Source of the DNA: an uncultured delta proteobacterium
GTDB lineage: Bacteria > Desulfobacterota > Binatia > Binatales > Binataceae
Length of the DNA: 64,000 bases
Assembly (NCBI GenBank): GCA_963755705.1
Contig: CAVWKW010000001.1
Span: 12,777 to 76,776 of the forward strand
Direction of reading: 5' to 3'
Shown: positions 1 through 64,000 of the stretch, one piece after another
How the letters are laid out: the number at the start of each line of letters is the position of its first letter
Position numbering within the stretch: position 1 is the first letter of the stretch
Translations under genes and position numbers: made by a program
Notes under the pieces: model-generated
Database searches by the model: none
What the model was told of the DNA's origin: nothing
Seen by the model: only the letters and a program-made list of their open reading frames with translations

Positions 1-2205
1 GACCTTTTGGCCGTTGACAAAGAGTTGCCCAGTACCACCCTTGCCAACCCCGCCACCATCATAGTTGAACTCGAATTTGACTGTGACTTTACCGGCTGGA
101 AGCGCGTCTTTTGACTCGAGCGCGTAGCGCTCGCGATCAAGCCAGTTGTAGCAATACTTCAGCTTCCCGTCCTTCACATAGAGACTCCACCCGGCGAAGC
201 GTCCGCCCTGCGCGATGATCACGCCTTGCGCATTTTCTTGCGGTACCTCGAGTTCGGCGGTGATGGTGTGCGAGCGATTTTTGATGTCGAGAGTGGCGTT
301 CTCCAGCATCGCGGTCATCCCGGGATAAAGTGTCACCGAAGTCCGCCCCCACATCAGCGAAGGCCTGCCCGCAAGTGTTGGCACAAAACGCTCGATCCGC
401 CGATCGTCGAGCGGGAGGACGTTGTATTTTTCCGCTTCGGCGAGAAACAGGCGCTGAAGCGCCTTGAGCTTGTCCGGGTATTTCGCGGCGAGGTCCTGCG
501 ACTGACTGAAGTCGTCGTTTGTGTTGTAGAGCTCCCACTTATCCTCGCTGAACTTGGGCGGCGTGCTGACGACGTCCCACGGAATGCTATGCCGGGTCAC
601 CGCGGTCCAGCCGTCGTGATAGATCCCGCGGTTGCCAAACATCTCGAAGTATTGAGTGGTATGGGTTGTCGGCGCTTTGGCGTCGGCAAAGGAGTAGACC
701 ATGCTCACCCCTTCCATCGGTTTCTGCTTGATTCCGTCGACGGTCTTCGGCTGCGGCAGTTTTGCGGCGGCCAGGAGGGTCGGCGTGATATCGACCACAT
801 GATGCCACTGGGTGCGGATGCCGCCGGCGTCCTTGATGCCTGCGGGCCACGAAATCACCATGCCGTTGCGCGTGCCGCCGTAGTGCGAAGCGACCTGCTT
901 GGTCCATTGGAAGGGAGTATCGCCCGCGAGCGCCCATCCGACGGGAATGTGCGGAAAGCTGTTCGGACCGCCGATGTCGTCGAGATGCGCGAGTATATTT
1001 TGAGTCGTATCCGGAGCACCGTTGAACGCCGCCAGCTCATTGAGAGTCCCAAGCAGGCCGCCCTCCGCGCTCATGCCGTTGTCACCTGCGATGTAAATGA
1101 CAATGGTGTTGTCACGGACTCCCAATTCTTTGAGAGTATCAATCAATCGTCCAGTCTCGTGGTCCGCGTACTCGCCAAAGCCGGCGTAGTTTTCCATTAG
1201 CCGCGCGGCGACCTTCTTCTCGTCGGCGCTTAGCTGGTCCCAGTGCTGAACGCTGCCGGGCCAGGGCGCGAGTTGGGTCGTCGCGGGCACGACGCCGAGC
1301 TGCTTCTGACGCGCCAGGGTTTCCTCGCGATACTTGTCCCAGCCTTCATCGAACTTGCCGGCATACTTGTCCCGCCACTCTTTGGGCGTGTGATGCGGCG
1401 CATGCAGAGCGCCCGGCGCGAAGTAGATAAAGAATGGCTTGTCAGGCGTCATTGTATGCTGGAATCGCATCCAGGCGATCGCCTGATCGGTCATATCGGT
1501 CATGAAGTTGTAGCCCGGGGTGTGCGGAGGCTCGACGTGCGTCACGCCGTCGAAGATCAGCGGCGCCCACTGATTGGTTTCGCCGCCCAAAAAGCCATAG
1601 AACTTTTCGAAGCCGTCGCCGATTGGCCAACGGGTAAAAGGTCCGGAGATGCTCGTTTCCCAGACCGGGGTCTGATGCATCTTGCCGAAGGCTGCGGTGT
1701 TGTACCCGTTCAACTTGAAGATTTCGGCAACCGTGGCAGCCTGGTTCGGCCGCATACCAGTGTTTCCCGGTGCGCTGGTTGCCAGTTCGGTAATCGATCC
1801 CATCCCTACCGAATGATGGTTGTGCCCAGTCAGCAGGGCCTCGCGGGTCGGCGAGCAGAGCGCGGTGGTGTGGAATTGGGTATAGCGCAGGCCATCCTTT
1901 GCGAGCGCGTCGAGCGTGGGCATGTTGACGCCGCCACCGAAGGTGCTCGGTGCGCCGAAGCCGATATCGTCGAGCAAAATTACGACCACGTTGGGCGCAC
2001 CTTCAGGCGGGCGGAGCAGTTTGATCGGCGGAAACTTTGCGTCGCGCGCATCCAACGGTACTTTGCCCGGATATTTGTATTGCGTGTCAGGTATCGGCAA
2101 CTGAGTGCGATCGATTGGTTGCGCCCACGCGGGAACGATCCTCGCCGCGATCAGCAGGAACAATGAGGCTCCAAGAACCAAAAACAAGCTTCTGATCTTT
2201 TCCAT
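1..2205 (-). CDS. Arylsulfatase (Cys-type, signal peptide), 3' end beyond window
   Basis: Not in ORF track; 5' part hand-translated from ATG 2205 (RBS GAGAGG): MEKIRSLFLVLGASLLLL...APNVVVILLDDIGFG...HTTALCSPTREALLTGHNHH, with the formylglycine CxPxR motif. The + strand ORFs here are its antisense shadows. Confidence 0.92.
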   Translation of the reverse strand, partial: MEKIRSLFLVLGASLFLLIAARIVPAWAQPIDRTQLPIPDTQYKYPGKVPLDARDAKFPPIKLLRPPEGAPNVVVILLDDIGFGAPSTFGGGVNMPTLDALAKDGLRYTQFHTTALCSPTREALLTGHNHHSVGMGSITELATSAPGNTGMRPNQAATVAEIFKLNGYNTAAFGKMHQTPVWETSISGPFTRWPIGDGFEKFYGFLGGETNQWAPLIFDGVTHVEPPHTPGYNFMTDMTDQAIAWMRFQHTMTPDKPFFIYFAPGALHAPHHTPKEWRDKYAGKFDEGWDKYREETLARQKQLGVVPATTQLAPWPGSVQHWDQLSADEKKVAARLMENYAGFGEYADHETGRLIDTLKELGVRDNTIVIYIAGDNGMSAEGGLLGTLNELAAFNGAPDTTQNILAHLDDIGGPNSFPHIPVGWALAGDTPFQWTKQVASHYGGTRNGMVISWPAGIKDAGGIRTQWHHVVDITPTLLAAAKLPQPKTVDGIKQKPMEGVSMVYSFADAKAPTTHTTQYFEMFGNRGIYHDGWTAVTRHSIPWDVVSTPPKFSEDKWELYNTNDDFSQSQDLAAKYPDKLKALQRLFLAEAEKYNVLPLDDRRIERFVPTLAGRPSLMWGRTSVTLYPGMTAMLENATLDIKNRSHTITAELEVPQENAQGVIIAQGGRFAGWSLYVKDGKLKYCYNWLDRERYALESKDALPAGKVTVKFEFNYDGGGVGKGGTGQLFVNGQKV

Positions 2206-2337
2206 TCGAAGTTCCTCTCAGACTGATCGCAGAGGGATCGAGCGATGGGGGTTTCGTTGGCGTAGCTGTGAACCCAGCTATTCATAGCCGAGGCTGATTC
2301 ATGTCGCTATGCCTTGTTTGCTGCGGGAAAAGACAAT

Positions 2338-2412
2338 CAAACCACCAAGACAAGGAGGCACGAAGAAAGACACGAAGGCGGACGTGAAAAAAAGAGAGCG
2401 GGCCCCTTCCGG
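2338..2412. repeat. REP-like intergenic element (left copy)
   Basis: AAACCACCAAGACAAGGAGGCACGAAGAAAGACACGAAGGCGGA is an imperfect inverted repeat of 3198-3240; AAAAAGAGAGCGGG(C/T)CC recurs at ~3160-3176. Confidence 0.65.
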
Positions 2413-2502
2413 TTCACTCGAGGGCAAAAAATTGGTTGAAGAATCTCCAAGGCGAACGTAACATTTGCGTGCATAGCTCTGGAAATCAAAGGAGGTTTAT
2501 CG

Positions 2503-3066
2503 ATGAACATTTTTTCGCGTGGGTCGTGGACGGTAACGACCCTTTCAATCGCCGCGTTGAGCATCCTCGCGTCAGCAATCGCGTCGGGCGCGGCGTCATC
2601 GCCCAAACTCGCGAAATTCGAAGCGGTTGCGTCCGGGACACTGAGCCTCGCCTCGAGTTTTGCGGACTGCACTGAGTTGTCATGCCCAACGGGCGATGGA
2701 TGCTTCTGTTTTCAATTCAGTGGCCCGATATCTGGAAACCTGATTGGCGGCGGCTCGAATCTGGCGATGGAGACCAGCCAGGACTCGAGCACGACCACCC
2801 CTTCGGGAACCTCAGGGGTGAATTGCAATCCCGGTTCCGGGGCGGGCACGATCACAGCGAAATCCGGCGACACGGTCAGCTTCGACTTCTACGGCGAGTT
2901 CTGCACCACGGCGAATCTGGCGCGCCTGTTCAACGGCGTCTATCGGGTCAATGGCGGGACCGGAAAGTTCTCGACCGCTTTCGGCGGCGGAAGCCTCGAT
3001 TACGGTGAGATAACTCCGGGTGGACCGAACACTCCGGTTACGCTGACGGGCGCGCTGGCGAAATAG
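2503..3066 (+). CDS. Secreted Cys-containing beta-rich hypothetical protein (dirigent/allene-oxide-cyclase-like GGTG motif)
   Basis: AAGGAGG RBS, signal peptide, YRVNGGTGKFSTAFGGG motif, 6 Cys. Confidence 0.7.
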   Translation: MNIFSRGSWTVTTLSIAALSILASAIASGAASSPKLAKFEAVASGTLSLASSFADCTELSCPTGDGCFCFQFSGPISGNLIGGGSNLAMETSQDSSTTTPSGTSGVNCNPGSGAGTITAKSGDTVSFDFYGEFCTTANLARLFNGVYRVNGGTGKFSTAFGGGSLDYGEITPGGPNTPVTLTGALAK

Positions 3067-3111
3067 CGCGACTGCACTCCGCGGACTGGAAACCACGCCG
3101 AGGAATAATCC

Positions 3112-3240
3112 AACCACTGCGGCACCAAGATACCAGGGAAGACAAAAGACGGACCCGAGAAAAAGAGAGCGGGTCCTTCCTTCCGGAAGGACCCGCTTCT
3201 GCTTCGTGGCTTTTCTTCGTGCCTTGGTGCCTTTGTGTTT
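3112..3240. repeat. REP-like element enclosing a terminator hairpin
   Basis: CACCAAG-type left arm and CTTCGTG/CCTTGGTG right arm flank the 3168-3197 hairpin. Confidence 0.65.
3160..3197 (-). terminator. Rho-independent terminator downstream of DUF1329 gene
   Basis: Perfect 13-bp stem AGCGGGTCCTTCC-ttcc-GGAAGGACCCGCT with a T-tract on the minus strand. Confidence 0.7.
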
Positions 3241-3275
3241 AGGCCCGCCGCCGAGGCTACGAGGCTAATGCACGC

Positions 3276-4595
3276 TTAGAACGAAGCCGCGCGCACCATC
3301 GCGTCGGTGGTGAAGAACGAACGATCCACCGCGCCCATGTTGATGTACCAGCATTCGCGCTCCGGCGTCTCGATGCCCGGCAGATAGCACATCGTGGCCA
3401 AGCCGGATTGCACATCAGTCGAGCAGGCGCCGACGACGAAGGAACGCTTGAAGGGATAGATTGCGACCTTGGCATCCGGGACCGGACGGTCGCGGGTCGC
3501 CAGCCAATAGATGTGGCTACGGAACAGGTTTCCCCTCTGGTCGTAGGTGTCGATGTACGGCTCGAACCACATTTCGCCATCGAGATAGATGATCGTCTTG
3601 GAATCGAGCGCGTTGATCTTGCTCCGGTTGGGCAGAGCCTGGATGACGTAGAGGTGGCGCATTTCCCAAGCTTCGGGGCAGGCGCTGGTGCCGCCGTCGG
3701 TGGCGCAGCGCATCTCGGGAGAATGGATGGCGTGGATCGTCCCGAGCATGTTCTTCTCGCCCAGGAACTTGTAGTTGTACTCCTCGGTCTTGGGATTGAA
3801 GCCTGAATAGTGATCGGGATCCCAAGTGTGCGCGGAGGTTCCACCAGCCGTGGTCGATGAGCTCATGATGGACTCGTCAACGCGGCGGATACGGCGCGCA
3901 CCGGCGCCGAGGCTCCAGATCGCGTCGCCTTCCTTCGGATCGGCGTAGCGCCACCGGATGAAGCCGGTTCCGCGAATCTCCTGGGGTGAGAGCAGCGGAT
4001 AGAGCGCGAACAGCCAGTAGCGTCCGGTGGTCTTGAAGTCGGGATCGGCAGGAATCGGATCGACTTCAGTGCGGCCGACCAGATCGTAGCCGGCGTAGTG
4101 GCCGATCTGGAAGTACTCGATCTGTCCCGCCTGCGGCTGGCCCTTCTTTTCGTACGAAGAGTCGCAGTCATAGAAGCGCAGATCGTAGTCGTCGGTCGTG
4201 ATCGGGCGGAACACGTTGTTCCATACGACCTTGACCGCGACGTCCGGGTCATTCGGGTCGATCAACGGGAAAGGCTGTCCCGCGACGTAGCCGACCAGGC
4301 TTTTGTGGTCCTGGGTCAGACGGACCTGCGAGGAATATTTCTCGGTTGCATCTTTGTACGGCGGTGGCCAATCCACCCGCTCGGTCGGGACGATTTTCAT
4401 CGACATCCCGTGTTCGACTTTGTACAAGACTCCCGGCGAAACCAGGTCTTTGACCTTGTACGAGTTATCAGGAGTGATGAAGTCGCCAGGCTTTACTTGC
4501 GCGTGAGCGGTGATGCCCATGGCACCGAACGCGAACAGCGATAGAGCCGCGACGACCGTCACTCGCCATGACGACGTTCTCCAGAGCTTTCGCAT
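3276..4595 (-). CDS. DUF1329 family exported protein
   Basis: Signal peptide; AGQPFPLIDPNDP, ARRIRR, YKFLGEK, DTYDQRGNLFR and FTTDAM motifs typical of DUF1329. Confidence 0.8.
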   Translation of the reverse strand: MRKLWRTSSWRVTVVAALSLFAFGAMGITAHAQVKPGDFITPDNSYKVKDLVSPGVLYKVEHGMSMKIVPTERVDWPPPYKDATEKYSSQVRLTQDHKSLVGYVAGQPFPLIDPNDPDVAVKVVWNNVFRPITTDDYDLRFYDCDSSYEKKGQPQAGQIEYFQIGHYAGYDLVGRTEVDPIPADPDFKTTGRYWLFALYPLLSPQEIRGTGFIRWRYADPKEGDAIWSLGAGARRIRRVDESIMSSSTTAGGTSAHTWDPDHYSGFNPKTEEYNYKFLGEKNMLGTIHAIHSPEMRCATDGGTSACPEAWEMRHLYVIQALPNRSKINALDSKTIIYLDGEMWFEPYIDTYDQRGNLFRSHIYWLATRDRPVPDAKVAIYPFKRSFVVGACSTDVQSGLATMCYLPGIETPERECWYINMGAVDRSFFTTDAMVRAASF

Positions 4596-4826
4596 GAACA
4601 GCCTCCGAAAGGTTTATGGCGGCTTGATTGCCGCGGTACTCCCCGAAAGGGGATCATTAGGGAAACTTTCGGGATTTGTCAAACTTTCACCATACCGGTC
4701 GTTTAACAGATTCGACGCTCCGGTCCCGACCACAAGAACGACTAATGCAGGATCAGATAAACCATAGGTTTTACAAGGAGATTTACGCGATCGAGCCGAA
4801 AGGACTAGCCGTATTCCGGGTCATTT

Positions 4827-4940
4827 CCGACACAGTGTCGGTAGCATCGCCAAGCCTAACGAGCATTAGCCAAGCTGCTTATCTGGAAGAAGGAACGAGC
4901 GCGAAGAGCTCGCGAAAATTCCCGACACTATGTCGGTAGC
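4827..4940. promoter_or_regulatory. Two palindromic CCGACA-N3-TGTCGG(TAGC) boxes, putative transcription-factor sites
   Basis: 4827-4841 CCGACACAGTGTCGG and 4922-4936 CCGACACTATGTCGG, both followed by TAGC, in a divergent intergenic region. Confidence 0.5.
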
Positions 4941-5069
4941 TGGAACGAGGCTGGCGCTGCATCAACGAGCCCACAAATAAAAGAAAAAGGCGGCCACGAA
5001 GACTCCAGGAACGAGGAACCGATGCGGTCGGTCCGTGACTCGCGAGAGCTGGCGAGTCATTCTTGGTGT

Positions 5070-5906
5070 ATGAACACGACCGTGCCGTTTGAGGATCGCC
5101 GCGGCGAGCTAATTGCCCGCGCGATCGAGGTTTTCTCGCAGGATTCGCGATTTTCGGCCGGATGGCTCGAAGGAAGCCTTGCCGACGGTTCGGCGGATTC
5201 GTATTCGGATATCGATCTGTACCTGTGCGTCGAGGAAAAGGCGTGGGACGAGGTCTGGCCGAATCGGCTGAAGGTGATAGGCGAGCTGGTGCCGATTCTC
5301 GCCTCGCTCGATATAGCAGGCGCGTCGGGGGTCGGATGCCTGGCGGAGGGACCGGTCAAGCTCGACGTATTTTTCGAGCGCGAAAGCACGTTGGGATCGC
5401 ATCCGAGGGTCGCGGTGAAGCGGCTTTGGGGAGAGGAGCGAATTTACGCGCAGCTCAAGCTCGGCGAGGATCGCGGTGAGGCGGCGATCAAAGCGGCGCT
5501 GCGCCACGGCGTCCTGGGATTTCTGCAGGGGGCGACGTGGCCAGTGCGGATTCTCGCGCGCAGACAGGTCAACACGTTTCTGTTCAACGAGATCCTGCTG
5601 GTCGAGACCGGGATTATCCCGCTGATGCTGCTGGAGAAGGATCGGCGCGCGTTTCATCGCAACATGTTCACGCGGGCGAAGATGATTTCCGCCGACGAAC
5701 AGGGGCAATGCGCACGGATCGTCGATCAGATATGCGCCGCGGTGCGGGCGGGCGATCGCGCCGCGATGCGCGAGGTTCATATAGAGATCTTCCGCAGGAT
5801 CTGCGGCCTTGGGCGGGCGGCGTTCGCGCGCTATGGGATGGAGTTCCCGCCGCGGGTCGAGGAGGAGATGGTGGCGTTTTACACGCGCGAATGGCCGCTG
5901 GAATAA
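5070..5906 (+). CDS. Pol-beta superfamily nucleotidyltransferase with helical C-terminal domain
   Basis: GSLADGSADSYSDIDL (GS..DxD) motif; start at 5070 or 5022. Confidence 0.75.
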   Translation: MNTTVPFEDRRGELIARAIEVFSQDSRFSAGWLEGSLADGSADSYSDIDLYLCVEEKAWDEVWPNRLKVIGELVPILASLDIAGASGVGCLAEGPVKLDVFFERESTLGSHPRVAVKRLWGEERIYAQLKLGEDRGEAAIKAALRHGVLGFLQGATWPVRILARRQVNTFLFNEILLVETGIIPLMLLEKDRRAFHRNMFTRAKMISADEQGQCARIVDQICAAVRAGDRAAMREVHIEIFRRICGLGRAAFARYGMEFPPRVEEEMVAFYTREWPLE

Positions 5907-5927
5907 GAAAGAATCAGGCGGGCAGGA

Positions 5928-5976
5928 AAACACCAAGGCACGAAGGAAGAACGGGCTGCCTGGTGCCTTGGTGTTT
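5928..5976. repeat. REP-like inverted repeat between convergent genes
   Basis: Perfect 14-bp arms AAACACCAAGGCAC / GTGCCTTGGTGTTT, same family as the 2338 and 3198 elements. Confidence 0.65.
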
Positions 5977-5988
5977 CTCTGGTCTTCG

Positions 5989-6348
5989 TCAGGAGTTGGG
6001 GTCTACGCCCCACTTTTTCTTGTTTTCGGCGACCTGCTCTGAGGTTGGATGCTCGGTTTGCACGAAAAGCTTGACTTTGAACCGGTCCATGATGTCGAGC
6101 ATTGCATGGTTCAAGTCGATATCGTCCTTCAAGACGTCGGGAACCGCGGGTTCCTCGAAAATTGCCTGCCAAGGGCATTCGGGTTCGCACGCGCCGCAGT
6201 CGATACACTCGTCGGGATTGATGTATAGCTGGTTGGGAAATTTTTCCTTGTCGGCGCCGACGTACTCATAGATGCAGTCAACCGGGCATACGCTAACGCA
6301 TCCGGTATCAAGGCAATCGCGGCAAAGCCGTGTAATCGTCCAGGGCAT
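5989..6348 (-). CDS. fdxA: 7Fe ([3Fe-4S][4Fe-4S]) ferredoxin
   Basis: [17 protein letters not shown] and [12 protein letters not shown] motifs. Confidence 0.88.
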
Positions 6349-6480
6349 GGGTTATCAATCCTCTCGTCTTGCTTCTCCCATTGAGGAGCGTACGGTCCAT
6401 AAGCTACATCGGCATGAGCTGTCAAGAAAGGTCTGCGGACGGGGCGGCGAGAGAGAAATGGCCGTGAAAGGAAGATTGAG

Positions 6481-7899
6481 ATGAGCACTAGCCACGATAA
6501 GGCGGGCGGATCCGTGCGGGTCGAGACCGATTCGATGGGCGCGATCGAGGTTAAGAGCGATCGCTACTGGGGTGCGCAGACTGAGCGCTCGCTGCTGCAT
6601 TTCGCGATCGGCAGGGACAGGATGCCGCGCGGAGTGATTCGCGCCTTTGGGCTTCTGAAAAAAGCGGCGGCCGAGGTTAATCGCGATCTGAAAAAGCTGC
6701 CCGAGGACAAGGCGCGGCTGATGATCGCGGCCGCCGACGAGGTGGTCGCCGGGAAGCTCGACGAGCATTTTCCACTGCGCATCTGGCAGACCGGCAGCGG
6801 CACTCAGACCAATATGAACGCCAACGAGGTTATCTCGAACCGCGCGATCGAGCTGGCCGGCGGAGTGCTCGGCAGCAAGAAGCCGATACATCCGAACGAC
6901 GACGTCAACATGTCGCAATCCTCGAACGATACGTTCCCGACGGCGATGCATATAGCGGCGGCCGAAGAGCTGGTGCATCTGCTGATCCCCGCGGTCAAGA
7001 TTTTGCGCGACGCGCTGGCGAAAAAATCGGCGGAGTTCGCCTCGATCGTGAAGACCGGACGGACGCATCTGATGGACGCGGTGCCGCTGACGCTCGGGCA
7101 GGAATTTTCGGGCTACGTGGCGCAGCTCGACGCGGATTTGAAGCGGATCGAGATGGTGCTGCCCGACATCTACGAGCTTGCGATCGGCGGCACGGCGGTC
7201 GGGACCGGGTTGAATACGCATCGCGAATTCGCCGAGCGGGTGGCGGCGAAAATCGCGGAGTACACCGGGTTGCCCTTCACCTCGGCGCCGAACAAGTTTG
7301 CGGCGCTCGCGGCGCACGACGCGCTGGTGATGGCTTCGGGAGCGCTTCGGACGCTTGCGTGCTCGCTGATGAAGATCGCCAACGACATCCGCTGGATGGG
7401 CTCGGGGCCGCGCTGCGGACTGGGCGAATTGTCGCTGCCAGAGAATGAGCCAGGGTCGTCGATTATGCCGGGCAAGGTTAATCCGACCCAGAGCGAGGCG
7501 ATGACGATGGTGTGCCTGCAGGTGCTGGGCAACGACACCGCGATCGCGGCGGCGGGCACGCAGGGAAATTTCGAGCTCAACGTTTTCAAACCGATCATCA
7601 TCCACAACTTCATGCATTCGGCGAGCCTGCTGGCGAACTCATGCGTGTCGTTCAGCAAATACTGCGTCGAAGGGATCGAGCCGAATCGCGAGCAGCTCGC
7701 GCGCAACGTCGGCAATTCGCTGATGCTGGTGACGGCGCTCAGCCCGCATATCGGGTACGACAACGCGGCCAAGGTGGCGAAGAAGGCGCACGCCGAAGGA
7801 ACGACGCTGCGCGAGGCGTGTATCGCGCTGGGACTGCTCAAGGGCGAGGACTTCGATCGGCTGGTGCAGGTGGAAAAGATGCTCGGGCCCGAAGATTAA
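6481..7899 (+). CDS. fumC: Class II fumarate hydratase
   Basis: [13 protein letters not shown] signature, [21 protein letters not shown]. Confidence 0.97.
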
Positions 7900-7917
7900 G
7901 CCGGGCAATGGGGAGGA

Positions 7918-8994
7918 TTGAGCACGATGCGGCGATGGGCGGATGCGGCGGTGATGGTGATGCTGGCGATGCTGATGCTGTCGCGCCCGATCGCGGCGTT
8001 GGCGGCTGACTCGACGCGGCCGCCGTATGATCATGATCCGGGTGCGGAGCCGCCGATCGTCGGCGGCAAGCCGGTGGTGGTTTCGGTCAGCCTGCACGTT
8101 ATCAACCTGTCGAAGATCGACGATTCGGCGCAGCATTTCGATATCGACGGGTACCTGTTCGCGCGCTGGAACGATCCGCGCCTTGGATACGTGTCGAAGG
8201 GTCCCGCTGATCTGATACGGACCTACCGGATGGGCGAGATCTGGACGCCGCGGCTCGAGTTCGTCAATGCGACCTCACCGCGGACGATTCACGATACGTC
8301 GATCAGCGTTGCGCCGAATGGCGACGTTACCTATGTCGAGCGCTTCAACGCGGAGCTGTCGGCCCGATTCGAGCTCAAGCGGTACCCGTTCGACACTCAG
8401 GACCTCGACATTTTCGTGCATCCGTTTATCGCTGACGCGAACCAAATCATTTTCACGCTGCGGGATTCTGACGTCTGGACCGCGAGCGAGTTCAATGTCT
8501 ACAGCTCGCTGGCGCAGTGGGACCTGAAGGTGATGCAGCCGACCCTGCATGTACATCAGGAAAAATCCGGGACGATAGCTGGAGTGCGGTTTGGAATACA
8601 GGTGACGCGGCGCTCGGCGTATTACGTCTGGAAGGTGTTCGTGCCGCTGGTCCTGATGGTGTGCGTATCGTGGGGAGTATTCTGGATCGAGCCGCACGAT
8701 CTGAACTCACAGATTGCGGTTTCGGTGACCACGATACTGACGGTGATCGCGTTTGCGTTCGCGATCTCGTCGAGCATGCCGCGGGTGCCCTACCTGACCT
8801 ATATCGATGCGTTCTTTTTGCAATGCTATGTGTTCGTGTTCCTTGCGTTCACCGAGATCATGATCGTGCACGTGACGCATAGTTCGGACCGGCGGCGCGA
8901 CCTTGGGCTCAAGGTTCGCAACTGGTCGCGGATTTTGGTGCCGTCGGCGTTTGTGATCTCGAACGTGGTAATCGCGGTCCGGTTTTTGGGATAG
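7918..8994 (+). CDS. Prokaryotic pentameric ligand-gated ion channel (GLIC/ELIC-like)
   Basis: Signal peptide, WNDPRL, IWTPRLEFVN, Pro-loop RYPFDTQ, four TM helices with the M2-M3 motif MPRVPYLT. Confidence 0.9.
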   Translation: MSTMRRWADAAVMVMLAMLMLSRPIAALAADSTRPPYDHDPGAEPPIVGGKPVVVSVSLHVINLSKIDDSAQHFDIDGYLFARWNDPRLGYVSKGPADLIRTYRMGEIWTPRLEFVNATSPRTIHDTSISVAPNGDVTYVERFNAELSARFELKRYPFDTQDLDIFVHPFIADANQIIFTLRDSDVWTASEFNVYSSLAQWDLKVMQPTLHVHQEKSGTIAGVRFGIQVTRRSAYYVWKVFVPLVLMVCVSWGVFWIEPHDLNSQIAVSVTTILTVIAFAFAISSSMPRVPYLTYIDAFFLQCYVFVFLAFTEIMIVHVTHSSDRRRDLGLKVRNWSRILVPSAFVISNVVIAVRFLG

Positions 8995-9135
8995 CAGCGT
9001 TGCCGAACCTATTGGAAATTGTTGTATCCGTATCTATGCCGCCCAAGAAGTGAATTGCCGGCCGGTATTTGTCGGAAAAGACGTTTCCGTGAGACACTTA
9101 CTATATTCAAGGTTTGGAACCTTCCGAGGAGAAAC

Positions 9136-9534
9136 ATGGTCAAAAAAATCAAAAGGACCGATGAGGAGTGGCGCAAAGAGCTGACGCCGCTCCAATTCGC
9201 GGTGACCCGCGAGAAAGCCACCGAGGCGCCCTTTTCCGGCGAGTACGAAACAGTCACGACGCCCGGCCTCTATCGATGTGTCTGCTGCGGCGAGACTTTG
9301 TTTGAGTCGGATACCAAGTTCGACGCCGGATGCGGCTGGCCCAGCTTCACGAAGCCCGCGGCCGACGGACTGATCACCGAAGAAGCGGATCGAAGCCACG
9401 GAATGGTCCGCACGGAAGTAATGTGCGCCAAGTGCGACGCGCATCTGGGACACGTGTTCGAAGACGGCCCCGAGCCCACCGGACTTCGCTACTGCATCAA
9501 CTCCGCCTCGTTGAAACTTGATCCAAAAAAATGA
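9136..9534 (+). CDS. msrB: Peptide methionine sulfoxide reductase B
   Basis: [23 protein letters not shown], two CxxC Zn motifs; GAGGAG RBS before ATG 9136. Confidence 0.96.
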
Positions 9535-9557
9535 ACCTCTGAGCCATTGAGTTGTTG

Positions 9558-10580
9558 ATGAGCTCGAAGGCAAACCTTCCGATCGTCGATATAGCGCGGC
9601 TTCGCGGAGGCGCGAACGAGCTGATCCGAATTGGCGAGGCGCTGGATCGGGCGTGCTGCGAGTTCGGATTTTTCTACGTGACCGGGCATGGAATCAGGCC
9701 AGCGCTGAGTGCGCGGATGTTGACGCTCGCGCGCGAGTTCTTTGACCTTCCGCTGGAACAGAAGATGGCAATCGCGATGACGCACGGCGGGCGGGCGTGG
9801 CGCGGATACTTTCCGGTGGAAGGCGAGCTAACCTCGGGCCAGCCCGATCGCAAGGAAGGAATCTACCTGGGCACCGAGTTGGGTTCGGACGACGCGCATG
9901 TCCGCGCAGGCGTTCCGCTGCATGGCATGAACCTTTATCCGGCGCTGCCCGGATTCCGCGACACGCTCCTGGCCTACATGGATGAAGTCACTGGGGTCGG
10001 TCAGCTATTGCTCAGCGGAATTGCCGTCGGTCTTGGGCTGGGCAAGGACTATTTCCTTGAGCGCTACACCCGCGACCCGACCGTGCTCTTCCGCATCTTC
10101 AACTATCCGCCCTCTCACACCAGCGTCGACGACGACAAGCTAGGCCTGGGTGAGCACACCGACTACGGATTGCTGACGCTGCTGCGCCAGGATGAAGTTG
10201 GAGGGCTCGAGATCTGGCATCAGGATCGCTGGATAGCGGCGACGCCGGTGCCCGACTCATTCGTGTGCAACGTCGGCGACATGCTCGAGCGATTGACCGC
10301 CGGACGTTACGTGTCGGCGCTGCATCGCGTGCGCAACAAGTCGCAGCACGATCGCATCTCGATGCCGCTATTCCTCGACCCGAGCTTTGATGCGGAGCTC
10401 ACGCCGATCGAAGTTCTTGCGCCGGACCCGACTGCCGCTGGCCGACGGCGCCACGGACGACGATGGGACGGCACCGACCTCGCGGCCGTCAGCGGCAGCT
10501 ACGGCGATTATCTATTGAACAAAGTCTCGAAGGTATTTCCGCAACTGAAAGCAAAAGTGCTGCACGACTCGCGCGGCTAA
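9558..10580 (+). CDS. 2OG-Fe(II) oxygenase, isopenicillin N synthase family
   Basis: GFFYVTGHGI, HTDYGLLT (HxD), SALHRV and RIS motifs. Confidence 0.9.
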   Translation: MSSKANLPIVDIARLRGGANELIRIGEALDRACCEFGFFYVTGHGIRPALSARMLTLAREFFDLPLEQKMAIAMTHGGRAWRGYFPVEGELTSGQPDRKEGIYLGTELGSDDAHVRAGVPLHGMNLYPALPGFRDTLLAYMDEVTGVGQLLLSGIAVGLGLGKDYFLERYTRDPTVLFRIFNYPPSHTSVDDDKLGLGEHTDYGLLTLLRQDEVGGLEIWHQDRWIAATPVPDSFVCNVGDMLERLTAGRYVSALHRVRNKSQHDRISMPLFLDPSFDAELTPIEVLAPDPTAAGRRRHGRRWDGTDLAAVSGSYGDYLLNKVSKVFPQLKAKVLHDSRG

Positions 10581-10698
10581 GCGGCCGCGGCCCCAATCAT
10601 TACGGCGCGTTTCCGCGGGCTCCACGCCGCTTGGGTTGAGCTTGCGATCCGGTTGGAAATCAGCGACTACCTATTGCAGATCGCAACGGAGGTGGGCC

Positions 10699-11955
10699 AT
10701 GGCTGAGCCGCAGCGCGCGTCGTCTTATCGATGGGTGATTGAAATCCTCCTGTTGCTCGCGCTTGCGAGCCAGACGCTTACCTGGCTTGCGCCTGCGCCG
10801 ATCCTGAGCGCGATTATTTCCGATCTTAAGATTCATCTCGGCGATGCCGGCCTGCTTATTTCCGTTATCGCGCTCTGTATCGCGATCTTCGCGCTGCTGG
10901 GTGCGATGGTCGCGCAGAAGTTCGGCGCTCTGCGATCATTTATCGGAGGACTATGGTTCCTCGCGGTCGGCGGAATCCTGAGTGGTTATGCGCAGAGCTT
11001 TGGCGCTCTGCTAGCGTGCCGCGTGCTCGAGGGAATCGGCTTCGGCGTGATGATCGCGCCGCCGGCGACTCTCGTGATGCAGTGGTTCGACGAAGCACAA
11101 TGGCCGTACATGAACATGCTGAATGCGGTGGCTCCGTTCGCCGGACTTACCATGGCGTTCGCGCTGACCGGTCCGGTGTTCAACGCGTTGGGCGGCAGAT
11201 GGCGCGCCACGCTGCTCGTGTACGGCGTTGCGGTAGCCGCGATCGCGATCGCATGGACGATACTTGGCCGTAACGCTCCCGGGCATGAGCATGCGCGCGG
11301 ACATGTGAGTGAAACCGGCGCGATGGCGAGAGTGCTCAGGATGCGCGAAATATGGACCATCGCGGTGGCTTTGTTCGCCGGCATGTGGGTGTTCCAGTTG
11401 TTCAGCGCGTTCCTGCCGGAGTTTTATGAAACCGTACGCGCGATGCCGATGGACCGGGCGGGCAGCCTGACCGCGCTGGTTCCGTTCGCCGGCATCTTCG
11501 CCGCGGCGGGCGCCGGAATCCTGACCGGGGTGATTGGCCTTCGCCGTCCGTTTACCTGGCCGATGCAGGTGCTGTTCGTGCTCGGATGCCTGGGCTCGGT
11601 GACGCTCACCAATCCGGGTGCGCTCAGGCTCTCGCTGATTCTTATCGGGGTCGGCTCTTCGGCGTTGCTGCCGACGCTCAGCACGATCGTGATGGAGCTG
11701 CCCGGAATGACGCCGACCAGCGCCGGGTCGGGGCTCGGAGTGGTATGGTGCGCGGGCTACGCGGGCGCGTTTCTTTCGCCGGTCGTCTGCGGCGCGCTGG
11801 CAGGAAGATTTGGCCTCGAGAAGGTGATGGTCGGTTCGCTGGTGTTCGGATTGGTCGCGATCGGCGGATTTTTCCTGGTGCCGGAAACCGGCCGCGGCCG
11901 CGCCCGCTCGCGAGTTACCTCGGCCGAGCTTCGGACACCCGGAGCCGTCGTCTGA
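10699..11955 (+). CDS. MFS transporter (CynX/NimT-like)
   Basis: ~12 hydrophobic segments, RVLEGIG motif; GGAGG RBS before 10699. Confidence 0.85.
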   Translation: MAEPQRASSYRWVIEILLLLALASQTLTWLAPAPILSAIISDLKIHLGDAGLLISVIALCIAIFALLGAMVAQKFGALRSFIGGLWFLAVGGILSGYAQSFGALLACRVLEGIGFGVMIAPPATLVMQWFDEAQWPYMNMLNAVAPFAGLTMAFALTGPVFNALGGRWRATLLVYGVAVAAIAIAWTILGRNAPGHEHARGHVSETGAMARVLRMREIWTIAVALFAGMWVFQLFSAFLPEFYETVRAMPMDRAGSLTALVPFAGIFAAAGAGILTGVIGLRRPFTWPMQVLFVLGCLGSVTLTNPGALRLSLILIGVGSSALLPTLSTIVMELPGMTPTSAGSGLGVVWCAGYAGAFLSPVVCGALAGRFGLEKVMVGSLVFGLVAIGGFFLVPETGRGRARSRVTSAELRTPGAVV

Positions 11956-11968
11956 CTTCGACCCGGCG

Positions 11969-12886
11969 TCACGGATTTGGTTCATCCTGCCGATGCGGCC
12001 ACAGCCACGCCGCGCCCCGGACTCCGCTCGAGTCGCCGTGGACCGGAGGAACGATCGGGGTATCAAACGCGTCCGAGAATACGTGAATTGGAATCAGCCG
12101 GGGCAGAGTTCGGTACAGCCGCTGGATATTGGAAAGGCCGCCGCCCAGCACAATCGCGTCCGGATCGAAAATGTTGACGACGTGGGCCAGAGCGCGGGCG
12201 AGGCGCTCCTCGAATTTTTCGATCACTGTACGCGCCTGCTCGTCGCCCGCTTCTGCATCGCGGGCGATCTCTCTCGCGCTCAGCTCGCGCGAGGTCGCGG
12301 CGCGAAACTGTCTGGCGAGTGCGGGGCCTGAGATGAGAGTTTCGATACAGCCGCTTTGCCCGCAGTAGCATCGCTGACCGGGGCTCTCGTCAGGATCGGG
12401 CCACGGCATCGGATTGTGTCCCCATTCGCCGGCGATCCGGTTGCGTCCCACGACCACGCGCTGACGCACGATCAATCCTCCGCCCACACCTGTGCCAAGA
12501 ATCACGCCGAACACCGATTCGGCACCCTTTGCCGCACCGTCGATCGCCTCGGACAGGGCGAAGCAGTTGGCGTCGTTCTCAATTCGTATCGGCCGCTTCA
12601 GGATGCGCGAGATATCCTGGTCCAGCGGCCTGCCATTCAAGGCCGTGCTGTTTGAATTTCTGATCAACCCGGTCTTGAGCGAAAGCGACCCGGGCGTTGC
12701 GATACCCACGGAGCCAGTCGCCTTAATCTCGCGCTCGACTGTGAATACCAACTCGGCGATCGCGTTCAGCGTGGCAGCGTAATCGCCGGCAGGAGTTGCG
12801 ATCCGATGCCGGCAGAGGACCGTGCCAGCATCATCAAGCGCGATAGCCTCGATTTTGGTTCCACCCAGATCAACGCCGATTCGCAT
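11969..12886 (-). CDS. ROK family sugar kinase (fructokinase Mak-like)
   Basis: IGVDLGGTK, ENDANC, AGEWGH, CYCGQSGCIE, HGDSSGVRGAAWL. Confidence 0.92.
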   Translation of the reverse strand: MRIGVDLGGTKIEAIALDDAGTVLCRHRIATPAGDYAATLNAIAELVFTVEREIKATGSVGIATPGSLSLKTGLIRNSNSTALNGRPLDQDISRILKRPIRIENDANCFALSEAIDGAAKGAESVFGVILGTGVGGGLIVRQRVVVGRNRIAGEWGHNPMPWPDPDESPGQRCYCGQSGCIETLISGPALARQFRAATSRELSAREIARDAEAGDEQARTVIEKFEERLARALAHVVNIFDPDAIVLGGGLSNIQRLYRTLPRLIPIHVFSDAFDTPIVPPVHGDSSGVRGAAWLWPHRQDEPNP

Positions 12887-12942
12887 ACTTCTGACTCAAA
12901 TGTTTCAAAGCGGAGCGCCACCGATGCGGAGGATCTCCGAAT

Positions 12943-14400
12943 CTAGGGTTTGTCGACGCGCTGAAACTCATCGGGCGGAGAGTACGGTCCCTTCAAAAGC
13001 TCTGCAAGGTAATATCTCCCCATAAAAGCTACGGCGGAGTCGGGATCCTTCGCCAGCGTCTCCAGATATTTCCGCGCCTGTGGGGTGCCGATACCGCCAA
13101 GGAGATACGCGGCATGTTCGCGCGTCGCCGGATCGCTGCTTTGCGCCAACTGCGCGGCCGTATCCAAGCCCTCGTTTGGAGCAATATTCAGAAACTTCTT
13201 GATCCGGTCTGCCTCCGCCTGCAGGCATTTCTTATCGCTCTGATCGTCGGAGGACTCGGTAATTGGAGACGCGGAAATCCGCTTGTCGATCGAGTCGAGT
13301 CTGTGACGGTAAAAGTCCTTGAACTGGTCGCTGACGTTCTTATAGCCGTCGCCCGCCCACGCATAGATCACGGGCCATCGAGCAGTGCAGTGCGGAAACT
13401 GTTCGTCCAGACTGCCGTCAAGAACGAATTCCATGCGACCGTCGTGTTTAAGATCCTTGAGGCTTGCGGATACATCGCCACCATCACCGATTGAACCACC
13501 CCCCGTATACAATTCAAATCCCGAGGTTGTCTTGTCGATGATGAAAACGTCTCGGCACGAGGGTCGTTCAGGGACGCCGATCCCCGCGACGAGAGAGAGG
13601 GAGCCGTTGTGGCGAAGATCTACGAAGCGGAAAGAGCATACGTATCCGGCGTGCTCGTCGTCCGAGTCGCTGTTTCCTATGTCTGCGTCTTCCCCGACCG
13701 CGGTTTCAAGGGCGTTGAGAAATTTCACGAGGACTTTCATCGACGGCGGAGCGCTGGCCAGGTTCGGCGATGCGCCGACTGACCAGTCATGGGACGCCAG
13801 ACTCGATCTCAGCGCGTTCGCTGGGATCGCGGTGCGCGCTCTTGACGGCGTAGCCATCCCGGTCGGTTTTACCGACGCCCGGGTTGTTGCTTGCGGCGGA
13901 TACTCGCTGGCGCCGTCGTCAGCCACGAAGCGTACCGTCTCGACGATCGATCGCACAGGAACGATTTTGTCCTTAAGCGGCGGTGGGGAGGAGGATCCTA
14001 TCGAGCACAAGCGGGGCGAGAGAATTTCGACACTCCACATGCACGCAGGCCAGCACATCACGCACTCGAAAGCGGCTTCCTGGCCGCCCAGCCGAATCGG
14101 CTTGCATCCACGATCGAGCGGTTGAAACGCGGTGGCAGCGTCGTGATATACGACGAATCCCAGCACGAGAGTTTTCTGTGCGTCCACTAAATCGACTATT
14201 GCATCGGCGTCGGGCAGGCCGGCCCTATGAAGACTTCGCTCGCGAATTTGCAGCGACGGCGGGTACCGGAAGGACAATCCAGTAGCCGCATTTCGGTACA
14301 GCTTCCAGTCACGATCGCTCGCACGGCTGCCCGACGGATAGAGCAACAAGACGCTCAACAGGGCGGCGAGCATCCTCAATGGGTGCGTTTTTGGCCGCAC
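12943..14400 (-). CDS. Exported multidomain hypothetical protein with C-terminal HEAT repeat
   Basis: Signal peptide; WKLYRN..GLSFRYP N-terminus; REHAAYLLGGIG..LETLAKDPDSAV HEAT-like end. Confidence 0.65.
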   Translation of the reverse strand: MRPKTHPLRMLAALLSVLLLYPSGSRASDRDWKLYRNAATGLSFRYPPSLQIRERSLHRAGLPDADAIVDLVDAQKTLVLGFVVYHDAATAFQPLDRGCKPIRLGGQEAAFECVMCWPACMWSVEILSPRLCSIGSSSPPPLKDKIVPVRSIVETVRFVADDGASEYPPQATTRASVKPTGMATPSRARTAIPANALRSSLASHDWSVGASPNLASAPPSMKVLVKFLNALETAVGEDADIGNSDSDDEHAGYVCSFRFVDLRHNGSLSLVAGIGVPERPSCRDVFIIDKTTSGFELYTGGGSIGDGGDVSASLKDLKHDGRMEFVLDGSLDEQFPHCTARWPVIYAWAGDGYKNVSDQFKDFYRHRLDSIDKRISASPITESSDDQSDKKCLQAEADRIKKFLNIAPNEGLDTAAQLAQSSDPATREHAAYLLGGIGTPQARKYLETLAKDPDSAVAFMGRYYLAELLKGPYSPPDEFQRVDKP

Positions 14401-14620
14401 AAAAATAGGTGGAGGGGATTCGGCGAGGTTGATGTGTACACCTCTTGGCGCACTCCAACTAACTCGGAGTGTATCGCACTATAGTAAACGCCATCCTTTG
14501 ATCAAACCTTTGGAGGTGAACCTTCCGGATGGCGAGCCAGGCGGCTTGCGAGGCGCAACCGGGTTGGCTATTCGCGGTGCTATAGAGGAGGAGCAATCCA
14601 ACAGGTCGCTGGAGCCGGAT

Positions 14621-15844
14621 ATGAGCCAGAAAATGCCGCCGCGGATCCTCGAGGGGTACAAGGTCGTCGATTTCACGCAGATAGTCGCGGGACCCACCTG
14701 CACCTTGATGCTCGCGGAGATGGGCGCCGAGGTGATCAAGGTCGAGATGGCGCCGGCGGGTGATCCGTCGCGCGGCGCGCCGCTTATGCGCAATGGACGC
14801 AGTGGCTACTTCGTCCAGCACAATCGCGGAAAGAAAGGCATCTGCGTTGACGTGAAAACTTCGGCGGGGCACGAAATCGTCGCGGAGCTGATTCGCGGAG
14901 CCGATGTCCTGGTCGAGAATTTCGCGCCGGGCGCGATCGGACGCCTGGGTTTCGGTTACGAACGCGCGAAGCAACTGAATCCGAAAATCGTGATGTGCTC
15001 GATCTCCGCGTTCGGTCAAAGCGGGATGCTGGCGCACGAGCCGGGGTTCGATTACCTGGGCGCCGCGTATGCGGGAATCGTTTCGATGGGCGGAGAGCCG
15101 AACGGGGCGCCCTATGTGATCATGTCGGCGATCGGCGACGTCAGCACCGGCGTGCACGCGATGGGCGCGATCTGCGCGGCACTGCTTTATCGTGAGAGGC
15201 GCGGTCTGGGCCAGTTTCTCGATATCTCACTGCTCGATAGCTACTTCCATTATCACGAGGCCGCGGTCGAAACCTTCAGCCTGAGCAAAGGCGAGATCAG
15301 TCCGACTCGCTCCGGCCTGCACTCCTGGTACTCGGTTCCCGCCGGACTCTTCAAGGCGAAGGATCGCTACATAATTATCATCGCGCCGCTGCTGCATCAG
15401 TTCGCCGGACTCTGCCGCGCGATGGGCCGGCCCGAGCTCGTGGAAGATCCGCGCTTCAAACCCGAGAGCCGTCTCGCACATCTGAAAGAGCTGGTCGCGA
15501 TCGTGGAAGCATGGCTCGCGTCGATGCCGAGCGATGAAGCCTCGATGGCCGCGATGAAAGAGCATCGCGTGCCCCACGCTCCCGTTCTGTCAGTGGCCGA
15601 GGCGGTGAATCATCCGCATCTGCGCCAGCGCGGAACGGTCCGCACCATTCACGATCGAATTCTGGGCGACTTCGATGTCCCCGGATTCGCGCTCAGATTC
15701 TCGGATTTTCCAGAGAACCTGGAACTCGAAGCGCCGATGCTCGGCGAACATAACGAAGAGGTGCTAACCACGCAGCTTGGTTATTCGACCGCGCGCGTCA
15801 GAGAGCTGGAACGGGGCGGTGTGCTCCGTTCCGGTCCTGCCTGA
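14621..15844 (+). CDS. CaiB/BaiF family III CoA-transferase
   Basis: AGPTCTLMLAEMGAEVIKVE, NRGKK, ADVLVENF, catalytic Asp in AIGDVS, APMLGEHNEEVL. Confidence 0.92.
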   Translation: MSQKMPPRILEGYKVVDFTQIVAGPTCTLMLAEMGAEVIKVEMAPAGDPSRGAPLMRNGRSGYFVQHNRGKKGICVDVKTSAGHEIVAELIRGADVLVENFAPGAIGRLGFGYERAKQLNPKIVMCSISAFGQSGMLAHEPGFDYLGAAYAGIVSMGGEPNGAPYVIMSAIGDVSTGVHAMGAICAALLYRERRGLGQFLDISLLDSYFHYHEAAVETFSLSKGEISPTRSGLHSWYSVPAGLFKAKDRYIIIIAPLLHQFAGLCRAMGRPELVEDPRFKPESRLAHLKELVAIVEAWLASMPSDEASMAAMKEHRVPHAPVLSVAEAVNHPHLRQRGTVRTIHDRILGDFDVPGFALRFSDFPENLELEAPMLGEHNEEVLTTQLGYSTARVRELERGGVLRSGPA

Positions 15845-15854
15845 CGCAGTCTCT

Positions 15855-16130
15855 ATGACGTTCACCAAGCGGCTTCGTGCGCCAATCGCGCGCGGCGAGA
15901 TCACGTGCAGCATCAGGATATGGCGCAGCCCGCATGTCCGGGTCGGCGGACATTACAGACTGGACCTGGGGTTTATCCTGGTGAACTCGGTCCGGCAGAT
16001 CACCCTTGCGGACATCACGCCGGAACTGGCTAAACGTAGCGGATTTTCAGGGGTCGTCGACCTTCTGAAAGTGGCGAAGCATGGTGCGGGCGAGAACGTC
16101 TATCTGATCGAATTCGAATACCATCCATAG
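15855..16130 (+). CDS. ASCH-domain-like small protein
   Basis: F..IARGEITCSIRIW, ITPELAKRSGF and VYLIEF pattern. Confidence 0.65.
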   Translation: MTFTKRLRAPIARGEITCSIRIWRSPHVRVGGHYRLDLGFILVNSVRQITLADITPELAKRSGFSGVVDLLKVAKHGAGENVYLIEFEYHP

Positions 16131-16188
16131 CCGGGCGCGAACGGACGATTGCATCAGGATCGCGGTCGCAGGTAGCTTTGCGCGTAAC

Positions 16189-17412
16189 ATGAGCATCGCC
16201 CGTATCCGATTTGTTCCCCGGGATTCATTTCCGCCGGTCGTTATATTTGCGGCTGTGATCGCGCTGGCGGCGGCAGGATGTAAAGGCGCGGCGCCCGCTT
16301 CATCCAGCGCGGCGATCCCGCAGGTGCTGGTTGCGAAGGTCGTCCAGAAAGATGTGCCGACCTATACGGAATCAGTCGGAACGACCGAGGGATTCGTCAA
16401 CGCCAGGATTCTTCCGAAAGTATCCGGCTACCTGCTCAAACAGGATTACAAGGACGGCGCTCACGTCCATGCCAACCAGTTGCTATTCGAGATCGATGAT
16501 CGCCCGTACAAGGCGGCGCTCGATCAGGCGCTCGGCAATCTCGCGCAGGTGCAGGCTCAGCTAAAACAGAATCAGCAGGACCTAGCACGTTTCACCGCGC
16601 TCTACAAGGCGCAGGTAATCTCGAAGCAACAGTTCCAGACCCAGACTCAGTTGACCCGCGCGACCGCGGCGCAGGTGCAATCGGCGCAGGGCGCGGTGGA
16701 AACCGCAAGGCTCAATGAGAATTGGACCAAAGTATATTCGCCGATCGACGGTATCGCCGCGATCGCAAAAGCGCAGGTTGGCGATTTAGTGAGTAATATT
16801 ACATTGCTTACTACGGTCTCGCAGCTCGATCCGATCAAGGTCTCGTTTCCAATCAGTGAAAAAGAGTACCTGGTATTTGCCGGCCGGATTAACGCGCGAG
16901 AGAACGGAACCCCCAAAAACACTGACGCTCCATTTACATTGATGCTCGACAACGGAACGACCTATGCGCATCGAGGACAGTTTTACGCGGCCGGCCGGCA
17001 AGTTGACGCGCAAACCGGCACTATCGAGATTCAGGCTACCTTCCCCAATACCGAAGACCTCCTGCGGCCCGGAATGTACGCGAAGGTCCGGGCGGAAACC
17101 GGCGTAATCAAGGACGCGGTGCTGGTTCCGCAGAGCGCGGTGTTTGAGATCCAGGGACAATACGAGATCGCGACAGTCGGCGACGACAACAAAGTCACGC
17201 TCCGTACCGTGACTCCCGGAAAAAAAGTGGGCGATCTCTGGCTTATCGATTCAGGCGCCACCGCGGGAGAAACGGTCGTGATTGAAGGCGTCCAGAAAAT
17301 GAAAGATGGAATGGAAATAAATCCGCAGGTCGCGCCGGTGCCGTCACCGGACCTCACGCCGGAAGCAATCTCGACTCCGTCGATCAACCTCGCCCCGGCC
17401 CGGCAACAGTAG
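16189..17412 (+). CDS. RND efflux membrane fusion protein (lipoprotein)
   Basis: Lipobox AAGC, KVSGYL, SPIDGI, LLRPGMY; directly upstream of the RND permease. Confidence 0.93.
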   Translation: MSIARIRFVPRDSFPPVVIFAAVIALAAAGCKGAAPASSSAAIPQVLVAKVVQKDVPTYTESVGTTEGFVNARILPKVSGYLLKQDYKDGAHVHANQLLFEIDDRPYKAALDQALGNLAQVQAQLKQNQQDLARFTALYKAQVISKQQFQTQTQLTRATAAQVQSAQGAVETARLNENWTKVYSPIDGIAAIAKAQVGDLVSNITLLTTVSQLDPIKVSFPISEKEYLVFAGRINARENGTPKNTDAPFTLMLDNGTTYAHRGQFYAAGRQVDAQTGTIEIQATFPNTEDLLRPGMYAKVRAETGVIKDAVLVPQSAVFEIQGQYEIATVGDDNKVTLRTVTPGKKVGDLWLIDSGATAGETVVIEGVQKMKDGMEINPQVAPVPSPDLTPEAISTPSINLAPARQQ

Positions 17413-17417
17413 CGTCG

Positions 17418-20400
17418 ATGTCGAAGTTCTTTATAGACAGGCCCATCATCGCGATGGTGGTCGCGATCTTTTTCGTGATCGCCGGCACCGTGATGATCTT
17501 CCGCCTCCCGGTCGCGCAGTTTCCGGAGATCGTGCCCCCTCAGATCCAGACTTCGGCGACCTACACCGGTGCGGACGCGCTGACCGTCGAGCAGTCGGTA
17601 GCCACACCTATCGAGGAACAGGTGAACGGCGCCAAGAACATGATCTACATGGAGTCGATCAACGGCAACGACGGCTCGATGTCGCTGCAGGTCAGTTTCG
17701 AAGTCGGAACCAACGTCGATATCGATCAGGTGCAGGTGCAAAACCGGCTCTCGCAGGCGCTGTCGAGCCTGCCGGCGGCGGTCAGCAACTACGGCCTCAC
17801 CACGCAGCAGACGGTGGGAATTCCGCTGCTGGTGTTCGCGATCACCTCGCCCAAGGGAACCTGGGATCAGAGCTTTCTGTCCAACTACACCGCGATCAAT
17901 ATCGAAGACGAACTCGCGCGGACTCCGGGAATCGGGCAGGTAAAGATCTTCGGCGCGGGCAACTACGCGATGCGCGTGTGGGTGACGCCGGACAAGCTGA
18001 CCACCCTTCAACTGACGGTGGCCGATATCGTCAATGCGCTCTCGACCCAGAACGTAGTGAATCCCGCCGGCACGATCGGCGGCGCGCCCGCGCCCGCGGG
18101 ACAGCAGTTCACCTACCCGGTGGTTACGCAGGGCCGCCTGATGAGCGCGGACGAGTTCGGCAATGTGATCATTCGCGCCAATCCCGACGGCTCGTTCGTG
18201 CGCCTTAGAGATGTCGCGCGGATCGACCTGGGCGCGGAGAATTATAATCAGCTTTCGTACATAAACGGCGCGACGTCGGCCAACGTGTTGCTCTATCAAA
18301 ACCCCGGCTCGAATGCGCTGCACGCGGCGAACCTGGCGAAAGCCGAGATGGCCGCGCTTTCGAAACATTTCCCGCAGGACATGCAATCCGTCCTGACGCT
18401 CGATACCACGGTGCCCGTCACCGAGGGCGCCAGCGAGATCGTCAAGACGCTGCTCGAAGCGATCGGCCTGGTGGTGCTGGTGGTTTTTATCTTCCTGCAG
18501 AGTTGGCGGGCTACGCTGATCCCGATCCTCACCATCCCGGTGTCGCTGGTCGGCGCGTTCATGTTTTTCCCGATGGTAGGATTCTCGATCAACACGCTTT
18601 CGCTGCTCGCCCTGGTGCTCGCGGTGGGTCTGGTCGTCGATGACGCGATCGTCGTGGTCGAGGCTATCGAGGCAAAGATCGAGCAGGGGCGATCGCCTCA
18701 CGATGCGGCGGTCGAGGCAATGAAGGAAGTCAGCGGCGCGCTGGTCGGGATCGCGCTGGTGCTGTCGGCGGTGTTTATCCCGGCCGGCTTCATGACCGGT
18801 ATCACCGGGTCTCTCTACCGCCAGTTCGCGCTCACGATCGCATTCTCGGTGCTGATCTCGGCCTTCAATGCTCTGACGCTAAGCCCGGCGCTGGGAGCGC
18901 TGATCCTGCGGCCCAAAACGGCGCAACCCACCCGGGTCCGCTTGGGTATTTGTTTGGAGGGTTCAACCGCGGATATGCGCGGGTACAGAACGTCTACGTC
19001 CGGGTGTGCGGATTGCTCGCGCGCAAGGTGCTGATCGCGGTGGCCATCCTGGTGGGCTTCATTATCCTTGCTGGAGGTTTCGGCAAGGTGCTCTCGAGCT
19101 CATTTCTTCCAGACGAGGACCAGGGTTACTTCCTGATGAACGTCGAGCTTCCGGAGGGTGCCTCACTCCAGCGCACCGAGGCGGCGCTGAAACAGATCAA
19201 CGCGATCCTGAAAGACGAACCCTCGCTGCGCTACTACACCGGTATCGCGGGCTACAGCATTCTCTCGCAGACCAGCAGTCCTCGCAGCGCTTTGTTCTTC
19301 TGCGAGCTGCAGCCCTATCCGCAACGAATGACTGCGGCGCAGCAGGCGCCAGTTATCGTGGCAAATCTCAACCGGAAGCTCGCGGCACTCTCGAGCGCGC
19401 AGGCGTTTGCATTTTTGCCGCCCGCGATTCCCGGTATCGGGCAGGCCGGCGGTGTCGATTTTTTCATTCAGGATCGCGGCGGCCACGACGTCGATTATCT
19501 GTGGCAGAACACGCAGAAGTTTCTCGCCGCGGCGCACAAGCGGCCGGAACTCGCGCAGCTGAGTTTGACCTTCAGTCCCAGCGTTCCGCAGTTCTTTGCC
19601 GACGTCGCCAAGGACAAGGTGTTCAAGCTCGGCATTCCCATCAGCGACGTGTACGAGGAGCTGCAAACCCTGCTCGGCGGCGCGTACGTGAATCAATTCA
19701 ACCGCTTCGGCCGGGTGTGGAAAGTATTTGTCGAGGCGGAGCCGCAATATCGCAGCAAGGCGTCCGACGTCGGCCAGTTCTACGTCAAAAACAAAGCCGG
19801 CCAGATGGTTCCGCTCTCGACGCTGATCACGATGCAGCGCACGACGGGACCGGAATACACGACGCGGTTTAACGAATACCGCTCGATCGAGATCTTCGGC
19901 ACTCCCGCGCCGGGCTACAGCACCGGCGACGCGATGAACGCGATCAGCGCGACAGCGGCCAGCGTCCTGCCGCGCGACATGGGATACGCCTGGAACGGGA
20001 TCACCTTTCAGCAGGCGGCGGCGGGCGGCGGCGCAGGCGTATTCGGATTGTCGATCGTCATGGTCTTTCTAATCCTGGTGGCGCTCTACCAAAGCTGGTC
20101 GCTCCCGTTCAGCGTGCTGCTGAGCGTACCGATCGCGGTTTGTGGCGGATTCTTCGGGCTGTGGGTGCGCGGACTGGACAATGACGTTTACGCGCAAGTC
20201 GGACTGATCATGCTGATCGGACTTTCGGCGAAGAACGCCATCTTGATTGTGGAATTCGCCAAGGCGGAACTCGAAAAGGGCGAGTCGATCATCGACGCCG
20301 CGCTAAACGGCGCGCGCATCCGTTTGCGTCCTATCCTGATGACTTCGTTTGCATTCATTTTCGGCTTGATGCCGTTGCTGTACGCTCTTGGCGCCGGCGC

Positions 20401-20587
20401 GGTTTCCCGCAGGCTTATCGGCACTGTCACGATCATGGGAATGGTGTTCTCGAGCGGGATCGCGATTTTCCTGGTGCCGCCGCTGTTCGTCCTGGTCGAG
20501 CAGTTGTCCCATCGAGTTCGCGGCAAAGGTTCCAGACTCGCTCCAGAGGCTCAGGGACCCGCCGCACAGGTTGCAGCATCTGATTGA
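17418..20587 (+). pseudogene. HAE1 RND efflux permease split by a 1-bp frameshift near 18934 (pseudogene or sequencing error)
   Basis: ORFs 17418-19034 and 18950-20587 are the two halves ([19 protein letters not shown]; [21 protein letters not shown]). Adding one G to GGG 18934-18936 gives [14 protein letters not shown]. Confidence 0.88.
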
Positions 20588-20666
20588 TTGGCGCTGTGCC
20601 GGCAATTTTAACTGGCGCCCGCATCTGAACTAGGCTATTCATCCATCAGTCACGAGGTGCGGGGTC

Positions 20667-21572
20667 ATGCCCGAAAGCTCCAAGCCAGCCGAACACGGTC
20701 GATCGCTCCACGAGGACGCGCGAATCGATCCGAACGGGAGCGCAAAGCTGGTCACTTTACCATGCGACGCGCCTATCGAAGACGCGATCAGATTGGTTGA
20801 GAGCGATGGCGGTGTCGTTATCCGCGATTTTCTCTCCGGCGATCTTCTTCAGCGTCTGCGCGCGGAGCTGCGGCCTTTCGTCGAAAGCGGCACGCCGGGC
20901 AGCAAGGAATCCAATCAGCTCTGGAACGTGTTTCACGGCGCGCGGACCAAGCGCTTTTGCGGACTCGCCGCGAAGTCGCAAGCGTTCGTCGAACTGCTGA
21001 TGAATCCCGCGCTGAAGGCCTACGCGGATTATTTTCTGCTTCCGCGATGCGGTAGTTATTGGCTCAACACGGGCCAGATGATGGTCATCGGTCCGGGCGA
21101 GCCGGCGCAGATGCTTCATCGCGACTCGGCCAACTGGCCGCACTTTCCGTGGCCCGCGCCGGAGGTGACGGTAAGCTGCATGTTCGCGCTGAACGATTTC
21201 GACCTCGAAAACGGCGCGACCCAGGTCGCACCGGGAAGCCATCAATGGAACGAACCCGACCGCGTGCCCGCCGCATCCGGGATAACCCAGGCGGTGATGC
21301 CCGCGGGATCGGTACTTCTTTACAGCGGCAACGTGATTCACGCGGCGGGTGAAAATCGCACTGCGGATCGCTGGCGCTGGGGCATGCACCTAAGCTGGGT
21401 GGTCGGATGGCTCCGGCCGGAGGAATGCCATTATCTGGCGGTGCCGACGGATGTTGCGCGCAAGCTGCCCGAGCGCGTGCAGCAGATGCTCGGATATCAC
21501 TCCTATCATCCGGCGGGCTACGGCGGTCGGTTGGGCCTGGTGGATTTCGAGGACGCACGGCGTTTGCTATAG
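20667..21572 (+). CDS. Phytanoyl-CoA dioxygenase (PhyH) family protein
   Basis: QMLHRD (HxD), ENGATQVAPGSH, HAAGENRT, WLRPEE. Confidence 0.9.
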   Translation: MPESSKPAEHGRSLHEDARIDPNGSAKLVTLPCDAPIEDAIRLVESDGGVVIRDFLSGDLLQRLRAELRPFVESGTPGSKESNQLWNVFHGARTKRFCGLAAKSQAFVELLMNPALKAYADYFLLPRCGSYWLNTGQMMVIGPGEPAQMLHRDSANWPHFPWPAPEVTVSCMFALNDFDLENGATQVAPGSHQWNEPDRVPAASGITQAVMPAGSVLLYSGNVIHAAGENRTADRWRWGMHLSWVVGWLRPEECHYLAVPTDVARKLPERVQQMLGYHSYHPAGYGGRLGLVDFEDARRLL

Positions 21573-21731
21573 GAAGCTTTCATGCGATCGTAGTGATTGC
21601 CTGAGGCCGCTGTATACAGTTCCTGACAATCAGATGTTGTGAATCATCCGCGCTTCGTTTTGTGGGTTGGTGCTCAATCTCCATGGCTTTGTCGGTAGTT
21701 AAATGCTTCGCTGCGCCGGGATTGAACGGCG

Positions 21732-22553
21732 GTGGTTAAACACGGTTCAGAACCGAAGCCTGAGGGGATCATTGCCCCGCAAGATACGGTAGCGGCTCGC
21801 CCGGAAGAAACCGCTTCGGACAATCCTGCTGAAAAACTGGTTGACGAACTGCGGGAAGCAGTCAAGGTTCGCGATGATTTCCTGGCCATTGCGACTCATG
21901 AACTTCGCAACCCGCTGACCCCGATTCTGCTCTGTCTGCAACTCATTCGCGCCGCGGAGGCGTCAAATGACCGGTCGAAACTGATCCACGAGATTGATCG
22001 CCTCGAACGGCAGATCAAACATTTCCTTGCGCGCACCAATGTCCTGCTCGAAGTTGCGCAAATCACCTCGGGCAAGTCCCATCTGGATCCGTCGCAGTTG
22101 AACCTGTCGGACTTGATCTCGGGTATTGTGAACGACTACATGCCGTTGGTGGTTCGCAGCGGCTCAGCCCTGACTATGAACATTCAGAACGAGGTCACAG
22201 CGTTCCTTGATCGAATCGCGGTTTCGGAAATCGTGGAAAATTTACTTTCCAACGCGATCAAGTATGGCCGCGGCAAGCCGATCGAAATCGCTCTGACGGC
22301 GTCAGCCGAAATGGCGCAGATAACCGTTCGTGACAGCGGTATCGGCATCGACGAAAAAGATAAGGCACGCATATTCGAACGTTTTGAACGCGCGGTGCAC
22401 GGGCAAGCTCATTCAGGCTTCGGAGTTGGCTTGTGGCTGTCTCGCAATCTCGCAGAATTGATGGGCGGCTCCATTACCGTAATCGGGGAATCTGGCGTGG
22501 GTTCGCATTTTACCGTGACCTTGCCGACCAAACAGGGGAAAATCCATGAGTAG
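21732..22553 (+). CDS. Cytoplasmic histidine kinase lacking a sensor domain
   Basis: H-box ATHELRNPL, N-box NLLSNAIKY, DSGIGI, GFGVGL. Confidence 0.9.
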   Translation: MVKHGSEPKPEGIIAPQDTVAARPEETASDNPAEKLVDELREAVKVRDDFLAIATHELRNPLTPILLCLQLIRAAEASNDRSKLIHEIDRLERQIKHFLARTNVLLEVAQITSGKSHLDPSQLNLSDLISGIVNDYMPLVVRSGSALTMNIQNEVTAFLDRIAVSEIVENLLSNAIKYGRGKPIEIALTASAEMAQITVRDSGIGIDEKDKARIFERFERAVHGQAHSGFGVGLWLSRNLAELMGGSITVIGESGVGSHFTVTLPTKQGKIHE

Positions 22554-24006
22554 TGACGTTCGACCGCTTACGCGCGTTCGCTCTGGGGTTAAAGGACTCG
22601 ACGATATTCTGAGCGGTGGATTTTTCGGAGGCGGACTTTACATCGTCGAGGGTCCTCCTGGAGTTGGTAAGACGATTCTTGGGAATCAAATTTGCTTCAA
22701 TCAAGCAGCAGCCGGAAGCAGGGTTCTGTATGTCACGCTGATCGCCGAAACGGTTGGGCGCATGCTTCTCAACATTAGAGGTCTGAAGTTCTTTGACGAG
22801 GCCGTGGTCGGCAACGGCATCTTCTATGTCAGTGGCTACAACGCGTTGAAAAAAGACGGCCTGTCCGGATTGCTTCATCTGCTGCGCAGAGAAGTCTCCG
22901 GGCGCAAGGCGACCACGCTGATCGTCAACGGCTTTGCTTCAACCTCCGATCATTCGCAGTCGCGGGAGGAATTGAAGTTGTTCGTGCAGCAGTTGCAGAC
23001 CCAGGCTGATGCATCGGACTGCACCGTCTTTCTGCTCACGAATCCCGCCGAACAGAAGCCTTCATCGGAAGAAACCATGGTGGACGGAATAATCAACCTG
23101 AGCACCACCGTCCACGAATGGCGCTCGGCGCGCGAATTGTGCGTGCGAAAATTCCGCGGCAGCGGATATCTTCAAGGGGTCCACTCCTATGACATCACCG
23201 AAGAAGGGATCACGGTCTATCCCCGGATCGAGACGCTGATCAGCCCGATCACCGCTCTCAACGGAGAAGCAAAGAGAGTGTTATCCGGAAATCTCCGGCT
23301 CGATGCGATGCTTGGCGGCGGATTCCCTGCGCGATCGGCGACGATGGTTATCGGACCTTCTGGAACAGGTAAGACCAGTCTGGGTCTGCAATTTCTCTCA
23401 CAATCAAATGCCGCCGAGCCGGGATTGCTGTTCGGATTTTATGAAACTCCGGCGCGAATCCGCGCCAAGGCCACGGCGATTTGTCCGCCGCTGCTGCAGC
23501 AACTCGATGCCGGTCACGTGCAGATTCTGTGGCAGGCGCCAACGGACCAGTTTCTCGATGAACTCGCGGATCGGATGCTGCGCGATATCAAAAAAAGAAA
23601 AGTGAAGCGTCTGCTGATCGATGGTCTCGGCGGATTCAAAAGAGCGCTCCGTTCGAGGCCGATCGAGCCGTTCTTTTCCGCGCTGGTCCATGAGCTACGC
23701 GCGCAGGGAGTCACATCGGTCTGCACCGCGGAAGTTATGGAAATCGTCGGACCGACGATTACCGTGCCGCTGCAGGGATTGTCTGACGTCACCGATAATC
23801 ACCTCTTGCTACGCTTTGTCGAATCGGGTGCGAGCTTGTATCGGATGCTTTCGATACTCAAGGTGCGTGACAGCGCGTTCGATTCTGATTTGCGAGAACT
23901 CCGTTTCGGCGTTAGCGGGTTTGAACTCGCCGAAAACTCCGCGAGCGTCAAATCAATTCTGCCGAGGGCGGCTACGAAACCCCCAACCGAGGTGACTCAA
24001 GACTAA
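22546..24006 (+). CDS. KaiC-like double-domain ATPase
   Basis: Two RecA domains with Walker A GPPGVGKT and GPSGTGKT; RKFRG and KVRDS arginine-finger regions. Confidence 0.9.
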   Translation: MSSDVRPLTRVRSGVKGLDDILSGGFFGGGLYIVEGPPGVGKTILGNQICFNQAAAGSRVLYVTLIAETVGRMLLNIRGLKFFDEAVVGNGIFYVSGYNALKKDGLSGLLHLLRREVSGRKATTLIVNGFASTSDHSQSREELKLFVQQLQTQADASDCTVFLLTNPAEQKPSSEETMVDGIINLSTTVHEWRSARELCVRKFRGSGYLQGVHSYDITEEGITVYPRIETLISPITALNGEAKRVLSGNLRLDAMLGGGFPARSATMVIGPSGTGKTSLGLQFLSQSNAAEPGLLFGFYETPARIRAKATAICPPLLQQLDAGHVQILWQAPTDQFLDELADRMLRDIKKRKVKRLLIDGLGGFKRALRSRPIEPFFSALVHELRAQGVTSVCTAEVMEIVGPTITVPLQGLSDVTDNHLLLRFVESGASLYRMLSILKVRDSAFDSDLRELRFGVSGFELAENSASVKSILPRAATKPPTEVTQD

Positions 24007-24022
24007 GAGACGAGTGGGGCGG

Positions 24023-24442
24023 ATGGAGAACAGCCAAAAGGCCAGTCTGGCTGGCAAGACCATTCTAATCGTCGATGATGAATTCGGAGTCCTCGAGGTT
24101 CTCGAATTCATCCTCAGCGATGCCGGGTATACCGTGGTGTCCGCGGTCAACGGGCAAGATGCGCTGGCTCGCCTCGAGGATACCACGCCGGACCTGGTCA
24201 TCGTGGACTTCATGATGCCGATTCTCGACGGCAACGGAGTTATCAAGGCGATCCGCTCGGACGATAAGTTGCGGAACGTTCCGATAATTCTGGCCAGCGC
24301 ATTGCCTGAACAAACGATCCGGCAGCGCTGCGAGGGTTATAATACCTTTTTGCGCAAACCCTACCGCACCGAACAACTGATGGAAGAAATTTCCAAGCTG
24401 ATTGCGGGCGACGGCCGCCCGCCCAAGACTGATCCTCGCTAA
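24023..24442 (+). CDS. Stand-alone response regulator receiver
   Basis: ILIVDDE, DFMMP, FLRKPY. Confidence 0.92.
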   Translation: MENSQKASLAGKTILIVDDEFGVLEVLEFILSDAGYTVVSAVNGQDALARLEDTTPDLVIVDFMMPILDGNGVIKAIRSDDKLRNVPIILASALPEQTIRQRCEGYNTFLRKPYRTEQLMEEISKLIAGDGRPPKTDPR

Positions 24443-24567
24443 TTCATGCGCGATCCGCCCGCGGACGCAATCTCAATCTTCGACAACCGGAGCTTGGCGA
24501 ACCCAAGAAAAAGGTGGCGCGAACCGGTGTTCGCGCCACCTTCTGGTGAAGTAGTGAATCGGGTTGG

Positions 24568-25131
24568 TTACTGCGTGACGGTGGGTGTGACGATAGTCGG
24601 CGTGATGTTGATCGTGCCGCCCGTGTCTCCTTTGAATTGCTTGCCGCAGTTCGCCCATCTGTAATTTCCCAGGATCTGCCCGCCGCCCGCGGTAGTGCTC
24701 TTGAACCTGATGTGGCAGCTCCTCTTATCGAATTGGCCGCTCGCCAATTGGAAGTTCACCCGCCGAGACGAGGACCTGCCTCTGAAATCGCCCAAAAACT
24801 CCGGCACCGCATTGAAGGTCGCAGTCCAGCCACCGTTTAGTTTCCGCCTGTTTTGGCTAAACGTAATCGTGAAATCTCCAGCCCCCATCTTGTGGTCACT
24901 AATGGTCCCGCTCCATGCGCCGGTGACGCTGATCGGGAGAGCATCGGGAGAATCGGTGTCGGCTCCGTCGCTCGCGTCCATTGCCGATGAATCAGCGGGC
25001 GCCGAATCCTGAGCGCCGATCTCTTGCGCGTGAGCGGAAGAGACGATTGCGGGCAAGGTCATTGTACCTATCCATACCATCGCTCCGAACAACGCGCTGG
25101 CCATGGATATCTTCGCTATCGGAAAACTCAT
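24568..25131 (-). CDS. Exported hypothetical protein (small beta-barrel-like)
   Basis: GGAGG RBS, signal peptide ending AHA, SVTGAWSG, one Cys pair. Confidence 0.65.
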   Translation of the reverse strand: MSFPIAKISMASALFGAMVWIGTMTLPAIVSSAHAQEIGAQDSAPADSSAMDASDGADTDSPDALPISVTGAWSGTISDHKMGAGDFTITFSQNRRKLNGGWTATFNAVPEFLGDFRGRSSSRRVNFQLASGQFDKRSCHIRFKSTTAGGGQILGNYRWANCGKQFKGDTGGTINITPTIVTPTVTQ

Positions 25132-25403
25132 CTCAAACATCCTCCACTGAATGATGACTATTGAATGATGACTATCGACGCGGTCAGACCCAGCAAGCCG
25201 TGTGCCGGAGGTCAAACCTTGGATAATGCCTCAAAAAAGTTATCGTTTGCGCACTGGCATCGCAATATCAAATAGAGACTGTGAAGAAATTGCAATTTGG
25301 ATCTCAGAATAATCAATTCCCCCAGCCGGCGTGGCCTGCGAGTACTTGACTTCTGATCAGTGACCGGCGTGTGATCCGCTTCGGAGCCAAGGAGGTCCTC
25401 GCC

Positions 25404-26519
25404 ATGGCCAAGGTCATCGACTCTGACGGTCACGTGGTCGAGCCACGCGCCGTCTGGACCGAATATATCGAGCCGGAGTTTCGCGATGGCGTGATCCAGA
25501 TTCGTCGCAATCACGACGGAATGGACCAACTCTGGATCAATGGCGAAAACCGCAGCCGCGCCTCGCTGCCGGTGGCCGCATCGATGATCCCCGGCGGGCT
25601 GAAAGATCTCGAGCGCGCGCGAACTCTGACCTGGGACGACGTGCCGGCTGGCGGATGGAATCCGCGCGAGCGCCTGAAGGTAATGGACGCCGAGGGTATC
25701 GACGTCGCGGTGCTGTACCCATCACTGTGGCTTCTGTACGGAGATCTGATCGAACCCAAATTGGCGGCGGCCGCGTGCCGAGCCTACAACAACTGGATGG
25801 CCGACTTCTGCAAAGAGTCCCCGTCGCGGCTGTACGCGGTCGCGCCGATGCCGCTGCAGGACGTCAACGAAGCGGTGCGCGAGATGCGGCGCGTCGTGCG
25901 CGAGCTCGGATTCAAGGCGGTCTTCGTCCGGCCGAATCCTTTCGCCGGCCGGCGGCTCAACGATCCGGCTTATGAACGCTTCTGGCAGACGGCGCAGGAG
26001 TTGAACGTCGCGGTCGCGGTCCATTCGAGCTTCGGCACAAAAATGCCGACGATGGGTGCCGATCGTTATCGCGATCCGTTCTTCTTCCACATGGTCTGTC
26101 ATCCGTTCGAGCAACAGGGCGCGTGCATGGACGTGATCTGCGGCGGCGTGTTGCAGAAGTACCCGAAGCTGCGCGTGGGATTCCTCGAGTCGGGCGTCGG
26201 ATGGCTTGGCTACTGGCTGGACCGGATGGACGAACACTTCGAGGGCATGCACAGCTATGTTCCGTGGCTGCGCGAGCGCCCGAGCGACCAGTTTCGCGAA
26301 CACTGCTTCGTCACGCTCGATCCGCACGAGACGATGCTAAAAGCGACCACCGTGGACATGCGCATGGAGGGAAATATTCTGTGGGGCTCCGATTTTCCCC
26401 ACTTCGACTGCACCTATCCGGGAATTGTCGGTGAGATCAAACAAGCGTGCGCGAAACTGCCCGAATCCGCGCGCCGCGCGATCATCACCGACAACGCCCT
26501 TCGCTTCTACGATCTCTGA
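25404..26519 (+). CDS. Amidohydrolase_2 family protein
   Basis: IDSDGHV, AYNNWMADFC, FLESGVGW, WGSDFPH, NALRFY; AGGAGG RBS. Confidence 0.92.
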   Translation: MAKVIDSDGHVVEPRAVWTEYIEPEFRDGVIQIRRNHDGMDQLWINGENRSRASLPVAASMIPGGLKDLERARTLTWDDVPAGGWNPRERLKVMDAEGIDVAVLYPSLWLLYGDLIEPKLAAAACRAYNNWMADFCKESPSRLYAVAPMPLQDVNEAVREMRRVVRELGFKAVFVRPNPFAGRRLNDPAYERFWQTAQELNVAVAVHSSFGTKMPTMGADRYRDPFFFHMVCHPFEQQGACMDVICGGVLQKYPKLRVGFLESGVGWLGYWLDRMDEHFEGMHSYVPWLRERPSDQFREHCFVTLDPHETMLKATTVDMRMEGNILWGSDFPHFDCTYPGIVGEIKQACAKLPESARRAIITDNALRFYDL

Positions 26520-26526
26520 GAACGCG

Positions 26527-27093
26527 TCACTTCACGCCGACGATCTCGGCGGTCGAGCAGTGATAGACCATCGTGGGCGCGCCGAAACACCAGATGAGAT
26601 CGCTGTCCTTCTGCGCTCGATATAGCGGCAGCTCGCCTTCCGTGTTGGTGCAGAGGCAGCGGCCGCACGGGGTCTTTCCGCAGCAATCGCGATAGCTGAC
26701 GATATAATCCTTGCCGTCGCCGGGATGCTTGCAGGTCCCGACCCACGAGGTTGGCGAAGGCGACGCGCCCGGCGGGCAATCGTGCGAGCCGCCGCCGCAG
26801 CACGAGCACAGGTAACCGTCGATCGCGCAGTATTTCCAGTAGTCGCAGGCCGAGTCGTCGTTCGGATTTCCTTGCTTCGCCATCGCTTCCATTCCTGCCG
26901 GGACCGGCGCGCCGGGCGGCAGCGTAGGAAGAATCTGCGCGCGCGCCGAAGCGGTCACGCGATCGACGGGCAGCAACGGAATAATCATTCCGCCGACCGC
27001 CAGCTTGCCCAGACGCGCAAGAAAACTGCGGCGCGAGGTTCGCTGCGCAATCGCGCGGGTCAGATGCTCGAAGAGTTGGTCGATCTTGTCCAC
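26527..27093 (-). CDS. mauA: TTQ amine (methylamine/aralkylamine) dehydrogenase light chain
   Basis: Tat motif SRRSFL, CDYWKYCAIDG (Trp57 equivalent), YRDCCGK, IWCFG (Trp108 equivalent), YHCS. Confidence 0.93.
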   Translation of the reverse strand: MDKIDQLFEHLTRAIAQRTSRRSFLARLGKLAVGGMIIPLLPVDRVTASARAQILPTLPPGAPVPAGMEAMAKQGNPNDDSACDYWKYCAIDGYLCSCCGGGSHDCPPGASPSPTSWVGTCKHPGDGKDYIVSYRDCCGKTPCGRCLCTNTEGELPLYRAQKDSDLIWCFGAPTMVYHCSTAEIVGVK

Positions 27094-27108
27094 TTCCGCT
27101 CTCGTGCC

Positions 27109-28245
27109 TCAGGGACCGTAAATCAGAAACGGAACGCCAAGGTTGCGATAGACACCGATATATTTACCGTCGGGCAGGCTATAGGTCTCGAGCTGACTCT
27201 GGATTATCGCTAGTGCTTGGAGAATAGGCTTGGGACCGGCGCTTGCGCGAATCGAATAAGCCTCGGTCTTGAGCGCGATCCGCGCGACGCGGGTTTTCTT
27301 TGCCACATCGAAGACCCAAACCTCCTTGCCGGTCTGCTTGTGGGTCCATTCGCCGCCCTGATGCATCAGCAGATAGACACTTCCGTCGGCGGTGGCCGAG
27401 ATTGTTTGCCATCCGCCGGGCCGCCAGTTGGCTTTGTTATCTTCATCCGACACCGCGGACCATCCGGGCTCGGCAACCGCCTCGTCGCCGGAGAGGTCAA
27501 CCTTGTAGATCATCCCGCGATAGGAATCGAAGTACGCGGTGGTCCCGGCGATCGCGGGCTGATCGAAGACTGGATCTTTCGCCGGATCGAAAAATGGCTT
27601 CGATTGTTTGCGACTCTCGAGCTTGCCGGTGTCCTCGAGATTCACGGTCAGGATCGATCCGTCCGCGCACATCGAGGAAAATTTGCGCACACCCGAAGCC
27701 AGCACCTGGACGCATCCGGGCGTTTCGATCTCGCCGACGAACTTCCGTGACTTCAAATCGACGACGCTGACCGAGGTCGCCGGCGTCATGTTCGCAATCA
27801 GCATGAAGCGCCCGTCGGTGGTGACGGCGGCGGAGTTGTCCTTCGGGACGATCAGCAGCCGCTTCGGCGGAATCTTTACTTCGCTTTTGAATTCGAGCGT
27901 GCGCGCGTCGAAGATCTCGACCGCGTCGGTGCGCGTGCCATGCCATGCGCGCGAGTAAAACGTCCCGACCATGTACAGCTCGCTTGCGTCGGGCGCCGCG
28001 ACGAAACTCGCCAGGTAGCCGCCGTTTAATTGGCCGAGCATCTTCTGCGCGTCGGTGTCGAGAATATAAACTTTGCTGACCTGAGGAACCGAACTCGGGC
28101 TGTCGAAGATGTAGGCCCAATGCGGAGCCGGCGCGCCGAGCTTGTACGAGGTCATCTGGTCAGGCGGAAGCTGCGCGCGCGCGGAAATCGGCGCTGCGCT
28201 TAGCGCAAGCAGTGCGGCGGCAACGATAGCGAAACGGCGGCGCAT
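27109..28245 (-). CDS. mauB: Amine dehydrogenase heavy chain (beta-propeller)
   Basis: TFYSR..G.RTD, NMTPATSVSVVDL, PGC, CADGS, WRPGGWQ, GEWTHK...EVWV. Confidence 0.9.
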   Translation of the reverse strand: MRRRFAIVAAALLALSAAPISARAQLPPDQMTSYKLGAPAPHWAYIFDSPSSVPQVSKVYILDTDAQKMLGQLNGGYLASFVAAPDASELYMVGTFYSRAWHGTRTDAVEIFDARTLEFKSEVKIPPKRLLIVPKDNSAAVTTDGRFMLIANMTPATSVSVVDLKSRKFVGEIETPGCVQVLASGVRKFSSMCADGSILTVNLEDTGKLESRKQSKPFFDPAKDPVFDQPAIAGTTAYFDSYRGMIYKVDLSGDEAVAEPGWSAVSDEDNKANWRPGGWQTISATADGSVYLLMHQGGEWTHKQTGKEVWVFDVAKKTRVARIALKTEAYSIRASAGPKPILQALAIIQSQLETYSLPDGKYIGVYRNLGVPFLIYGP

Positions 28246-28299
28246 CGGCTCTCGAATCAAGCCTGATTAGTACAGCCCATCCGGGTTCGTCAAGCCTGA

Positions 28300-28722
28300 C
28301 TATTTTCGTGCGGTTTTGGCTTTCACCCGCGGCGCTTCGATGCGCAAGCGGGCGGCAGCCAGGCGCTTTGGCGCTAACATCTGGTAGCCGTCGTTCAGGA
28401 TCGCCGCCAGCTCGTCCCAGCGGACTTTCACGTCCAGGCGCACGCCGACCCATCCTTTGGGTCCCACGTAGGGCGGCTTGAAAAATCGCTTCGGGTCCGA
28501 ACCGACCAGGATCTCCTGCACCATCGCCGGCGCTTTGATCCAAACCGCGATATGGCCGCTGTTGTGATGGTTGTTGTCGGTCATTGCGAACATCTTGCCG
28601 CCGACTCGGAAGGTGCATTCGCCCCACGCTTCCTTTTCGGTCGTATCGGGAAGCGCGAGGCAAATCTCGCGCAGCCGCTTTATCGCGGGGTTGGAATCGT
28701 CATATTTGCGTGGATGCGCCAT
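28300..28722 (-). CDS. MmcQ/YjbR family protein
   Basis: LREICLALP, FRVGGKMFA, PPYVGPKGWVGV. Confidence 0.88.
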   Translation of the reverse strand: MAHPRKYDDSNPAIKRLREICLALPDTTEKEAWGECTFRVGGKMFAMTDNNHHNSGHIAVWIKAPAMVQEILVGSDPKRFFKPPYVGPKGWVGVRLDVKVRWDELAAILNDGYQMLAPKRLAAARLRIEAPRVKAKTARK

Positions 28723-28739
28723 CGATCACGCGTGCGTGG

Positions 28740-29216
28740 TCACGCTTGTTTGCTCATGGCGGCCATCCGCTTTTTCATCTCTTCGGGCGATACGTCTTCG
28801 ACATGGCTCGAGATATCCCATGAATGTCCGGAGGGATCCTTCACCTGCGCGTTGCGATCGCCGTAGAACTGATCGGCAGGCTCCCTGAGCGAGGTAGCGC
28901 CGGCGGTAAGCGCCGCTTTGTAAACCGCGTCGATATCTTCTACATAGATATGAATCGCCACCGGTGAGCGGCCCGCGCCCAGCGCGATCGGGCTCAGGAA
29001 TCCCATATCCGGAAATTCGTCGGAGAGCATTATCCCCGCGCCGCCGATCGCGAGCTCCGCATGGCCGATCCTGCCGTCGGGCATATCCAGGCGCAGGTTC
29101 TCGGTCGCACCAAAAACTTGCTTGTAAAAATCGATCATTCTGCGGGCATCGCGCACGATGAGATAAGGCGTGATGCTGCGCGCGGGATCGGGGATGGGGT
29201 TCACTTTTGAGGCCAT
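28740..29216 (-). CDS. VOC/glyoxalase (PhnB-like) protein
   Basis: ITPYL, HAEL, DQFYGDR, DPSGHSW. Confidence 0.9.
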   Translation of the reverse strand: MASKVNPIPDPARSITPYLIVRDARRMIDFYKQVFGATENLRLDMPDGRIGHAELAIGGAGIMLSDEFPDMGFLSPIALGAGRSPVAIHIYVEDIDAVYKAALTAGATSLREPADQFYGDRNAQVKDPSGHSWDISSHVEDVSPEEMKKRMAAMSKQA

Positions 29217-29425
29217 CGGTAATCTCCTCGGCATTTACTTTGAGTGTCACGAGCGCGATCGCCGCTCAACCGCTCACATTGCCGCTATTACCTAAACCGT
29301 CGTAACGCAAGAAAGTTACGGGCGCGCCGCAAGCTCGCGACACGCCCGATATCAATAAACTTTACCGCGGCGCATCGATCACGCGCATCGCCGATCCGTG
29401 GACCATGCGGCTATTCTCAGCTCTG

Positions 29426-30436
29426 TCACGTCTTCGGATGCGGCGTGCCGATATATGGGAACTCCTTCAGAATGTCGGTATGCGGCTTAAGTCCGTCGGA
29501 AGGGCATTCGCCCTTGGTCAGGAAAGCGAGGCGATGATCGATGACATCGTCGGTGAAAACGCGGCCGTTGGGATACTTCGCGGGCTTCGACGGATTGAAG
29601 TTCAGCATGTCGGGCAACAAACCGTCGGCGTCGATTGCGGCGATTGCTTCTTCCCGAGTGTAGTTGCCGGTATGCCCCATCAGGTGGACGAACTGATCCG
29701 TCCAGCGCTTGCGATCATTAACTGGCTCGCTGGCGTTGTATTCCAGTTTGGTCTCGTCGGTGTTGAAAAAGCTGCTGACGCTCGGGTGACCTGCGCGATC
29801 GACATGAAGCAGCTTGCCGTCTTTGCGCACACTGCATCGCCCCCAGATGCGGATTTCGGGCTTGGCATTTAGCTCAATCGTCGGCAGCTCGATCACCGTC
29901 GAAAACACATTGGCCTGCGTATTCGAATCCACACCGGTCCATGGAGACTTGCCGCTCAAGTGGGGTGCGGTGAAGTTTCTGCCGCCCTTGGTGTCGAACA
30001 GGGCTTTGATTCCGTCGAAGTCGAAAAAGAAAGCGTCGCTGCGAGCACCGGCGAAGAACGTGTAGGCGCCGGCCTTCACGATGTTAGGTTTGGCGCCGAA
30101 GGAAACCTCAGCGTCGGCGATGATCTTCGCGCCGGCCGCTTCGACCGAGCGCGATTCTGCGCCTTTTGCCACAAAGACGTTCACGGTCTGCTTACCGTTT
30201 TGCGGCGGCGAGAACACATAGCTGATCGCGAGGTCCGTCAGGCAATCTCCATCGTTGTCGATGTTGAGGCGGTAGATGGCATCGGGATGGAGCGCGTCGG
30301 CAGTGGGATTTGCATTGAGAATGATCACGGTCCGCGCGGGGTCCGCGGGCGATTGGAACGCGTAGAGGTCGCACAGGTCGAGTCGCTGGTCGCCGAGGGG
30401 AGGTCCGAGGTTCAAGCCGGTAAAATGATTCGACAT
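29426..30436 (-). CDS. DUF4331 family protein
   Basis: DLCDLYAF, FFAGARSDAFFFD, DRAGHP, YPNGRVFTDDVID, FPYIGTP; AAGGAG RBS. Confidence 0.85.
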   Translation of the reverse strand: MSNHFTGLNLGPPLGDQRLDLCDLYAFQSPADPARTVIILNANPTADALHPDAIYRLNIDNDGDCLTDLAISYVFSPPQNGKQTVNVFVAKGAESRSVEAAGAKIIADAEVSFGAKPNIVKAGAYTFFAGARSDAFFFDFDGIKALFDTKGGRNFTAPHLSGKSPWTGVDSNTQANVFSTVIELPTIELNAKPEIRIWGRCSVRKDGKLLHVDRAGHPSVSSFFNTDETKLEYNASEPVNDRKRWTDQFVHLMGHTGNYTREEAIAAIDADGLLPDMLNFNPSKPAKYPNGRVFTDDVIDHRLAFLTKGECPSDGLKPHTDILKEFPYIGTPHPKT

Positions 30437-30641
30437 TTGAATCTCCTTTTTTCGAAATGATTTCTGGTACGAGAGCTGCGGCGCGAGAACGAACTCTCCC
30501 GCGGAGATGCCGCCTCCTGATTATGGAGTCAGATATCGAAATTCTCAAGGACAATGCGTGGCGAGCTGATAAGTCGGAATGCTTCGCGATCACCTCAAAG
30601 CCGGTCAGCTTACGCAACTATCGGCCGCGACCGCTCGCCGC

Positions 30642-32471
30642 TCATTTCCGGCTAACCCACGGCGCGAGAATGTCTCCGGCGCGCAGCGCCACCGCCATGA
30701 TTGTACCAATCGGATGCGCCGGCACGATCGTTGGTATCAACGACGCATCGACCACCGCTACGTTGCTCGTGCCGCGCAGGATCAGCGTCCCGGGATGGAC
30801 ACCGCCGGGTCCGGCGCTCAGCGGCGCCGTGCCGCCGAAGTGGTTGATCGTTAGCTTGTTGAAATAAATGTTATCAACCGGCGCCGGTCCGGTAACATAT
30901 TTTTGTACATCGTCGATGCTGTTCGGATTCAAGTTGGGATGACTCAGTCCGCCCGGACCAAACACTATTTCCAGCGCCGGCTCCTGCGCAAAGAGTTGAA
31001 TCATGTTGTAGACTGCCTGCGTCATCAGCGTCGTGTCGGCGTTCCCGGCAGGCGTGTTCGGCAAATATATGTTCGGATAGTTTACATTGCCAATGGTATC
31101 CAATGTTATCATCCCGCGCGCCTGCGGATTGAGCAGCATCAAATACGCGGCCATGCTATTCGCGGAATAGTAAGGACCTGCGGGACTCCCGGCGCCGTTG
31201 GGGTTGAGAAAAATCTCAACGTTTGGTATCGCGCCTCCGCCCAACGCATAGTTTAAAATCGTCACCGGCTGATACTGCGCGTATGGTCCGCTGCCGTTGC
31301 CAAGATAAGTATCCAGACCGGCAGCATTACCGCTGTAGTTGCCATAGTTGTAGACCTGGTACGGCACCGACCCAGTATAGTTGTACGTGATCATCGTCAT
31401 CACGTGGTCGTACAAGCCAACCCCGACCAGCGAATTATCGATCGCAAACGGAGGCCGCGATTGTCCCGGGAAAATCTCATTCTCGAGTCCCCTTGGACCA
31501 ATTCCACTCAGCAGCAGCAGCCGTGGTGTTATCAACGCTCCAGCAGCCATCACCAGCAGGCCGCCGGATTTCAGACGCGCTATTCCGGGACTGCCGGGCT
31601 GGGTCTGATCCAGGCTCTCGCGTTTCGAGTAGCGCACAGCGACCGCTGTGCCAGCGTTATCGAACTCGATTCGGTCTGCCTTCGAGAACAGCAGCATCTC
31701 GAGGCCCGAGATCGGAACGCCACCCGGATCCACTTGCGCGAAATAGCCGCTAATCGGACCCGCGCGCCTACCTTCGGTTGCAGCGACATAGGGGGTACTG
31801 TAGATGCCGGTCCCAGCGAACGGCAGGCTGGTGTCTCCCTCGATCCAGCCTTCGCCTTCGTAGAGCGGACTTACTATCTGCGCCGGCCCGGCATTGTATG
31901 CGATTCCGTCGGTGGACGGAGTATTGGTCACCGGGATATTCGCGCGCAGGCCGGCGAAATAGGGCTGCATATCCGTCCACTGCCATCCTGCGGGCCAGCT
32001 TTGATCGAACACCTGGGCGGGATTGGTCTGGAACAGCATACCGTTGAACTGTGAATTCCCGCCCAGCCCGATACCCTGATAAGTAAACAGGGTTTCAGTG
32101 AGTTGATACGGCTTGCCCAGCGGCATCCAGGCCATTTGCGAATACTCACCCGGCACGTCAAAGATAGTCAGATCAGTGCGATCGGATGGAAGCCACGGCG
32201 GATAATCGGTCCCCCCGATCGCGGCGCTGGTGGATCCACCTGCTTCGATGATCAAAATACGCTTGTTCCCGCGCATCGCGCCGAGCAGCCTTGCCGCCAC
32301 GATTGTTCCCGCGCTACCCCCGCCGACGATAATCACATCGTACTCGCCCGTGGATTGACTAATGGAGTTCGAGCCGCCACCGCCGCATGCGGTCAGCAGA
32401 CCCAGTTGCGAACCAATAGCAAGTGTTAAAGCGGCCTGACGCAGGAACTCCCGGCGGCTGATGGATGACAT
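30642..32471 (-). CDS. Tat-exported lipoprotein GMC oxidoreductase, cellobiose-dehydrogenase-flavodomain-like
   Basis: SRREFL Tat motif plus LTAC lipobox; GGGSAG FAD motif; TPRLLLLSGIG; NHFGGT; VVDAS. Confidence 0.85.
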   Translation of the reverse strand: MSSISRREFLRQAALTLAIGSQLGLLTACGGGGSNSISQSTGEYDVIIVGGGSAGTIVAARLLGAMRGNKRILIIEAGGSTSAAIGGTDYPPWLPSDRTDLTIFDVPGEYSQMAWMPLGKPYQLTETLFTYQGIGLGGNSQFNGMLFQTNPAQVFDQSWPAGWQWTDMQPYFAGLRANIPVTNTPSTDGIAYNAGPAQIVSPLYEGEGWIEGDTSLPFAGTGIYSTPYVAATEGRRAGPISGYFAQVDPGGVPISGLEMLLFSKADRIEFDNAGTAVAVRYSKRESLDQTQPGSPGIARLKSGGLLVMAAGALITPRLLLLSGIGPRGLENEIFPGQSRPPFAIDNSLVGVGLYDHVMTMITYNYTGSVPYQVYNYGNYSGNAAGLDTYLGNGSGPYAQYQPVTILNYALGGGAIPNVEIFLNPNGAGSPAGPYYSANSMAAYLMLLNPQARGMITLDTIGNVNYPNIYLPNTPAGNADTTLMTQAVYNMIQLFAQEPALEIVFGPGGLSHPNLNPNSIDDVQKYVTGPAPVDNIYFNKLTINHFGGTAPLSAGPGGVHPGTLILRGTSNVAVVDASLIPTIVPAHPIGTIMAVALRAGDILAPWVSRK

Positions 32472-32533
32472 AGTTCACTGGATATTAAACTTTCTGAACC
32501 CGACGTCAATCCAGAGGCCGGCGAAATAGTCAA

Positions 32534-33304
32534 TCACTGCGGAACGTTAGTAAAGTCCGCGTGCCAGGTCATGGTGCTCCACGGACGATTGTTCCATTGC
32601 GCGTATACGCTCGCCGCGACCTGCATCACACCGCCCTCGATCCGGCAGTTCATATTGGTCAGCTCATCGACCGAGCCGCGCCCCGCGAACAGCCCAAACA
32701 GGTTTCCGGCCGGTTCGTCGAAATGCAGCAGCGCGCGCATCTGCGCGGTCGTGCGCCCATCGGTCGAGATCACTTTCATTATCGCCTTGACGTTGGTGAG
32801 GTCGCGATTTCGTCCGACAAGCCCGGCCTCGCTCAAGGTCAGCCTGAAAGGCCCGCCGGCGGTTTGCTCGTAACAGATGCGATAGGTCTTCGGAATCCAC
32901 TTCGAAACTCCCGGCCCGCCCAGCATCCGGATCGAGTCCAGGCGCGGAACCACACCGCTCCAGCATCCGCGAAACTCCTTTGGCAGGGGAATCTCGAGCG
33001 TGCTGGTGCCGGGCCCCTGATTCGCGGGCGGGATAGTCTCGACCTGCGGGGCAGCCGGCGGCGATTGCCGCTGAAGTGACGGAATAGTGACCGTCGTCGA
33101 ATTGTTCCTGGGAGTTTGCGGAGGCTGCGCCCGGGGAATCGGAACCTCGAGCTCGCTGCCCGCACCGGGCTGCGAATTCTGCGAAGAATTCGGCAGCATA
33201 TTTTGCGAGTAGGCCGCAGGTGCAGCGGCAAGAATCGCGACCGCGACGATCAGCCTGCATGCCACGCGGACGGCCGTCCGCCAATGATGCTCAAAGGCCC
33301 ACAC
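32534..33304 (-). CDS. Exported hypothetical protein with Pro/Gln-rich linker
   Basis: Signal peptide, low-complexity linker, C-terminal LPKEFRGCWSG domain. Confidence 0.65.
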   Translation of the reverse strand: MWAFEHHWRTAVRVACRLIVAVAILAAAPAAYSQNMLPNSSQNSQPGAGSELEVPIPRAQPPQTPRNNSTTVTIPSLQRQSPPAAPQVETIPPANQGPGTSTLEIPLPKEFRGCWSGVVPRLDSIRMLGGPGVSKWIPKTYRICYEQTAGGPFRLTLSEAGLVGRNRDLTNVKAIMKVISTDGRTTAQMRALLHFDEPAGNLFGLFAGRGSVDELTNMNCRIEGGVMQVAASVYAQWNNRPWSTMTWHADFTNVPQ

Positions 33305-33387
33305 CCAATCAAAATTAGCATGCCGCAGCGCCGGGTGCGCTGGGTTCCCGGAAGCGAGTTCATTTTGAGCGACGCGGACTCGGGGGA

Positions 33388-34077
33388 TCAGGAATCTTTT
33401 CGTCCTCGCAGCAAGACTTTGACATTGGGCCCTGTCCGCCGTCGCACCATACGTTGATACCGTTCCCGTTCGCGTTGGGCGCGCTCCTTGCCGTGTTCAT
33501 GCCGGTAAGTGCGGCTCGCCGTCTTGTTCGCGCATCGATGGCAGCAATATCTCTGGTTCTTTCTTTCGGCCAAAAAAACGCGCGCGCATTCGCGCTCTTC
33601 GCAGCGTTGAACCCTCAGCGCCGCTTTGACGTCTTCATAGACATCGTCAAGCGCCACCCGCACGACCGCATCCTCCAGGTTCGAGTCGCGATAGCTAAGC
33701 GCCCTGCCGCCTTCAGCGCCGAGCTTCCCCGCATCCAGGATAACGCTACCTCCTGCATAAGGCGCCTGGAACTTCTTCCGATCCGCGACCGCGCCCAGCA
33801 AATCCGCAACCTGATCAATAATTCTTTGAAGACGCGCCGGATTCTTCTCCAAAACATGAATCTGAGCGTTGAGAGGCTCGTTGGGCTCAATATCCAGCCA
33901 CTGCCGCAATTCGTAAACCAAATTGGGAAGATCGCCGGGCCGTCCCTTCGTGAGTAACGCGGCGTCGTTGCGCGAGAAATCAACCAGCCACGGCAGGATT
34001 CGATGTCTCAGCATCGGCGCAGGACGCTCGAGGTTCGCGGCGTTTTTGGAAGCAAGCCGTTTTCCGGAGGCGTTCAT
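33388..34077 (-). CDS. CGNR zinc-finger domain protein
   Basis: RCEERECARVFL..RYCCHRCANK..R followed by a basic tail. Confidence 0.75.
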   Translation of the reverse strand: MNASGKRLASKNAANLERPAPMLRHRILPWLVDFSRNDAALLTKGRPGDLPNLVYELRQWLDIEPNEPLNAQIHVLEKNPARLQRIIDQVADLLGAVADRKKFQAPYAGGSVILDAGKLGAEGGRALSYRDSNLEDAVVRVALDDVYEDVKAALRVQRCEERECARVFLAERKNQRYCCHRCANKTASRTYRHEHGKERAQRERERYQRMVRRRTGPNVKVLLRGRKDS

Positions 34078-34216
34078 TTGCAGAAGATCGTATCAAACGC
34101 ACACCCTGGCGACAAATCCTCTTGCAAGATGAAAATCATCTGGCCATAGCTATTTGATACTTGAATATTGCCAGAACCGAGCGTCGCTGTAAGATGAGGT
34201 CAAGCGAGAAACACCG

Positions 34217-34537
34217 ATGAAAAACCTAGCAATGATCCTGACCGTATTTTTGAGCCTGTTGACACCCCGAGTCGCGACGGCTCAAACTCCGGTCCCAGCC
34301 ACCGGATATACGATCATCACACCGGGCAGGCCGCCGAGCTTTTTCAACCCAACATCTAACGGCGGTTACACGGTAATTTCTCCGGGTCAGCCGACGACCT
34401 TCATTAGTCGCACCTTCGACGGTGGCTACACCGTCATCAAGCCTGGCTCGCCTCCGACGTACGTCCATCCGATCATTCCTTTGTATTCGAACAGACCACT
34501 ATTCGGTGAAGGCAGCAGCGAAGCGGGAAACCAATGA
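34217..34537 (+). CDS. Small secreted protein with three 20-aa repeats
   Basis: Signal peptide; GYTIITPGRPPSF / GYTVISPGQPTTF / GYTVIKPGSPPTY. Confidence 0.7.
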   Translation: MKNLAMILTVFLSLLTPRVATAQTPVPATGYTIITPGRPPSFFNPTSNGGYTVISPGQPTTFISRTFDGGYTVIKPGSPPTYVHPIIPLYSNRPLFGEGSSEAGNQ

Positions 34538-34552
34538 AATAGGATTGCCCGG

Positions 34553-34903
34553 ATGGAGCTCAACATGACGCAACGGGAAGAATATCAAATTGCATACCGA
34601 GAGGCTCAGCACGCGAAAGCTCGGGTTGAAAGTTTTCTCGAAAAGACCGATCCAGCGCTTGTTCAGGAAGTCGATGGATGGAAGCAAGGAACCGTCGCGC
34701 TCCTAGGGCCGGCGAACAGCTGGCGGGATAACTACCAGACTAAATGTTTCGATGCGAAAACCACGCCCGAGCGGCGCGAAATTGGCAAGGCAATTTCGGC
34801 CTGGTATTCGGCGATGAGCTTGGTCGAGATAAAATGGGGCGGCTTTCAGCATGCCGAGCCGCGGGCGACGGATCTTAAAAAGCCCGACTCTCTGACCATA
34901 TAG
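34553..34903 (+). CDS. Hypothetical protein
   Basis: 116-aa ORF filling the gap after 34537; no recognisable motif. Confidence 0.5.
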   Translation: MELNMTQREEYQIAYREAQHAKARVESFLEKTDPALVQEVDGWKQGTVALLGPANSWRDNYQTKCFDAKTTPERREIGKAISAWYSAMSLVEIKWGGFQHAEPRATDLKKPDSLTI

Positions 34904-34924
34904 GAAGTAGCTTCGTCGCCCGCG

Positions 34925-36463
34925 CTACCCTCGCGAAGCGGTGTCCGCGGCGGACTCGGCTTCCATCAGGGCCGCGATCATTTCGTCGGCTTCCTCCGGT
35001 TCTATCTCGCCGGACTTGACCGCTTGCAAAATCTTCATGATGTCGCCCTGAAAGGCTGCCGGATCGAGCGGGCGCGTATTTCCGGCGCGGGGCGCGCGCG
35101 GCGCCGTTTCAGAATGGGGAGGCGAATCCGGCGCAGCGGGATGCGGACGCTCTTCACTCGTGGGATGGCGTGCGGCGCGCCGGGCCTCGCGAATCGCGGC
35201 GCTCATTTTGCGCGCGGCCTCGTGTATCGAATCGCGCATCTGGCGGCGCTGGTCGCGAGTCTGGCAGCATCCGGGTTGTGCCGCGCGGCGGATCTCTTCG
35301 CTGAGCTTGCGGCTGAATTCCTCGACCGCGCGGGCGACTTCGCCGGTGGCTTCGCCGCCCGCATCGCGCATCACGTCGCTGGAGAATTTTCCGCCGCGCG
35401 CAACGATTCTCCCGGCGGCACCGAGGATCGAGTTAACGAACCCTGGTATCTCGCCGCCGAATTCCGCGGTCAGGATATCGCCGAGCTCGTCGAACGCGCC
35501 CGGAAAACGCCGGCCTGATCGCCAGGAGTCACTGTCGCGCGCACCGGCGCGAGCAATAATGATGTCGGCATTGCGGGTCTCGAGGCTAAGGCGAGTGCGC
35601 TGATCGGATGCGCGCTCGACCCCGATCGAGCCAGTGACGCTGCTGCTGCCGGCGCGATGAAGCCCGGCCTCGTCGATTCCGTAGAGCCTGATTCGGCCCC
35701 ATCCGGCCGATGCGGCTATGCTGAGTGAGGCGTCGGTGTCGAGTTCGAGCTCGATCCGGCCGCCGCTCGACGCGTGCCAGATCTTGCCGGCCGGGAAAGG
35801 TCCGTGCAGATCGACCGCGCCGCCAACGCGCCCCAGCTCAAGGTTTCCGCGCACGCCGGAGACCGAGCCGTGTCCGCCGACGCGATCGATCGCGGCGTCG
35901 CCCGTGACGTTCTCGAGCCGCAGGCGTCCGCCCACGCGCCGGATCGATACCGAGCCGGAAGAGCCGCGCACGACCGCCTTTGCGCCGATCGTGTCGATCT
36001 CGATTGGACCGGTCGCCTCGGCTTCGAGCTTGCCGCCGATCTGGCGGGTGCGCACGAACGCCTGCGCGTGATCGATCGCCAGCGAGCCGCCGATCTGTTC
36101 GCACTCGAAGCCACCGGAAGTTTCGACCGTCGCGTTACCGCCAATTCGATCCCGAATCACGATCGCGCCGGTGCGCCGCGTGCGCAGGTTTCCGCCAACG
36201 CGGCCGAGCACCACCGGAGCGGCGACATCCTCGATCTCGAGATTGCCGTGGCAATCGACGATCTCGAGCGCGACTCCCGCCGGGATACGCAACTCAGCAT
36301 TCGAACGCAGGCTAAATTCCGCGCGCGAGCCTTCGCGATTAACCCGAGGCTCGACCGAGCAGAGAACCGCCGCGGGCGGCTCGCTCGCACCGCTCACACC
36401 CAGATTTCCATGCGCGCTGGTGATTCGGATCGATTCAACGCCATCGAGCTTAAGTTCGTTCAT
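34925..36463 (-). CDS. DUF4097/adhesin-like beta-repeat protein with C-terminal SHOCT-like motif
   Basis: Repeated (I/V)GG-x-L beta units; C-terminal KILQAVKSGEIEPEEADEMIAAL; GGAGG RBS. Confidence 0.75.
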   Translation of the reverse strand: MNELKLDGVESIRITSAHGNLGVSGASEPPAAVLCSVEPRVNREGSRAEFSLRSNAELRIPAGVALEIVDCHGNLEIEDVAAPVVLGRVGGNLRTRRTGAIVIRDRIGGNATVETSGGFECEQIGGSLAIDHAQAFVRTRQIGGKLEAEATGPIEIDTIGAKAVVRGSSGSVSIRRVGGRLRLENVTGDAAIDRVGGHGSVSGVRGNLELGRVGGAVDLHGPFPAGKIWHASSGGRIELELDTDASLSIAASAGWGRIRLYGIDEAGLHRAGSSSVTGSIGVERASDQRTRLSLETRNADIIIARAGARDSDSWRSGRRFPGAFDELGDILTAEFGGEIPGFVNSILGAAGRIVARGGKFSSDVMRDAGGEATGEVARAVEEFSRKLSEEIRRAAQPGCCQTRDQRRQMRDSIHEAARKMSAAIREARRAARHPTSEERPHPAAPDSPPHSETAPRAPRAGNTRPLDPAAFQGDIMKILQAVKSGEIEPEEADEMIAALMEAESAADTASRG

Positions 36464-36492
36464 TGCCGCCTCCGTCGCTGCGGATGATGTTA

Positions 36493-36906
36493 TTAATCGC
36501 GCGGTCTGCGTGTCTCGCCAACCGCTCCGATCGCCGCCATCGCCTCTTCGGGCGTGATTTTTCCGGCCTTGAGATCTGCCAGGATTGCCCTCCGGCGCGT
36601 CGCGGGACTTTCCGTTTCGTCGCCATCTGCTGACGACGGCCGCACCTGGTAACCTAGCGCCCCGATCAGATCGTCCAGGCGCGCGCGGACCGTTGGATAC
36701 GAGACTCCTAGCTCGCGCTCGACGTCGCGAATCACGCCACGGTTCTTGAGGAAGACCTCCGCGAAATCGAGCTGCGACGGAGCGAGCCGCAACAGCGCGG
36801 GCATCGCGAATTCGCCCTCGAGCGCGATATCACACTTTGGGCAGTGGATTTTCGCGACGGTCAGATCGCCCTGGCAGGAAGGACACTTGAGAATGATCGG
36901 CCGCAT
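36493..36906 (-). CDS. DUF2089 family Zn-ribbon/HTH protein
   Basis: CPSC..CPKC, F.KNRG.I.DVERELGVSYPTVRARLD, C-terminal SHOCT-like motif. Confidence 0.9.
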   Translation of the reverse strand: MRPIILKCPSCQGDLTVAKIHCPKCDIALEGEFAMPALLRLAPSQLDFAEVFLKNRGVIRDVERELGVSYPTVRARLDDLIGALGYQVRPSSADGDETESPATRRRAILADLKAGKITPEEAMAAIGAVGETRRPRD

Positions 36907-36936
36907 GGGAAGAATAATCCCGAAGCCGGTTACCTA

Positions 36937-36977
36937 TGTCAAGGCAAATCTTAAGATTTTTAATATTTGATTAAATA
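36937..36977 (-). promoter_or_regulatory. AT-rich promoter/operator of the DUF2089 operon
   Basis: TTGACA on the minus strand (36942-36937), perfect palindrome AAATCTTAAGATTT (36946-36959), near-palindrome TATTTGATTAAATA (36964-36977). Confidence 0.5.
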
Positions 36978-37023
36978 ATATAAGTGATATTGGAGAATAA
37001 ACTATGTATCCTCAATAGTATCC

Positions 37024-38106
37024 TCAATGTATTTCAGGATGCTGCTGTGTCAGACAGTGAATCGCGCCGAGGCCCCATACGAGGTCAACCGACGGAATTC
37101 CGATAATCCGGCGGCCGGGGAATAGCCGTGCGAGGATCGCCGCGGCTACCGCATCGGCAGGGCAATCGAAGGTCGGCATCACGACGCCCATGTTCGCGAT
37201 ATAGAAATTCGCGTACGACGCGGGCAGGCGCGTGCCGTCATAGACGACCGGCGGCGGCATCGGCAGCCGTTCGATCTTGAGCGGTGCGCCGCGCTCGTCG
37301 CGCATCGCGTTGAGCCGCGCCAGGTTGTCGCGCAGGATTTTGTAATTCGCATCGGCGGGATCATTCTCGACCACAGTCACGACCGTGTCGCGCGCGACGA
37401 ACCGCGCGAGGTCGTCGATATGGCCGTCGGTATCGTCACCGACAATTCCGTCGCCGAGCCACAGAACGTTGCTCACGCCAAGGTAGCTGCGCAGGTAATC
37501 TTCGATTTCGGCGCGGGTCAGATGCGGATTGCGATTTTGATTTAACAGGCACGACTCGGTGGTGAGGAGCGAGCCCGCGCCGTTGGGATCGATCGAGCCG
37601 CCTTCGAGCACGATCCCCGTCTCGGCAACCTCGAAGCCGAAGCGCGCGCCGAGGCGCTGTGGCACGACGTCATCGAGGTCGTAGCGGCCGTACTTTTCGC
37701 CCCACGAGTTGAATTTCCAATCGAGCGCTATCTGCGCGGGACCGGGCGCGTTGGGTTCGATTTTGTTGACGAAGATTGGGCCGTGGTCGCGAATCCACGA
37801 ATCGTTGGTCTCGAGTTGGAAGACCTCAACCCGGCGCATCACCGCGTCGTCGCCACGCGCCGCATCACGGACCATCGCGCGCACCGGCTCGATCTCGGCG
37901 GCATCGTTGACGATCAGCCGCAGAGGTTCGAACGACGCGATCGCGGCGGCGATTTTAGCGAATGCCTGCGGGATCGGCTCGAACTTGCCAGGCCAGGTCT
38001 CCAAGTTATGCGGCCAAACCAGATAGGTCGCCTGATGCGGAGCCCACTCGGGCGGCATCCGATAGGCGCGAAAGCGCGTCCGGTCACGTTCGGAAATCGG
38101 GAGCAT
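37024..38106 (-). CDS. aguA: Agmatine deiminase
   Basis: MPPEWAPH, WIRDHGP, LEGGSI, DTDGHID, ASYANF, GAIHCLTQQ. Confidence 0.93.
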   Translation of the reverse strand: MLPISERDRTRFRAYRMPPEWAPHQATYLVWPHNLETWPGKFEPIPQAFAKIAAAIASFEPLRLIVNDAAEIEPVRAMVRDAARGDDAVMRRVEVFQLETNDSWIRDHGPIFVNKIEPNAPGPAQIALDWKFNSWGEKYGRYDLDDVVPQRLGARFGFEVAETGIVLEGGSIDPNGAGSLLTTESCLLNQNRNPHLTRAEIEDYLRSYLGVSNVLWLGDGIVGDDTDGHIDDLARFVARDTVVTVVENDPADANYKILRDNLARLNAMRDERGAPLKIERLPMPPPVVYDGTRLPASYANFYIANMGVVMPTFDCPADAVAAAILARLFPGRRIIGIPSVDLVWGLGAIHCLTQQHPEIH

Positions 38107-38111
38107 CGGCT

Positions 38112-38987
38112 TCAGGAGCGGAAGCGCCGGACCAGGTCGCCGTACGCGTCGATCCGGCGATCACGCAGAAACGGCCAGTTGCGCCGGGTCGCCTCGATTC
38201 GCGCGAGGTCACATTCGGCGAGGAGAATTTCTTCGGCGCTCGGGCTCGCATGCGCGATCACTTCGCCCATCGGATCGCACACGAACGACTCGCCCCAGAA
38301 CTCGAGATCGCCTTCGACGCCAACCCGGTTGGTCACCGCGACGAAAACCCCGTTGGCGATCGCGTGCGCGCGCTGAATGGTTTTCCACGCATCGAGCATC
38401 CGCGCGCGGTCGGCGGCGGTCTCGTCGTGCCACCATCCAATTGCGGTCGGATAGAAAACGACTTCAGCCCCCGCCATCGCGGTCAGCCGCGCCGCCTCGG
38501 GATACCACTGGTCCCAGCACACCAGCACGCCAAGCTTGCCGCGCGCGGTCTGATGCGCAGTGAAGTCGAGATCGCCGGGAGTGAAGTAATATTTTTCGTA
38601 GAAGCGCGGATCGTCGGGGATATGCATCTTTCGGTAACGCCCGACAATCTCGCCGCTCGCGTCAATCACAACAGCGGTATTGTGATAAACGCCCGCCGCG
38701 CGCCGCTCGAAGAGCGAGGCGACAACGACGACCTTGCGCGCCCGTGCAATTTTGCCCAGCGTCTCGGTCGAAGGCCCGGGAATCGCTTCGGCCAAATCGA
38801 AACGCGCGGGATCTTCGGTCTGGCAAGGATACTGCGAGCGAAACAGCTCCTGCAGGCAAACCACCTGCGCCCCGCGCGCAGCCGCCTCGTCGATTCGTGC
38901 TATCGCTTTGTCGAGATTGGCCGCAAGATCGACTGCACACGACATCTGCACCAGCCCAAGAACTATCTTATCGTGCGCCGAAGCCAT
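38112..38987 (-). CDS. aguB: N-carbamoylputrescine amidase (carbon-nitrogen hydrolase)
   Basis: LQELF, YRKMHIPDDP, CWDQWYPE; adjacent to aguA. Confidence 0.9.
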   Translation of the reverse strand: MASAHDKIVLGLVQMSCAVDLAANLDKAIARIDEAAARGAQVVCLQELFRSQYPCQTEDPARFDLAEAIPGPSTETLGKIARARKVVVVASLFERRAAGVYHNTAVVIDASGEIVGRYRKMHIPDDPRFYEKYYFTPGDLDFTAHQTARGKLGVLVCWDQWYPEAARLTAMAGAEVVFYPTAIGWWHDETAADRARMLDAWKTIQRAHAIANGVFVAVTNRVGVEGDLEFWGESFVCDPMGEVIAHASPSAEEILLAECDLARIEATRRNWPFLRDRRIDAYGDLVRRFRS

Positions 38988-39002
38988 CGTGAGATCTTGA
39001 TA

Positions 39003-39434
39003 TCAGCGCGGCGCCAATGGCGCCACCGTAGCCACTCGTCGCCAGTTTTCCAGGCGAAGGCCCTCGACCTGATTGAACTCGCGCAGGTTTGAGGTAACCA
39101 GAATCAGCTCATGAGCAAGCGCCGTTCCCGCGATCAAAACGTCGTATGCTCCGATCGGCCGTCCACGCTTCTTCAATTCCGCGCGCACCTTGGCGGTCGC
39201 TTCGGCAGCAGCCTGGTCGTATGGCAAGATTTCGATCGCGTGAAAGAAAGCCTCCATCACCGGCTTTAGCCGGCTCGCCACCCTTGGATTAAGCGCCAGT
39301 CCGTAAGCCACCTCCATCCGCGTGATTGCGCTCGCCGCGAGGTCCGCGGGCGAAGCCGCCTTGATGCGCGCGAGGGTCTGGCTCTGGCCTTGAGCGAAAT
39401 CACTGACCACGCAGGTATCAAGCAGGAAGCGCAT
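39003..39434 (-). CDS. vapC: VapC PIN-domain toxin
   Basis: MRFLLDTCVVS, GRPIGAYDVLIAGTA, LVTSNLREF. Confidence 0.92.
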   Translation of the reverse strand: MRFLLDTCVVSDFAQGQSQTLARIKAASPADLAASAITRMEVAYGLALNPRVASRLKPVMEAFFHAIEILPYDQAAAEATAKVRAELKKRGRPIGAYDVLIAGTALAHELILVTSNLREFNQVEGLRLENWRRVATVAPLAPR

Positions 39435-39663
39435 CGAACGGATCCGTTGGCGGCTTGAGCTTCTTCCGATCCGCCTCGAACCGTTTGATTCCCCGCAGTC
39501 CGCTGAAGTTCGCGACCACCGCCGGCCACTTAACCGGACGACGGCGGCCGAGCCATTCCACAACCGCTTCCCGAATGAGGGCATTGCGCGGTCTTCCGAT
39601 CTCCTTGGCGGTCTGGTTGAGGATTTCGACCAGCTCGTCGTTTAGATGAACGCTAAAATTCAT
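39418..39663 (-). CDS. Ribbon-helix-helix (CopG-like) antitoxin
   Basis: MNFSVHL..L...A...GRPRNALIREAV; overlaps the vapC start. Confidence 0.85.
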   Translation of the reverse strand: MNFSVHLNDELVEILNQTAKEIGRPRNALIREAVVEWLGRRRPVKWPAVVANFSGLRGIKRFEADRKKLKPPTDPFDALPA

Positions 39664-39990
39664 GCCAATAGTCTAACAGGTTAGGTTATGTTAGCAAGCC
39701 AAAGCGCCGGTCACTGAGCGAGCCAAGCCTGCCGCTACGGTATGGAGATACGCGCACGCCCCGCGAAAATCGGCGCGATGACCAGAACTTTGCGCGCCCG
39801 CGATCCCGCGCCCGACTCGACCGCGCAGGACATCTGCGCCAGTCCAGCAATAATCATGTCGCGCGCAGGGGCCATCTCTGATCTTGATAGCAGGACCAGC
39901 CAACCACGGTATTGCGGGCAGCAAAGCGATGGGTGGATATCGCCATGGAGATTTGCGCGAGAGCGAACCGCGATCCTCTGATTGGGGATG

Positions 39991-40520
39991 TTATTCGCTC
40001 AAGAGTTTTCCGGTTATTCCTTGATGACCCGCTTGTTGTACCGCATTGGTGCTAATCCAGTCCCTGACGCTGCCCTGGCTCAGTGGGAGTCCTTCCGCAA
40101 CAAAATCGACCTCTTTGTCGCTTACAATCTGGAACGAATACTCAGTTCGCGCGGTTCGGCCTTCCTTTGGAACAGTGAAAATCACGGCAGTTCCTTTCCC
40201 GTCGCTATCATGACGTACGTGCCATTCACCGAATCCAGTTCCCCGAGATAGATTTGCTGGCCGCGAATGCCTCGGTGCGTATCGAACTCGATCTCGCCGG
40301 AGCCAAGTTGGGGGCCGCCGCCGAACTTCGCATAGGACGCAAGAGTCGAGGTGATTTTCCACTTCTCAACCAGATCCGAGTTCGAGTAAGTCCGCGGCGA
40401 ATTGTTCGCCGCCGTGCACCGGCTCAAGGAAATAGCTGAGATGAACAAAACGCAATTGAGGTAGTTCAGACAGGACAATGGTTTCAGGTCCGGACCGCTA
40501 AACGCAATTCGATCGCTCAA
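39991..40520 (-). pseudogene. Exported hypothetical protein split by a 1-bp frameshift near 40208
   Basis: ORF 40182-40520 (..VNGTYVM) continues in the frame of ORF 39991-40362 (SDGKGTAVIFTV..); adding one base gives GTYVMNSDGKGT. Confidence 0.55.
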
Positions 40521-40539
40521 TCAAAAATGCGCGGAAGCC

Positions 40540-40782
40540 TTAGAGATCTTCGAGATCGACGAAGCCCTCTTTTTTACCGCGTTCGATCGCTTCGTCGATC
40601 AACGCCCAGAAGCGCTTGTTCCTGGATAGCGCCAGAGCTTCGAGATCAGTGTCTTCGGTGACTGGTACGAGCGCGGCGCACGGCCGGCCGTTTTTGGTAA
40701 TCACGACGGAGCCGCTTTTTGGAAGCTCCTTGATGTAGCGGCTGAAGCGCGTTTTGACTTCCCGGATACTTTCAATCTTCAT
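40540..40782 (-). CDS. Phd/YefM family antitoxin
   Basis: SIREVKTRFS..VVITKNGRPCAALVP. Confidence 0.9.
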   Translation of the reverse strand: MKIESIREVKTRFSRYIKELPKSGSVVITKNGRPCAALVPVTEDTDLEALALSRNKRFWALIDEAIERGKKEGFVDLEDL

Positions 40783-41078
40783 AATGTCACCTTGGCGCCG
40801 GCGATATAGAGCTGGTTACCGCGCTTGCGCCCGATCGCGTCAACTAGCACCTGGCGGTCTACCACGCGATAAAAGACCCGCAGATCGGCGTCACGAAACT
40901 CAAACTCGAACTGCCCTGCGGGGCGGCGTAAGCGGAAGCGGTTTTTGCTCTCGCGCGTGGCGTCGTCCTGGCCCAAAGAAGCCTGCATCGCGGCCTTGAG
41001 GCGGGAGCGTTCGGCCGCGCCAAGCGTCTTGAACTGCTTGATCGCATCGGGACCTAGCCTTACCGCACGCCTCGGCAT
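40779..41078 (-). CDS. RelE/ParE family toxin
   Basis: A.KQFK.L, EFRDADLRVFYRV..V.V.AIGRK; 4-bp overlap with the antitoxin. Confidence 0.85.
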   Translation of the reverse strand: MPRRAVRLGPDAIKQFKTLGAAERSRLKAAMQASLGQDDATRESKNRFRLRRPAGQFEFEFRDADLRVFYRVVDRQVLVDAIGRKRGNQLYIAGAKVTL

Positions 41079-41273
41079 CTAAATCAAATGTAGTTCAAAT
41101 TGTGGCCACATGCAACTTATCGTATCCCGCAGCGGTGCAGCGACCCTCTTTGAACGCGGACTCGTCGGGACGGCATCTGCATCTCTGTCATGGAACTCGG
41201 TTGCATCAGCTGCGATGTGGTACTCTAATGATGCGGCGTTTGGGAAAGCGCCGCGACGTAATCTCGAATCTTC

Positions 41274-41402
41274 GCTGCCCGCCGCTGATAGCCGGGTCCT
41301 GCGCAAGGGAAGGCCGCGAACCCCGCCAGGTCCGGAAGGAAGCAACGGTACCGGCTGTCTCCCTGTGCCGCAGGGGTGCCTGGCTATCATTCGGCGGGCA
41401 GC
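41274..41402 (+). ncRNA. ffs: Signal recognition particle RNA
   Basis: Helix-8 core CCAGGTCCGGAAGGAAGCAACGG inside a long stem (41274-41284 pairs with 41392-41402); conserved position upstream of dnaX. Confidence 0.92.
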
Positions 41403-41494
41403 TTCACTAACAGGGTGCGGAAAAATCTCTATGCCGCTACAACCGCTTCCGCACCGCGAGAAAAAAGCTGGCTGCTTTCCTGATTGATCGCACG

Positions 41495-43483
41495 ATGGCT
41501 CAAGCTCCGCATCTGGTTCTCGCGCGCAAATGGCGCCCCGATCGCTTCGGCGACCTGGTCGGCCAGGAGCACGTTACCCGCACGCTCTCCGAGGCGCTTA
41601 AGCGCGGCCGGATCGCGCACGCGTTCCTGTTCACCGGAATTCGCGGAGTCGGCAAAACCACCGCCGCGAGAATCCTTGCGCGATGCCTAAATTGCGAGCG
41701 CGGCCCCACCGCAGATCCGTGCGGCGAATGCGCCGCATGCGTCGAGATTCGCGCTGGACGCTCGCTCGATGTCAGCGAGATCGACGGCGCGACCTACCGC
41801 AAGATTGACGACGCCCGCGCGATTATTGAAAACCTGAGCTACCGTCCCGCGCGCGACCGCTTCAAGATCTACATTATCGACGAAGCCCATCAGCTAACCG
41901 ACCAAGCCTTCAACGCGCTGCTGAAAACCCTCGAAGAGCCGCCCGCCCACGTCAAGTTCATCCTCGCGACGACCGAGCCGCAGAAGATGCCCGAGACGAT
42001 CCTGTCGCGGCTGCAGCGCTACGACTTCCGCCGGATTCCGTTCGCGACAATCTACGAACGCCTGCACGATCTCGCCGCGCGCGAAAAGATCGACGCCGAA
42101 GAGACCGCCCTGCGATTGCTCGCGCGCGAGGCCGGCGGCTCGATGCGCGACGCCGAGCGGATGCTCGAGACCGCGATTGCATCCGCGCCGGAGGGCCGCG
42201 TCAGCGAGGCCGAGGTCGCATCGTCGCTGGGCGTTGCCTCGCGCACGATCGTGTTTGGAATTGTCGAATCGATCCTCGAACGCAAGGCCGCGCCCGCCCT
42301 GCGCGCGATGCGGGAGCTGTCGGCGCGCGGCGCGAACCTGGAATCGCTCGGACGCGACCTGCTCGAGACGCTGCGCAATCTCGCCGTCGCCAAGCTTCCG
42401 GCCGACGGTGGCCAGAGCCCGCTGGATGATATTCCCGACAACGAGGCGCAGGAGCTCAAGCGCTTGGCGGCTCTAACCTCGAACCGCGACCTGATGCGCC
42501 TGTTTCGCCTGATGGCCTCGACGCAGGAAGAGATCATCCAATCGCCGTATCCGGATTTGCTGCTCGAGATGGCGATCGTGCGGATGGCGTCGCTCGCGCT
42601 GGTTGTCGATATGGACGAACTACTCGGTACGATCGCGGCGCGCGGCGGCGCGTCGTCGTCAGGAACTACTTCTGGATCATCCTCCACCGGTTCTTCCGGT
42701 GACGTACCGCGCCCGCCGGTTGCCCCTGATCCGGGACCGGCTGCGGGGTCGCGCAAGCTGCGAGTCGAAGGCGAAGTCAAAGCCGCAGCTCCAATCCGCG
42801 CCGCACAGCCGAGCGCGCCGAGTGCCGGAATCATGCCGCTTCCTGGAGCGCCGGTCGCGCCGTCGGCATCGCGCGAGATGCCGGAGCTGCGCGAACATAT
42901 CAAGTCGCGGCGCGCGGCGTTGGCTGGATTCATGGAGCAGGGCGCCGCCCTCTCGCTTGCGGGCGATGTGCTGTCGATCGCGCCGAAGAGCGATATCTAC
43001 GTTCGTTATCTCGCGGATAATCGCGCCGTGATCGCGGAGCTCTCGTCGGATTTTTTTGGCCGCCCGATTCGCGCCGAGATCGTCGCCGCGAACCTTGCCA
43101 CGCCGCCACCGGCCAAGGCTGAAGCTCCGATCGCCGCTGCGCCGAGGGATAGCAACGGTATCGCCGATAGCCGCATTCCTTCCGGGAATGCTGCGCGCGA
43201 GGACGCGCGGCCGGTCGCGGAGGTAAGCCCAAATCCTGCTGCCAAACCGGCCGCAAATGCCGCCGCATCGCAGACCACGCGCCGCGTCTCTACCTCACCC
43301 GAGGAGCGCGCCGCACTTTTCGCCGACCCTGTAGTCGAGCGTATCTTCGACACGCTCGAGGCGCGCCTGGTCGAGGTTCGCGCACCCGTCGCCATAGCGC
43401 CAATCGGGGCTGCCGAAGTACCTGGCGCATACGAGGATTCTCCCGAAGAAATTCCAAATGATGATGCCGAGCCGCGCGATTGA
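41495..43483 (+). CDS. dnaX: DNA polymerase III subunit gamma/tau
   Basis: LARKWRP, GIRGVGKTT, Zn Cys cluster, IIDEAH, NALLKTLEEPP, GSMRDA. Confidence 0.97.
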   Translation: MAQAPHLVLARKWRPDRFGDLVGQEHVTRTLSEALKRGRIAHAFLFTGIRGVGKTTAARILARCLNCERGPTADPCGECAACVEIRAGRSLDVSEIDGATYRKIDDARAIIENLSYRPARDRFKIYIIDEAHQLTDQAFNALLKTLEEPPAHVKFILATTEPQKMPETILSRLQRYDFRRIPFATIYERLHDLAAREKIDAEETALRLLAREAGGSMRDAERMLETAIASAPEGRVSEAEVASSLGVASRTIVFGIVESILERKAAPALRAMRELSARGANLESLGRDLLETLRNLAVAKLPADGGQSPLDDIPDNEAQELKRLAALTSNRDLMRLFRLMASTQEEIIQSPYPDLLLEMAIVRMASLALVVDMDELLGTIAARGGASSSGTTSGSSSTGSSGDVPRPPVAPDPGPAAGSRKLRVEGEVKAAAPIRAAQPSAPSAGIMPLPGAPVAPSASREMPELREHIKSRRAALAGFMEQGAALSLAGDVLSIAPKSDIYVRYLADNRAVIAELSSDFFGRPIRAEIVAANLATPPPAKAEAPIAAAPRDSNGIADSRIPSGNAAREDARPVAEVSPNPAAKPAANAAASQTTRRVSTSPEERAALFADPVVERIFDTLEARLVEVRAPVAIAPIGAAEVPGAYEDSPEEIPNDDAEPRD

Positions 43484-43530
43484 CCGCCGTTTGTGTCGAT
43501 TCCATCAATCGCGGCCGAGGAGCAACTAAA

Positions 43531-43860
43531 TTGGCAGAACTCGATCTATCAGCATTGATGAAACAGGCTGCGGCGCTGCAGGACAAGCTGAAGGACATGC
43601 AGGCCGAGGCGGCCGAGCGTATCGTCACCGCGGAGTCGGGCGGTGGGATGATCCGCGCGACCGTCAACGGCGCGATGCGCGTGCGCAAAATCGAAATCGA
43701 CGCCTCGCTGCTCGCCGACAACGACAAGGCGATGCTCGAAGACCTGATCGTCGTAGCGGTTAACGAAGGACTAAGACGCGCGCAAGAGATGGTCGCCGAA
43801 GAGATGGCCAAGCTCGGCCCGGTTGGCGGACTTAAATTTCCCGGCTTTGGAAACGACTGA
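43531..43860 (+). CDS. ybaB: YbaB/EbfC nucleoid-associated protein
   Basis: LMKQA, ESGGGMI, MLEDLIVVAVNE; TTG start after GAGGAG; lies between dnaX and recR. Confidence 0.93.
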   Translation: MAELDLSALMKQAAALQDKLKDMQAEAAERIVTAESGGGMIRATVNGAMRVRKIEIDASLLADNDKAMLEDLIVVAVNEGLRRAQEMVAEEMAKLGPVGGLKFPGFGND

Positions 43861-43870
43861 TTAATCAGCG

Positions 43871-44497
43871 ATGGCGACCGACAATCTCAAACGCGGCGAC
43901 GGACTTCCGCCCGCGATGACCCGGCTGGTGAAGGAACTCTCGCGCCTGCCCGGAATCGGAGAAAAGACAGCCTCGCGCCTCGCTTTCAACCTGCTCAACC
44001 GGCCCCGAGACCAGGTGATCGCGCTGGCTGAGTCGCTGCTCGAAATGAAAGAGCGCGTGGGACTCTGCGACCAATGCTACGGCCTGTCGGATAATCCGCG
44101 ATGCCAGATCTGCGACGATCCCGCGCGCGAGCGGGACATGATTTGCGTGGTTGAAGGACCCGCTGACCTGATGGCGATCGAGCGCGCGCGCAGCTTCAGC
44201 GGCGTCTATCACGTACTGCACGGCGCAATCGCGCCGCTGGACGGAATCGGACCCGACGACGTGAAGCTGAAGGAATTGATCGCACGCGTCAGCCCACCCG
44301 CCACCGTGCGCGAGGTGATTATCGCAACCAATGCAACCGTCGAGGGCGAAGCGACCGCGCTCTACATCGCCAAGACGCTCCGCCCGCTCGGCGTCAAAGC
44401 AACCCGCCTCGCCCGCGGCCTCCCAGCAGGCGGCGACCTCGAATACAGCGACTCCGCCACCCTGACCAGCGCGCTCTCCGGCCGCCGCGAGCTATAG
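43871..44497 (+). CDS. recR: Recombination mediator RecR
   Basis: LPGIGEKTA, C4 Zn finger, ICVVE, YHVLHG, TVEGEATA. Confidence 0.97.
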   Translation: MATDNLKRGDGLPPAMTRLVKELSRLPGIGEKTASRLAFNLLNRPRDQVIALAESLLEMKERVGLCDQCYGLSDNPRCQICDDPARERDMICVVEGPADLMAIERARSFSGVYHVLHGAIAPLDGIGPDDVKLKELIARVSPPATVREVIIATNATVEGEATALYIAKTLRPLGVKATRLARGLPAGGDLEYSDSATLTSALSGRREL

Positions 44498-44543
44498 AAT
44501 TTTCCGGCTGGCCCGAGAGGCTTTCGCTCGTCCCGGCGTTCAA

Positions 44544-45782
44544 TCAATTTCCGAAATCCCAGCTCTCTCCGTTGTGATACCGCGAGAGAATGTTTTTCGC
44601 GATCAGGATCCTGTGGACCTCGTCCGGCCCGTCCGCGAGCCGCAATGTGCGGGCTCCCTGATACATGCTGGCAAGCGGCAAATCGCCCGAAACGCCCGCT
44701 GCGCCCCATACCTGGATCGCGCGGTCTACCACCCGCTCGTAAGCTGCCGGGACGAAGACCTTGATCGCCGAGATGTCCGTGCGCGGATCGGCGCCGCTGT
44801 CCATGCGCTCGGCGCAGTGGATCGTCATCAAGCGCGCCGCCTGGATATCGATATAGGAATCGGCGATGAAGCCCTGGATGAACTGCTTGGTCTCGAGCTT
44901 GCCGCCATGCACTTCGCGCGTCGTGGCGCGCTCGACCGTCAAGTCGAAGGCCCGCCACATCTGACCGATCGAGTTCATGCAGTGATAAACGCGTCCCGCG
45001 CCGAGGCGATCCTGCGCGGCCTGATGGCCCGAGCCTGCCTGGCCGAGCTGGTTGCTCAGCGGCACATGCACGTCGTCGTAAACGATCTCACAGTGGTCGC
45101 TCGCATGGCCCCAGACCTCGACGCCGCGGACGATACGAAGGCCGGGAGTATTCTTGGGCACGATAATCTGGGTCATGCGGCCGTTGTCCGCGCCTTTCCC
45201 TTCGGTTCGGCACATCACGATCAGGAAGTCCGCGCGAAATCCGTTTGAGGTAAACCATTTGTGTCCGTTGATTACCCACTGGTCGCCCTCCCGGCGCGCC
45301 GTGGTCTTGATCGAACGCGGATCGGAGCCGGCCGAATCGGGCTCGGTCATCGAGAAGCCGGATTCCATCTTGCCCTCGGTCAGCGGCACCAGCCACTTCC
45401 GCTTCTGCTCTTCGGTTCCGTACTTGAGCAGGATTTGCTGGTTGCCGGAGTTGGGCGCGACTACGCCGAACAGCGCCGCCGCTCCCATGCTGTAAGCCAG
45501 CACCTCGTTCATGTACGCGTGCTCGAGGAAGCCCAGACCGGCGCCGCCGTACTCCGGCGGAAGATGCGGCGCCCACAGGCCCGCCTGCTTCACCTTCGCC
45601 TTGATTGATTCCCGCAATTCACGAGCGTTGCGCCGCTCTTCATCCGTCGCGCCGGCGCGATATCCGGCCCACAGCTTGCGTTCGTTGGGGAGGATATCTC
45701 CGTTGACGATCCGCGCCGTAAGCGCGCGGATTTCGTTGATCCGGGGGTCGAGCGATGGGATAGGTTTCACGTTCATATTCAT
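44544..45782 (-). CDS. Acyl-CoA dehydrogenase
   Basis: FSMTEPD..SD, INGHKWF, AQDRLGAGR, RLADGPDEVH. Confidence 0.93.
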   Translation of the reverse strand: MNMNVKPIPSLDPRINEIRALTARIVNGDILPNERKLWAGYRAGATDEERRNARELRESIKAKVKQAGLWAPHLPPEYGGAGLGFLEHAYMNEVLAYSMGAAALFGVVAPNSGNQQILLKYGTEEQKRKWLVPLTEGKMESGFSMTEPDSAGSDPRSIKTTARREGDQWVINGHKWFTSNGFRADFLIVMCRTEGKGADNGRMTQIIVPKNTPGLRIVRGVEVWGHASDHCEIVYDDVHVPLSNQLGQAGSGHQAAQDRLGAGRVYHCMNSIGQMWRAFDLTVERATTREVHGGKLETKQFIQGFIADSYIDIQAARLMTIHCAERMDSGADPRTDISAIKVFVPAAYERVVDRAIQVWGAAGVSGDLPLASMYQGARTLRLADGPDEVHRILIAKNILSRYHNGESWDFGN

Positions 45783-45906
45783 GTGTGGCGTCCTCTATGG
45801 GGCAAAGCGTAGCACGGCAACCGCAATCAATTTAATCCTCTACCATTGGATCAAATTGACGGGCCGCACAATCGGGCGATCCTCTGCACGCATCCGGTGA
45901 CGTCGT

Positions 45907-46584
45907 TCACCAGACGAGCGGAACCAGGCGATATGTCACCTTGGTTCGATATTCTGAATAGCCCGGCAGGCTCTGCGCCAGAAATTTCTCTTCCTCGAGC
46001 AGCCTCCATACGATCACGATCGTGATCGGAATCACCATCAGCAATCCCCACCACGAGCCGAGCGCGAGGGGCACGCCGAACAGCATTATCAGCGCGCCTG
46101 AGTACATCGGATGGCGCACGACCGAATAGGGTCCGGTCGAAACGACCTTCTGCCCGGTATCAACTTCGATAGTCGCTGATGCGAACGTGTTTTCCTTGAA
46201 CACGAAGAAAACGATCAGAAATCCAAAGGCGACCAGCGCATCCCCGATCAGCGCAATGTACGTTGGCACCGCCGACCATCCGAAGCGGTGATCGAACGCG
46301 GGAAAGAGGAGGATCGCGAAAAATGATATGAAGGCGACGAACTGTATGATCTGCTGGCGGGTCTGTTTTTCCGAGCGCGGACCCGCGTAAACCCTTCGCT
46401 CCAGCAGCTTCGGATCGTGCTTCATCAGGTACGCGGTGATCGCGAGCGAGGCGCCTGCGAATATCGCCAGGAAGATCCACGCCTGCCAGTAGTCGATCGT
46501 CCAGGCGGCAAGGAACACCGCGCCCGCCAGCACCGGCAGAAAGCTTCCGAGCTTGCCCAGGGCTTTGCGGTTGAGATCATTCAT
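45907..46584 (-). CDS. Isoprenylcysteine carboxylmethyltransferase family membrane protein
   Basis: STGPYSVVRHPMY, RLLEEEKFL, YRLVP. Confidence 0.9.
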   Translation of the reverse strand: MNDLNRKALGKLGSFLPVLAGAVFLAAWTIDYWQAWIFLAIFAGASLAITAYLMKHDPKLLERRVYAGPRSEKQTRQQIIQFVAFISFFAILLFPAFDHRFGWSAVPTYIALIGDALVAFGFLIVFFVFKENTFASATIEVDTGQKVVSTGPYSVVRHPMYSGALIMLFGVPLALGSWWGLLMVIPITIVIVWRLLEEEKFLAQSLPGYSEYRTKVTYRLVPLVW

Positions 46585-46650
46585 GGGTTGGCTCCGAAGG
46601 GGGTGGACCGGGTTGACATGGTTTGCAATCTACACTATTTTCACAACATT

Positions 46651-47142
46651 GTGAAGGTTACGAAATATGACCGGGAGGCGCGCTCCGGATTTGTCGAGCG
46701 CTTCGCCTCGGTCCTGGCGCAATCCGGCTTTCCCCGGATGCCGGCGCGCGTGTTCGCCGCCCTGCTCGCATCGGAACCCGGACGCCTGACCGCCGCCGAG
46801 CTGACCGCGATGCTGCAAGTCAGCCCCGCCGCGATCTCGGGCGCGATGCGCTACCTGGTCCAGGTCAACCTCGCCAGCCGCGAAACCGCACCCGGTTCGC
46901 GCCGCGAGCATTACCGCGTCCACAGCGAGGTCTGGTACGAGGCGATCGCACGCAAGGATCAGGTGCTCGACCGCGTCGAGGCCAGTCTGCGCGACGGCGT
47001 CGAGATCGTCGGGCGCCACACCGCCGCCGGCGCGCGGATCGCACAGACGCTCGCCTTCTTCGAGTTCATGCAGCAGGAGCTGCCGGCGATGCTCGAGAAG
47101 TGGCGTGCGCGCAAGGCTGGCGGCTGGCGCGAACGTCGATGA
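46651..47142 (+). CDS. GbsR/MarR family transcriptional regulator
   Basis: GFPRMPARVFAALL, LQVSPAAISGAMRYL, PGSRREHY; start uncertain. Confidence 0.87.
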   Translation: MKVTKYDREARSGFVERFASVLAQSGFPRMPARVFAALLASEPGRLTAAELTAMLQVSPAAISGAMRYLVQVNLASRETAPGSRREHYRVHSEVWYEAIARKDQVLDRVEASLRDGVEIVGRHTAAGARIAQTLAFFEFMQQELPAMLEKWRARKAGGWRERR

Positions 47143-47480
47143 TGCGAATTTCTTCGGGCACGATCGCTGCGATCATAGCTGCCCTGGCACTCGCGGCATG
47201 CGGCAAGACCAGGCCACCCGATGCGGTCGAACGCGGGCGCCTGGTGTACGTGACGCACTGCATTGTCTGCCACAATTCGGACCCGAACCTCGACGGCGCG
47301 CAGGGCCCCGCGATCGCAGGCTCTTCCAGCGAGTTGCTCGCGGACCGGACGCTGCGTCTCACCTATCCGTCCGGCTACAGGCCCAAGCGCACGACCCACA
47401 ACATGCGCGCGATAACCGATCTGACGCCCGCGCAGATCGATGATCTCACTGCCTATCTGCGCGCGGTCGCAAAGCCCTGA
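47139..47480 (+). CDS. Monoheme cytochrome c lipoprotein
   Basis: Lipobox LAAC, CIVCH, distal Met in THNM; ATGA overlap with the regulator. Confidence 0.85.
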   Translation: MMRISSGTIAAIIAALALAACGKTRPPDAVERGRLVYVTHCIVCHNSDPNLDGAQGPAIAGSSSELLADRTLRLTYPSGYRPKRTTHNMRAITDLTPAQIDDLTAYLRAVAKP

Positions 47481-47644
47481 GACCGCCGCGCGGGGAAACT
47501 TGCTTGCAAGCTGAAAACTGCGAGCGGTAGAATGACTTAAGGAAAGTCCCGGTTTCCCGAGGCTTTTGCGCTCAAAATTCTTCTTTAGACCACATGACCG
47601 ATCGATTCGATTCGATCCCGGTCAGAAAAGGACGGTGTCGTAAA

Positions 47645-48226
47645 ATGGCTTTCGAACTTCCCAAGCTGCCATACGCGATGGACGCGCTTAAGCCGAATAT
47701 CTCGGCCGAAACGCTCGAGTACCATTACGGAAAGCATCACGCGGCCTACGTGACCAACCTGAACAACCTGGTCAAGGGGACGCCCAACGAGCACAAATCG
47801 GTCGAAGAGATTATCAAGAGCGCGCCGGCCGGCGGCCTGTTCAACAACGCGGCCCAGCATTTCAATCATAGCTTCTACTGGAAGTCGCTCGCGCCGCACG
47901 CGGGCGGAGAGGCCAAAGGCCCGGTGGCCGACGCGATCAAAAAAGCGTTCGGCAGCTTTGACGATTTCAAGAAGAAGTTCAGCGAGACGGCCACCACCCA
48001 TTTCGGCAGCGGATGGGCGTGGCTGGTGAAAAGCGCCGACGGCGGAGTCGCGATCGAAGCGACTCACGACGCCGGCTGCCCAATCAAGGATGGCAAGAAG
48101 CCGATCCTAACCTGCGACGTGTGGGAGCACGCGTACTACATCGACTATCGCAACGCGCGCGCGAAATACGTCGAGGCGTTCTGGAATCTCGTCAACTGGG
48201 AATTCGCAAACGAAAATCTGAAATAG
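47645..48226 (+). CDS. sodB: Superoxide dismutase (Fe-type)
   Basis: HYGKHH, FNNAAQHFNHSFYW, FGSGWAW, DVWEHAYY. Confidence 0.95.
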   Translation: MAFELPKLPYAMDALKPNISAETLEYHYGKHHAAYVTNLNNLVKGTPNEHKSVEEIIKSAPAGGLFNNAAQHFNHSFYWKSLAPHAGGEAKGPVADAIKKAFGSFDDFKKKFSETATTHFGSGWAWLVKSADGGVAIEATHDAGCPIKDGKKPILTCDVWEHAYYIDYRNARAKYVEAFWNLVNWEFANENLK

Positions 48227-48260
48227 CGCGCCGAGCAAGCCGCGCGCTTTACGATATGCG

Positions 48261-48298
48261 AACGCCGGATTCCTGGAACGGGTCCGGCGTTTCTTTTT
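48261..48298 (+). terminator. Rho-independent terminator after sodB
   Basis: AACGCCGGATTC...GGGTCCGGCGTT stem followed by TCTTTTT. Confidence 0.75.
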
Positions 48299-48320
48299 CG
48301 ATCGAGCGTGAAAACGCGAC

Positions 48321-49169
48321 TCAGATTACGGCTTCGGCGCCCGGATGCAGATGCAGGCGCGAGCGCTCGTGCTCCTCGGACTCGGGAACCAGCAACCGCG
48401 CCGCGATGATCTTGTACACGTCCGCGCTCACCGCCATCCCGACGTGCGAGCAGTGCACTTCGACATTTTCGACCAGCGGCGAGCCACTGCGATCGATGCA
48501 GCTATCCCAATGCACGATCCCGTCAGTCCGCGAGTAGAGAACGGTCGTCGGAACCAACGTCGGTGCCGTGTCCGAGATCGAGAGACCGCAAGAACAGTTC
48601 TCGCTGAGGCATCCCTCGGCCCGTCCGCGCCAGGCGGCGATCGAACTGGCAACGGCCTGCACCGCGCGGTTGGCCGCGTCGCGCGGCCGCCTGATCGGCG
48701 AGCCCATCGTGATTACGCGTTCGACCAGTTCCGGATAGCGACGCCCGATCTCGCGCGCGTAAATTCCGCCCAAGCTATGCCCAATCACCACGACCGGGCC
48801 GCCGTGGCGCTCGACCACGCGCTCGATTCGCGCGCCGATCAACTCGAGCACCTCGCGCGGACAGCTCGAGTTCGACCAGATTCCCGACATCACCGAGCGA
48901 TGACCCAGAAAACGGCAGAAGTTCGCAAGCGGCGCCAGCGAGATGTCGCCGGCCATGAAGCCGGGAATGAACATGATCGTCTTCCCGTGCCCCGGCACTG
49001 CATGAGGCCATGAATAGGTCAGCGCGTTGAGCCACAGCATCGTGGCTTCCAGCGGCACGCGGAACTCGCCCAGCACATCGAGAATCGAAGGCCGCAGAAC
49101 ATCAGAACGGATATTTGGCAGGACAATCGGCTTTCCAATCGGCGCCGCGGCCATCGGGCTTATTTTCAT
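48321..49169 (-). CDS. Alpha/beta hydrolase (esterase/lipase)
   Basis: IPGFMA, GHSLGG, ITMGSP, YSRTDGIV, SHVGM. Confidence 0.88.
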   Translation of the reverse strand: MKISPMAAAPIGKPIVLPNIRSDVLRPSILDVLGEFRVPLEATMLWLNALTYSWPHAVPGHGKTIMFIPGFMAGDISLAPLANFCRFLGHRSVMSGIWSNSSCPREVLELIGARIERVVERHGGPVVVIGHSLGGIYAREIGRRYPELVERVITMGSPIRRPRDAANRAVQAVASSIAAWRGRAEGCLSENCSCGLSISDTAPTLVPTTVLYSRTDGIVHWDSCIDRSGSPLVENVEVHCSHVGMAVSADVYKIIAARLLVPESEEHERSRLHLHPGAEAVI

Positions 49170-49302
49170 AGTGCCTCGCTCACCTATCTCACCATCGCCT
49201 GCACCATCGCCACGCCCATTGTATTAGACGCAAGTAAGCAAATGTTCAATCCAACGTAACATAGGCGAGATAGACGCCGCCCGGGAAAAAATCAGCTCGC
49301 GG

Positions 49303-49740
49303 CTAAATGCTGAATGAAATGGCCTTCTTTCTATTCTCGGCCAAAGACTGGAGGGTGGTCTGACGCAGGATATTGTTCACGCTTTCGCGCACTTCGCGCC
49401 AAACATCACGCATCGGGCAGGGCTGGTCCTTGGGACAGGTCGCGGCGCCGGCCTCCTCAAGGCATTCGACCGGGCAGTAGTCGCCCTCGATAATCTCGAC
49501 CACGTCGGCCATCGTGATTCGCGAGGGGCTCTTGGCCAGCATGTACCCACCGCTGGGCCCCTTCTGACTCGCGACTAACCCGCCGCGCTTGAGCTCGATC
49601 AGCAGACGCCGAAGGTAATTCTCGGGGACCCCTTGAGTATCGGCGATCTCCTCGACTCGCGTGGGTTGCGAGCCAGGATATCGCTCCGCGAGCATCAGGA
49701 GCGCTTTAAGGGAATAATCAACACCGACGCCAAATTTCAT
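49303..49740 (-). CDS. Rrf2 family regulator (IscR/CymR-like, Cys-ligated Fe-S type)
   Basis: YL..L..L...GLVASQKGPSGGY; C-x8-C-x5-C; divergent from the sulfite reductase. Confidence 0.92.
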   Translation of the reverse strand: MKFGVGVDYSLKALLMLAERYPGSQPTRVEEIADTQGVPENYLRRLLIELKRGGLVASQKGPSGGYMLAKSPSRITMADVVEIIEGDYCPVECLEEAGAATCPKDQPCPMRDVWREVRESVNNILRQTTLQSLAENRKKAISFSI

Positions 49741-49783
49741 AGAATCTACAATAGGTTTCTAACATATCCCGAGAATTCAGGGA

Positions 49784-49833
49784 ATAGTTGACTTGGCTTG
49801 TCATCTAATTAGTTGACTAACATTGTAACCTTA
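49784..49833. promoter_or_regulatory. Tandem IscR type-1-like operator sites
   Basis: TAGTTGACT at 49785 and 49810, 25 bp apart, in the AT-rich divergent promoter. Confidence 0.6.
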
Positions 49834-49864
49834 GTTACTTTTTGATCTCTGGAAGTACCCTCAA

Positions 49865-51490
49865 GTGCCAAAACGTGAAGCCCCATCGTGGGAACTGGTC
49901 CTCAAGCGCAACTCCGTTGAGCGCCTGAAGCACGAGATGTTTCCCACCGAGCTTGCCGACAACTGGCAACGCCTGGTCGATACATCCTACGAAGCCCTGC
50001 CCGAGGAGGATATCGTCCGCCTGCAGTGGTTCGGGATGTATCACGACAAGCCTAAGATCGGCACCTTCATGATGCGCGTGAAGATCCCCAGCGGGATTCT
50101 CTCGCCTAAGGGACTGCGCACGATCGGTGAAATCTCGGAGTACTATGGCCGCGACCAGGGTGAACTGACGACACGCCAGAATATCCAACTTCATTACATT
50201 ACGCTCGACAAATTTCCCGAGATTCTCGAAAAGCTCAAATCCGCCGGACTGACCACGATGGGCGGATGCGGCGACGTGGTGCGCAATATCACCGGATGCC
50301 CGGTCGCGGGCGTCGATCGTGACGAGTTGTTCGACGTCACCGGTCTGGTCGCCGAGGCGGCGAATTTCTTTTACGGCAATCGCGACTACTCCGACCTGCC
50401 GCGCAAGCACAAGATCACCATTTCGGCGTGCCGCTACCAGTGCAATGCGCCGGAGATCAACTGCGTCGCGCTCGTCGCTACAATCAAAGATGGACGCGAG
50501 GGTTTTGCGGTGCGTGTGGGCGGCGGACAGTCGTCAACTCCGCGCCTCTCGCGTCATCTGGGCGTGTTCATCACGCGCGAGCAGGCGATGCCGGTGATGC
50601 GCGCGATTATCGATACCTGGCGCTCGACCACGGAGTACCGCATCTCTAGGGTCAAGGCGCGGCTCAAGTTCATGATCGACGATTACGGGCCCGAGGAATT
50701 CCGCAAGCTGGTTCAATCGCGGCTCGATTTTCCGCTCGAAGATCTCGCCGAGATGCCGCTGGCGGCCGAAGAAAGCGATCACGTGGGCGTCCACGATCAG
50801 AAAGACGACGGCCGGTGCTACGCGGGCTTTCCGGTTTACCTCGGCACGATGACGGGCAAGCAGATGCGCGCGGTCGCGGATGTCGCAGAAGAAATCGGCG
50901 GCGATATTCGGCTCACTCGGCGGCAGAATTTCATTTTGACTGGAATTCCGAAAGATCGGCTCGAAGAGATTGCCGGCCGGATCGGCGAGATCGGCTTTCC
51001 GCTCGATGCTAACGGGCTGTACGCGTCGTCGATCGGATGTATCGGCGATCCGCATTGCAACTACGCCGTGACGCCGACCAAGACCAAGCTCGCCACGATT
51101 ATCGAGCGTCTGGTCACCGACTTCGGCGACGACGTGGCGGGACTCAAGCTGAATCTCGACGGATGCCCTCATGCGTGCGCGCAGCACTGGACCGGCGATA
51201 TCGGGCTTCAGGGCACGACAGGCCGCGGACCCAACGGCGAGCCGCTCGAGGCGTTCGATATCATCCTGCGCGGAGGACTCGGACGCGATGCTGCGATCGG
51301 AAAGCCGCTCCTGCGCCGGATTGCGTCGGCCAATGTCGAGGATTACGTGTCGCGCCTGTTCGCGGGATATCTGGCGCGCCGCACTGACGGCGAATCCTTC
51401 ACCCGCTTTTGCGTCCGCACCACCGACGCGGATCTGACCGCGATTGCACAAGGGACCAATCAATCCGGCGCTGCCGAAGCCGCCGCCTGA
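49865..51490 (+). CDS. Ferredoxin-dependent sulfite/nitrite reductase (siroheme)
   Basis: LTTRQNIQ, VRNITGCP, LPRKHK, CIGDPHC, DGCPHAC; coupled to cysH. Confidence 0.92.
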   Translation: MPKREAPSWELVLKRNSVERLKHEMFPTELADNWQRLVDTSYEALPEEDIVRLQWFGMYHDKPKIGTFMMRVKIPSGILSPKGLRTIGEISEYYGRDQGELTTRQNIQLHYITLDKFPEILEKLKSAGLTTMGGCGDVVRNITGCPVAGVDRDELFDVTGLVAEAANFFYGNRDYSDLPRKHKITISACRYQCNAPEINCVALVATIKDGREGFAVRVGGGQSSTPRLSRHLGVFITREQAMPVMRAIIDTWRSTTEYRISRVKARLKFMIDDYGPEEFRKLVQSRLDFPLEDLAEMPLAAEESDHVGVHDQKDDGRCYAGFPVYLGTMTGKQMRAVADVAEEIGGDIRLTRRQNFILTGIPKDRLEEIAGRIGEIGFPLDANGLYASSIGCIGDPHCNYAVTPTKTKLATIIERLVTDFGDDVAGLKLNLDGCPHACAQHWTGDIGLQGTTGRGPNGEPLEAFDIILRGGLGRDAAIGKPLLRRIASANVEDYVSRLFAGYLARRTDGESFTRFCVRTTDADLTAIAQGTNQSGAAEAAA

Positions 51491-51496
51491 ACGCAC

Positions 51497-52342
51497 ATGC
51501 CGCAAGCGAGCACAGCCGTGGAACACGAAATCGAATTTCCCAAACCGACCATCGTGATGGACGAACTCGAGGCGGGCGAAGTCGCCGTCGATCTTGACGA
51601 CCGCGAGCCGCAGGAAGTGCTCGCATGGACGATCGAGCGCTTCGGGCGCCAGATCGCGATCTGCTCGAGCTTTCAGGCCGAAGGCTGCGTCCTGATCGAC
51701 ATGGCGCATCGCATCGATCCAGGGGTTCGCGTGTTCACGATCGATACCGGGCGCACGCCGCAGGAAACCTATGACCTGATCGACAAGGTGCGTGAGCGTT
51801 ATGGAATCAAGGTCGAAACCTTTATGCCCGACGCCAGCGTCGCGCAGCAGATGGTCACGAAGCACGGCAACAATCTCTTTTATCGCGACGTGAATCTGCG
51901 CCTGCTCTGTTGCCAGGTGCGCAAGGTGCTGCCGCTGCGCAAAGCGCTGATGAACTACAGCGGATGGATCACCGGACTGCGACGCGACCAGTGGGCCACG
52001 CGCTCGAATATCCGCAAGCTCGAAATCGATCACGACCACGGCGGAATCGTGAAGGTCGCCCCGTTGGCCGACTGGACGGAAGAAGAGGTCTGGGACTATA
52101 TCCGTGCCCACGACGTTCCCTACAACGCACTCTACGACAAGGGCTTCAAATCGATCGGATGCGCACCGTGCACCCGCGCGGTCGGCGAGGGACAGGATGC
52201 GCGATCGGGACGATGGTGGTGGGAGACGGGTGCGCCCAAGGAATGCGGGATGCACTGCTCGATCGAGACCGGCGGCTTCGAGCATGAACTCGCGGCCCTG
52301 CTGGGTCATCGCGAGATGACCGGCGACGGCGACGGAGTCTGA
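51497..52342 (+). CDS. cysH: APS reductase, [4Fe-4S] CysH type
   Basis: IDTG, CC..RKV.PL, SIGCAPCT, RSGRWWWE, KECGMH. Confidence 0.93.
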   Translation: MPQASTAVEHEIEFPKPTIVMDELEAGEVAVDLDDREPQEVLAWTIERFGRQIAICSSFQAEGCVLIDMAHRIDPGVRVFTIDTGRTPQETYDLIDKVRERYGIKVETFMPDASVAQQMVTKHGNNLFYRDVNLRLLCCQVRKVLPLRKALMNYSGWITGLRRDQWATRSNIRKLEIDHDHGGIVKVAPLADWTEEEVWDYIRAHDVPYNALYDKGFKSIGCAPCTRAVGEGQDARSGRWWWETGAPKECGMHCSIETGGFEHELAALLGHREMTGDGDGV

Positions 52343-52842
52343 TGACGCCAAGCGACGACGCTGCCGCGCCAAGCGCCGAACCGCTCACGCTCGACGCACT
52401 GCAGCGCGATATTCTGCTCCCCCAAATCCAGGCGTTTATCGACGCCACGACTGACCCGGGCGCACGTGAGGTCTACGTCACGTTGAAGGCCGCGGTCGAA
52501 GCGATGGAGATCGCGCGGGCCGACTTGCAGGCGCGTCTCGGCGCGATCGTCGAGGTGGCGCTCCAGAGCGGGCGGATAAGAAAACTGTTCGGCCCGGGCG
52601 CCGAGTTATCGCTAAACGCGCTCTTCCAAAAAACTCCCCGCGGCCGCGAGATCGCGACCTCGCTGCGCGAGCTCAACCGCGCGCTCGGAAAACTCAAGGG
52701 CGACACGGTTGAAGAACTAACCGCGGCACTGCGCGCTCCAGGCGCATACGCGCTAACCCTGAAGACGAGCGGCTGCCAGCTGGTAATCCGCTTCGAGCCA
52801 TCCGGCGTCCGCGTCGAATCGGTAGAACTGGCGCTAGACTAG
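52342..52842 (+). CDS. Hypothetical protein translationally coupled to cysH
   Basis: TGATG stop/start overlap; protein-like composition. Confidence 0.7.
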   Translation: MTPSDDAAAPSAEPLTLDALQRDILLPQIQAFIDATTDPGAREVYVTLKAAVEAMEIARADLQARLGAIVEVALQSGRIRKLFGPGAELSLNALFQKTPRGREIATSLRELNRALGKLKGDTVEELTAALRAPGAYALTLKTSGCQLVIRFEPSGVRVESVELALD

Positions 52843-52975
52843 TCATCGCATTGTCCAGTCTGATCGATGATCGCCGGTGCCGCCAAACGCGACCAACCAT
52901 TGATGCCTGTCGATCCGGTTGAGGTGACGGGTTAGACTTCTCTCGTCGGCTCGTGACCGATCGCGGAGGTTTCAA

Positions 52976-53206
52976 ATGCGCGTGTATGACTTCAAGGTAC
53001 TTCTTGAGCCCGATGAGAGCGGCGGCTACGTCGTAAGCTGCCCGGCGCTCGCAGGCTGATACAGTCAAGGTGAGTCGGTGGCCGAGGCAATGACGAATAT
53101 CAAGGAGGCGATCGAGCTCTGTCTCGAGGATACGAGAGCACGCGGCGAGACGATTCCGGATCCGAGCGGCGTTCTGGTCGGCAGCATAGTCGTCAGCGCC
53201 GAGTGA
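52976..53206 (+). pseudogene. hicB: HicB antitoxin with in-frame TGA (53057-53059) at the conserved Cys position
   Basis: Hand translation after GGAGG RBS: MRVYDFKVLLEPDESGGYVVSCPALAG*YSQGESVAEAMTNIKEAIELCLED...; matches HicB pattern P.L.GC.SQG....EA..N..EAI. Confidence 0.85.
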
Positions 53207-53444
53207 GCGGTAAACTTCCGATAATCTCCGGCCGCGAAGCGGTTCGCGCTTTCCAGCGCCTCGGTTATGAAATAGTGCGACAGCGCGGCAGCCATATCGA
53301 CTGCGCCATCCAGCCGACTCTTCAAAGCAACCACTCATCGTGCCCGATCATCGAACGCTCAAGCCGGGTTTGCTGAGGCGGTTGATTCACGATGCCCAAC
53401 TCGAGGTCGAAGATTTTCAAAAGTTTCTTGGCGGCGATTCCTGA
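53203..53444 (+). pseudogene. hicA: HicA toxin with 1-bp frameshift near 53298
   Basis: GTGA overlap with hicB; MSGKLPIISGREAVRAFQRLGYEIVRQRGSHI, then after adding one C, RLRHP..PLIVPDHRTLKPGLLRRLIHDA; span 242 nt is one base short of a multiple of 3. Confidence 0.85.
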
Positions 53445-53590
53445 CCGGAGTCTCCACGGCATCATCAAATTACGATCCCGTCGCGATGGCCGCCAGGCGC
53501 TCTTGCTCGTTCTAACCTCTTAAGTAATGCCGCGACCGCCCGAGTGAGTCGGTCTACCGCGGGATTCCTGATCGAACCACGGGACATCGC

Positions 53591-55867
53591 GTGGTAGAAT
53601 TTTTGCTCGTGGGCCTGCTGCCCGCGGCTTTTCCTGTTATGCACCCGAAGAACTTCCATCCGCGATTTTCGCCGATACCCCGAGTCGCTGCTCTGATCGC
53701 GATGATCACGGCGGCGATCGTCCTCGCGATCATTCCGGCGCGCACGATTCGCGCCGCGTCGCCCACTCCCGCGCTCAGCGCCGCCGCGTCGCCGGGCGAG
53801 GCCACCGCACGGGCGCAGGCCTCCGCGATGCCCAACGCGCAACCTTCGATCGCCAGCGCGCTCAAAGCGGTTACCGCGCCCGCATCGCAATCCGCAGTTC
53901 CGTCGGCCGAGGCGACGCCCGCTCCGGCAGACGCCACTGCGGTCATCACCTACTTAAGTAATGTCATAAGCTGGTATCGGCATCTCGCAGTTGAAGCGCA
54001 ACTCATACGCCAGCCGGAAGAGACGCTCTTCTATTCCAACGATGCGCAGACCGCGAATCAGATCATCGCACTTGCGTTCGTGTACGCGCGCGCACAAGTC
54101 GCCTACAACGCAAAAGTCGAGTCCCAAGCGCCGCACCCCGCCGCGCAGAGCGGCTCGCTCAACCTGAGCGATCTGAGCCAGAAGTCCGCGCAGGCCAGCG
54201 CCGCCGTGGCATCCGCGCAGAAGCGTCTGAAAGATTTGCAAGAGGGCCTGGCAAAGGCCAGTGCAGGCAACCGCGCGACCCTGAAATCGCAGATTGCAGC
54301 GATGCAGAGCGAGGTCGAGCTCGCCCAGGCACGCGCCGACGCGCTGTCCGCGTTGGCCGAATTTGTGGCGGGCAACTCGAAGTCCGTGGGCGAGGGGACC
54401 GGGCTGGCGGCGCAAGTTGACGAACTTGAGCAGTCAGTTCCGCAGGCGAATAGCACCACCAAGATTATCCCGCCGCGAATCGCTGAGCCTCCCGAGATAG
54501 GCGGAATAATCGGAATGATCTCGGACCTGCTCGACTTGCAAAATCAATCCGAGTCGCTCGAGGAGACGATCTCGCTCACCACTGCGCTGCTGCGGCGGGT
54601 CAATGCGATGCGCGCACCGTTGATCGCGGAGCTCCAGAAACTTGATAAGCGCGGCGCGGAACTTGCCAATCTCGGCAACACCGGCAATCTGAAAGATTTC
54701 CGCCAGCGCCGCGCGGGCTATCAGGATCTTATTGACGCGCATAAACAGGTCACCGATGCGCTCGTGCCGCTCAGCAAGCAGCAGGTGTTGCTGGCGCTAT
54801 ATGGCGACAACCTGTCGCGATGGCGCGCGTCGGTTGATCGGCGCGCGACCCAGGAGTTGCGCAGCCTGACCGTGCGCCTGGTGGGATTACTCGCAATTCT
54901 CGCGCTGATCCTGGCCGGGGCGTACTTGTGGCGTTACTTCACGGTGCGGTTTATTGCCGATCCCCGCCGCCGCCATCAACTCCTCGCAGCGCGCCGGCTG
55001 GTGATGTGGGTTCTTGTCGTTTTCGTGATCCTGCTTAACTTCGCCAACCAGGTAAGCTCCCTGGCCACCATCATGGGTTTCGCTGCAGCGGGTATCGCGG
55101 TGGCCCTGCAGAACGTGATCCTTTCCGTGGCAGGATATTTCTTTTTGATCGGACGCTTCGGAATCCGCGCCGGAGACCGGGTGCAGATAGGCACTGTCAC
55201 CGGTGATGTGATCAGTATCGGATTGGTTAAACTCACCCTGATGGAGCTGGCCGGCTCTGACCGCCAGCCAACCGGCCGCGTGGTGGTCTATTCCAACGCG
55301 ATCGTATTTCAGCCCAGCGGCAACTTCTTCAAGCAGGCGCCCGGGATGAGCTTCGTGTGGAACGAGGTGCGCCTGACCCTGGCGCCCGATTGCGATTATC
55401 GGCTCGCGGAAAAGCGGTTGATGGACGCGGTGGATGAGGTCTTCTCGCGCTATCGCGACAAGGTGCAGGGCGACTTCCGCCATCTCGAATCCGACCTGCA
55501 CGTCCTGCTCGATATTCCGCGCCCAAGCTCGCGGATGACGCTCACCTCCAACGGACTCGAGATGATCATCCGTTATCCCGCCGGTGTGCGCGTTTCATCG
55601 CAGGTGGCCGACGAAGTCACGCGCCGCGTGCTCGACGCGATTCGGCGCGAACCGGCGCTCAAACTGGTTGCACCCGGAGTTCCAAATATCCAGCCGATCG
55701 ACGTTTCCGATCATGAGGAGGCGGTCATCCCGAATGCTGGCGAGAATGGCGACGGAGCCGTGAAAACTATCGCGGCCGCCGCCGAGCGTCCCGATGACAC
55801 CGCCGCCGACGCGGCGAAAGCGCCGGTGGAAAAACCAGGCAAACCTAGTGCGCCGCGGTCTGGTTGA
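53591..55867 (+). CDS. MscS family mechanosensitive channel with large periplasmic coiled-coil domain
   Basis: GIAVALQNVI..AGYFF..IRAGDRVQIG..GDVISIG; start uncertain (53591-53702). Confidence 0.88.
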   Translation: MVEFLLVGLLPAAFPVMHPKNFHPRFSPIPRVAALIAMITAAIVLAIIPARTIRAASPTPALSAAASPGEATARAQASAMPNAQPSIASALKAVTAPASQSAVPSAEATPAPADATAVITYLSNVISWYRHLAVEAQLIRQPEETLFYSNDAQTANQIIALAFVYARAQVAYNAKVESQAPHPAAQSGSLNLSDLSQKSAQASAAVASAQKRLKDLQEGLAKASAGNRATLKSQIAAMQSEVELAQARADALSALAEFVAGNSKSVGEGTGLAAQVDELEQSVPQANSTTKIIPPRIAEPPEIGGIIGMISDLLDLQNQSESLEETISLTTALLRRVNAMRAPLIAELQKLDKRGAELANLGNTGNLKDFRQRRAGYQDLIDAHKQVTDALVPLSKQQVLLALYGDNLSRWRASVDRRATQELRSLTVRLVGLLAILALILAGAYLWRYFTVRFIADPRRRHQLLAARRLVMWVLVVFVILLNFANQVSSLATIMGFAAAGIAVALQNVILSVAGYFFLIGRFGIRAGDRVQIGTVTGDVISIGLVKLTLMELAGSDRQPTGRVVVYSNAIVFQPSGNFFKQAPGMSFVWNEVRLTLAPDCDYRLAEKRLMDAVDEVFSRYRDKVQGDFRHLESDLHVLLDIPRPSSRMTLTSNGLEMIIRYPAGVRVSSQVADEVTRRVLDAIRREPALKLVAPGVPNIQPIDVSDHEEAVIPNAGENGDGAVKTIAAAAERPDDTAADAAKAPVEKPGKPSAPRSG

Positions 55868-56216
55868 AGACGCTATCGACGATATCGGCCAGCTCGGGGA
55901 TTCGATATCGCTCGCCGCTGTACGCCTTATAGATCAGGAACAGCCAGAAAATCGCCAAAACGACGTTGACCAGATCCAGGATCACTCCCAGAAGCGCGCC
56001 CAGCGCATGCGGCAGTACCGCAATAAACACCCCGAACACTATCTCGATCGCGAACCACAGCACCGAGAACCCTATGGATTGCCGCGCGTGGAAGCGCACG
56101 TAGTCGTCCTGGCTGTAGGGTTCCAGGTAAAGGAAGATAATTCCGGTCACGAAGAAGCCCAAATAAGTGACCGCCGCAATTACGTTATTTGGTTGCCGGG
56201 ACGTTTCCCCACTCAT
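55845..56216 (-). CDS. DUF4870 family membrane protein
   Basis: YVRFHARQS and KAYSGERYRIP; AGGAGG RBS. Confidence 0.85.
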   Translation of the reverse strand: MSGETSRQPNNVIAAVTYLGFFVTGIIFLYLEPYSQDDYVRFHARQSIGFSVLWFAIEIVFGVFIAVLPHALGALLGVILDLVNVVLAIFWLFLIYKAYSGERYRIPELADIVDSVFNQTAAH

Positions 56217-56389
56217 CGCCAATCCTCCTTGCGAACTCACCGCCCCTCAACAGTCTTCGCCGTAGCCCCTTTAGACGAGTATGTGTACTCAAAGCACCGC
56301 GTGCAACGCAATCGGACGATGCAGTCCCTTGATGGCAGTGCGCCGCGGTGCGAAGAATCAAATATCTCGTTGAGGAGGACGTTTGCGTG

Positions 56390-56569
56390 ATGGCGATAGA
56401 AGTTACCTATGATCGCAAAATTTGCATCCATTCGGGAAACTGCGTGAAGACTCTACCGCAGGTATTCAAAGTCGAAGACGGCAAATTTGTGATCAATACC
56501 TCCGCAGCGGAGGAGTCAGAGGTGCGCGCGACGGTCGCCGCCTGCCCCTCGCACGCGCTGAAGTTCTGA
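56390..56569 (+). CDS. Divergent mono-cluster 4Fe-4S ferredoxin (YjdI-like)
   Basis: CIHSGNCVK.LP.VF...CPSHAL; GAGGAGG RBS. Confidence 0.87.
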   Translation: MAIEVTYDRKICIHSGNCVKTLPQVFKVEDGKFVINTSAAEESEVRATVAACPSHALKF

Positions 56570-56705
56570 TACCTCGCCATGTAAGAGGCTTCGATAATTG
56601 GCGCAGCGCAATCTGTAATGACCGACAAGACGCCAGTCTTATTGAGAAAATGCCTAATTTCAGTAGGGCCGTCTCGGCGGCCTCTTACCCCCGAAGGATC
56701 TGAGC

Positions 56706-57158
56706 CTACTTCCTATGCTTGCCCATCGAGTCTTCGAAGCGGGTCAGCGTCGCGTCAGCGTGGCGCCCCGTCGCGACCGCCTCTAGCTGGGTTCGAATGC
56801 GGTTTGCGAGCTGATGGCGAAAGACTGGCTTGGCCAGAAAGTCGCTGACCCCCAAACGGATTCCCTCGGCGCGCGCGTCCAGATCGTCGCGCGCGGTGAT
56901 CATGATAATCGGAATCTCCGCGGTATCCGGATTGTTCTTGAGCGCCTTGCATACCTGAAAGCCGTCCATTCCCGGCATCATCAGGTCGAGCAGGATCACG
57001 TCGACCTCTTTCTCGAGCACCAATTTGAGACATTCAGGACCGGAACTGGCTTCGAGCGGCAGAAATCCCTCGCGCTCCAGGTGACGCGCCAGAATTGTGA
57101 CGGTGTCCGGGTCGTCGTCAACCACGAGAATCTGGGGCAGCTGAGTCGAATCATCCAT
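56706..57158 (-). CDS. Stand-alone response regulator receiver
   Basis: ILVVDDD, LLDLMMPGMDG, DFLAKP. Confidence 0.92.
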   Translation of the reverse strand: MDDSTQLPQILVVDDDPDTVTILARHLEREGFLPLEASSGPECLKLVLEKEVDVILLDLMMPGMDGFQVCKALKNNPDTAEIPIIMITARDDLDARAEGIRLGVSDFLAKPVFRHQLANRIRTQLEAVATGRHADATLTRFEDSMGKHRK

Positions 57159-57165
57159 TTTCGTA

Positions 57166-58344
57166 TTAGATATCCTCAAGCTCTTCGGTTTCGTCCAAAG
57201 AGGCTTGTGTTATCACTCCGCAACGCCGCAGCTTGGCCGCAAAAGTCGTGCGCTTGAGACCGAGTAGCTTTGCGGCCGCCTGCTTGTTGCCGCCGGTCTG
57301 CTTCAGCGCCTCGTTGATCAATCTACCTTCCAATTCCCGTACCAGAGCGGGAAGATTGACGCCGCCATGGGCCAGCGATTCCGGAATCGCTGGCAGTTCC
57401 GGACGCACCTTCGAGAGCATCGCGGGCGGCACGATACCGACGTCGATCACCGGCCCGTCGCACAAGATCGCCAACCGCTCGACCAGATTCTCGAGCTCCC
57501 GTACATTGCCAGGCCAATCATAGGACCACAGATGAACCATCGCCTCGCGGCTCACGCTCAATTCGCGGCCCGGAGTGCGCGCGCGAATTCGCTCGAGAAA
57601 GTGTTCGATCAAAAGCGGGATATCGGCGCGGCGCTCGCGCAGAGGCGCGATAACAATCGGGACCACCTGGAGCCGGTAGAAGAGATCCTCGCGGAACGCG
57701 CCCCGTTTGACCGCGCCCGCAAGATCGCTGTTGCTGGCGGCGATCAGGCGCGCGTCGATTCGGATTCCGCGGTCAGAACCGACGGGGCGCACAATTCCGT
57801 CTTCAAGCACGCGCAGCAGCTTGGCTTGCAGCGCGATCGGCATCTCGCCGATCTCGTCCAGGAAGATCGTGCCGCCGTCGGCGCTGCTGAATAATCCGTG
57901 GCGCGAGCCTGCCGCGCCGGTGAAGGCACCGCGCTCATGCCCGAACATCTCGGACTCGAGCAGATCGTGCGGAATCGCCGCGCAGTTAACCGGCACGAAA
58001 GCGCGCGCTCGGCGTAACGCTCGCGCATGAATCGCCTGCGCGACCACTTCTTTGCCGGTACCGCTTTCACCAGTAATCAGCACTGTCGCATCGGTGGGCG
58101 CCACCCGCTCGACCAGCGCACGCAGCTTTACAATCGTCGGATGCGATCCGATCAGCACGTGCTCGAGCGACGGCGTCTGTCCCTGCTCGGCTATGTTGGC
58201 TCGTGAAGCCACCCCTTTTCCTTCTGGCGCCGGCGTGAGCCGGCCGTCATCGATCACGGAAGAAATTCTGTCACGCCCGGAGCATAGTTGACAAGCAGTT
58301 AACAATCGACGCGAAGCGAAGCGCGCGAGAGCGCGCGGTGTCAC
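57166..58344 (-). CDS. Sigma54-dependent activator (AAA+ plus Fis HTH) lacking an N-terminal regulatory domain
   Basis: GESGTGKE, GAFTGA, FLDEIGEM, FREDLFYRL, WPGNVREL, HTH; true start may be GTG 58212. Confidence 0.92.
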   Translation of the reverse strand: MTPRALARFASRRLLTACQLCSGRDRISSVIDDGRLTPAPEGKGVASRANIAEQGQTPSLEHVLIGSHPTIVKLRALVERVAPTDATVLITGESGTGKEVVAQAIHARALRRARAFVPVNCAAIPHDLLESEMFGHERGAFTGAAGSRHGLFSSADGGTIFLDEIGEMPIALQAKLLRVLEDGIVRPVGSDRGIRIDARLIAASNSDLAGAVKRGAFREDLFYRLQVVPIVIAPLRERRADIPLLIEHFLERIRARTPGRELSVSREAMVHLWSYDWPGNVRELENLVERLAILCDGPVIDVGIVPPAMLSKVRPELPAIPESLAHGGVNLPALVRELEGRLINEALKQTGGNKQAAAKLLGLKRTTFAAKLRRCGVITQASLDETEELEDI

Positions 58345-58841
58345 GGCTTGGCGATTTCCTGACGATAGGTCGCCGCCTGCCCCGGTCCTTCTGCAACTGA
58401 AATCTCGAGCGTGGTAGCGTCGCTGAGTGCGCCATGCGTAGCGAGCGCATCGTGCAGTTCGTTCCAGATATATCGCGCAAGCTCCTCGGCCGAGCTGTGC
58501 ACGATCGGCGCAAGGAAAACGTCGGCGGCGGGAAACGTGAATTCATCGCGTTCGTAGATAACGCGAATCTGTCCGCCCGGCAGCCGATCGATCTTCAGGC
58601 AATCACTCTTTTCCGGGATGATCGTATGCTCGTCGAGGCGATCGAGAATTTCCTTGGTCAGTTTTTTGATCAGGCCGAAATCGATCACGTAGCCGGTTCC
58701 CAGAAGCCGCCCCTCGACCCGCACACCGACCTGGTAATTGTGGCCGTGCAGTGGCTCGCGAAAACCCGGATAGGCGATAAAATGCGCGGCCGAGAACTTC
58801 AGGTTTTCCTTTGCGACGTGAATCGAAAACTGGGTCGGCAT
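58341..58841 (-). CDS. 6-pyruvoyl-tetrahydropterin synthase/QueD family protein, PTPS-III motif
   Basis: FSAAHF, REPLHGHNY (E-x2-HGH, no Cys), VIDF, SAEELA. Confidence 0.88.
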   Translation of the reverse strand: MPTQFSIHVAKENLKFSAAHFIAYPGFREPLHGHNYQVGVRVEGRLLGTGYVIDFGLIKKLTKEILDRLDEHTIIPEKSDCLKIDRLPGGQIRVIYERDEFTFPAADVFLAPIVHSSAEELARYIWNELHDALATHGALSDATTLEISVAEGPGQAATYRQEIAKP

Positions 58842-58850
58842 GGTCGAGTC

Positions 58851-59768
58851 TTATCCGACCCGCGCGCGGTTGAGAAGCGCGAGAATCGGCGCAAGCGACG
58901 GGTCCGTTCCCGCTGCGCCGAACCGCTCCTGATACTCGCGCGCTCCTAGCGCGGTCGCGGCGGCGAAACGCTCGCGCTCGCCGGCGGCTACGACGCGCAG
59001 GCACTCCTCAAGCTCACGCGCACCCTCCGAACCGGTGTCGAACTCCTGCATCAGGTCGTCAACCGCAAGTCCATGCAGGCCGCCCATCAGGCATTCCGCG
59101 TAGTAGCCAATCTGGCCTGCGCGATCGATTTCGAGCGAAGTGATCGCAAGCGCCGCGTCGAGCGAATGCATCCGATCGATTCCGAATTCGCGCCGGCGCG
59201 AGACTACCGCGTCGTCGCCGCTGCCCTCGAAGCCCGAGCCGATCGCGACAATCGCGATGCGCCCGTCCCGGATCGGAACTGGATGAAATACGTAGCCGGG
59301 CGACGTGTAGCCAACCAATTCGCGCAGTGCACGGCGGTACTCGAGCAGATCGAAGCGCGTTTCTTGGGCGGTGCGCATCAGGAAATCACCGAGCCGCGCA
59401 CCTGCGTCGTCCGCAAGCCCGATCAGGCGCTCGAACATGGCGGGATCGTATTCCTCGCGCCGTGCGATCATCGCGGCCGAGCTGCGCTCGAAGGTCAAGA
59501 GGAGCCCGCCGAATTCGCCTGCGACGCCTGGGCCGCGGCCGCTACGCGCAGTGATCGAAACGGCGCGATCGACAGGCTCAATATCCATCGCAAGGTAGCT
59601 GCCGTGACTCGAAGGTTTCGCAAGGCCACGCCGCGCGTTGGCGATCAGCACTGGCTCAGCATCGATAGCCAACAGGCGGCTTGCTCCTCTGCGCCGCTCG
59701 GCCATCAGACCGTAACCGCTCATCAGCGATCCGTAGCCGAGTACGACCAGCCGCGCGTTGAGTTCCAC
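58851..59768 (-). CDS. Gamma-glutamylcyclotransferase-like hypothetical protein
   Basis: N-terminal VLGYGSLM and IARREEY motifs. Confidence 0.6.
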   Translation of the reverse strand: MELNARLVVLGYGSLMSGYGLMAERRRGASRLLAIDAEPVLIANARRGLAKPSSHGSYLAMDIEPVDRAVSITARSGRGPGVAGEFGGLLLTFERSSAAMIARREEYDPAMFERLIGLADDAGARLGDFLMRTAQETRFDLLEYRRALRELVGYTSPGYVFHPVPIRDGRIAIVAIGSGFEGSGDDAVVSRRREFGIDRMHSLDAALAITSLEIDRAGQIGYYAECLMGGLHGLAVDDLMQEFDTGSEGARELEECLRVVAAGERERFAAATALGAREYQERFGAAGTDPSLAPILALLNRARVG

Positions 59769-60884
59769 TCAGATATCTTCGACCGGCGGATAATATTTTT
59801 TAGCGCCGAGATCGTCCACCGCGTTCCAGAATTCGGGGCCCGACGCGCTCATCGGATTGGTCGGGTCCGTAAGCGACATTGCCTGCCGCTTATAATTCCA
59901 ACTCTCCGGCCGCAACGCGCGCGCGATTGCGAAATATTTCTGCGCCGCATCCGGAAAGCCGCATTCGTGCAGATATTCGCCGAGCCGGAAATTCGCCGCC
60001 GCGCGCACGTCGTCGTCACCGGGCGTATGCATCCGGCGCAGGACTTCGGCTTCGCTGAGCGCGAACCTGCTCGCGGGCCCGTTGCTGACCCAATCCCGGA
60101 TTGCGTTTTGATAGGCCAGCCGCTTGGCCTGCATCTCCTTCATCGACGCTTCGGGCATCGTGAAGGTCTTGCGGTCGAGGGTGCGAAACGCATCGGTCGA
60201 GCCAGCCGCCTCGCTCGGCCGCACAATACGTCCGCGTTCATCGATCCACACCGCAGTCGGTACGTTCACCATGTCGTAGAGTTCCGCGACAATATGGCGC
60301 ATGTCGATCACGCACGGATAAGTTGGTTTCGCGGCGGTAATCCACGGTTCGACCGCGGTCTTTCCGGCGCTGTCGAATGCCACCGCGATCGGAACAAACC
60401 CTTTTGGCCCCAGTTCTTCGTACATCGCCTGCCACACGGGCAGGTCCATTCGGCATCCTCACCATGAAGCCCAGGAGACCAGCAGAACCTTCTTGCCCCG
60501 ATATTCCGACAGCGAATGCATCCGTCCCGCGAGGTCCGGCAGTGAGAAATCCAGCGCGTCGAGCGACTTGAGCGTGCGCGCGCGCTCGGCCGCAGCCTCT
60601 CCGACGCACCACGCGTGATGCTCTTCGTCGGCCACCATCGGCTGTCCGAGCAACTTCGCAATCGCGGTAAGGTTGTAGCGATCGCCAGCCTCGAAGTCGC
60701 CGACACGCGCGGGCGGCACTGGAACGCAGACCTCGCCTTTGCAGAACCCCTCGGGCTTGAAGGTCCACCCCGTCGTGCGCTCCAGATCGTCGGCGCGAAG
60801 CCATAGCTCTGCGCCGCGAACTTCGGCCGGAATACCGGTCGTTACTTGTTCGCCATAGATCAGACTGATTGGAGTTTCGGGCAT
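59769..60884 (-). CDS. TlpA/redoxin family protein, probable selenoprotein (UGA at 60461-60459, WASW-U-GC)
   Basis: ORFs 60459-60884 and 59769-60449 are in frame, joined by TGA GGA TGC CGA; DFSLPDL..HSLSEYRGKKVLLVSWASWUGCRMDLPVW...NVPTAVWIDERGRIV; SECIS-like hairpin follows. Confidence 0.87.
60428..60458 (-). promoter_or_regulatory. Putative bacterial SECIS element
   Basis: mRNA UGA-GGAUGCCGAAUGGA-CCUGCC-CGUGU-GGCAGG: perfect 6-bp stem, 20 nt between UGA and loop, G at loop position 2. Confidence 0.65.
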
Positions 60885-60943
60885 AGATGCTCTCCCGGAC
60901 GCGCTATCGCGCCGCGATTATCCTAGCGCCTGCGCCACAGCGG

Positions 60944-63900
60944 TCATATCCAGAGTATCACGCCGGTTGCGGGTTTTCCGGTCGCCGCGCGGATTGCGCG
61001 CAGATAAATTGCGATCTGTGCGCGATACTCGGGAAGTCGCGCCGACAAGTCGGCGTCGGTTTTGAAATCGACGATCGTCCAGCTCGTTGCTGCTCCGGTT
61101 TCGGTGCGAAACGCCAGGTCTGCGATTCCTTCGGCCGTGGTGCCATCGTCGAGCGTCGCGAGGACGGGATATTCGCGGCGGATCTCGGTTGCGCTGGCTG
61201 CCGCGCGAATCACCGCCGAGCCGAGCGCGCTCGCGACCGCTTCTGCCGCGGTCTCTGCGTCGTCGGTGTCCGCACCGACCATCCGCGCAACGCTCGATAC
61301 GACGCGTTCGATCTCCTGGCGCGGCGCGTCGAAGCGGATTCGCAGCATCGTCTCGTGTACCAGGATACCGAAGAGTTTTAGACGCGCCCGCGATCGGTCG
61401 CGCGCAATCTCCTCTATACGAATCTCGCCGCGACCGGCGTCAGCGTCATGAGGCATCACGCCAGACTCCGACGCCGCGGTCACACTGACTACTTTGATCG
61501 TCGGCACGGCGCCGTGCGCGAGCGACGCGGCCCGAGCCTCGCTCCACGCGCGATGCGCCTCATCGCCGCGTTTCGAGATCTCCCCGCTCTGGTCGGCTTC
61601 GAGCAGCACGCTCTGGCGCAGTCCCATCGCTTCTTTCACGTCGAGGACAAGCCTGGATGGATCCCACCATACGACGCGATGCGCCCCCGCCTGCGCGCGA
61701 TACGATCCCGGCGCGACCGAGCGTGTCGGCGCGGGCGCTCGCGAGGGCCGTACGCGCACCGAGTCTTCGCCGAACTCGGGGCATCCCGCGGGTTTTCGGC
61801 TAAGCGGTGCTCGGCGATACTTTTGTTCCGGATAGATGACGGGATTGAGCCGCGCGAGCCATCCATCATAAGCGCCGTCGCCCAGGGTGGGCACGATCAG
61901 CAGGTCGCGCGCACGTGTCGTCGCGACGTAGAGCAGGCGAATCGCCTCTTCGACGTCGCGGCGATGCTCTTCCTCCTGATCCTCGAGCAGTTCGCGCGGA
62001 GCGCATCCTGCTATTTGCAGCGCTGCGAGTCCGCGCTCCGGATCGATATAACGGGTGGGCTCGCCGCGGGTTTCGTTGCAGGTCAGGTCGGCCAGGATCA
62101 CGACCGGAAATTCGAGTCCCTTCGCTCGATGCACCGTCATGATGCGGACGCCTTCGGTTCCTTCTTCGGCCAGCGGCGTCTCGCTCGCCTCGTCGCGTTC
62201 GGCGCGCGCTTCGAGTTCATCGACGAAGCCGCGAAACGAGGTCGGCCGGTTGCGCGCCTCGTAGCGACGCGCCTGATCCATCAGGCGCATGATATTGGCA
62301 AGCGCCTGATCGCCCGTCGGCCAGATGGCGACGCCCGCATGCGCGCGCGTTTGCGCGAGCGCGCGCGCCAGCGTCTGCGCGATAGGCCGGCGGTTGCGCT
62401 CGCGATGCAGCTCCAGGATCATCGCGCGTGCCCCGAGCACTGGGCGCAGCCTGCCATCCGCGTCGTCGGGCGGGTTCGGCCACAGGCTGAAGCCGCCGGC
62501 CGCCTCTCGATATTCGAGCAGCAGATCGTCGCCGAGCGAAAAAAACGCGCCGCGAAGAGTCGCGAACACCGCCAGCTCGTCGTCGGGGCGCTCGATTGCC
62601 GCGAGCAGGTTGCGCACCGAGGTTACTTCTTCGCGATCGTTGAACGAGCCGCCCTTCACCAGCACGTGCGGCAGATGCCGCGCCTCGAGCGCGCGCAGAT
62701 ACGGTCGCGTTACGTCGCGTCCATACGAGTTCAGGCGGCGAAATAAAATACAAATGTGGCGCGGCGCGATCGCTACGCGGCGCTCCGGCGCCTCGCGCTC
62801 GGTCACGGTCCATCCGCTTTCCTTCACCATCCATTTCGCGAACGCCGCAATCGCGTCGGGCAGCGATTCCTCGATCCTCCAATCCGTCACGCGGCCAAAG
62901 TCGCCGTACGGATCCGGCACCGGCAGCGCGACGATCGAGGGTTGCGCGTCCGGGTCCAGCCGCGTCGATACCAGCGGCGCGTATCCCGGCTGAGTCGGCG
63001 AGTCGGCCGGCATCAGCGGCGCGAACGCCGCGTTGATCATCGCATGGAGCTCGGGCGTCGCGCGGAAACTCACCGTCAGATACAGGATGCGCGCACCCTT
63101 GCTCACGAGGCTGCGCTTGACCTCCTGGTAGAGCGCGACATCGGCGCGGCGAAAACGGTAGATCGATTGCTTGGGGTCGCCCACGATAAACAGCTTGCCA
63201 GGAATCGGGCGCGCCGCGCGCCAATCGTGGGTAGCGGGATCATCGGCGGCGAGCAGCAGCAGAATTTCGGCTTGCAGTGGATCGGTATCCTGAAACTCGT
63301 CGATAAAAATATGCGTGAAGCGGTTCTGCAGCTCGGCGCGCACGGCCGCGTTGTCACGCACCAGGTCGCGCGCGACCAGCAGCAGATCGAGAAAGTCCAG
63401 TTGCCCCTCGCGCCGCTTGATCTCGTCGTAGATCTCGACGATCGGCCATAGCTCTTCGCGCAAGAGCGGGGAAAGATTAGCCCCCGCGTCGCGGCGCATC
63501 CGTGCAAGCCGCACGCGCAGCTCTCCGCGGCGGCGAAAGATTTCCTCGCGCTCGATTCCTCCCATGCCTGCGCCGAAACCCTTCCAATCCCAGCGCCTGC
63601 CGCCGCCGAGCGTCAGCAGCACCGCCTCGAGCGCGTCGTAATCGCGCCCGCGAACCGCCTCCAGCCGCATCGCTTCGAGCACAGGACGCGCAATTTCTTC
63701 GAGGCTCTTCGCGAGCCAGTCTCCCGGCTCGCCGTCGCGGGCGAGATTCGCGAGCGCGGCGATCTCGGCAACGATCGCGTCGATCTCCTGGTCGCGTGCG
63801 AACGCTTGCGGCGCCCACCTGGCGGTGAAATCGCGCCACGCGAGCAGCTCCTCGGCGGCGCGGCGCGCGATCGCGCGCGGTCCGTCCCGGCTGACTGACT

Positions 63901-64000
63901 CGCGGCGGCGCAGCAACCGGCGCATCCCCTCGCCCGGATTCGCGAGCGCGCCTTCGAACCAGCGCGAGAACGCCAGCTCGAGGATCGCGTCGGCGGTGTC
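60944..64000 (-). CDS. addA: UvrD-type helicase/nuclease AddA (5' end beyond window)
   Basis: IFIDEFQDT, VGDPKQSIYRFRRAD, MTVHRAKGLEF, LLYVATTRARD, C-terminal PD-(D/E)xK region (GIADL..IVDFKT); frame stays open to 64000. Confidence 0.9.
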   Translation of the reverse strand, partial: DTADAILELAFSRWFEGALANPGEGMRRLLRRRESVSRDGPRAIARRAAEELLAWRDFTARWAPQAFARDQEIDAIVAEIAALANLARDGEPGDWLAKSLEEIARPVLEAMRLEAVRGRDYDALEAVLLTLGGGRRWDWKGFGAGMGGIEREEIFRRRGELRVRLARMRRDAGANLSPLLREELWPIVEIYDEIKRREGQLDFLDLLLVARDLVRDNAAVRAELQNRFTHIFIDEFQDTDPLQAEILLLLAADDPATHDWRAARPIPGKLFIVGDPKQSIYRFRRADVALYQEVKRSLVSKGARILYLTVSFRATPELHAMINAAFAPLMPADSPTQPGYAPLVSTRLDPDAQPSIVALPVPDPYGDFGRVTDWRIEESLPDAIAAFAKWMVKESGWTVTEREAPERRVAIAPRHICILFRRLNSYGRDVTRPYLRALEARHLPHVLVKGGSFNDREEVTSVRNLLAAIERPDDELAVFATLRGAFFSLGDDLLLEYREAAGGFSLWPNPPDDADGRLRPVLGARAMILELHRERNRRPIAQTLARALAQTRAHAGVAIWPTGDQALANIMRLMDQARRYEARNRPTSFRGFVDELEARAERDEASETPLAEEGTEGVRIMTVHRAKGLEFPVVILADLTCNETRGEPTRYIDPERGLAALQIAGCAPRELLEDQEEEHRRDVEEAIRLLYVATTRARDLLIVPTLGDGAYDGWLARLNPVIYPEQKYRRAPLSRKPAGCPEFGEDSVRVRPSRAPAPTRSVAPGSYRAQAGAHRVVWWDPSRLVLDVKEAMGLRQSVLLEADQSGEISKRGDEAHRAWSEARAASLAHGAVPTIKVVSVTAASESGVMPHDADAGRGEIRIEEIARDRSRARLKLFGILVHETMLRIRFDAPRQEIERVVSSVARMVGADTDDAETAAEAVASALGSAVIRAAASATEIRREYPVLATLDDGTTAEGIADLAFRTETGAATSWTIVDFKTDADLSARLPEYRAQIAIYLRAIRAATGKPATGVILWI

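Follow-up and report, generated by a model that had tools for sequence, protein, structure and literature searches.

Selenoproteins that carry selenocysteine (Sec) in a U-G-C motif and are classed as Prx-like or TlpA-like are already in print (PMC2398784, PMC13188914). A table of the GOS paper files the UGC forms as "Prx-like" (PMC2398784), and a table of the Sargasso Sea paper contains one UXC Prx-like sequence (PMC1088965). These published UGC entries have the thioredoxin fold (pfam00578 / cd02966) and the placement of Sec in U-G-C in common with the protein described here; as given in PMC2398784 and PMC13188914 the entries carry no domain architecture, and their likeness to our three-domain form rests on motif and fold. 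NCBIfam also holds an equivalog model for such proteins, NF041054.1 ("WAxxUGC_long, ResA-like WAxxUGC motif-containing protein"). Since this model is named for the motif and UGC selenoproteins have been published, the family is already known and the present finding is not new; with both family and motif curated and published, it opens no new question either. Our literature search returned no paper naming "WAxxUGC", no paper joining "selenoprotein" and "Binatia", and no assay of U-x-C chemistry. The main text of Peng et al. 2016 (PMC5029168) makes no mention of UGC, and its supplements may list family members.

The member reported here lies in a 64,000-nucleotide stretch of DNA (the window) from an uncultured Binataceae-type bacterium. 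On the minus strand, positions 59769..60884 hold two table-11 open reading frames (ORFs) in one shared frame: an upstream ORF of 141 residues that ends in W-A-S-W (60459..60884, including its TGA), and a downstream ORF of 226 residues that starts at ATG 60449 (59769..60449). Taken together, 60884..59772 is one frame of 371 codons with a single in-frame TGA at 60459..60461. Reading this TGA as U affords a 371-residue protein, ...LLVSWASW-U-GC-RMDLPVWQAMYEE... (residues around the Sec codon: ...SWASW-U-GC-RMDLPVWQ...), just as an earlier note on this DNA had proposed. The gene contains no further stop and no frameshift, and its terminal stop is also TGA (59771..59769). The start ATG at 60884 aligns with the Met of close orthologues, and a putative Shine–Dalgarno sequence, GGGAGAG (60890..60896, minus strand), stands 5 nt before it.

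From these data and those below we conclude with high confidence that the two ORFs are a single gene (59772..60884, minus strand) which encodes a selenoprotein of the NF041054 family with Sec at codon 142. The support for Sec in this protein is comparative throughout; Sec insertion itself is inferred, as are substrate, chemistry and the role in the cell. Gene callers that use table 11 report the gene as two separate "hypothetical" proteins, and joining these halves restores a redox enzyme. The gene also documents an active Sec system and one client gene in Binataceae-type uncultured bacteria.

The translated protein scores 346.5 bits with NF041054, above the curated cut-off of 300, with residues 29–368 aligned to positions 8–352 of the 354 model positions. 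Run on genome DNA, the same model scores 339.9 bits and reports "1 TGA". The W-A-x-x-U-G-C motif is present as W-A-S-W-U-G-C, with U encoded by the TGA at 60461..60459. With the same motif and the same length class, the protein is an ordinary member of the family; about 21 extra N-terminal residues before the start of the model are the one difference that we found.

An AlphaFold2 model of the 371-residue protein, computed from a 32-row alignment with Cys in place of Sec, comprises three domains (pLDDT 91.7, pTM 0.88). Pfam recognizes the central one only. This domain (residues ~106–225; 60210..60569, minus strand) is a thioredoxin-fold redoxin according to Pfam (AhpC-TSA, 1.5e-16; Redoxin, 1e-10), Foldseek (ResA 1st9, E 1.3e-10) and VIA (3gl3_A, Z 15.1, rmsd 2.4 over 140 residues; 2f9s_A, Z 14.3; 1jfu_A, Z 12.0). 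By these VIA matches the domain has the thioredoxin fold with the TlpA-type insertion, and the solved folds nearest to the model are DsbE, ResA and TlpA. In the model, U142 of the U142-G143-C144 motif is placed immediately before helix 143–161. Pro209 of the conserved V208-P209 pair occupies the usual cis-Pro site. A phmmer search of solved structures aligned "WASWCG.CR" to "WATWCPPCR" and similar sequences, so that U142 corresponds to the first Cys and C144 to the second Cys of CxxC with one residue missing between them. The idea that the stop falls at the position of the attacking Cys of the thioredoxin fold is borne out by this alignment. Compared with C-P-P-C and C-P-H-C, U-G-C has a one-residue gap, and a C-x-x-C active site in the strict sense is absent.

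The N-terminal domain (residues 1–105; 60570..60884, minus strand) contains the C-K-G-E-V-C motif that had been noticed earlier, at residues 48–53, and Cys48 and Cys53 are invariant in 31 aligned N-terminal domains. Folded alone, this domain reaches a pLDDT of 86.5. It matches no Pfam family and only unannotated clusters in the ESM Atlas; Foldseek found no solved structure at E ≤ 0.001, and the best VIA matches (5h3k_A, Z 6.3; usher N-domains, 5.6–5.7) are below the level deemed meaningful. As modelled, this CxxxxC domain appears to have no clear solved relative. The C-terminal domain (residues 226–371; 59772..60209, minus strand) is predicted to be helical, with helices at 245–271, 278–284, 290–307, 311–324, 329–339 and 350–358. 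The extra N-terminal domain of the earlier note stands; its "TPR-like tail" finds little backing, with only sub-threshold TPR matches in Pfam (TPR_2, E 0.4; 11.4 bits, cut-off 27).

The closest characterized relatives are ResA, StoA, TlpA and CcmG (DsbE). They share the fold of the central domain (Z 12–15, rmsd 2.3–2.8 Å over 133–141 residues; 25–26% identity to ResA), the position of the nucleophile and a Pro at the cis-Pro site (Pro209). They differ in having C-x-x-C where our protein has U-x-C, and our protein has additional N- and C-terminal domains. It scores below the curated cut-offs for ResA (68.4 vs 170 bits), StoA (50.6 vs 210) and TlpA (44.7 vs 230). By eye, the N-terminus MPETPISLIYGEQV... 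contains no hydrophobic stretch, signal peptide or membrane anchor, and because no signal peptide is apparent the protein is probably cytoplasmic, unlike ResA and TlpA.

With regard to function alone, the protein could instead be a Sec peroxidase of the peroxiredoxin-like or GPx-like type and not a thiol-disulfide oxidoreductase. The best Pfam match is indeed AhpC-TSA (1.5e-16), GSHPx gives a sub-threshold match (24.9 bits vs 27), Bcp and Prx structures score Z 11–12, and the filing of UGC forms as "Prx-like" in the GOS table (PMC2398784) points in the same direction. On the other hand, NCBIfam and solved structures alike place ResA, StoA, TlpA and DsbE nearest, and Sec occupies the first-Cys position of CxxC. 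Moreover, the Sec-Prx motif is PxxxTxxU (PMC13188914), and L-L-V-S-W-A-S-W-U has neither the Pro nor the Thr of P-x-x-x-T-x-x-C/U. We consider a peroxidase role an unlikely, minority alternative.

As a thiol-disulfide oxidoreductase, the reading that we prefer, the protein would have Sec142 as the counterpart of the first, attacking Cys and Cys144 as that of the resolving Cys, with one residue fewer between the two than in CxxC. Sec142, which stands where the active-site helix begins, would use its selenolate to attack a substrate disulfide or other oxidised sulfur, Cys144 would resolve the mixed intermediate with formation of a tight intramolecular U-x-C selenenylsulfide, and a thiol partner would re-reduce the Sec142–Cys144 selenenylsulfide. 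An indication of what such spacing may mean comes from Cys-Gly-Cys peptides, the disulfide of which has a potential (E0' −0.167 V) near that of PDI, with thioredoxin far below (−0.270 V; bioRxiv 10.64898/2026.01.27.701630). These PDI mimics share with our protein the C-x-C spacing at a helix N-terminus; they are synthetic, sulfur-only peptides, which makes this an analogy of chemistry and not a relationship. Given the PDI-like potential of the peptide, the family may by analogy serve in oxidation or isomerisation, or else reduce one particular oxidised substrate rapidly. A more ambitious and rather doubtful reading takes the long UGC form as a self-contained cytoplasmic redox relay, that is, a three-domain Sec-dependent isomerase or repair enzyme. 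Cys48/Cys53 might then shuttle electrons to the strained Sec142–Cys144 selenenylsulfide, or hold a metal or substrate, and the helical tail might bind the client, a combination that we regard as improbable when taken as a whole. If true, it would describe a three-domain Sec-dependent enzyme without characterized counterpart.

To follow the in-frame TGA beyond the window, the NF041054 model was run over 41 related genomes. It matched above the cut-off in 17 of these, and in all 17 the match contained one in-frame TGA, either within a single match or within one of several pieces joined in the same frame. In an even sample across the phylum, 6 of 401 genomes gave a match (E ≤ 1e-40), and all 6 belong to the class of the window genome. 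A scan of GTDB species genomes added 23 loci, the titles of which name Candidatus Binataceae or Binatia MAGs. Relatives at 40–47% identity were found in MAGs that bear the labels Rokuibacteriota, Actinomycetota, Spirochaetales, Pseudomonadota and Deltaproteobacteria. The resulting orthologue set of 41 loci contained 8 duplicates (L026, L027, L030, L031, L032, L033, L040 and L048), the removal of which left 33 distinct sequences. One of those retained, L020, belongs to a genome marked as unpublished; around the TGA it is identical to the public L032, so that none of our claims hinges on it. In another locus, L049 (CAWHTE010000004.1, 1505–1795), the N-terminal third reads as low-complexity Arg/Ser-rich text next to a remainder that aligns well, which suggests a frameshift in that assembly.

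The Sec column reads TGA in 32 of the 33 distinct sequences and TGC in the remaining one (L022). The TGA-bearing orthologues stem from independent assemblies, and their identity to the window protein lies between 89% and 35%. TGA in this one column of nearly all distinct sequences is more than chance. The earlier note had looked to other TGA-containing orthologues and to Cys homologues for confirmation, and both exist: next to L022, 46 of the 150 best library representatives described below have the C-G-C form. An in-frame UGA shared by orthologues, paired with Cys at that position in homologues, is a general mark of bacterial selenoproteins and is seen here.

HMMER, run in full against 1.84 billion cluster representatives, returned 127 matches at E ≤ 1e-30. 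Of the 150 best, 54 extend across the U column, where 46 have CGC, 5 have another CxC, and one each has SEC, CES and RGC. The Cys-type C-G-C homologues have the same three-domain length and the same context (W-A-S-W-C-G-C-R), with Cys replacing Sec. Because most of the column-spanning sequences among these best 150 contain CxC, this motif looks ancestral in the family, in which Cys forms are common. Another 17 of the 150 end at the W just before the U column and 43 start no more than 9 residues past it; the other 36 are different pieces or multidomain redoxins. These 60 halves are the signature of gene callers splitting Sec genes, and they indicate that Sec forms of this family are routinely split. 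Four Cys-type (CxC) representatives (P0010, P0011, P0013 and P0109) have N-termini that by eye resemble hydrophobic leaders. This observation suggests that part of the family may be exported, while the Sec form in the window looks cytoplasmic.

Downstream of the UGA, the RNA is predicted to form a bacterial SECIS hairpin (60428..60444, minus strand) with a 6-bp stem, CCUGCC/GGCAGG, and the apical loop CGUGU at 60438..60434. Counted from the U of the UGA, CCUGCC-CGUGU-GGCAGG corresponds to nucleotides 18–34, and the loop begins after a spacing of 20 nt from the UGA. The bSECIS consensus model in section 5 and the legend of Fig. 2A of PMC13188914 describes a loop of 3–9 nt, a stem of 4–16 bp, a G in the first two loop positions, a distance of 16–37 nt from the UGA, and a minimum free energy (MFE) of −7.5 kcal/mol or lower. 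With a 5-nt loop, G followed by U at its second position, a 6-bp stem, a spacing of 20 nt and −9.3 kcal/mol, the window hairpin agrees with the criteria given there, and the suggestion of a SECIS-type hairpin just 3' of the UGA thus holds by published standards.

All 33 distinct sequences of the orthologue set are able to form the stem, and every change within it preserves pairing. In L021, C18–G34 has become G18–C34, a double compensatory change that alters both amino acids; it is the only such change among the 33. Wobble-compatible changes occur as U22·G30 in L021, L023 and L041, and as U18·G34 in L017. The loop is CGUGU in the majority, with AGUCU, GGUCU, GGUGU and CGGGU as variants; in the 5 sequences with AGUCU an extra A–U pair leaves GUC as the loop. 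The sole Cys orthologue, L022, retains an intact stem, and its loop, CGCCU, is without the G[G/U] dinucleotide.

The strongest signal for the predicted hairpin is codon usage in the stem. Among 118 conserved degenerate codon columns, only 5 have an entropy of 0.2 or less, and three of these five are stem codons, precisely those with a third base that takes part in stem pairing. Asp+5 is encoded by GAC in 31 sequences and by GAT in 1. Leu+6 is CTG in 33 of 33, compared with a top-codon share of 0.42–0.76 in the other 14 conserved Leu columns, and Gln+10 is CAG in 33 of 33. Third positions that fall within the loop or beyond the stem (Pro+7, Val+8, Ala+11) vary freely. Since the Cys orthologue keeps the stem as well, the D-L-P-x-W-Q peptide and a G+C codon bias may account for part of this conservation. 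The 33 sequences are kin and 17 of them have an identical hairpin, so that counts over orthologues overstate the independent support. Taken as a whole, the 65 nt after the UGA fold no better than shuffled sequences (z 0.12; 106 of 200 shuffles fold as well), and an Rfam scan of 59000..61500 (E ≤ 10) returned no SECIS family and three weak unrelated matches. An alternative hairpin of nucleotides 7–32, which is the MFE structure in L005, L013, L017 and L019, was rejected since substitutions break its pairing in six orthologues (L010, L011, L012, L014, L018 and L020).

These data bear on the possibility that the locus contains two genes, one for a 141-residue protein that ends at the TGA and one for a 226-residue protein that starts at ATG 60449. 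The earlier note had itself raised internal initiation at this ATG, and the G-A-G-G-A sequence 6 nt upstream of it is real. Gene callers yield just such halves (in the best 150 representatives, 17 from the N-terminal and 43 from the C-terminal side), and under selenium scarcity some UGA termination is expected as a by-product. However, at the codon of ATG 60449 only 15 of the 33 sequences have Met and the others have Leu, Phe, Glu, Tyr or His; GAGGA depends on a GGA codon for Gly, which is present in only 16 of 33. Internal initiation is therefore not a conserved feature of the family, as opposed to the frame and the TGA column, which are conserved in 32 of 33. In addition, the Cys forms are single polypeptides, and two genes would cut the thioredoxin fold right at its active site and leave it without its nucleophile. 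Hence, we consider two separate genes very improbable.

The single gene for a selenoprotein that we propose would depend on a Sec pathway, and the window genome (97.2% complete, 6 contigs) contains one. We found selA (522.7 bits), a SelB wing domain (72.7 bits) within a 682-codon frame, and a Sec-type selD (377.2 bits; G000:C5:426627-427553, outside the window) that directly follows the selB frame. This selD has one in-frame TGA of its own (..CKAAG*AGKLG..) where the active-site Cys would be encoded, from which we predict that the selenophosphate synthetase of this genome is itself a selenoprotein. A tRNA-Sec is located at C1:197136-197227 with 70.4 bits against the Rfam gathering score of 47, and aragorn agrees. 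The search for selA, selB, selC and selD that the earlier note had proposed thus ends with selA, selB, selD and tRNA-Sec all present. The same note had named a genome without Sec machinery, together with a TGA unique to this sequence, as the sign of a nonsense mutation or error; we found the machinery present and the TGA in 32 of 33 sequences.

Further tRNA-Sec calls were made outside the window, at G000:C1:1712626-1712710 and G000:C2:713642-713727. Aragorn reports a second tRNA-SeC(tca) of 85 nt which is absent from the ten matches to Rfam RF01852, and the second of these Rfam matches scores 49 bits, barely above the 47-bit threshold. Both extra calls are probably other long-arm tRNAs. A second match in this genome that resembled a TGA-containing redoxin (L009) turned out to be an ordinary Cys gene of the Bcp-like type, in which the TGA is its own stop.

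With this pathway, SelB carrying Sec-tRNA(Sec) would be recruited by the hairpin that starts 14 nt past the UGA, selenocysteine would be inserted at codon 142, and the second TGA, 229 codons later, would terminate translation.

It is also conceivable that the UGA is read by a tRNA other than tRNA-Sec, for example with near-cognate insertion of Trp or Cys. Low-level near-cognate read-through of UGA does occur in bacteria, and this general behavior is what speaks for such decoding; nothing specific to the locus does. TGA is the commonest stop of open frames of at least 400 codons in this genome (920 of 1768), the window gene itself ends with it, and with so many long frames ending in TGA this codon is not reassigned genome-wide. 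The homologues without TGA have Cys in this column, as expected for Sec/Cys pairs, and the locus comes with a SECIS-type hairpin and a complete Sec pathway. We deem non-Sec decoding highly unlikely. A further possibility is a pseudogene, or a redoxin gene of the Cys type (CGC) that was missequenced or misassembled: only one base separates TGA from TGC or TGT, the assembly is of the metagenome type, and the related records are MAGs. The recurrence of this TGA in 32 of the 33 distinct sequences, which were assembled independently and span 89% to 35% identity, refutes this in practice, and with no other stop or frameshift in the gene and with SECIS and Sec machinery present we find it scarcely credible.

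Turning from the selenoprotein gene to its surroundings, the upstream neighbor (60944..64000, minus strand) encodes a large UvrD/REP-type helicase, AddA/PcrA-like, with a C-terminal PD-(D/E)XK nuclease domain, and extends beyond the window. The order UvrD-like / UGC / 305-aa / PTPS is retained only among the closer Binataceae-type loci; searches with the UvrD-like, 305-aa and PTPS proteins did not find these neighbors in 15 divergent loci, and since the order is absent there the neighborhood is of no help in assigning a function. In the divergent loci, high G+C content gives rise to long spurious frames on both strands. On the other side of the UGC gene lies an ORF of 305 residues (58851..59768, minus strand), which matches no Pfam family. 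In 16 other Binataceae-type loci this ORF again comes after the UGC gene and precedes a PTPS/QueD-like gene. Its GTG start is the base after the TGA stop of the UGC gene, and the two are possibly co-transcribed.
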